From Macrostomum lignano (lineage: Eukaryota): a stretch of 64,000 nt of DNA. The DNA lies in NCBI GenBank assembly GCA_002269645.1, contig NIVC01000391.1, forward strand, positions 1-64,000, in the 5' to 3' direction. Shown one piece after another: positions 1 through 64,000 of the stretch. Position numbers and translations under genes: made by a program. A model generated the notes under the pieces. That model did not search any database. It saw only the letters and a program-made list of their open reading frames with translations, and was not told where the DNA came from. The stretch's first letter is position 1. Every line of letters starts with the position of its first letter.

Positions 1-132
1 CAAAACAAAGTAAACAGGCATGCGCAGGCAAATTCTCAGTCATCAGCTACGCTGAAACAATACATGTTGCTAAAATTCATAAATTATATCGTAGATCTTG
101 TAAGAGAAAAGTGATAAATGCAGTTATTTTAC

Positions 133-195
133 CTGTTTCAGCCTGTCCGTGAGGTTTCTCATCTGGATTTCGTAGGACTCCTCTCTGTCAACTGA
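133..195 (-). CDS. TPM: Tropomyosin exon 7, track B (SVDREESYEIQMRNLTDRLKQ)
   Basis: Acceptor TTGCAG|T, donor CAG|GTAAAA; 63 nt (vertebrate exon 7 length), phase 0 to 0. Exons 8-9 are expected beyond the left edge. Confidence 0.88.
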
Positions 196-654
196 CTGCA
201 AGAAACAAACGAACGATGCGGGTTGGAGGAGGCACGTGCTCAAGCGGAGATTTCTCAGCAACCGGACTGGCGCAGACTGGCACTAACAAAATCTGCTTTC
301 GTATTTTTAATAAAAAATTTCACACCAACCTGTCAGCATGCGGGTTGCAAGCAAACTCGGGAAATTTACGCAGGCAAAAGAAGCGACAGGAAAAAACTCG
401 ATGCAAGATGAGCTGACAGCAGAGTGAACAGAAATCGTCTTGATTGAATAGAAAGCAGGAATGAATCAAATTTCAGCAGTAGAAACTCGATAGCCATTGA
501 TATTGTAATATGAAAAGTTCAGTTTCTGTACGACTAATTGGCAGTGACGGATTCAGATCAGCTGATAGGAAATTTTTTTTTGAAAATTCCAAGACCATTG
601 GTTCATCAGGCTTAGCTCTCAGACCATGTTTGCCATTCGGGTCAATAAGTTCTT

Positions 655-1015
655 TCAATAAGGTTTACCCTTCAGGTCCTTTAGATGTATCTATAAGTTC
701 CTTCAGGTATAACCTTCAGGTCTGTATGCTACAGGTCCTTCAGGTTTATCCTTCAGGTCTGTACGCTTCAGGTCCTTTAGGTTTACATTTCAGGTCTGTA
801 CGCTTCAGGTTTACCCTTCAGGTCTGTACGCTACAGGTCCTTCAGGTTTACCCTTCAGGTTTGTACGCTTCAGGTCCTTCAGGTTTACCCTTCAGGTCTG
901 TACGCTTCAGGTCTACCCTTCAGGTCTGTACGCTACGCTTCAGGTCCAAGGTTTGTACACTTTAGGTCCTTTCGGTTAACTCTTTAGATGCTTCAGGTTT
1001 TGTAAGGCCTTTGAG
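655..1015. repeat. Degenerate CTTCAGGT-based tandem repeat in tropomyosin intron
   Basis: Repeated CTTCAGGT(CTGTACG/TTACC) units. Confidence 0.8.
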
Positions 1016-1180
1016 GTAATCTTTCTACTGGACTTTAACTACTTTTATAGAGTAAAATTTCTCTAGTGCAACATTGCCCATAGGAGTTGGAGAGCCAGCA
1101 GCTCCTGGATCCGCCACTGCCACACTAAAAGTACACAATGAACTGCATAAGCCACAGGCCCGACGGCCCGCGCCGCTTAC

Positions 1181-1319
1181 AGCCTTGAGCCGGTCTGTGA
1201 GCTCCCGGATGGTCTCTCTCGTAGGACTCCTCGCGCTGGGCGCCTCCTGCTCGGAGACCTCGAGCGACTTCATGTTGCTTCCGACAACGCGCAGCTCCTC
1301 CTCCAGCTCCAGAATTTTG
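1181..1319 (-). CDS. TPM: Tropomyosin fused exon 6+7, track A ([26 protein letters not shown]...[12 protein letters not shown])
   Basis: Acceptor CTGTAG|C, donor GCT|GTAAGC; 139 nt = 76+63; phase 2 to 0; contains an apparent compensating -1/+1 indel pair around 1213-1241. Confidence 0.9.
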
Positions 1320-1429
1320 CTACAGTTGTCGGTTTGCTGCTTTTAGCGTTGCTGGCTGACGGTTATTATGCATGGATGCGACGGGACTGGGCAGGTGGGT
1401 AAGCGGGACCTCGAGAAGGTCAATGAAGG

Positions 1430-1800
1430 TCAATGGGTTACGTAGATCGTAGGAGTAACTTAGACCACAAGGTTCAAGTGAATCATAAGGGTAGCCCAGG
1501 TTGAAGGGCCACGTAGGTCATAAATTCAAAATCATAGTCATGTGGTCATAAGAAAGTGGGGTCATATGGTCAAAAAATCATGGGCATGGGTTCATAAGGT
1601 CATAAGGTATAGGCTCATAAGGTTACGGGGTCATAATATAATAGGTCATAAGGCTATAGGGTCATAGTTTCATGAGGTCATAAGTGTCATAGGTTCATAG
1701 GATCATAGGGTCATGGTCATAGGTTCATGGGTTTATGGGGTCATAGGTTCATAGGGTCATGAGGTCATAAGGCCCTGGGATCATAAGGTGATAGGGTCAA
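1430..1800. repeat. Degenerate GGTCATA-based repeat (copy 1)
   Basis: Many GGTCATAA/GGTCATAG cores with variable spacing. Confidence 0.75.
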
Positions 1801-2177
1801 ATGATTTCACGCAATGCTAACACGCACATGTGAGCAACAGCAAAAAAAAATTACACCAAAGAGAAGCGAGAACAGCAAAAAAGGGCACAAATCCCAGAAA
1901 ATGCAAAAGTGCCGGGGACAAGCGAAAAAGAAAACGCGCGCATGCTGACAGGTGAGTAAATTTTAGTAAACAAATAAGAACCAATCATACTCATCAATAA
2001 GTTTTGACAGTGCGTCCATAGGGTTGCGTCGATTTTTTTCACCTAAGATTATAATAAATGCTAGAACCCTTCTTAAACTATAAGAGTATACGCTCGTAAT
2101 AGTAGAACTAGATAAGATCAACGCTACTCATAGTAGTAGACCGTCTAGAATGAGAACATATCCATATTTCTGTTCAC

Positions 2178-2324
2178 CTGGGCCTCGCTGGCCTCCAGCG
2201 ATCGGAGGCTGTGGCCAAGGCGCTGCAGCTCCTCCTGCAGCTCCTTGGCGCGCCGCTCGCTAGCCTCGGCGCGGGATTCGGCACGCTCGAGCTCGGACTC
2301 CGTCATGCGCTGCTTACGGCTCAC
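2178..2324 (-). CDS. TPM: Tropomyosin fused exon 5+6, track B (VSRKQRMTESELERAESRAEASERRAKELQEELQRLGHSLRSLEASEAQ)
   Basis: Acceptor CGTCAG|G, donor CAG|GTGAAC; 147 nt = 71+76; phase 0 to 0; aligns to residues 165-213. Confidence 0.88.
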
Positions 2325-2619
2325 CTGACGCCGGAACCGGATGTGGTTCGAGCATTTCGTTACTCAGGGGTCAATGTACTAATTAGAGGAAATTTTTTTG
2401 AAGGCTCAGTTTTGCTACACAGCAGCGCGAGACTCGATGGCTTGCGAACAAGCGGAGTCTGTGCAGCACAATTGTTGGTCAATAACGTAAGTTAAGCAGC
2501 CTTAGCCGCGGTTAGTTCGCAGCTGAGAAGGCTTGCGTTACTCGCAATCAAAGGCAGCCACTGAGTTAATAAGCTGGGTTCTAATTAACCCTGCCGCGAT
2601 AGAGCAGGTAGCTTGAGGT

Positions 2620-3095
2620 CGTGCAGTGATAAGGTCATAGGGTCAAAGGGACTTTAAGATCGTAGGTTCATTAGGGTCACAAGGTCATAGAGTCATTAGG
2701 TCATAATACAATAAAGTGATAAGGTCATGGAATACCGGTAATTGGGTCATAAGGTCACGGGTCATAAGATCATGGAGTCAGCCATAAGGTTATAAGGTCA
2801 CGGGTCATAAGATCATGGAGTCAGTCATAAGGTTATAAGGTCACGGGTCATAAGATCATGGAGTCAGTCATAAGGTTATAAGGTCACTGAGTCAGTAGGT
2901 CATACTCATAAGGACAAGGAGTCATTGGGTTGGGTCATAAGTTCATGGAGTCAAAAGGTCATAAGGACACGGGGGTCATTGGGTCATAAACTCATGGAGC
3001 CATTGGGTTAAAATTTCATGGAATCATTAGGTCATAAGGTCACGGAGTAATTGGGTCACAAGTTCATAGAGTCAATAGGTTATTAGGTCAAAATA
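2620..3095. repeat. Degenerate GGTCATA-based repeat (copy 2)
   Basis: Same core as 1430-1800, with a local triplication of GGTCACGGGTCATAAGATCATGGAGTCAG. Confidence 0.75.
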
Positions 3096-3884
3096 TTCAG
3101 ACAAATGAATGGAATATTCAGTATATGAATATTTTCTACTAATTTTTTTTCTACTAATATTTTCTACTAACATGAAAATTTTATCTCGCGAATGCATTAC
3201 TGAACAAAATTGAGCCTTCAAAACATTTGTATCTAACAACTAGTGGTCATTGACATTACTTTTGTTATCTAAGCCAGACTTCTTAAGTCAACTTTAGAAA
3301 TCTAGCAACCAGAAGTGGCCAAAATTAACTACAAAACCCATTTAAATTGGACTTGCTAGATCAACAATAACTAGTCTCCAGTTGACTTCACCAACTTTAA
3401 GCGCAGAGTGCCAAGAGATACGCACCAAATATACACAGCATTAGCATTCGCGCTGCACACAACTACAACGCAAGCCGCATACCAAAACACAACGGAGAAA
3501 ATGCAGACGCATAAGTTAGTATCAATAGCAGTCGCGCCAGACCAGAAGGCCCCGACTGTGTTGCCAGCAAGGCAGGAGGCGGGAAACTGCGCAGCGCACA
3601 CGCTGACACCCCGCCCGCCCCCTTCACTGGCCCGCATCTTGGACCAGAACCCAAACTTTCACTGGCACGCAGGCTCTGGCTGATGTTAATACATGAGAAA
3701 TTCTAACGAAATTCTATTTCCGTACGTTCAAGTTACTGCTTGATTGGCGACCACGCTATTAGACCGAAAACATCCTTTAAATAAAGCATTTAGCATAGGC
3801 GATTTCAAATCCAACTAGACCTGTCTACTGCGTGTCACAATCGATCTAAAACCTTCGTTATCTAAATTTAGCAATGAAACCTAC

Positions 3885-4565
3885 CCCTCTCAGCCCCTAC
3901 CTCACTCCACACTGAACAGCAACCCTCAATTTTCCTACCCCTCCCCAGCCCTACCTCACTCCGAACTGGACAGCGACCCTCAATTTTCCTACCCCTCCCC
4001 AGCCCCACCTCACTCCGAACTGGACAGCGACCCTCAATTTTCCTACCCCTCCCCAGCCCCACCTCACTCCGAACTGGACAGCGACCCTCAATTTTCCTAC
4101 CCCTCCCCAGCCCCACCTCACTCCGAACTGGACAGCGACCCTCAATTTTCCTACCCCTCCCCAGCCCCACCTCACTCAAAACTGGACAGCGACCCTCAAT
4201 TTTCCTACCCCTCCCCAGCCCCACCTCACTCCGAACTGGACAGCGACCCTCAATTTTCCTACCCCTCCCCAGCCCCACCTCACTCCGAACTGGACAGCGA
4301 CCCTCAATTTTCCTACCCCTCCCCAGCCCCACCTCACTCCGAACTGGACAGCGACCCTCAATTTTCCTACCCCTCCCCAGCCCCACCTCACTCCGAACTG
4401 GACAGCGACCCTCAATTTTCCTACCCCTCCCCAGCCCCACCTCACTCCGAACTGGACAGCGACCCTCAATTTTCCTACCCCTCCCCAGCCCCCACCTCAC
4501 TCCAAACTTAACAACCATATCTTAATTTTCCTACCCCTCCTCAGCCCTCACCTCGCTCCCCATTG
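3885..4565. repeat. 54-bp minisatellite (~12 copies), G-rich on the minus strand
   Basis: Unit CTCACTCCGAACTGGACAGCGACCCTCAATTTTCCTACCCCTCCCCAGCCCCAC; 18-aa periodic ORFs in the track. Confidence 0.95.
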
Positions 4566-4741
4566 AACAGCCACCCCTCAATTGTACAACCCCTACAAGC
4601 CCAACCTCACTGAATCAATAACAGCCAAATTTCTAGCATGCAAACACAGCAAAATCATGCAGGTAATCAATGCCATGAGACAAAGTCGCACAGCCTTCTT
4701 CAATCCAATTCAGTCTCATCGCAATTTCCAGTCTAAAAAAC

Positions 4742-4930
4742 CTTTCGGCAGTCTCCAGCCGAGAGTCGACCCGACCAAGGTCAACCTCGGAGATGGCCAG
4801 CCTGCGGGCGGCCTCGTCGTACTTTCTGTCAGCATCTTCGGCGATGAACTTGGCCTCTTTCAGCTGCTCTTCGAGCGAGCTGAGCCGCTCATCGGTAGCG
4901 AAAGAGGCGGTCTCCAGCAGCTTGCGGGCG
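4742..4930 (-). CDS. TPM: Tropomyosin fused exon 4+5, track A ([63 protein letters not shown])
   Basis: Acceptor GTCCAG|C, donor AG|GTTTTT; 189 nt = 118+71; phase 2 to 2; contains the conserved [10 protein letters not shown] motif. Confidence 0.93.
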
Positions 4931-5157
4931 CTGGACAGTCAGTTTGATTTGAATCAGTCAGTCAGCCAATTTTTTCAGTTCAATGCGACTCGCACAGTCA
5001 TTCAAGCGTCACTTGGACGAAATGAGAAAAAAATCAGCAACGCTTAAGTCAAACGACCCCAAGACAGCGAAAAAAGTAAAATTAGCCTTAAAAGAACGCC
5101 TACTGAAAACCTGGAGTCGGGTGGAAAATTATCGAACAAACAATTGGCGGCCGCTAC

Positions 5158-5275
5158 CTCCTCAAATTTCCGTTCGGCCTCGGCGGCGGCCTGCATTGAG
5201 TCCCGGTACCGCTGCTCGTGCTCGGCCGCTTCTATCTCCACCTTGCTGAGATTGGTCTCCATCACCTTGCGAGAC
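5158..5275 (-). CDS. TPM: Tropomyosin exon 4, track B (SRKVMETNLSKVEIEAAEHEQRYRDSMQAAAEAERKFEE)
   Basis: Acceptor TCAAG|G, donor GAG|GTAGCG; 118 nt (vertebrate exon 4 length), phase 2 to 0; divergent but alignable to residues 125-164. Confidence 0.85.
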
Positions 5276-5390
5276 CTTGACGACAATGATGGTGGCAAAA
5301 TGCTAAAATTTACTCCTGTTGGGCTCAATTTTGCATAGATTGTTCAATAGGGGCTCAAAATGCTTCGGGGAGAAGCATGCGCGCATGCAA

Positions 5391-5534
5391 AAGGCACTAA
5401 AGTGCACAAGGCACTAAAGTGCACAAGGCACTAAAGTGCACAAGGCACTAAAGTGCACAAGGCACTAAAGTGCACAAGGCACTAAAGTGCACAAGGCACT
5501 AAAGTGCACAAGGCACTAAAGTGCACAAGGCACT
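5391..5534. repeat. 17-bp minisatellite (~8 copies)
   Basis: Unit AAGGCACTAAAGTGCAC, perfect copies. Confidence 0.95.
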
Positions 5535-5853
5535 ATATTTTTGTAAACGAAAGCAACTTAGACTCTTATACAAAATCTAAAAAGTTAAATTCATAACGAG
5601 ATGCAATGAAAAACAAGATTTTTTACGAAATAAGAGGTAAACAGGTTCGACTAAAACTGGTAGGACTACTAGGTGTTGTTATTAATTTTACTATAATTAG
5701 AAAATGCTAAACGTTGCATACAAAGTAGTGTTTCCTAAATCTTCTTTTCAATCTTTAACCAGTTTGTCTGCCAACTCTTTGCCAGGCTCCATATGGATGG
5801 ATCAGCACAGGCAGATAAAATTGCAAAGCAAAAACTTGTGCTTACAGTTACTA

Positions 5854-6272
5854 GGGGCGCCAAAGTTGCTGTGGGGCCGTGGGGGGGGGGGGCGCCAAGG
5901 CCAAAGCTGCTGATAGGGAGGGGGCGCCAAAGCTGCTGATAGGGAGGGGCGCCAAAGCTGCTGATAGGGAGGGGGCGCCAAAGCTGCTGATAGGGAGGGG
6001 CGCCAAAGCTGCTGATAGGAAGGGGCGCCAAAGCTGCTGATAGGGAGGGGGCGCCAAAGCTGCTGATAGGGAGGGGGCGCCAAAGCTGCTGTGGGGGGGG
6101 CGCCAAGGCCAAAGCTGCTGATAGGGAGGGGGCGCCAAAGCTGCTGATAGGGAGGGGGCGCCAAAGCTGCTGATAGGGAGGGGCGCCAAAGCTGCTGTGA
6201 GGGGGCGCCAAGGCCAAAGCTGCTGATAGGGAGGGGGCGCCAAAGCTGCTGATAGGGAGGGGCGCCAAAGCT
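5854..6272. repeat. 25-26-bp minisatellite
   Basis: Unit GGCGCCAAAGCTGCTGATAGGGAGG(G). Confidence 0.9.
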
Positions 6273-6350
6273 ACTGCTGTGAGCAACTCTATCTGCCCTA
6301 TCGTGCCAAACTATAGCATTCAGAGCTCAAAGCAATGGCCAAGCTCTCAC

Positions 6351-6484
6351 CGCTCGCTCTCATCAGCCAGTTTGCTGGCCTGCTCAAGCTTCGATGTGAC
6401 CTCCTGCCGCCTGCTCTCGGTCTGCTCCAGGTCCTCCTCTAGCAGTCGGATTCGCCTGGTCAGAGCCTGCACCTCAGCCTCGGC
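6351..6484 (-). CDS. TPM: Tropomyosin exon 3, common ([45 protein letters not shown])
   Basis: Acceptor CCTCAG|G, donor CG|GTGAGA, 134 nt (same length as vertebrate TPM exon 3). Confidence 0.96.
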
Positions 6485-8730
6485 CTGAGGTGGCAAAATT
6501 ACATAGTGAATTAATGGATAAAACTATTGCTTGAATTGAACTTTGAACTTTCGTAAAGCTGCTAAAGCTGGTCAACTCAATGGAAAAAGTTAGGAAAGGC
6601 CAGGACCCAACTCTAACTCATAAATAATTTCTGCAACTTAACAATGCAAAAGTTAGTTTGATTGCCAATACTTTAATCAAGTTGAGTTTTTATCAAGTAG
6701 AATTGATATTAATATATAAATGATCCTAAGATTAGGACTCATATTCAAATATAGTTAATAAAGCCTATCAATTTGATAATTCTTAAAAAATTGCCCTCGC
6801 TATAGAAAAATTTCTATAGCTACTCATTTAAAAATCAAGGGCATTGAAATATATATTAAGACCACTGTACTGTGGCTTCCGATTCCACGCCATATATTGT
6901 CTGTAAAACATAATGGAAATGGAAGCTCTCTTACCCTTATTAAAATTAATTTTTAGTGCCACACCCCCTTACCTTTGGTTTATGATCATTTTCACATCTG
7001 CACTCCATTGAAATGATTGCAAACCAAAGCTGGCAATACCTTTCTGCTTCATGGACTTTCAATTTTGCATATTTTTTCATTAGTCAGTTTTGAACACAAA
7101 TGAGTAGCAGTTTGAGTATTTGACATATTTTTCTTTAGCCAGCTTTGGTTTACAATCATTTAATGAGAAACATACATTTGGGTGATCATAAAGTGAGGTG
7201 ATATATAAGCTATTAGCAAACTGATGTTTGAAAACATTTGATATTTTTAAAATTATTTGATATAAACATTTTTATATAGTGATTATCATTATTTGAAGTA
7301 GTTATAAACCAAAGGATTGCCAACAAAACCAATAAAATACATTAGGGCCTATTTAACAACTTAATAGTCTAGTTCAATAGTAGACCTAGAGGAAAAGGCC
7401 ACTAGGGCCATGCCTCTTTAGTTATAACAAAAAATTTGTTATATTATACCTTTTGATAGATAAAATATATAAGTTTATTTTCTAATATTGGGTTATAAAT
7501 ACTTGGTATAACTTGCCCCCCTCAAAATTTTTCTTAGTCTGTCTTTGGTTGTCATTTTAAAAAAAAGATAATGTGATATAGGCCTAGATTCTTTTTTCTA
7601 AATATATTATTACTATTTATAATTATAAAATAGCACATTTTCAAAATAGCAGGCAATGGCTAGCTTTGCTGAAATAGCTGTTATAAATTGTGGTAGACCA
7701 AAATAATAATGTAACTGGGTGCTGACCAATTCAGGGACAAACAAATTCGGTGACAGAGATTCACCATAGACAAATTTGGCCAAAGCAAATTTGGCAACAA
7801 TCTTGTCAAATTCAGCAATAGAATAATTCTGTATAATTTTATTAATTATTTTGGTACAATGATATCGATCATGCATATTAGCTTTCTTTTTAAATTGAGT
7901 TTGTTTTATCTATTATTTATCCTAAAATTTAATTCAATTATGCTTACCAATAAATGTTTGTTTAGGCCTGATTCTTGAAGAGATACGCAATGCCTTTGAT
8001 ACAATATTTTCTATCAAAGGTCATGCATACAAGAGTTTAGTGGCTAGAGTCTCAAGGCACTTGCCACAGAAATCTAAATTTATATAGTGTATATGTACAA
8101 TAATTATATCAATTGACAATACTTCTATTCTGATATTTTCTGTATTTTTCTAAGTTAACTAACTAACTTCTACTTAGCTAACTTAACTATGTATACCTTA
8201 TAGTCATATGTCCTTAAGTTAAAGTCATATGTTGTACTATTAACAAAGGGGGTGGGGGTTGGTCTGGTCAGACAACAGATAGCTTATATCTGAAGCCTTG
8301 GTTGCAGTCAATAATTCCTTGACTGATTTAAAAATGACTTGTCACCAAATTTGCCTAAATTTTTGCCAACTGCCAAATTTGCTTTTGCCAAATTTGTCTG
8401 TGTTAATTCTGTTGCTGAATTTGTATGCATCCACTTAGGCCTAGCAACATAAGTCACCGACACCATTTGACTTTGTCTTTTGACAAAAATAGGAAACAAA
8501 AACAAACAAATTAAAGATTTTTATAGCTTAATTCTGGATAATTTGGGAACCTGGAGTCACATTTTAAGTCAAAACCAAGCTGCATGGCTGATGTAATTTC
8601 AGAGGTTGCATTTGCAAATGTATGGCTATTGGCTTATTATGGCTTATTAAGGTTTACTTTTATAATTATTTAGTTAGTTATCTTATCTTCATAATTAATA
8701 TTCTGAAGCTTTGACTAAGTAAAAGCATAC

Positions 8731-8883
8731 CTGTGCTCGCAAATGAACTTCTTCCTTCAATGCAGCCTCTTTTTTAGAAAGCTCCTCTGTAACTTTATCG
8801 AGCTCATTTCTCAAACTTGTCATCTTGTTTTTAAGTGTTGCCAAAATGTTCTGGCCTTGACCCTGGTCCTTATTCGAAGACAT
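8731..8883 (-). CDS. TPM: Tropomyosin alternative first exon 1b (short/cytoskeletal-type N-terminus, MSSNKDQGQGQNILATLKNKMTSLRNELDKVTEELSKKEAALKEEVHLRAQ)
   Basis: 51 codons from ATG to phase-0 donor CAG|GTATGC; lies between exon 2 and exon 3 as exon 1b does in other animal tropomyosin genes; LKNKMTSLRNE resembles short-isoform N-termini. Confidence 0.8.
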
Positions 8884-9174
8884 AATCAAATCAGTTAACA
8901 CTGTATTTAAATTTCTAAGTAGGCCTAGTTCTTAGGAAAAAGTTATTTAAATCCAGTGTAAATGAGCTCAAACAAAGGCACTAAGACAAGTGGTAAAGGT
9001 TATTAAATTTACTATTAAGTGTCGTTAGCTAATTCACAAATTCGATTTTTTTCTATGAAACGCATTTTTTATCAAAATTCAAATGCCTCCTTTCGAAATA
9101 AACAAATAGATACATTTATTAGATATTTTTGCAGGATTTCAGCTGCACTAAAATACATAAAATAGGAAACTTAC

Positions 9175-9352
9175 GTTGCTAGCTCGCTTTTCGGTCTCGT
9201 CCAAATTGGTGGTAGCTGCAGCTAATGTATCCTGCGCTTCGTCAACATTAATTTGCAATTGCTTTAATTTATTCTGAAACTCGCCCATCTCTTCTTCCTT
9301 CTTGTTCATTTCAGCTTCCTTTTCCTTTAGCTTTTCTTCCAGCTGGGTAGCT
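9175..9352 (-). CDS. TPM: Tropomyosin exon 2 (residues ~21-80, ATQLEEKLKEKE...LDETEKRASN)
   Basis: Acceptor TTTTAG|A, donor AAC|GTAAGT, 178 nt; heptad coiled-coil; brings the long isoform to exactly 80 aa before AEAEV. Confidence 0.93.
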
Positions 9353-9599
9353 CTAAAATTTTTGAGTTGAATCCATCGGTGAGTGGGGCTTTATCGACAT
9401 CTTAAACAATGCTTGCAAATTTGAATTCGAATTGTGTCGAATTCTGAGCTGGTATTCGTTCAGCATCGCAATCATGCTCAAAATGTATTTGAAAACCCAT
9501 GAAAGCAATCAGTGATGAAAGCAAATTCCTCATTATAATTTAAATACCATTGAAATATCAAACTCAAGTGCAATTTTCTGGTTCATCATGCAAACTTAC

Positions 9600-9661
9600 T
9601 TTTCTCCAGCACTCTCACGCTCGTGCTTCATCACCAGCATCTTCTTCTTGATGGCGTCCAT
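9600..9661 (-). CDS. TPM: Tropomyosin exon 1a (long/muscle-type N-terminus, MDAIKKKMLVMKHERESAGEK)
   Basis: Canonical tropomyosin start MDAIKKKM; 62 nt ending phase 2 at donor AA|GTAAGT, frame-compatible with the exon at 9175-9352. Confidence 0.95.
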
Positions 9662-11269
9662 GCTAAATTTTGGTTGACAACAGCACAGAAAACTTAGCGA
9701 CAGAAAAGGAAACCGACGATAGCAGCGAAAAGCCTAGCGAAGTTGGGTTGCAAGTTGACCGCAGAAAAGATGAAGGCTCTGCAGTAGAATGAAGGAGGAA
9801 TAGGGCCGGCAGCCAGCAGGAAGGAGGAGGGCAATTTTGCAGCGGGCGCAGCGACATTTAACTAGGAGCTGATCCCACGTACCCCGCCCTGACCCTCGCT
9901 GCCGTCCCTGATCCCATCCGCTACCCCATTCGAACGCCACCCGCCCACTCTTTCAAGGATCCACGCAGAATTCTGGGAGACAAAAGCAAGTTTTCATCTG
10001 CAGCAAGCGAATGCCAGAGAGAGGCTGCATGAGGAGGTGGGAAGAACAGAGAGGGAGAGAGGGAAGAGAGGTCGCACTGGGCCGCACTCGGCCCCTTCGA
10101 ATCGATTGCGCATTTTTACTGCAGCTGAAGCAGCCCGATCCACTGGGCTGCAGAAGGCCAAGGTAAAATACGGCTGGAATGATGGCATTTTCCTATCCAC
10201 CTAAGAACGTCGTCCATCCCGATCCCTCCCCAGAAGTGACAAAACTTCTGCAGCATGTATTCGGGCGGCGTACGCAATAATGAACTAATTCTACCTGGTG
10301 TACATCACATGGCAGAGGTTGGTGTGGGAATCGGAAAAAGAAATTCGTCGTGTCGCATCTGCTTGGAACAGACAGACAGGGCTGCGATGCGTCAGAGGCT
10401 GCGCAGACGGGGCAGTCCGGGGGGCAGAGCGCACGAAAGTGGAAGCAAAGTTCGAGCCACGCGTATGCAGAGCCTGAAGCATGCTGTAAGGAATGAATGC
10501 CTGGCATTAAGGGCCAATTCCAACAACGAATCCCGCCCTGCAGCAGACGCTTTCAGAAAGGCCGGCGCAAACCCGGCACTGAATTCTGCTTTGAAATAGA
10601 AAATTTTACAGAAATATTCACGACCACACTGACCTCTTATGGATATTCTGATTGAATTTACACAAGGCTAAAAAATTACACGATAAAGGTAGCTACGAGG
10701 GGTGTATAAAAAGTAAGTTCGATGTACGCTCGTAATTAATCCATGTCTGACACTCAACAAATTTGGAGTCACTGGAACGCGGAAGACCTCATCTCATAAT
10801 TTGACTACAAACTTTTGTGTACATGTGTTACGTTAACAAGAAATGGTGCTTTATTGTTTGGCCTATATGGTGGTTTATAGAGTTACAATTAAAGTTCCTA
10901 AGAGGATCCCTCCAAAGCCGCACCTTTTTGCAAAACGTTGAAAAGAATTATGAAGCAAGAATGCGAGCTGAAACATTGATGGAGCAAAAGTCAATAAATT
11001 CCACTTAAATAACTAAATATTTCCTAAGAGTGCAATTCGTGATTGTTTTTTCTTGTTTGAAACAATCGCTTAATCTAGCTAGCCAAGGAATTCCAGATTT
11101 ACGAGTAGAATTCCTAGGGCTAGAACTTGAAGAACGTTTTCAAAAATAATAAACTACCATAGACAGAACAAATACGAGCTACTTAAACTACATTTATTCA
11201 TTTTTGGTAAGTCAATATCTCAGTTTGAATCTCCGCCAAATTTCATTTCAAGGTATCCACTTTAAGTGA

Positions 11270-11565
11270 GTATATCTTCAAGGTATCCTCAAGGTATCCT
11301 TAAGGTATCCTCAAGGTATCCTCAAGGTATCCTCAAGGTATCCTCAAGGTATCAAGGTATCCTCAAGGTATCAAGGTATCCTCAAGGTATCCTCAAGGTG
11401 TCCTCAAGGTATCCTCAAGGTATCCTCAAGGTAGGTATCCTCAAGGTATCCTCAAGGTAGGTATCCTCAAGGTATCCTCAAGGTATCCTCAAGGTATCTT
11501 CAAGGTATCTTCAAGGTGTCCTCAAGGTATCCTTACGGTGTCCTCAAGGTGTCCTCAAGGTATCC
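11270..11565. repeat. 11-bp minisatellite
   Basis: Unit AAGGTATCCTC. Confidence 0.92.
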
Positions 11566-11589
11566 AAGAAAGGATCCTCTGATATGCAA

Positions 11590-12140
11590 CCCTTTGCAGC
11601 TGGTTGCTGTAGCGGCCTGAGGGTCAACACGCAGAGGACCGTCGTGCTCGGCGTGCCGGACGACATCGAGGCTGCCATTTTGTATCGAGGCGCAGATGGA
11701 CAGCTGCGACGGAGCTTCCGCAGAGCTTCCGTATTGTCAGCAGTTCATCTACCTCGGCAGTCTGGTTCCCGGCGTCGGCGAGGATCTGCGGCGTCATCGT
11801 CGCGCCTTTCGTTCTGTAAGAGCAGTTCTTCAGTCCGAAGCCAAGGCGGTGGTCGAGACCGTCCTGTTGTACATCGCTGCAGAGACCCGGACGCTGACGG
11901 ACTCGCTCGAGCAACAAGTCGGCCTACTCGACGTTCAAGCGACCTTTTGCGCCGTCGGCAACTCCAGCTGGCAGGCAAAATCATCAGCACCGAGTCGCAC
12001 TGCCCAGAGCCGGTGCAACTGCTGCTGCTGACACAGCTGACCTACCAGTGGAGCCAGGCGCACGCACTCGGCGTTTCGTCGACTTTCTGCTCGCTGACGC
12101 CGGCGCCCCGGATTCGGTCGGCTGCGCGGCCTTCTTTCGC
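11590..12140 (+). mobile_element. Decayed, 5'-truncated RTE-like non-LTR retrotransposon (RT C-terminal region)
   Basis: Frameshifted fragments GLRVNTQRT, QQFIYLGSL, AFRSVRAVL, KAVVETVLLYIAAETRTLTDSLEQ, RRRQLQLAGKII match RTE-type motifs (GL.IN..KT, F.YLGS, LLY..ETWTLT, RRRL...GH). Confidence 0.75.
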
Positions 12141-12690
12141 GTTGTTGTTGTGTTGTTGTTACTGTTGTTATTGATGTTGTTACTGTTGTTATTGTTGTTG
12201 TTACTGTTGCTATTGTTGTTGTTACTGTTGTTATTGTTGTTGTTACTGTTGTTATTGTTGTTACTGTTGTTATTGTTGTTGTTAATGTTGTTATTGTTGT
12301 TGTTACTGTTGTTATTGTTGTTGTTACTGTTGTTATTGTTGTTGTTACTGTTGCTATTGTTGTTGTTACTGTTGTTATTGTTGTTGTTACTGTTGTTATT
12401 GTTGTTGTTACTGTTTTGTTATTGTTGTTGTTACTGTTGTTATTGTTGTTGCTACTGTTGTTATTGTTGTTGTTACTTTTGTTATTGTTGTTGTTACTGT
12501 TGCTATTGTTGTTGTTACTGTTGTTATTGTTATTGTTACTGTTGTTATTGTTATTGTTACTGTTGTTATAGTTGTTGTTACTGTTATTGTTGTTTTTGAT
12601 ACTGTTGTTAGTCTTGTTGTTATTGTTTTTGTTGTTGTTACTGTTCTTGTTGTTGTTGTTGTTGTTGTTACTGTTGTTTTCGTTGTAACT
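12140..12690. repeat. (TGT)n-derived 21-bp repeat directly following the RTE fragment
   Basis: Unit GTTGTTGTTACTGTTGTTATT. Confidence 0.92.
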
Positions 12691-13229
12691 TTATGGTCAC
12701 CATTGGCCAAACAAGGATGATGCGCTACAAAGATGATGTCGACTGCAGACAAGGCTCACTCATTTACTGTATAAGAAGAACTATTCTCAGTGTATGAGCT
12801 AATATCAATATTGAAGAGGAGCATATAGATTTAAGAGTTCAAAGCAGACGCTTCGCATACGCAATTTGGAAGTTTTGCATCGTCAAAAACTCCCCTTATT
12901 CAAAGATTTTGAAATGACGCAAGTTATTTTTACACAGCGACCACCGCGTTGAACTCGGTGCGAAATTTCTGCAGATGGGTTGACTTTCATGTAGAGAGTT
13001 TTAAATTTCATGGATTTTATAGTTGCATTCCGCTTTACGAAACCCCTTTGACTGCGCCAAACGTTTTGCCAAACAAAGAGATATGAGCGAAACAGTCCAA
13101 ATGCAAACTCTTCTTTTTGCCCTAAACTTTTATTTAGTAAGATGGAAAAATAACGAAAGCTTTTTACCCACCTCTCAGTAGATTCAATTTTAAAACTAAA
13201 TCGGGCATGTTGGTGGTCCTATGAATTAA

Positions 13230-13567
13230 CGGGTAGGGGTCGCTTTCATAAACCCTAAACCCTAAAGACACAAACTTTTCATAAGCTCTAAATTTCATAA
13301 ACCCTAATTTTCACAACATCGAAAAGTTGTGCACAGTATTTCACAAGCTCTAATTAAATTTCACAAGCTCTAAATTTCACAAGCTCTAAATTTCACAAGC
13401 CCTAAATTTCACAGCGCCTAAAAACACTATGGAGATACAGAAGGATTGTCGAAGAAAGATTGTATCTCCAGTGTTTTTAGGCGTTATGAAATTTAGGGCT
13501 TGTGAAATCTGCTGCATTGCTTATTTTCGACGTTGTGAAAATTAGGGTTTATGAAACGACCCTACCG
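13230..13567. mobile_element. Foldback/MITE-like element with terminal and internal inverted repeats
   Basis: Left end CGGGTAGGGGTCGCTTTCATAAACCCTAA versus reverse complement of right end CGGTAGGGTCGTTTCATAAACCCTAA; inner arms TTTCACAAGCCCTAAATTTCA...CGCCTAAAAACACT..GGAGATACA pair with TGTATCTCCAGTGTTTTTAGGCG...TGAAATTTAGGGCTTGTGAAA. No clean TSD. Confidence 0.7.
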
Positions 13568-13616
13568 ATAGGCTTGCGTGCTGGGGTAGCAGGTCAGATG
13601 GGGGCAGGGTTGCGCT

Positions 13617-13945
<329 letters not shown>

Positions 13946-14027
13946 ACTGTCTTAAAGTTGAATTCGAGCGCTTCTACGGATAAGTTATGAGAAGTCGTAG
14001 GAAGTGTGGGTGAGCCCCAGTGGGCAG

Positions 14028-18983
<4,956 letters not shown>

Positions 18984-19339
18984 CCCGCCGCGGGCCTGTT
19001 TTGCTACTGAATAACAAATCTGTGCAGAAAAATATTTTGCTTTCCAATCGCTTTTTCTGACCTCGAGTTTGCACCTACCGTTTTAAACTTTCTCGGTATC
19101 AACTGTGAATTGTCTGCATATCTTTTCTGCTTTTATTGCACTAGATTGATAAGATATAGGCGGTCATGTACCACCTTAATCAGTGCATAGATAAGTTTCT
19201 AGAGCTCTGCAGCAAATGCCTTGAGAATTCAAAGTTCAAACTACAAGATTTAATAAATATCATGCACTTAGTTGGGAAAGACTTAATCAACTACATTTAC
19301 GTCGATTATACAAAGTGTGCCTGTAATGAGCATGGTTTG

Positions 19340-20182
19340 ATTGTAAAACTCCAATTGGATTGGCTGAGCCAGTGTGGCTGGGTTTTAAAACTCCGATTGG
19401 ATTGGCTGAGCCAGTGTGGCTGGGTTGTAAAACTCCAATTGGATTGGCTGAGCCAGTGTGGCTGGGTTGTAAAACTCCGATTGGATTGGCTGAGCCAGTG
19501 TGGTTGGGTTGTAAAACTCCGATCGGATTGGCTGAGCCAGTGTGGTTGGGTTGTAAAACTCCAATTGGATTGGCTGGGCCAGTGTGGCTGGGTTGTAAAA
19601 CTCCGATTGGATTGGCTGAGCCAGTGTGGCTGGGTTGTAAAACTCCGATTGGATTGGCTGAGCCAGTGTGGCTGGGTTGTAAAACTCTGATTGGATTGGC
19701 TGAGCCAGTGTGGCTGGGTTGTAAAACTCCAATTGGATTGGCTGGGCCAGTGTGGCTGGGTTGCAAAACTCCAATTGGATTGGCTGAGCCATGTGGCTGG
19801 GTTGTAAAACTCCAATTGGATTGGCTGAGCCATGTGGCTGGGTTGTAAAACTCCAATTGGATTGGCTGAGCCAGTGTGGCTGGGTTGCAAAACTCCAATT
19901 GGATTGGCTGAGCCAGTGTGGCTGGGTTGCAAAACTCCAATTGGATTGGCTGAGCCAGTGTGGCTGGGTTGCAAAGCTCCAATTGGATTGGCTGAGCCAG
20001 TGTGGCTGGGTTGCAAAACTCCAATTGGATTGGCTGAGCCAGTGTGGCTGGGTTGCAAAACTCCAATTGGATTGGCTGAGCCAGTGTGGCTGGGTTGCAA
20101 AACTCCAATTGGATTGGCTGAGCCATGTGGCTGGGTTGTAAAACTCCAATTGGATTGGCTGAGCCAGTGTGGCTGGGTTGTA
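19340..20182. repeat. 42-bp (41-bp variant) minisatellite upstream of the LCAT-like gene, ~20 copies
   Basis: Unit GATTGGCTGAGCCAGTGTGGCTGGGTTGTAAAACTCCAATTG. Confidence 0.95.
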
Positions 20183-21851
20183 AATTTGGTCAGTGAGACC
20201 TGATTGGCTGCGCTGATGTCGTTGGGCCAATAAAAATGAGTCCAAAAGGCAAAGCAAATCCGAATTGTAAAATGTTTTTTTCAGTCGAATGTGAAGCGAT
20301 TTTGCCATAGTTTTTCAGCCATGCACTTGAACAAAAGACTGCACGATTGAAACAGCCGAGATTCGCAGCAGAGAGAAATGAATAATCTGCAAATTAATAA
20401 GTAAGAATTTGCTACTAACAAGCGCGCGAGTCAAATTAGCAATGTTATTGAATAGCCGGAGGCAGGCAGTTAAGGACTACTCAAGTAGAAGGACTGGAAA
20501 CACCGTTTCTTGGAAGCTTTTAGAAGGCAGGTTTTACCTGTAGTTTTTCACATTTTCAGCACCAAATTTGTCGTTGCTTCTGATAGGAGGCAGACCCAGA
20601 GTTAATCTTTTGATATGACTTGCCTTTCTTATAGCTTTTTGTTTAAAATAAAAGGCTTTAATAATACAATAACTAATATGCCAAACTTCATTCACTGTAA
20701 TGTATTTTTTCGCTCGGCAAAACCTGCCTCTAAGAAACGTAGTCTCCCCGTCCTCCTTCTTAAGTTGCCCTTTCAGGCAATATCGAAAACTACACGAATG
20801 AGTTGCTCAGTAATACTAAACACATCGCGAACAAAACAGAGCTGCAACCGTGAGCAAAAAATATAGTTTTCGAGTTGACAAAAAGAATCGCGATTAAGTA
20901 AAATTTTACTAGTCATTTTGTCAGAGGGTGCGCCCCAAGAGAGAGTGAAATTGGTCGCTGGTGACCACAGATACTATTCTACAGATACTTTCAGTTCAGT
21001 AGTAAGTTAAACTGAAGCATTTTAATGTATTTTTAAAGACCAAGGCTTCTTTTGGCTCCAAGCTTAAACCCTCAAACTCCACACAGTGTTTATTATAAGT
21101 GTTTTTTACTGTCATTTTGAAACTGTATTTACACAGACTGTAATAAATTTGCTTCACATTCTACTCTTGCTACTGTAGTTAGTGATTTCCCTATTTCAGG
21201 TATTTCCTATTTGAGATAAATCTGCATTAAGCGTCATGCTGATGGTGAGGGTGAGGTGAGAGTGAGGTGAACAGATGTTCCCGGGAAATCTCCTCGACCA
21301 ATCAAACTCATCCCGAAGATGAAGATGAGCATGAGAAGCAGACTGATTGATTGAAAGCTGGCAAATAAAAACATTTAAAAAGCAAATGTTACATCCACCA
21401 AGAAGACAGACTCGAGTTCAAAGGGAAATGCCGCCGCCAGCTGGGCTACTTGGGAACCACAAATCCGTGGCGATAGAATTCAAAACAAAATAGAGAATTT
21501 CTGAGAGCAGGGTTGTCACGATGCGCTGATATGCAGAACGGTTCTATAATTGACATCTATCGTAACGGACTCTAACAGTGGATGATACAATAAACTACAC
21601 ATAAAAGTACTATTAGAAGCAGCTGTCTCAAGAAGAACATTTTAAAATTTTCCAAAATCGATGAACTATTCAAATTTAATACGAAAAAGCAGAAAAAATA
21701 AGGGAGATCAGAAACTCTCCATCAATGGCTGGCTGGGGAGTTCGGCTGCGTCATGACAAAAACTCATTGGAAATTGATCACATAAAATAGATCTAAATTG
21801 GTGAATATTTCATGAGCAAAGCTTGTGCAGCTGCGCTAATATTTTCAGTCA

Positions 21852-36997
<15,146 letters not shown>

Positions 36998-37869
36998 CTG
37001 CATCAAAAGTAAACCAAAGAAAATCAATATTCGCATTGCACTCTACTATTCAACAGCCGTCATAAGTAGCAAGTTAGAAAGTAAAAAATCAACTTAACGT
37101 ATCTTAAGAATTTTCTATTTATGAGAAAGGGAGAGAGTAGAGATTGGGGTTGGGGTGGTGGCGAAGTCCAACGCAGTGCGTGTTTGCGTCGGCCAATTAC
37201 CGCATTAATTATTTATCAGCGGGTGGCCGCCGCCGCCGCCGCCGCCGACCAGGGAGCGAGAGAGAGAGAGAGAGAGGGGAAAGGAGGGACCCCATCGCGC
37301 TGGGCAATGAAGCGAACTGCCTCTCAACAATAACAATGGGCCGCAAGGCTGTGCAGACGGATGGCTGGTGGAACAGGTTGACATGAGAAGTGGCCTGCGA
37401 TCGTGCCGTGCCGTGAGGCTCTTTATTCATCTCTGTCTTCAACTTAGGCCGGCTGCCAAGAGGGCTTCAGCTCGGAGCGAAATAGATATATTGATGAAGA
37501 GTAGCTACTCCATTTTGGCTGCTCATTGCAATGCGCCGCCAACCCTCGCCAAGCCATCCCGAACTGAGTCCCCTGCGGCTAAGTCCCGGGCTAATATAGC
37601 TGCTCCTTCTTCAGCAGCCTCAGCCAAGGCACTTTCGCTCAACCGCTCGGGCAATTTCACTCTGCTGGCTGGGAGGCCCCGAGATTTGCATTAATTAGCC
37701 TGCGCTTCATTCTCTTTCACCTTCTATACGAATGTGACACTGTGGGACTTTTAGTTAAGAATATCTTCTAGAGAAGTCTAGGGATTTCAAATTCAATTCT
37801 TAGAAAGTGAGAAGGGCGCCGATTCTTGGCAGGGTAAAGCCGAGGGAGAATTTCTGGGTTTTCAATTGG

Positions 37870-38430
37870 GGATGGCAGGGGATTCGAGAGGGATTCTCAG
37901 GGGATTCGAGAGGAATTCTCAGGGGATTCGAGAGGAATTCTCAGGGGATTCCAGAGGGATTCTCAGGGGATTCGAGAGGAATTCTCAGGGGATTCCAGAG
38001 GGATTCTCAGGGGATTCCAGAGGGATGTCAGGGGATTCCAGAGGGGATCTCAGGGGATTCGAGAGGGATGTCAGGGGATTCCAGAGGGGATCTCAGGGGA
38101 TTCGAGAGGGATGTCAGGGGATTCCAGAGGGGATCTCAGGGGATTCCAGAGGGATGTCAGGGGATTCCAGAGGGGATCTCAGGGGATTCCAGAGGGATGT
38201 CAGGGGATTCCAGAGGGGATCTCAGGGGATTCCAGAGGGATGTCAGGGGATTCCAGAGGGATGTCAGGGGATTCCAGAGGGATTCTCAGGGGATTCCAGA
38301 GGGATCTCAGGGCTTTCAGAGGGATTCTCAGGGGATTCCAGAGGGATCTCAGGGCTTTCAGAGGGGATCTCGGGGGATTCCGGAGAAATTTTTAGGGGGT
38401 TATATCGAAGGTATCTCAGGGGATTTCAGA
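37870..38430. repeat. Degenerate GGGATTC-based minisatellite
   Basis: Units such as CAGGGGATTCCAGAGGGATTCT and GATGTCAGGGGATTCCAGAGG. Confidence 0.9.
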
Positions 38431-38883
38431 GGGCTAGGGCTAGGGTTAGGAGAACCCCATGGAGAACGTCATAGAGAATCTCCAGGAGAATCTCATGGAG
38501 AATCTCAAGGAGAATATCTGTGATTAACTTTAGAATAGGATAGTTTTTATAAGCTCGTAGTCAAGGTCCATAGTATTTTGAACTAAGTTACTATCGCCGG
38601 CTCCTCAGCGAATCCCGGACTGATCTTCGTTAGGGGAGCATTCGCAGAAATCCCTCTAGAGCCTTGGTCATCTGACTGAGGGCAAGGGAAGGAAAACGCC
38701 TTTCTCTTGTCTAAGCTCCCAGCATGGCTTACGAGCGGCCTAACGAACTGCTCGCTTTCTGCAACGGTTGCCACGGCTAGGCTGGTAGGCAAAGTCCCTC
38801 CACTCCAGTCGTGCCTGCTCTCCTCTTTGTAATTCTCAGAAAGATGAGATCAGAGATAAGGGGAGCGGCAGAAGAAGAAAGGA

Positions 38884-39240
38884 TTGGCGCCAGTCAAAGG
38901 GGCGCTAAAGATTGGCGCCAGTCAGAGGGGCGCTAAAGATTGGCGCCAGTCAGGGGGGGCGCTAAAGATTGGCGCCAGTCAGGGGAGGGCGCTAAAGATT
39001 GGCGCCAGTCAGAGGGGCGCTAAAGATTGGCGCCAGTCAGGGTGGGGCGCTAAAGATTGGCGCCAGTCAGGGGGCACTAAAGATTGGCGCCAGTCAGGAG
39101 GGGGCGCTAAAGATTGGCGCCAGTCTGGGGGGCGCTAAAGATTGGCGCCAGTCAGAAGGGGCGCTAAAGATTGGCGCCAGTCAGGGGGGCGCTACAAATT
39201 GACGCCAGTCAGGGGGGGGGCGCTACAGATTGGCGCCAGC
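38884..39240. repeat. ~28-bp minisatellite
   Basis: Unit GGCGCTAAAGATTGGCGCCAGTCAGGGG with variable G-run. Confidence 0.9.
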
Positions 39241-40044
39241 CTCAGGCCGACAAAAAAGGCAGCCCATAGGCAGTAGATGAGGCAGGACAAAAGATTCCTT
39301 ACGAGTAATTAGACACAAGAGATTAGCCATATAAGAGGACTCAAAAAAAAGCAAGTCAAACTTGATGAGAAAGCCAAATAAATACGAGACTCGCTCAGAC
39401 TCTTGGCCTCGAAGGCGGGCATGAGGAGGGAGGGTCGCACATCAATGCTGGCTGCATCTCTGTCACTCTGTCTCCCTGTCTCTCTGTCCCGAGCTGTCTG
39501 TCCCGGTCGCTCCACCCCGCCCGCTCCCGTCTGCTCCAGCTGCTGACGTCAGGACCAGCTCAGGAGGGGATGCGGGCTCAGGCCAATGCCAGGTTCGGAA
39601 CTGCTACATCTGCTGCTGCTGGGCTGCTACTCGGCCTTTGTAGAGCGGCGACGCCTTTCTTGAGTGAGCTATTTAGCATTTCCCCGAATTGAGAAGGCGC
39701 TCGAGTGGCTCTGCATGGCGGCACCCAAGATGGAGGTGATGGAGGCAGGAAAACAGCTGTTTTATGCAGTCGATTTTTTGCACACGGAACTCAATTTTCC
39801 CCGTCGCTTTGATGAAAACCCAACAGGAAATGAAATTGACTTGCTTCTAGAAGATATTTCAAATTATCTTTAAGCCGCTTCTCCGCTCCTCAGCATCGCC
39901 TCAGCTTGAGCAGACAAAAATTATTTTTCTCTTGCTAGAAGCAGAAATTTTCCCGCTTTTGATTTAACCAGCTTTTGTGCAAATTGGGAAGCAAAAAGCA
40001 GAGAGCCGACAGACAGACATTAGAAAATCACTAAGATATATAGA

Positions 40045-40061
40045 CAGACGAGCAGACAGAA

Positions 40062-40136
<75 letters not shown>

Positions 40137-40160
40137 GAGAGAGACAGACAGACACTAAGT

Positions 40161-40222
<62 letters not shown>

Positions 40223-40252
40223 GTCAGACAGTCAGGCAGACAGACAGACAGA
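40045..40252. repeat. (GACA)n microsatellite
   Basis: GACA run containing one CACTAAG interruption. Confidence 0.93.
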
Positions 40253-40741
40253 CTCACCTTAAGTAGCCGTTGCTGAAAGTTTCCGCCACTTGCCCAGCAA
40301 CTATCGGCGACTCTTCGTTGTAATGAAATCGAATGTCCCGCTAAAATTTTAAACGAAAACAAAATGAATGATTCATTTAAAATTGAGAATCACCCAAAGC
40401 AGATTAGTCTTAATCGGCAAGCGGATTAAAATAAAAAATTTTATAAACAAAGCAAGAGACAGAGCGGCTGCCCCAGCTAACCGCAGTGGTCTCTGAGTCT
40501 TGAAAAAGAATTGACACGAAGCGATTTGGAAACTGACTGATGGTGGAGGCTGGGATCCGTGAGAGTTGCTGCCATTTTGCCCATTATGATTCATGGACGG
40601 CCCCGCGGGCTCAGACAAATCCAGCCGGCACTCAGAACTGATTCGGGCTTTCAATTTAATTAATTTCTGCCTGCGGGGCGGCTCGTCCGGATAATTAGAG
40701 GCGAATGGTTCAATAAGTACAGGTGAGCAACCCGTTGCTTG

Positions 40742-41641
<900 letters not shown>

Positions 41642-42259
41642 GGTTAGCACAGGCCCCCAATCTCCCTAAGTCCCCGGGGGGACATCAGCCGAGAGTCCGC
41701 TGCGCCGCAGCCCGGTGTGCACATTTACGCCATCCCAGCGCAGCGTGAAGTTTTTCGCGTTTTTTTCTCCTGCTGCCATGGAATTCATTGTTTCGGAATT
41801 CTGGCGCAGGAGCGGCCAGCTCCGTCTGCGAGCCTGAAACTCGATACGGCGGACTCCCCGGCCCCAGTATTCTCCTTAGGGATACCGAACCCACTAAGAC
41901 CGGAGTCAGCTGTCTGGCTTCTGCCATGCGCCGCTGCGCCTCTCTAATTTGAATGCGGGCCAGGAGAGGCGCGCCGGGACCCCAAATTTTCTCTCCCTTT
42001 CTCAGAATTGTTTCTTTTAGCTGCCGGCGGCTTTCTAGCAGGGGCGGGGGAGGAGGTCAAAAATATGTTTATTCAAGTCTGGCTGTCTTTCCTCTCCCTT
42101 TGAAGATGGCTGATTTGTGCTTTTAAGGGCGTTGCAGGCAGGGTAAGCGTACTGAACCTTAATTTGCTTTGAGTGCTTTTTTTAACAATTGACAATGAAG
42201 ATTGATTGCACGAGTATTTATTTCTGCGGTGTGAATGAGACATGAATGGTAAAGAGGAA

Positions 42260-43190
42260 GGAAGTGACCCTCCATGACCTGAAGGATTGATGTGACCCTC
42301 CATCACCTGAAGGATAGATGTGACCCTCCATGACCTGAAGGATTGATGTGACCCTCCATCACCTGAAGGATAGATGTGACCCTCCATGACCTGAAGGATT
42401 GATGTGACCCTCCGTGACCTGAAGGATGGAAGTGACCCTCCGTGACCTGAAGGATGGAAGTGACCCTCCGTGATCTGAAGGATTGATGTGACCCTCCATG
42501 ACCTGAAGGATTGATGTGACCCTCCATGACCTGAAGGATTGATGTGACCCTCCATGACCTGAAGGATTGATGTGACCCTCCGTGACCTGAAGGATTGATG
42601 TGACCCTCCATGACCTGAAGGATTGATGTGACCCTCCGTGATCTGAAGGATGGAAGTGACCCTCCGTGATCTGAAGGATTGATGTGACCCTCCGTGATCT
42701 GAAGGATTGATGTGACCCTCCATGACCTGAAGGATGGAAGTGACCCTCCGTGATCTGAAGGATTGATGTGACCCTCCATGACCTGAAGGATTGATGTGAC
42801 CCTCCATGACCTGAAGGATTGATGTGACCCTCCGTGACCTGAAGGATTGATGTGACCCTCCATGACCTGAAGGATTGATGTGACCGTCCGTGACCTGAAG
42901 GATTGATGTGACCCTCCGTGATCTGAAGGATGGAAGTGACCCTCCGTGATCTGAAGGATTGATGTGACCCTCCGTGATCTGAAGGATGGAAGTGACCCTC
43001 CGTGATCTGAAGGATGGAAGTGACCCTCCGTGATCTGAAGGATGGATGTGACCCTCCATGACCTGAAGGATGGAAGTGACCCTCCGTGATCTGAAGGATG
43101 GATGTGACCCTCCGTGACCTGAAGGATTGATGTGACCCTCCATGACCTCAAGGACAGAAGTGACCCTCCATGACCACAATGACAGAAGTG
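42260..43190. repeat. 28-bp minisatellite
   Basis: Unit GATGTGACCCTCCATGACCTGAAGGATT and variants. Confidence 0.95.
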
Positions 43191-43844
43191 AACATCCAAG
43201 ACCTCAAGGATGGAAAGAAAAGAAAGAATTGAACATGCAAGACGAGAAAGAAAGGTCTAAGGCCATAAAGCTAGTAATGACCCGGTATGACCAGCAGTAA
43301 CAGGAGTGGACTTTTTCGTCAAAGAAAAATGGATTTAGCCCAGGTAAATCAGTAAAAGTACAACACAAAAGCCGTTGCCTCCGCATTGCAGGCAAATTCA
43401 ATGCGCAGTTTTCGGATTGTAATCCTGACATTTTCAAAGAGAATTGAGAAACAAGCGCGCTATGTCAGTACGAAACTGACACTGATTCAGTGGCGGGTTA
43501 AAAAATATAAGATACGAAGCAGTTGAGCTGGGAAGGCGGACTCGGGGATTGGGGACAACGGGAAGCGGAGATCTCTTCTCCGCAGGGTTTGGAGTGGCAA
43601 ATCCGCTTCGTGGATCCGCGAGACACGAGCTCCGGCGCCGGGATCGAGAGGTGCGAATGGGATTTATGGCTCGAATGGGACAGGAGGGGAATATTGAGGG
43701 ATTTTAGCTGCGTAGAGGACAGGGCTCAACAACTGATTGAAGGGGCTGTCAGGGGGGTCGAGACGAAAATCTTTTTGTGTAATGGGAAATCAAAAAGGAA
43801 AGCGGATGTCACAAATCCTATTCGGTAGAGTGGGGGAAATGGGG

Positions 43845-44580
43845 TGTCAGCTGCTGTTTAGGCGTCAGGAGAGGCTGTTGTTGGGGCGTCACGAGAGGCT
43901 AGTGTTAGGGCGTCAGGAGAGGCTGTTGTTGGGGCGTCAGGAGAGGCTGTTTTTTGGATGTCAGGAGAGGCTGTTGTTAGGATGTCAGGAGAGGCTGCCG
44001 TTAGGATGTTAGGAGAGGCTGTTGTTGGGGCGTCAGAAGAGGCTCTTGTTGGGCTGTCAGGAGAAGCTGTTGTTGGGCTGTCAGGAGAAGCTGTTGTTAG
44101 GATGTCAGGAGAGGCTGATGTTTAGGCGTCAGGAGAGGCTGTTGTTGGGGCGTCACGAGAGGCTAGTGTTAGGGCGTCAGGAGAGGCTGTTGTTGGGGCG
44201 TCAGGAGAGGCTGTTTTTTGGATGTCAGGAGAGGCTGTTGTTAGGATGTCAGGAGAGGCTGTTGTTAGGATGTCAGGAGAGGCTGTTGTTAGGATGTCAG
44301 GAGAGGCTGTTGTTAGGATGCCAGGAGAGGCTGCCGTTAGGATGTTAGGAGAGGCTGTTGTTGGGGCGTCAGAAGAGGCTGTTGTTGGGCTGTCAGGAGA
44401 AGCTGTTGTTGGGGCGTCACGAGAGGCTAGTGTTAGGGCGTCAGGAGAGGCTGTTGTTGGGCTGTCAGGAGAAGCTGTTGTTAGGATGTCAGGAGAGGCT
44501 GTTATTGGAATGTCAGGAGAGGCTGATTGGGATGTCAGGAGAGGCTGTTATTGGAATGTCAAGAGAGGCTGTTGTTAGGG
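43845..44580. repeat. 24-bp minisatellite with a higher-order block duplication
   Basis: Unit GTCAGGAGAGGCTGTTGTTAGGAT; the variant block beginning TGTTTAGGCGTCAGG recurs about 265 bp later. Confidence 0.92.
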
Positions 44581-45084
44581 CTTTAAGAGTTTGTTCGTTA
44601 GAGGCCCGGCTGTGTGCACCCTGGAGCACTTTAAGCGACACTGTCCCATAAACCGGCGAGAGGCATTAAGTACTGCCCATTCCGCCGACTCCCCTGAGCA
44701 GGCACACAAGCGCGCGGACACGTACGTAGTCATACGTAGCGCAGTAAAGTGTCCCTAACTTAATTTATCGATAGCCATGTACACTTCACTGTGCCTTGGG
44801 GGGTTGGCCCTCAAGGCCGTTAATTGCAGAGCCAGAGCCGAGCCAAGCCGAGATTCCAATTTTTAGCCCCAAATTAATGCTACTGCACTTAAAATCGAGC
44901 TTAACTTTAAGCTGTCCCAGCGGTTGTACCGAAATTGAATCCACTCACGCAGGGCAAAATGTCGGCCAGGATTTCAGTTGCCGCCGTCTGCAGCTCCGTC
45001 AGACACAGCACCGTGTGGAGCCGGGAGAAGTCCTGCGGTGCAGGTTAGGGTTGGCCGAGGTTAACATTGTCCGAGGCTATCACT

Positions 45085-45920
45085 GATAGCATGGATTGCT
45101 AGTCTGGCTCTCTCTGACACAAGGATAGAATGGATTGCCAGTCTGTCACTGACACAAGGATAGAATGGATTGCCAGTCTGACTCTCACTGATACAAGGAT
45201 AGAATGGATTGCTAGTCTGACTCTCTCTGATACAAGGATAGAATGGATTGCTAGTCTGACTCTCACAAGATAGAATGGATTGCTAGTCTGACTCTCACAA
45301 GATAGCATGGATTGCTAGGCTGACTCTCACTGATACAAGGATAGAATGGATTGCTACGAGTAGTCTGACTCTCACAAGATAGAATGGATTGCTAGTCTGA
45401 CTCTCACTGATAGAATGGATTGCTAGTCTGACTCTCACTGATAGAATGGATTGCTAGTCTGACCCTCACTGATACAAGGATAGCATGGATTGCTAGTCTG
45501 ACTCTCACTGACACAAGGATAGAATGGATTGCTAGTCTGACTCTCACAAGATAGAATGGATTGCTAGTCTGACTCTCACAAGATAGCATGGATTGCTAGG
45601 CTGACTCTCACTAATACAAGGATAGAATGGATTGCTAGTCTGACTCTCACAAGATAGAATGGATTGCTAGTCTGACTCTCACAAGATAGCATGGATTGCT
45701 AGGCTGACTCTCACTAATACAAGGATAGAATGGATTGCTAGTCTGACTCTCACAAGATAGAATGGATTGCTAGTCTGACTCTCACAAGATAGAATGGATT
45801 GCTAGTCTGACTCTCACAAGATAGAATGGATTGCTAGTCTGACTCTCACAAGATAGAATGGATTGCTAGTCTGACTCTCACAAGATAGAATGGATTGCTA
45901 GTCTGGCTCTCAAAAGGATA
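45085..45920. repeat. ~32-bp minisatellite with length variants
   Basis: Unit GATAGAATGGATTGCTAGTCTGACTCTCACAA. Confidence 0.93.
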
Positions 45921-46295
45921 GAGACACTGATGCCTGCCAGTACTACAGTGAAGAGTTGGCTCACCCGGAGAGCTCTATCAAAAGACACCAAACCCTGATT
46001 GATGAGCTCTGAAGACTCAATGCCGCAGGCTCTGGTGATTCACTTAGCAGAAGAAAAGAATGAGAGGCAAGAAAATTCTAAGAAGACGCTTTTCACTTCC
46101 GACTTTGTACTGGTCAGTGTTGCGGTAGTCTAAAATTTTGTTTACGAAGCTTGCTCAAAAAAAGTACGAGTACCTACGGGTACTTGAAGTACATACAATA
46201 GAGATAAATAGCCAATAGCACTGCAGATTAAGGCTGCAAGGTTATCTAAAATAGCCATGCCTAAAAAATCTACAGAGATTTGCATGTATCGACCT

Positions 46296-46855
46296 GTGTT
46301 GAAGCTGTAAATAACAGGTATAAACCGTGTGTTAAAGCTGTGAATACCAGGTATAAACCCTGTGTTAAAGCTGTGAATAACAGGTATAAACCCTGTGTTA
46401 AAGCTGTGAATACCAGGTATAAACCCTGTGTTAGAGCTGTGAATACCAGGTATAAACCGTGTGTTAAAGCTGTGAATAACAGGTATAAACCCTGTGTTAA
46501 AGCTGTGAATAACAGGTATAAACCCTGTGTTAAAGCTGTGAATAACAGGTATAAACCCTGTGTTAAAGCTGTGAATACCAGGTATAAACCGTGTGTTAAA
46601 GCTGTGAATAACAGGTATAAACCCTGTGTTAAAGCTGTGAATAACAGGTATAAACCCTGTGTTAAAGCTGTGAATAACAGGTATAAACCGTGTGTTAAAG
46701 CTGTGAATAACAGGTATAAACCGTGTGTTAAAGCTGTGAATAACAGGTATAAACCCTGTGTTAAAGCTGTGAATAACAGGTATAGACCGTGTGTTAAAGC
46801 TGTGAATAACAGGTATAAAAAGTGTGTTAAAGCTGTGAATAACAGGTATAGACCT
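46296..46855. repeat. 33-bp minisatellite
   Basis: Unit AGGTATAAACCCTGTGTTAAAGCTGTGAATAAC. Confidence 0.95.
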
Positions 46856-47199
46856 TCGATAAGAAGTGTAATAACCCGGTGAAAAGCTACCCATGAAAAC
46901 CCGGTGTAAAACCGGCTTGAAAATGCCCTCACTCTCTCAGCCCACGCAAATCTCTTAATTGCAAAACCCAGGCAGGATTAGCATCGCCTGTGGCCCAGCC
47001 TGCGGATTTTCCTTTATCCGATCACTGAGAGAATCTGACATTCAAAATCCAAATAAATATAAATGCTGAACACAGAGCAGCTGACAGGGGCTGACTGCTC
47101 CCTCTTTCAAGTCCGAACCGGGACAGCTTGATCGAGCCGGCTGTCACGTGATCACGCGAACGGCCCGGGAAAGATGTGGATTCACTGACTGCAACCAGC

Positions 47200-49505
47200 A
47201 CTGCTCACTGATTGCACTACTCACTGATTGCACTGCTCACCGATTGCACTACTCACTAATTGCACTACTCACTGATTGCACTACTCACTGATTGCACTAC
47301 TCACTGATTGCACTACTGATACTGACTGATTGCACTGCTCACTGATTGCACTGCTCACTGATTGCACTGCTCACTGATTGCACTGCTCACTGATTGCACT
47401 GCTCACTGATTGCACTGCTCACTGATTGCACTACTCACTGATTGCACTACTCACTGATTGCACTACTCACTGATTGCACTACTCACTGATTGCACTACTC
47501 ACTGATTGCACTACTCACTGATTGCACTACTCACTGATTGCACTACTCACTGACCGCACTACTCACTAATTGCACTACTCACTGATTGCACTACTCACTG
47601 ATTGCACTGCTCACTGATTGCACTACTCACCGATTGCACTACTCACTGATTGCACTACTCACTGATTGCACTACTCACTGATTGCACTACTCACTGATTG
47701 CACTACTCACTGATTGCACTACTCACTGATTGCACTGCTCACTGATTGCACTACTCACTGATTGCACTACTCACTGATTGCACTACTCACTGATTGCACT
47801 ACTCACTGATTGCACTACTCACTGATTGCACTGCTCACTGATTGCACCACTCACTGATTGCACTACTCACTGATTGCACTACTCACTGATTGCACTACTC
47901 ACTGATTGCACTACTCACTGATTGCACTACTGATACTGACTGATTGCACTGCTCACTGATTGCACTGCTCACTGATTGCACTGCTCACTGATTGCACTGC
48001 TCACTGATTGCACTGCTCACTGATTGCACTGCTCACTGATTGCACTACTCACTGATTGCACTACTCACTGATTGCACTACTCACTGATTGCACTACTCAC
48101 TGATTGCACTACTCACTGATTGCACTACTCACTGATTGCACTACTCACTGATTGCACTACTCACTGACCGCACTACTCACTGATTGCACTACTCACTGAT
48201 TGCACTGCTCACTGATTGCACTGCTCACTGATTTCACTGCTCACTGATTGCACTACTCACTGATTGCACTACTCACTGATTGCACTACTCACTGATTGCA
48301 CTACTCACTGATTGCACTGCTCACTGATTGCACTGCTCACTGATTGCACTACTCACTGATTGCACTACTCACCGATTGCACTACTCACTGATTGCACTGC
48401 TCACTGATTGCACTACTCACTGATATTAAAACCAGTACTACTCACCGATTGCACTACTCACTGATTGCACTACTCACTGATTGCACTACTCACTGATATT
48501 AAAACCAGTACTACTCACTGATAATGCAACCAGCACTGCTCACTGATTGCAACCAGCACTGCTCACTGATATTGCAACCAACACTGCTCACTGATACTGC
48601 AACCAGCACTGCTCACTGATTGCAACCAGCACTGCTCACTGATATTGCAACCAGCACTGCTCACTGATTGCACTGCTCACTGATTGCACTGCTCACTGAT
48701 TGCACTACTCACTGATTGCACTACTCACTGACCGCACTACTCACTGATTTCACTACTCACTGATTGCACTACTCACTGATTGCACTACTCACTGATTGCA
48801 CTACTCACTGATTGCACTACACACTGATTTCACTACTCACTGATTGCACTGCTCACTGATTGCACTACTCACTGATTGCACTGCTCACTGATTGCACTGC
48901 TCACTGATTGCACTACTCACTGATTGCACTACACACTGATTGCATTGCTCACTGATTTCACTGCTCAGTGATTGCACTACTCACTGATTGCACTACTGAT
49001 ACTGACTGATTGCACTGCTCACTGATTGCACTACTCACTGATTGCACTACTCACTGATATTAAAACCAGTACTACTCACTGATAATGCAACCAGCACTGC
49101 TCACTGATTGCAACCAGCACTGCTCACTGATATTGCAACCAACACTGCTCACTGATACTGCAACCAGCACTGCTCACTGATATTGCAACCAACACTGCTC
49201 ACTGATACTGCAACCAGCACTGCTCACTGATATTGCAACCAGCACTGCTCACTGATATTGCAACCAGCACTGCTCACTGATATTGCAACCAGCACTGCTC
49301 ACTGATATTCCAACCAGCACTACTCACTGATATTGCAACCAGCACTGCTCACTGATATTCCAACTAGCACTACTCACTGATATTGCAACCAGCACTGCTC
49401 ACTGACTGCAACCAGCACTACTCACTGATATTGCAACCAGCACTGCTCACTGACTGCAACCAGCACTACTCACTGATATTGCAACCAGCACTACTCACTG
49501 ATATT
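47200..49505. repeat. 16-bp minisatellite (2.3 kb) with a ~25-bp derivative domain
   Basis: Unit CTCACTGATTGCACTA/G; right part CTCACTGATATTGCAACCAGCACTG. Confidence 0.96.
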
Positions 49506-50032
49506 CCAAGCAGCACCAGTCGCTCAACTACTTGCAAAACAAACTTTTTTGCGGTTTCTTAACCCCGAATCATCCCCATGGCAACCAGCCTGACAACCTG
49601 CCAATCTGGCTGACGACTCCACCGGTCCGCCGGGCCCAAACCGCTCAGGGCTGCCAGCAGGCGGCGCAGAGACGAGGCGAGCCGAGCCGCTGACTGCATT
49701 GCAATTTCTGAAGAATTGCTCTGCAATTGAGCTGGTTCCACTAGAAGACGAAATGCATGGAATCGCTGGATGCAACTGCCAGAAAGCCAACTGAGTAACC
49801 TATCAAAGCGGTCTGTAGAAGAGAGCCGCAAAGCAGGGGAAAAAGAGATATCGTCTTTTTCAGGCAAAATACAATTTGCCGCTCGGCCACCCACAGGAGA
49901 GAATTTGACGCTGCTTTCTCGCTGTGAGTTGGCCTGAGTTTCCCTGCCAGCCAAGCAGAGCAGCCCAATTTCTGCAACACAGATCGATTTCTCTGGTCAG
50001 CGACTGGCCTCGCCTTGGATAAGGGGTTTCCA

Positions 50033-50526
<494 letters not shown>

Positions 50527-51339
50527 ATCACTGGTACATGTACTCGTATAAGGACCATGTATTTTTATCCGCAGGTGGTTTAGGCCACCGCGGACCCAGC
50601 CGCAGAGTTTCAAGCAACGCTGTGTGGATGGAGTCGCGGGATAGAAAGAATCTGTCGTGAAAAGGGGAAGCGAAATTGGCAGCGAAGGAGGACCCGCGGA
50701 GAGCTCCCGCCAACGGGGAAGGGAGGGAAGATTCAGAATGATTTCAAGGAGGATTCAAGAACGGAAGGAAGTCGCAGGAGAGGCCGACAGAGCTCCCAAC
50801 TGCATGGCCTGTCCTGGCGCCGCCGAGATGGTCAAGTCGGAGACGGCGCGGTCCAAAGTCGGAAGAAGTTTCAGAGACTGGAGAGGAGCTCCTGTGAGTG
50901 ACTCGCCCGGGCAGCCACACTTAGGACAGCCCCCCCTTAGATACGCTAAATTCATTATTGGCCTCCACCCCCCCCCCCCACTCCCGGCAAAGGCTTTTCC
51001 CGGGCCCGCGGACTCAGCCGGGCGGCCTCTCGGAGCGAGAAGGAAGCTGGAATAATGAGCCGCGGTCTCGGGATGAGGAGCAGCGGGGTGATGGATCTGG
51101 AGATTCAGAAAGACCGGGGCCGAGGCGAGATAAACTGAATTATTTCGGGTCGCCGCGGGACCGCCGGGGGTCGCTTTCACCAATTCTGAGCTTCGGCCTC
51201 CCCCCTCTGTGCTCGGCCAATTGGCCCGACTAATTATAGAATTGTTAAAACTCGACTGAGATTTCGGATTAGTACGCAGTTCGGGAGGGGGGACAGTGAA
51301 ATCTCGAACTTCTGCAGTCGATCTCAGGTCTCGGGCAAC

Positions 51340-51775
51340 TCTACTGGCAATAGCGCGCAACTCCACTGGCACTAGCACGCAACTCCACTAGCAATAGCGC
51401 GCAACTCTACTGGCACTAGCGCGCAACTCCACTGGCAATGGCGCGCAACTCCACTGGCACTAGCGCGCAACTCCACTGGCACTAGCGCGCAACTCCACTG
51501 GCAATGGCGCGCAACTCCACTGGCACTAGCGCGCAACTCCACTGGCACTAGCGCGCAACTCCACTGGCACTAGCGCGCAACTCCACTGGCACTAGCGCGC
51601 AACTCCACTGGCACTAGCGCGCAACTCCACTGGCACTAGCGCGCAACTCCACTGGCACTAGCGCGCAACTCCACTGGCACTAGCGCGCAACTCCACTGGC
51701 ACTAGCGCGCAACTCCACTGGCACTAGCGCGCAACTCCACTGGCACTAGCGCGCAACTCCACTAGCAATGGCGCG
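51340..51775. repeat. 22-bp minisatellite
   Basis: Unit GCGCGCAACTCCACTGGCACTA. Confidence 0.95.
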
Positions 51776-52705
51776 CCTGGCTGGTATATAAGACGCAGAA
51801 TTGCCTTCTGACCCATGTTTTTATAGCTTGATATTCTTGGTATTAGAAAGTGGACTTGACAACTAATCTTCACCTGCTGCACATACCCTAGCAATGCAGC
51901 TGGGTCCCTTAACCTGACCCGAAGCACGCTGACGAGACCGTCACAGAAATGCTTTTTGATCCCCCCCGCCCGCTGTGCACCCACGGCACAATCCAGCGTG
52001 CTGCCTCCTCCCCCATCCGAACTCGAAGTAGAACTTCTTCCTACGGAATGCCTTCTTCGCTCAGCTACTTGGCAAACGCGGCCAGACTCACACCGGATTA
52101 AATCCCCTAATCCATTGACAGACCCACCCCCCCCCATCCGAGACCGCGCGACTGCATGGCTGAGCTGAGCTACTCCTCACTGTGACTTGCTTGTATCATC
52201 ATCCCCGGGAGTCCTCTCAGGCGGAGCATATGATTTTCTTTTTATGTCGCCGGGGCAAGGAGGGAACAGGGAGAGACAGAGATGGGGAGTCAGGCAGGGA
52301 CTTTTGTTGCTGTCTTCTCCTACGCATCACTTTTAGAGTCAGCCCGGGGCCCCAAGCCGTGTATGTCCCGCATCCCGCCCCTGCGGCCAGTGGGGAGTCA
52401 GAGGCGGCTGTGGCTACTCGTCTCTGCCTCACTTCTGCTTGCGTCAAAGGCGAAGCAATACGAAAGCACGGCGGGGCGCGAGCGGGCGCAGGGGGGGGGG
52501 ATGGCCAGGGAGGGGAGCGAGACAGCTGAGATAGTTCGCTGTCCCCCCAGTTACTCGGGAATAGAGCTATAGTAGGCATAGTGAGCATGCGGAGATGCCC
52601 GCTAGTGCCAATGAGGGTCTGGGATTTCAGTTCGAGCTGAGACATACCAGCGCGAGTAGCCATGGGAGAGGAGTGGCGGCCTCTTCTACTGACTTCGAGG
52701 CATAA

Positions 52706-53905
<1,200 letters not shown>

Positions 53906-54375
53906 TGAAGTCAGCCCCGAAAGCAGTCTCGCAGTCGCGCGCGTACTGGGCGCCCGCATCCTGGGGGTAGGGGGCAGGCGCGGCCGAGCGGAATGTTTAG
54001 GGGGGGGGGGGGAGCAGAAGATGCCTAGGTGGGCGGGGAGAAGTGGAAACAGTTTTTAGAGAACAGGCGTCCCAGCCTGCCCCACTCGAAAGTCGCGAGC
54101 CGTCCCTGGACCGCTGCTAGCAATAGCTACACTGAATACGTGTCACCCTTCACTCTCTCACTGTTCAGAGAATATATTTTTTACTCAACGAGTGCCTTTC
54201 GAATGTGAGTAGTCACCATTTGAGGATAGATTGAGGCGCAGATTTAAGTCTGTGCAATATATACGGTTTAGAATATTCTGAATATTCAAAGGAGATTTGA
54301 AGAAAATCGGTTGAGCCGTTTTTTTCTGAAATTGATCACATCCCTAGATAGATACCTACCTACCGACAAACCATT

Positions 54376-54738
54376 TTTACTATATATTATAGTAATATAA
54401 TATAGATTTTACTATATATTATAGTAATATAATATAGATTTTACTATATATTATAGTAATATAATATAGATTTTACTATATATTATAGTAATATAATATA
54501 GATTTTACTATATATTATAGTAATATAATATAGATTTTACTATATATTATAGTAATATAATATAGATTTTACTATATATTATAGTAATATAATATAGATT
54601 TTACTATATATTATAGTAATATAATATAGATTTTACTATATATTATAGTAATATAATATAGATTTTACTATATATTATAGTAATATAATATAGATTTTAC
54701 TATATATTATAGTAATATAATATAGATTTTACTATATT
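54376..54738. repeat. AT-rich 33-bp minisatellite (~11 copies)
   Basis: Unit TTTACTATATATTATAGTAATATAATATAGATT. Confidence 0.95.
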
Positions 54739-54769
54739 TTAGATACTAGAATATTCAGATGAGATGAAA

Positions 54770-55335
54770 GGAGGAGACAGAGGAGATAAAGGGAGAAGAC
54801 AGATGGGATGAAGGGAGGAGACAGATGGAATGAATGGAGGAGACAGATGGGATGAAGGGAGGAGACAGATGAGTTGAAGGGAGGAGACAGAGGAGATGAA
54901 GGGAGGAGACAGAGGAGGTGAAGGGAGGAGACAGATGAGTTGAAGGGAGGAGACAGAGGAGATGAAGGGAGGAGACAGAGGAGGTGAAGGAAGGAGATAG
55001 AGGAGATGAAGGAAGGAGACAGATGAGATAAAGGGAGGAGACAGATGTGATGAAGGGAGGATACAGGAAATAAAGGGAGGAGACAGATGTGATGAAGGGA
55101 GGAGACAGATGTGATGAAGGGAGGATACAGGAAATAAAGGGAGGAGACAGATGTGATGAAGGGAGGAGACAGAGGAGATGAAGGGAGGAGACAGAGGAAA
55201 TAAAGGGAGGATACAGATTTGATGAAGGGAGGAGACAGAGAAGTTGAAGGGGGTGTTGAAGGGAGTGGAGATGAAGTGGAGATGAAAGGAGTGGAGGTGA
55301 AGTGAAGATGAAGGGAGTGGAGATGAAGGGAGGAT
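54770..55335. repeat. Purine-rich ~22-bp degenerate minisatellite
   Basis: Unit GAAGGGAGGAGACAGA(TGAGAT/GGAGAT). Confidence 0.88.
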
Positions 55336-55525
55336 GTTTAGCGGAGGCAGATGCAGGGACGGTTTCTATTCAGATCTATTCCAATAAATTTTTGTCCTCG
55401 CACTGCTCCTTGATCATCAAACCCCCAATTTTGCCTAACGCGTGTCATAAATGACTCAAAAAAACAATCACAGCAGCAAATCGTCATTGACCAAGTAGGA
55501 TTACTGACTGGCCTGCCCTACTCAC

Positions 55526-55630
55526 ATTGGTCGCAGGCTGCTGAGAACCCACGTGAGGAAGCGGCTGCTGCTGGTACTTGCTGTTTCCATTCCTGCGGCG
55601 CCGGACAAGCCCGCAACAAGCCGCAGCCAT
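55526..55630 (-). CDS. Candidate first coding exon (MAAACCGLVRRRRNGNSKYQQQPLPHVGSQQPATN), possibly the N-terminus of the PDE2 gene
   Basis: ATG, 35 open codons, strong phase-0 donor AAT|GTGAGT, upstream acceptor-like TTGTAG, same strand as PDE2; link to PDE2 not demonstrated. Confidence 0.3.
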
Positions 55631-56815
55631 CTCTGCCGAGGCTGCAGCAGCTTCCACTGCTGGCTACAATACACTACTGTCTGTTCTGCTGTAAAGTAGC
55701 TGGCAGCAGCAAGGCTACTCGATAGAGTTTAGAGCCGAATCGGGCAAATGGAAGGACCAAGAAGGAAACAAACAGAATAATTAGAGAAGAAGCAAAATAG
55801 ATGCTCTCCTGCGCTTCCTGCCGTCAAATGCGATCGCCCGCGCGCCTTTCACTGCAGCTCGGCGTGCACGCCTTTGGGGGGTGGGGGTTCCAAAATCCCC
55901 GGCGTTATAGCTCTGCCTGCCCTTCGCCCTGCGCCACACACCCACCCCCTCCGCGTTACACGCCACCCTTTCGCGTCGCCCCTTGTTGGCTAGACCTGGG
56001 GGGGGAGCTTTGCACTCTGCATCGGAGAGGGGTGGCGGCGCGGTAGAGGGGTGGTTGGGCGACGCCCACCCCCCGCCCCAAGTCTGTCCTGCCTGCCCCA
56101 ACCCCCCTCCAGAGCAGATGTGCTGCAATGGAGCGATAAAGCCTAAGAGCTGTCATAGGATGAGACCGTTGAGGTCTGGCTGCTGCTATTTCTTCTATTT
56201 TTTAAGACCCCGGCTCTTAGCGCTCTCTCTCTGCGTCTAATTCTCTGTCTATCGGATTTATGCAGCAATCCAGTGCCAAACTGTTTTGTTTAACAATTTT
56301 TTTGGAGCGAGACCAAGCCATCCACCCCTAAAACTATGCCCTGTTTACAACAAAAACACCAGGGGTGAAGCGAGAGAAATGGAATAAAGAGGACTTTGCT
56401 GCAGAATTTTGCTGCGCTTCATCTCGCTTTCTTGCTTTTTGTTTGGCCTGAAAACCGTTGGAGCGACACTCGCCGCTCTAAACTCGTGCAGTCCGAGTCC
56501 GACCTATGGGCACCCCACCTATCTTCCTATACCTATAAGCTGCTTGTTTTGTGAAGAGAATAGCGTTTGTCCTCAGTGTTTGCCTGACTGGTCCAAGTCT
56601 CATAAACTGATCTCTGCTATCTTATTTTAGTTGGAGTTCGGTGCAGTGCGGTTCTCACTGTTTTTGTACCCACACTGTGCCCAGAGTACATTTACGATGA
56701 AATTAAAATGTTTCTTTTCAAAATGGTGTGTTTGCAAAAGATTTATTATGAACCCCATCAGACGTGGCGCAAATGTAGGTCGGCACAATTATGTCACTGT
56801 GTAGATGATAGATAC

Positions 56816-57410
<595 letters not shown>

Positions 57411-58366
57411 ACAGAAAAATAGATTTTCATGAGTTTTCTGCCAACATTAAAGTACTTGTACTTTTAAATAACGAAACAGAGAGAAAATCATGCACTGTCA
57501 TAAAATTCTTTCTAACCTCGTTTTCCTACTTGTAGTAGCAACCAACATACTTATGATACTGAAAAAGAAGAAACTGAAAAATGTGGAAATCCGGACGAAA
57601 ATTGATTTAGAAATCGAGCTCCAGTGCAGGTGCATGAAAAGACTGCTTAGTTAGGACTCATAAAGGATGACAAACAGACCAGTGAATCCGAACTCACAGT
57701 GAAATTGCTTCTCAATGATTCTTCGAGCTCGAATTTTCCGCGTTTCTTGGCCGACTTGGCAGATTCCGCTGATCGCTTCATTACTAGCCGGCCAGCTGTC
57801 AGTCAGTTGTTGGCTCGCACCAGCTAAATACTTTATGACTATTGTATGACTTTATACCGACTGCAGATTAAGCGGCGGATTAAAGCGGAGAGGCGCAAAG
57901 CTGAAAACAGACCAAGCTGTGGGGGTGATATTCAATTGGATCGAATAGCAGTGTTCCTACGGCAATGAAAATATGCTAATGACTGGCTGGAAACTCGCTG
58001 CAGATACCCCCCCCCCTCTCTCTCTCTCTCTCTCTAGCTTCCAGCAGTTTTTCGATCAGATAAGACAGGCAAGACAGTTGGGCAAGCAGAAGCAGATTTT
58101 AAGGCAGGCGGCTACGTGACGAAGAGCTCATATATTTAGAGGTGCACGGAGCGTACGTATGGTTATGTAGCGACTGCCAAGGCTGCTGCTCAGCATGAAG
58201 GAAGTCAGTAAACGCAACAGGTGACGCATATTTCAATGTTGATACTGACGCACAGGCTGAGATACTGACAGCCAAAATAGTTACTTATCTTTAATGCGTA
58301 CAAATCTTGTGACTGACTGCTCAGTTGACTAGCGGGCACAAATCTTTTTGTGGTCTTGATTGGAGC

Positions 58367-59254
58367 TAGGGGTGTTCGGGGTTCGGGGTCGGGTCGGGTT
58401 TCCGGTCGGGTTTTGGTACCGGGTTCGGGTTCGGGGTAGGGTGTTCGGGTTTTCGGGTCGGGTTTAGGTTTGGGTTTTCGGGGTTTTAGGGTTCAAAGGA
58501 AAAATAAACTTTAGCTATTTTAAAAATAAATTTCTAATGTCGTTATGTAACGCTTTTAAGTATAAAAAGGCGAATATTTCAACTTCGAAAAACCGAAATT
58601 AATGAATGAATTTAAGTTTTCAATTACAAATGTAGGGTTCTACGGATGAAATCTACAATATAAATCTAACTATAACTATTAATCATAAAAAAACATAATT
58701 ATGCTTCCAGAATTCTAGCCAATTAGTTGTAGTCCTACACCGAGGGTTGTGGCTTGTAGGCCCCCTTTTCTGTTTTCTGTTTTCTGTTTTTGCGGAACAT
58801 GCAGAAGTTTTTTTCACATTAAAAATTTAAGGCTGTTCAACCTTTATTTTTCAATTCTTCATTAGGCTACCACTCGAATGTTGCGCTAACAATGACAACT
58901 TAAACCCAAGTTGGCAAACAGTTGGATAAGTGGATGTTAAAGTCAATGCTAAGATCTTAAGAATGAGGAGTCAAATTATAGGGAGGAGAGAAGTGAAGAC
59001 TTTGCTAGCTGATGACTAGAAATAGGAGTTCAGGAGCCAGGACTGCAAATGAGAACGAGAAGTAGACTACTAGAGGTACTTCAGGACGAGTGCTCTCTTG
59101 GAAAAAAGATATCATCACGGAAAGCCTGAGATGAAGCGTTCTCCTTTCAGGGAAATTTCCGGGTCGGGTCGGGTCGGGTTTCGGGTTCGGGGTCAGTGTT
59201 TCGGGTTCAGGGTTTATCCCGAACCCGGAAAAAATGGAAACCCGAACACCCCTA
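58367..59254. mobile_element. Non-autonomous hAT-like DNA transposon (888 bp)
   Basis: 14-bp perfect TIR TAGGGGTGTTCGGG / CCCGAACACCCCTA; 8-bp flanking duplication ATTGGAGC / ATTCGAGC (1 mismatch); subterminal CGGGT(T/C) repeats at both ends; no transposase ORF. Confidence 0.8.
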
Positions 59255-59264
59255 ATTCGAGCTA

Positions 59265-59835
59265 TAATTGGGTTTTGATTGGAGCTACAATGAAGTCTTG
59301 ATTATCACTACAATGGGGTCTTGATTAGCGCTACAATGGGGTCTTGATTAGCGCTACAATGGGGTCTTGATTAGCGCTACAATGGGGTCTTGATTATCAC
59401 TACAATGGGGTCTTGATTAGCGCTACAATGGGGTCTTGATTAGCGCTACAATGGGGTCTTGATTATCACTACAATGGGGTCTTGATTAGCGCTACAATGG
59501 GGTCTTGATTAGCGCTACAATGGGGTCTTGATTATCACTACAATGGGGTCTTGATTAGCGCTACAATGGGGTCTTGATTAGCGCTACAATGGGGTCTTGA
59601 TTATCACTACAATAGGGTCTTGATTAGCGCTACAATGGGGTCTTGGTTATCACTACAATGGGGTCTTGATTAGCGCTACAATGGGGTCTTGATTATCACT
59701 ACAATGGGGTCTTGATTAGCGCTACAATAGGGTCTTGATTATCACTACAATGGGGTCTTGATTAGCGCTACAATGGGGTCTTGATTGGAGCTACAATGGG
59801 GTCTTGATTGGAGCTACAATGGGGTCTTGATTGTC
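59265..59835. repeat. 23-bp minisatellite
   Basis: Unit CAATGGGGTCTTGATTAGCGCTA with TATCACTA variant. Confidence 0.94.
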
Positions 59836-59869
59836 GCTAAAATGAGATCATTAGTGATGCTAGCAACAA

Positions 59870-60065
59870 CGGTGTCTTGATTACGGGGCAAATCTCCAGG
59901 CATCAATTTAATGTGACCGATCTGTCACTAGAACGGTGTCTTGATTCCGGGCAAATCTCCAGGCATCAATTTAATGTGACCGATCTGTCACTAGAACGGT
60001 GTCTTGATTCCGGGCAAATCTCCAGGCATCAATTTAATGTGACCGATCTGTCACTAGAACGGTGC
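59870..60065. repeat. 63-bp unit, three copies
   Basis: AACGGTGTCTTGATTCCGGGCAAATCTCCAGGCATCAATTTAATGTGACCGATCTGTCACTAG. Confidence 0.93.
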
Positions 60066-63000
60066 ACACCTTTTCAAGGCCCCAATGCTGACTTGGAATA
60101 CCCAGCGGTGGGGAGCCGGCTGCCTTGATCAATGATGCATGGCAGCTGGCCGCTCAAATAGCTGCTCAGGCATCATTAACTCTATCCCCCTCTGTCCCCC
60201 GCTCTCCCCAATGCCCGCAGTGTATTATAAGCTGTCTATTTTGCTGCTCACGGCCTAAGAACCGTTTCACCCTCGGTCGGAGGAAGAATCTCCCACGCCG
60301 ATCTATATTATATAGGAGGGAAATCCCCAAGCGGGAAGAATCGATATTGACTCTAGGCCATCGCCAGCGCGCACCTAGCAGGTGTACTGAGCCGCTCCCA
60401 ACACCCCACTCCTCCGCGTTCACGCCTGATCGGCGCTTCTGCCGCTTTTGCGCGTCATCATTTGGGCCGCTTTTCCCCAAAAAGTACTTTTTGCTAGGCG
60501 CGGCCAAACCGAACGCATTCCGAGTCACCGGCACTAGGGCTGGGAGAAAATAACAACTGCGGGGCTACGAAGAAATCTGGGCAGGGGGGGGGGCGGCTTC
60601 TCGTAGATCCTCGGGGTCACTTTTTCCCAAAATCCTGTGCCTGCTTTTCTTCCCTTCCCTCTTTCTCTTCAATGGCCGCTTGCTACCAAAGGACAGGGCA
60701 GGTTCCCGCCCTGTCCTTCCCTGACTCTCCCGGCCGTCCGCCCCGCTCCCCCTTTCTCGTGCAATAAAACGCACTCCGATCCGCGGATCAGCCCGAATTC
60801 CCCGGGGGATAACTCGATGCAGCGGCATTACGTCAGGCGGATATACGGGGAGGACAGGGCATTCAGAAGCGGACAGGATGTGCCGAAATTGCAATAAAAT
60901 AAGGAAGAGAAACGTGCGGCCCTGCACTTCAGGAGGGAAGGAAATGATAACGGATAGTTTAAACCCGGTAAAAAACTTGGCCCGATGCTCGAATTTCTGG
61001 TGGTAAGACGCTGAAAGAGATGATGCGAGAATTCGCTCCCTTCAGCTCAAAAGTACATTTACTGTTGACACTTATAGAACTTCTTTGGAGGAAGACTGTA
61101 CAGTATGGAAGTCAAGTAAAATTCGGGTTATCTCATAAAGACCCCTGTTCCTAATTTGCTATAGAAGAATATTAAGATACGTAAATGCCTAAAGATGTAT
61201 AAATTTTCGCCCATATTATTTGGTAACTTAAATTCAGGGAATCAAATAGACTCGTTCATGAAGCTATCATATATACCAAAAATTAATATAATCACAGCAA
61301 AATACAAATTTATTTATTTCTTGAGCTGATATATAAATTTGAGCATTTTCGTATGAAATGAAAAATCCTCACACATGCGCACCAACTCGATCAATCGCGA
61401 CAAAATACTTGATCAACTACAGTTGCCAACTCAGAGTGCCAGCCAGTAGCTAGCTTCTCTTTTATATCATGAAATCATTTATAAAAATGGAAGCATTATT
61501 ACTAAATAGAAATATTTATTAAACACAAAAAATCGTGCGTCTATTGAAAAAAAATTGAAAAATTCTGAACTGACAAACAGACGAAGTTTCTAAATGTCAT
61601 ATGTGATGCAGCATTGCAACCCTAAACATGTACATAGAAACTTAATACCTTTTTTAAAAAGTTTTCTAATGAAACGTTTGATCGCCATAATAAATTCAAT
61701 GAAGTTTAAATAGTAAAATCTTCATCTCTACACATTTAGCAATTCAGTTAGCCTGTAAAATGAAAATTTACAGTTCCTACTGTCCATATTTTTATAGCTA
61801 ATTTAAGCATTATTTTCTTGTACCTGTATATCTTGAATAATAAAAAAAGAAAAGTAACTATATATATTGAGTCATAATCATTATATTTATAAACTATTTA
61901 AAAATCAGCTAAATACACGCAAAAATTTTATGAGAGCTTCGAAAAACCTGGTTTGATTAAGGTAGCTAATCGTCTTAGTAATACACTAAAGAAAATGTTA
62001 TAAAAAGTTTCATTTCAAATTAAAATGAAATATGGGTACGTGAAAGTTTTTTGGGTACGTCGTGGCTGCAATAAAATGTAACAGATACCGCTCTGTTATT
62101 CTTAACACAGTCCTTCAAACCCTTGCACGTGGGCTTCCCGACTCAAAATGCAACTCTGCGATATTCAAATAAATAACACGATGTTTATCGAGCGCGCTAT
62201 AACACAAGCAAACTTTCAAAAAATGTATCTGCGGAAATAAATAATCAAACGTAAATAACTGTATGTAGGCTCTTTTTCCCTTATATAGTGTAAATAAACT
62301 GCAAGTAAAATATGTGATTGGTGACGCTGGCGCGAAAAGAAATAAACTACATTTGAAGAATTTTTTTAATAAATTATTCCTGACTAATGGAGTCATTTTT
62401 AAGACCTATCTAATATGTTTTTGTAAACTGCATGACTTTACCAATAAAATTAAATTTTATTTATTCTAATATCTAGGTGTACTACCCGTCTACCTGTAAA
62501 TATTATAACATTTATTTTAGTAATCTGGACATACAGTATAGTCTGAAATTAAATTTAGTTCAGCTTAGTAGTCTGAGTCTTACTGACAGTCGACAGATAC
62601 TGATATGAATAAACTGCCAGACGAGTTACTACTTAGAATATTTCAACTTCTTGAGTGCCAAGAGATTTCCCAAATATCAAGGTATGTTTTTCATTTTGTC
62701 TCTCAGCTCAGGCTTATTGCTTTTAAAAAAAAACAAATGTGATACTGATAGTGATATGCATTAATGCATATTCCTGATAATCACTGATGTGGGTTAAGTA
62801 ATATAGACAGTATTTTACAAGAAGCAAAAATAAGTAAGAAAAAATTACTTTTGTAGTAATGAAATAGAAAATTAAGTATATATACTATTACAAAATTTAA
62901 AGAGTATTTTGTCCTAGGCCTAGGGCTTTTTCTTGTCTTTTATAAACATTCTGCTGCTGCTGCCACCAAATTTGTAATAGGGGTTTGGTTCTACCTTCTA

Positions 63001-63399
63001 AGATAATTTCACAGCTGTCACCAAGTTGTAATAGCTCTGATATTTCTATCCCACCTACCCTACCATTAACTACCAAGTTGTAACTTGTAATAGGGGTTCT
63101 TTAATAATAGTTTTGCACTTTTTCTAGGAATTATTGGTTTAATTATAATAAAACACTTTTTGGTATCATTTCTAGTGTATTTTGGCCTGAAAGGTTCTGT
63201 ACTCTCTAAATCTTACTATTATATTATAGGCCCTATGTTTTATTATTCTTAACAAAAAAAGCTAATATAATCCTAAATTCCTAACAATGGGATTTCTCCA
63301 CAATATATTTAATGCTTAAATTAATGTTCATTTAAAGGTAAATATTCTTGTCTTTTTGTGATAGTCACAATCAAAAATTGTTAGTACCTAAATAAGTAG

Positions 63400-63990
63400 C
63401 ATTTGTAATACCAAACAAGCTTACTTGACTTAGCTGCAGGGTGGCAGGGAGGTGAGGGTTGTCTATTTTGCTAGCCCTTGAAGGCCCACAGACAGGCAGA
63501 GGCATGGGGTTGGTCAGGTGGTCTGCCAGTCCATCTTGCAGCGTGATCTTCTGTGGAAAAGAAAGTGCCTCATCTTGTTGCCTAAAAGAACTAGATGAGC
63601 CTTGGGATGCTGTTGGGCTGGCAGACCTCATCAAGGTAGCATAGCCAGTCTCTGGACTCTAGTAAAGAAAAAGCAGTGACAAACAAAGTGCTAAGCATCT
63701 TCATTGTTGTACTTGCAAAAAGGGCAAAGTTAACTCTTGAGGTTGCCTTAGAAGAAGCAGTGTCTGGCAAGGTAGCCATGGCCAGTAAAGGTCATGACAA
63801 AGGCTCAAATATCCTTCCAATTTTGGTTCAGAAGAATGTTTCCCAGAGCCAGAGCCATCCCTCTTGGTGAGGATGTCTGCCAACTCATTCCCCAGAAACC
63901 CTGCCTGTCTTGGGATCCACTTCAGCCTGACAGTACTGCTACTGCCCAGGAGGTTGAGCTTCCAGGCACAGTAGGTTCAATTGGTCAATT
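63400..63990 (-). mobile_element. Decayed RNase H-containing non-LTR retrotransposon fragment (I/R1/Loa-type C-terminus)
   Basis: Minus-strand translation YCAWKLNLLGSSSTVRLKWIPRQAGFLGNELADILTKRDG matches the LINE RNase H end (V.L.WVPGH.G..GNE.AD.LAK.G); downstream frames are broken, with a possibly degenerate zinc-knuckle region. Confidence 0.7.
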
Positions 63991-64000
63991 TAATTTTAAC

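What the first reader, a model, noticed from the sequence alone, without database searches (positions are those of the whole stretch)
133..6484. Tropomyosin gene with two interleaved, staggered exon tracks: a 'zippered' all-or-none splicing switch
Seen: after common exon 3 (134 nt) the minus strand carries five cassettes in the order 118, 189, 147, 139 and 63 nt. Established: vertebrate TPM exons 4-7 are 118/71/76/63 nt, so these read as 4,[4+5],[5+6],[6+7],7, i.e. the colinear series 4,4',5,5',6,6',7,7'. Only two paths rebuild residues 125-234 once each: track A = 4742-4930 + 1181-1319 (conserved, close to flatworm muscle tropomyosins as I recall them) and track B = 5158-5275 + 2178-2324 + 133-195 (divergent). 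Three of the four neighbouring cross-track joins (4B to 4+5A, 4+5A to 5+6B, 5+6B to 6+7A) are phase-mismatched and frameshift. Inference: four mutually exclusive exon pairs arose by local duplication, then the introns between successive pairs were lost precisely. That fuses the second copy of exon n to the first copy of exon n+1 and collapses 16 possible combinations to 2, so one acceptor choice after exon 3 commits 110 residues. I do not know whether this architecture has been described.
Basis: partly seen in the sequence, partly recalled or inferred. Interest (0 to 1): 0.85.

Follow-up and report, generated by a model that had tools for sequence, protein, structure and literature searches.

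The report
Flatworm tropomyosin gene with interleaved exon tracks
A Macrostomum flatworm tropomyosin gene carries two complete alternative versions of its middle third as interleaved, staggered exons, because three small introns still present in parasitic flatworms were lost here, so only two full-length proteins can be spliced.

Summary
On the minus strand lie exon 3 (134 nt) and cassettes of 118, 189, 147, 139 and 63 nt, all with AG/GT. Only two splice paths rebuild residues 125-234. Three of the four adjacent cross-track joins lose the reading frame.

The evolutionary inference is strongly supported. Six tropomyosin loci from cestodes, trematodes and a monogenean carry the predicted unfused series 4B,4A,5A,5B,6B,6A,7A,7B, with vertebrate exon lengths. 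The window lacks exactly the introns 4A|5A, 5B|6B and 6A|7A.

The two-track system is not new. Duplicated exons 4-9 and HMW/LMW isoforms sharing one exon are described for neodermatan flatworms, and cDNA-derived track-B proteins exist there. The window also has the internal LMW first exon 1b.

New here:
- the fused, staggered variant in Macrostomum;
- UGCAUG (the Rbfox motif) as the top intronic hexamer around these exons (33 observed, 4 expected), commoner in the introns where the tracks diverge;
- a compensated -1/+1 frameshift just after the former 6A|7A junction.

Use of track B in this species could not be tested, because no transcripts were available. Verdict: a new variant of a known kind, of moderate interest.

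The parts
9600..9661 (-). Exon 1a, coding part (ATG at 9661; 62 nt; MDAIKKKMLVMKHERESAGE-). This is the start of the HMW isoform.
   Evidence: tblastn with human TPM1; sequence and GT donor; joined ORF.
9175..9352 (-). Exon 2 (178 nt). Exons 1a+2 total 240 nt, or 80 codons, as in other tropomyosins. Cestodes have the same 62/178 split.
8731..8883 (-). Exon 1b: alternative first coding exon (153 nt, MSSNKDQGQGQNILATLKNK...HLRAQ) that joins exon 3 in phase 0. This is the start of the LMW isoform.
   Evidence: The position between exon 2 and exon 3 is the same as in cestode loci.
6351..6484 (-). Exon 3 (134 nt), shared by all isoforms. It ends with 2 nt of a split codon.
5158..5275 (-). Exon 4B (118 nt), track B.
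   Evidence: Pfam match for track B
4742..4930 (-). Composite exon 4A+5A (189 = 118+71 nt), track A. The intron 4A|5A present in neodermatans is missing here.
2178..2324 (-). Composite exon 5B+6B (147 = 71+76 nt), track B. The intron 5B|6B is missing.
1181..1319 (-). Composite exon 6A+7A (139 = 76+63 nt), track A. The intron 6A|7A is missing.
1217..1240 (-). Compensated frameshift inside 6A+7A. One base is missing in the second codon after the former 6A|7A junction, and there is one extra A about 24 nt further on. As a result 8 codons read PSARSPTR instead of xQREESYE.
   Evidence: frame comparison; DNA alignment with 7B and four neodermatan 7A exons
133..195 (-). Exon 7B (63 nt), track B. Exons 8 and 9 lie beyond the window.
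5376..5389 (-). UGCAUGCGCGCAUG, i.e. one UGCAUG plus one GCAUG, 105-114 nt upstream of exon 4B. Candidate Rbfox-type element.
   Evidence: Two UGCAUG lie 9-45 nt upstream of 4B in four neodermatan loci.
4637..4661 (-). Two UGCAUG at +81 and +100 downstream of exon 4A+5A. Candidate Rbfox-type elements.
   Evidence: analogous 5A|5B sites in neodermatans; hexamer enrichment
1939..1953 (-). Upstream arm (ACCUGUCAGCAUGCG on the RNA) of a perfect 15-nt inverted repeat, in intron 5B+6B|6A+7A.
   Evidence: the repeat finder I2; duplex -34.9 kcal/mol
328..342 (-). Downstream arm (CGCAUGCUGACAGGU) of the same inverted repeat, 133-147 nt upstream of 7B. Pairing of the two arms would loop out exon 6A+7A.

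Best explanation
This is the 5' three-quarters of a tropomyosin gene of a Macrostomum flatworm, built on the plan known from parasitic flatworms.

The plan has two starts: exons 1a-2 for the long, muscle-type (HMW) protein, and internal exon 1b for the short, cytoskeletal (LMW) protein. Then comes one shared exon 3, followed by two alternative colinear sets of exons for the rest of the coiled coil.

The ancestral order was 4B,4A,5A,5B,6B,6A,7A,7B, with ancestral bilaterian intron positions. In the Macrostomum lineage the three introns that separate neighbouring exons of the same track (4A|5A, 5B|6B, 6A|7A) were lost. That left staggered composite exons 4B | 4A+5A | 5B+6B | 6A+7A | 7B.

Shown in silico: only 3>4A5A>6A7A (track A) and 3>4B>5B6B>7B (track B) give a complete protein. 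Hybrids of complete length are physically impossible, and most mis-joins run into a premature stop.

Inferred:
- Mis-joined mRNAs are removed by NMD.
- Track A goes with the HMW/muscle isoform and track B with the LMW isoform, as in neodermatan cDNAs.
- The choice is set in the remaining 'switch' introns by an Rbfox-type factor binding (U)GCAUG. Sites upstream of B exons and downstream of A exons would favour track A.
- The fusions themselves may simply reflect that same-track introns were the only ones free to be lost.
For: Exons, phases and ORFs.

Tropomyosin identity of both tracks: tblastn; Pfam 201.7 bits for HMW-A, 142.9 for LMW-B and 81.6 for track B alone; heptad register.

Track A is 75% identical to neodermatan A tracks, and track B 39-45% to A tracks.

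Unfused homologous layout with identical order and vertebrate exon lengths in six loci from five species, covering two paralogues.

Over-long gene models that concatenate both exon sets (P0067, P0068, P0070, P0082, P0123, P0079).

Proteins that the sources label as mRNA-derived, with 1b-3-track B: M. corti 'Tropomyosin 1 low molecular weight isoform' (P0033) and S. japonicum 'Clone ZZZ89 mRNA sequence' (P0020).

Literature pointer: independent duplication of many tropomyosin exons, with each copy assigned to one of two promoter-defined isoforms (PMC3342872); HMW isoforms of tpm-1 and tpm-2 are muscle-specific in cestodes (PMC4015340).

Host genus: a PDE2-like gene is 76-88% identical to the M. 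lignano protein A0A1I8JLH5.

UGCAUG:
- top hexamer in exon-proximal intron sequence of five loci, 33 observed against 4.0 expected, antisense 7;
- 4.4/kb in switch introns against 1.7/kb in same-track introns and 0.2/kb in flanking DNA;
- window sites at 4B-114, 45A+81 and 45A+100;
- an rbfox gene exists in planarians (PMC4978528).
Against: No transcript of this species was available. The best database proteins are only 66% (A) and 49% (B) identical. Use of track B, A/B exclusivity and promoter coupling are therefore not shown here.

B exons of Macrostomum are no closer to neodermatan B exons (23-28%) than to A exons. Their orthology rests on position only.

Predicted Schistosoma proteins P0001 and P0002 combine exon 1b with track A, so promoter-track coupling may not be strict.

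The UGCAUG pattern is not universal. There is none in the monogenean fragment. In Paragonimus several copies lie in same-track introns and none close to 4B. Sites between 6B and 6A do not fit a simple 'favours A' map.

In the window itself the enrichment is modest: 3 copies in 1.4 kb of proximal intron.

Track A of this copy carries PSARSPTR, with two prolines, in place of a conserved motif. That is either a sequence error or a sign that this copy's track A is impaired.
Confidence: 0.72

Rival explanations
1. The 'zipper' is a neutral by-product. All-or-none track use was already enforced by regulation before any fusion, as in neodermatans. The three introns disappeared only because they were the only ones whose loss destroys no isoform. 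The fusion adds no new function.
For: In the unfused neodermatan genes the cDNA-derived proteins already use whole tracks (P0033, P0020, P0011). Of the exon gaps in the window, only 1a|2, 4A|5A, 5B|6B and 6A|7A join exons that are always spliced to each other. Three of these four are gone.
Against: This does not contradict the structure, only the adaptive reading. It does not explain why all three were lost while 1a|2 was kept. It also leaves open why the ancestral order alternates (BA AB BA AB) so that same-track exons are neighbours.
Confidence: 0.45
2. This particular gene copy is sub-functionalising. Track A is damaged by the frameshifted segment in 6A+7A, so the copy mainly serves as a track-B/LMW gene while a paralogue supplies the muscle isoform.
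For: PSARSPTR replaces the conserved xQREESYE. The PDE2-like neighbour is only 76-88% identical to the M. lignano protein, which is compatible with a diverged paralogue or another species. From memory of Koziol et al. 2011 (not readable here), planarian tropomyosin genes lost one or the other exon set.
Against: The frame is restored after 8 codons and the rest of track A is intact and 75% identical to neodermatan A. That argues for continued selection or for a sequence error. No other frameshift is seen in about 2.3 kb of coding sequence in the window.
Confidence: 0.15
3. Track B cassettes are decaying duplicate exons that are no longer spliced into mRNA.
For: Track B is divergent (39-45% to A tracks). 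No transcript evidence is available for this species.
Against: 109 codons are open in the correct phases across three exons, with AG/GT at the ancestral positions. The heptad register is kept. Pfam gives 81.6 bits. The homologous B tracks are expressed in cestodes and schistosomes (P0033, P0020).
Confidence: 0.05
4. The interleaving is an assembly artefact that merges two paralogous genes, one of A type and one of B type.
For: Macrostomum genomes are repeat-rich and duplicated. The introns here are full of satellite arrays.
Against: The same colinear interleaved order is found in six independently assembled loci of other flatworms. A chimeric assembly would not place five cassettes in exact colinear order with compatible phases.
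Confidence: 0.02

Closest known systems
Neodermatan flatworm tropomyosin genes tpm-1/tpm-2 (Koziol et al. 2011, Mol Biochem Parasitol 175:181; Alvite & Esteves 2009, Gene 433:40; Irimia et al. 2010, Mol Biol Evol 27:1504). These are cited in PMC3342872 and PMC4015340; the papers themselves are not held here.
   Same: Two promoters (1a-2 and 1b), one shared exon 3, and duplicated exons 4-7 in the same order 4B,4A,5A,5B,6B,6A,7A,7B. A conserved muscle-type copy and a divergent copy sit at the same positions, and the 62/178 split of exons 1a/2 is the same.
   Different: In all six neodermatan loci examined, every sub-exon is separate. In the window, 4A+5A, 5B+6B and 6A+7A are single composite exons, so exon boundaries of the two tracks are staggered. 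Complete-length hybrids, which would be in frame in neodermatans, cannot be made here.
Classical mutually exclusive exon clusters (vertebrate TPM1 exons 2a/2b and 6a/6b; C. elegans lev-11; Drosophila Mhc)
   Same: Tandem-duplicated homologous exons of which exactly one is used. Double inclusion shifts the frame, as for the 118-, 71- and 76-nt exons.
   Different: Classical clusters are pairs of equal length and phase that are chosen cluster by cluster. Here the alternatives differ in length and boundaries (118 vs 189, 147 vs 139 ...), and four clusters are welded into two tracks.
Molluscan tropomyosin genes (Octopus vulgaris and O. bimaculoides, Mytilus isoform sets)
   Same: Alternative copies of exons 4, 5 and 6, and an LMW start.
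   Different: Annotated isoforms swap exons 4, 5 and 6 independently (P0003, P0010, P0012, P0017), so the introns 4|5 and 5|6 exist there and no fused layout is present. The genomic order could not be read, because L005 holds only the 3' end.
Rbfox/(U)GCAUG-regulated muscle and neuronal exons, including mutually exclusive exons in C. elegans (e.g. PMC3585155, PMC4165533)
   Same: UGCAUG clustered within about 150-200 nt of the alternative exons and conserved in position between species.
   Different: Binding and dependence on an Rbfox protein are untested. Some sites do not fit the usual upstream-represses / downstream-activates map.

Membership tests
Tropomyosin (Pfam PF00261) | Colinear match to the family profile above the curated cut-off | tested here: met
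   HMW-A 201.7 bits, LMW-B 142.9 bits, track B alone 81.6 bits (cut-off 38.6). Tracks A and B cover the same profile positions.
Tropomyosin (Pfam PF00261) | Unbroken heptad repeat with hydrophobic a/d positions in the register of residues 125-234 | tested here: met
   a/d hydrophobic fraction 0.77 (A) and 0.71 (B), against 0.12-0.52 in other registers; human TPM1 0.87. Exception: the 8 frameshifted codons in 6A+7A contain two prolines.
Flatworm two-track tpm gene (HMW/LMW, duplicated exons 4-9) | Exons 1a-2 plus an internal alternative first exon 1b, both joining a single shared exon 3 | tested here: met
   Exons at 9661..9600, 9352..9175, 8883..8731 and 6484..6351 with compatible phases. The order is the same as in L001 and L002.
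Flatworm two-track tpm gene (HMW/LMW, duplicated exons 4-9) | Two copies each of exons 4, 5, 6 and 7 in the order B A A B B A A B | tested here: met
   Window: 4B,[4A5A],[5B6B],[6A7A],7B. Full series in L001-L004 and L007; partial series (to 5B) in L006.
Flatworm two-track tpm gene (HMW/LMW, duplicated exons 4-9) | Each sub-exon separate, with lengths 118/71/76/63 | tested here: not met
   Introns 4A|5A, 5B|6B and 6A|7A are absent in the window (189, 147 and 139 nt exons). This is the variant feature.
Flatworm two-track tpm gene (HMW/LMW, duplicated exons 4-9) | Duplicated exons 8 and 9 | not testable with these tools
   The window ends 132 nt after exon 7B, and no exon 8/9 match was found in the window.
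Flatworm two-track tpm gene (HMW/LMW, duplicated exons 4-9) | mRNAs use one whole track; HMW goes with A and LMW with B | not testable with these tools
   No proteins or transcripts of this species are in the databases. Relatives: P0033 and P0020 (1b+B), P0011 (1a-2+A).
Classical mutually exclusive exon pair | Adjacent alternatives of the same length and phase | tested here: not met
   Adjacent cassettes are 118/189/147/139/63 nt with different phases. The criterion is met only by the underlying sub-exons.
Frame-enforced (NMD-backed) exclusivity | Joint inclusion or cross-joining produces a premature stop | tested here: met
   PTC at codon 98 (4B>45A) and codon 109 (45A>56B); 56B>67A is out of frame with a stop in 7B. 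67A>7B is the exception, staying in frame. Degradation by NMD was not tested.
Rbfox-regulated exons | (U)GCAUG enriched and positionally conserved near the regulated exons | tested here: met
   33 observed against 4.0 expected, the top hexamer. 4.4/kb (switch introns) against 0.2/kb background. Paired sites upstream of 4B in 4 loci. Weaker in the window, absent in L006, differently placed in L007.
Rbfox-regulated exons | Splicing choice depends on an Rbfox protein binding these sites | not testable with these tools
   Only the presence of Smed-rbfox-1 in a planarian is documented (PMC4978528).
Docking-site/selector RNA pairing (Dscam, 14-3-3zeta type) | One docking sequence complementary to a selector next to each alternative exon | tested here: not met
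   The inverted-repeat search of 1-6600 finds a single strong pair (15 nt, flanking 6A+7A) and no docking/selector series.

The most novel reading that the evidence does not exclude
Intron loss has hard-wired a coordinated multi-cluster splicing programme. Four regulated mutually exclusive choices are reduced to two interleaved composite-exon tracks. Only the introns that carry the Rbfox-type switch elements are kept. An RNA stem containing GCAUG (1939-1953 / 328-342) competes with factor binding to loop out the track-A exon. Under this reading the fusion was selected because it makes hybrids impossible, and it shows a general route by which coordinated alternative exons become physically coupled.
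Probability: 0.25. Interest if true: 0.75.

Novelty: new variant of a known kind. Interest (0 to 1): 0.55.

Why it matters
How cells coordinate several distant alternative-splicing choices within one gene is an open question. Flatworm tropomyosin is an extreme case, with six duplicated exons and two isoforms that share one exon.

The Macrostomum locus gives a natural 'after' state next to the neodermatan 'before' state. The introns inside a track could be deleted. The introns between tracks were kept, and in most neodermatan loci these carry most of the UGCAUG motifs. This separates dispensable from regulatory introns.

It also dates the two-track arrangement to before the split of Macrostomorpha and Neodermata, if the B exons are orthologous.

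It offers a tractable test system: Macrostomum allows RNAi, so rbfox or NMD-factor knock-down with track-specific RT-PCR is feasible.

If the fused layout is only a neutral by-product, the finding is still a clean documented example of constrained intron loss inside a mutually exclusive exon array.

Tried and rejected
- Direct transcript evidence. Two protein searches with track B and with HMW-A found nothing above 49% and 66% identity. This species' tropomyosin is not in the collection, so splice junctions could not be verified.
- Look-ups of LMW isoforms P0001, P0002 and P0010 failed, because only the longest product per gene is on record. I used over-long gene models instead.
- The key papers (Irimia 2010, Koziol 2011) are not held. 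What I state about them comes from citing papers and from memory.
- Orthology of B exons by sequence is inconclusive. B tracks are 23-33% identical to each other in every comparison between genes or lineages; only the two cestode tpm-1 orthologues (Hymenolepis and Echinococcus) reach 72%.
- Mollusc genomic order: the Octopus locus returned only exons 8-9.
- A docking/selector model was rejected, since only one inverted repeat was found. Perfect 15-nt inverted repeats outside satellites are rare but not unique: a second lies at 7782/8371.
- Steric hindrance between 4B and 4A+5A is unlikely. The gap is 227 nt, and CUGAC branch-point-like motifs lie about 35-45 nt from the acceptor (read).
- An early claim that same-track introns lack UGCAUG (2 against 32) had to be softened after adding Paragonimus and the monogenean (7 against 34 in proximal sequence, p=0.011).
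- Rfam found nothing in the window.
- No further tropomyosin exon copies were found in the window.

Full report
**Observation.**

On the minus strand of window 1-9700 lies most of a tropomyosin gene.
- exon 3 at 6484..6351 (134 nt)
- 118-nt cassette at 5275..5158
- 189-nt cassette at 4930..4742
- 147-nt cassette at 2324..2178
- 139-nt cassette at 1319..1181
- 63-nt cassette at 195..133

Each is flanked by AG and GT. Exon 3 + 189 + 139 and exon 3 + 118 + 147 + 63 both give open 462-nt frames.

I enumerated all 32 subsets of the five cassettes:
- Only those two paths encode the full 110 residues.
- 4B>4A5A stops at codon 98.
- 4A5A>5B6B stops at codon 109.
- 5B6B>6A7A leaves the frame and stops in 7B.
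- 6A7A>7B is in frame (+21 aa).
- Six shortened or lengthened in-frame paths remain. All differ by multiples of seven residues.

Both tracks are real tropomyosin sequence. tblastn E-values against human TPM1 go down to 4e-13. Track B alone scores 81.6 bits on Pfam Tropomyosin over the same profile positions as track A. It keeps the heptad register, with 0.71 hydrophobic a/d positions against 0.77 for A and 0.87 for human.

Upstream are exon 1a (9661..9600), exon 2 (9352..9175) and an internal alternative first coding exon 1b (8883..8731, MSSNKDQGQ...HLRAQ). Exon 1b joins exon 3 in phase. The gene therefore has the HMW/LMW two-promoter plan.

Inside 6A+7A the conserved motif QREESYE is encoded in the +1 frame, and the exon's own frame reads PSARSPTR. 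One base is missing in the second codon after the former 6A|7A junction, and one A is added about 24 nt later. Length and downstream frame are preserved.

No other frameshift is seen in about 2.3 kb of coding sequence in the window. Both changes sit in slippage-prone contexts (CCC and GAGAGAG). I cannot decide between a real compensated frameshift and a local assembly error.

**Source.**

A PDE2-like gene at 21855-24633 (minus strand) is 76-88% identical to Macrostomum lignano protein A0A1I8JLH5, and much less similar to anything else. The window therefore comes from a Macrostomum, either another species or a diverged paralogue. No tropomyosin of this organism is in the protein collection. The best hits are 66% identical for track A and 49% for track B.

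**Comparison with relatives.**

Several neodermatan gene models are too long (371-394 aa) because they string both exon sets together. I fetched six loci:
- Hymenolepis diminuta tpm-1 (L001) and tpm-2 (L004)
- Echinococcus granulosus tpm-1 (L002)
- Schistosoma margrebowiei (L003)
- Protopolystoma xenopodis (L006)
- Paragonimus westermani (L007)

I then mapped exons by length, splice sites, frame and similarity. All show 3(134) | 4B(118) | 4A(118) | 5A(71) | 5B(71) | 6B(76) | 6A(76) | 7A(63) | 7B(63) | 8A(70) | 8B(70). In the two cestode tpm-1 loci (L001, L002) 9B and 9A follow. L006 reaches only to 5B.

The window has the same order and the same placement of conserved and divergent copies. It lacks the introns 4A|5A, 5B|6B and 6A|7A.

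It makes intron loss in the Macrostomum lineage far more likely than three intron gains at ancestral positions in Neodermata.

Track A is 75% identical to neodermatan A tracks. Track B is 39-45% identical to A tracks and only 23-28% to neodermatan B tracks. The B tracks are also only 28-33% identical between genes and between cestodes and Schistosoma (72% between the two cestode tpm-1 orthologues). Orthology of the B exons therefore rests on position, not on sequence.

Octopus isoforms swap exons 4, 5 and 6 independently. The fused layout is thus not a general spiralian structure.

**What is already known.**

A review (PMC3342872) states that many tropomyosin exons were duplicated independently across bilaterians, and that each copy became assigned to one of two promoter-defined isoforms. 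It cites Irimia et al. 2010 and Koziol et al. 2011.

PMC4015340 describes muscle-specific HMW isoforms of cestode tpm-1 and tpm-2. It also cites Alvite & Esteves 2009 on gene structure.

From memory of Koziol et al. 2011 (not readable here): most exons are duplicated and spliced mutually exclusively, so the two isoforms of a gene share one exon.

In the database, the M. corti 'Tropomyosin 1 low molecular weight isoform' (P0033) and the S. japonicum protein named 'Clone ZZZ89 mRNA sequence' (P0020) are 1b-3-track B. HMW proteins are 1a-2-3-track A.

The two-track principle is therefore known. The fused, staggered version is, as far as I could find, not described.

**Mechanism.**

*Shown:* the geometry allows only two complete products and puts most mis-joins out of frame.

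*Inferred:* NMD removes the mis-joined products.

For the choice itself I looked for cis elements without prior assumption. I counted hexamers in intron sequence within 150 nt of the exons between exon 3 and 8B, across the window and four loci.
- TGCATG is by far the most over-represented hexamer: 33 observed against 4.0 expected.
- It is present in all five sequences; the antisense hexamer occurs 7 times.
- The next-ranked hexamers overlap the same core.

UGCAUG is the binding motif of Rbfox splicing factors (established knowledge), and a planarian rbfox gene exists.

Where the motif lies:
- In Hymenolepis (both genes), Echinococcus and Schistosoma, two copies sit 9-45 nt upstream of 4B.
- Others lie in 5A|5B, 6B|6A, 7A|7B, 7B|8A and 8A|8B.
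- Over all six neodermatan loci, within 200 nt of exons, the density is 4.4/kb in introns where the tracks diverge, 1.7/kb in same-track introns (p=0.011) and 0.2/kb in flanking DNA.
- The window has UGCAUGCGCGCAUG 105-114 nt upstream of 4B and two UGCAUG at +81 and +100 after 4A+5A. GCAUG occurs at 56B+233, 7B-146 and 7B+110.

By the usual position rule, sites upstream of B exons and downstream of A exons would favour track A where the factor is present, for example in muscle.

Limits of this reading:
- The monogenean fragment has no copy.
- Paragonimus has several copies in same-track introns.
- The 6B|6A sites do not fit the simple rule.

A perfect 15-nt inverted repeat (1939-1953 / 328-342) has extended pairing of -34.9 kcal/mol, and both arms contain GCAUGC. 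It flanks 6A+7A and could loop it out, bringing the 5B6B donor close to the 7B acceptor. This is a lead only.

**Adaptive or neutral?**

Only introns whose two flanking exons are always spliced together can be lost without destroying an isoform. In the window these are 1a|2, 4A|5A, 5B|6B and 6A|7A, and three of the four are gone. The pattern is therefore what constrained neutral loss would produce, and I rate that reading about as likely as selection for coupling.

The alternating ancestral order, which makes same-track exons neighbours and halves the number of regulated skips, remains unexplained.

**Verdict.**

The functional 'switch' is plausible and has a candidate regulator, but it is untested in this species. 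This is a new variant of a known flatworm tropomyosin architecture, and of moderate interest.

Noticed in passing
window 1217-1243 (minus strand), inside exon 6A+7A: A -1/+1 compensated frameshift begins 4-5 nt after the former 6A|7A junction. Eight codons read PSARSPTR instead of the conserved xQREESYE. It could be an imprecise intron deletion later compensated, a real slippage pair, or a local assembly error.
   Followed up: partly
window 328-342 and 1939-1953: A perfect 15-nt inverted repeat flanks exon 6A+7A on the pre-mRNA, and each arm contains GCAUGC. The extended duplex is -34.9 kcal/mol. A second perfect 15-nt inverted repeat lies at 7782/8371 in the intron between exon 1b and exon 3.
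   Followed up: partly
L001-L004, L007 (neodermatan tropomyosin loci): The duplicated exons alternate in order (4B 4A | 5A 5B | 6B 6A | 7A 7B | 8A 8B, then 9B 9A in the two cestode tpm-1 loci), so same-track exons are neighbours. This holds in both paralogues and in cestodes and trematodes. Why the order alternates is unexplained.
   Followed up: partly
window 8731-9661 versus 1181-6484: There is a sharp composition shift within one gene. Exons 1a, 2 and 1b are 41-50% GC, while exons 3 to 6A+7A are 61-71% GC. The surrounding 6-10 kb region is 37% GC, against 45-51% for 1-6 kb.
   Followed up: no
window 686-936, 1559-1799, 2745-3080, 3880-4611, 5386-5535, 5900-6276: Every large intron of the tropomyosin gene is filled with tandem satellite arrays, for example a 54-nt unit x13.5, a 26-nt unit x14.5 and a 17-nt unit x8.8. 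These account for most of the difference in intron size from cestodes.
   Followed up: no
window 21855-24633 (minus strand): A PDE2-like cyclic-nucleotide phosphodiesterase gene (catalytic domain) is 76-88% identical to M. lignano A0A1I8JLH5. One intron begins with a long (ATCT)n-type array that reads through as 'SIYL' repeats.
   Followed up: partly
window 17191-17820 (plus strand): A 209-aa ORF has a signal-peptide-like start followed by Gly/Tyr/His/Glu-rich repeats ([11 protein letters not shown] x8). It has no Pfam match. It could be a secreted structural or adhesive protein, or only a translated repeat.
   Followed up: partly
window 12.0-16.3 kb, 19.2-20.3 kb, 40-43 kb, 46-47 kb, 50-50.5 kb, 52.7-53.9 kb, 56.8-57.4 kb: There are very long simple and satellite repeat arrays, of (GTCT)n, (ATCT)n and GA-rich types and 20-60-nt units, some in inverted orientation to each other. 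The Rfam scan of the whole window found no RNA family.
   Followed up: no
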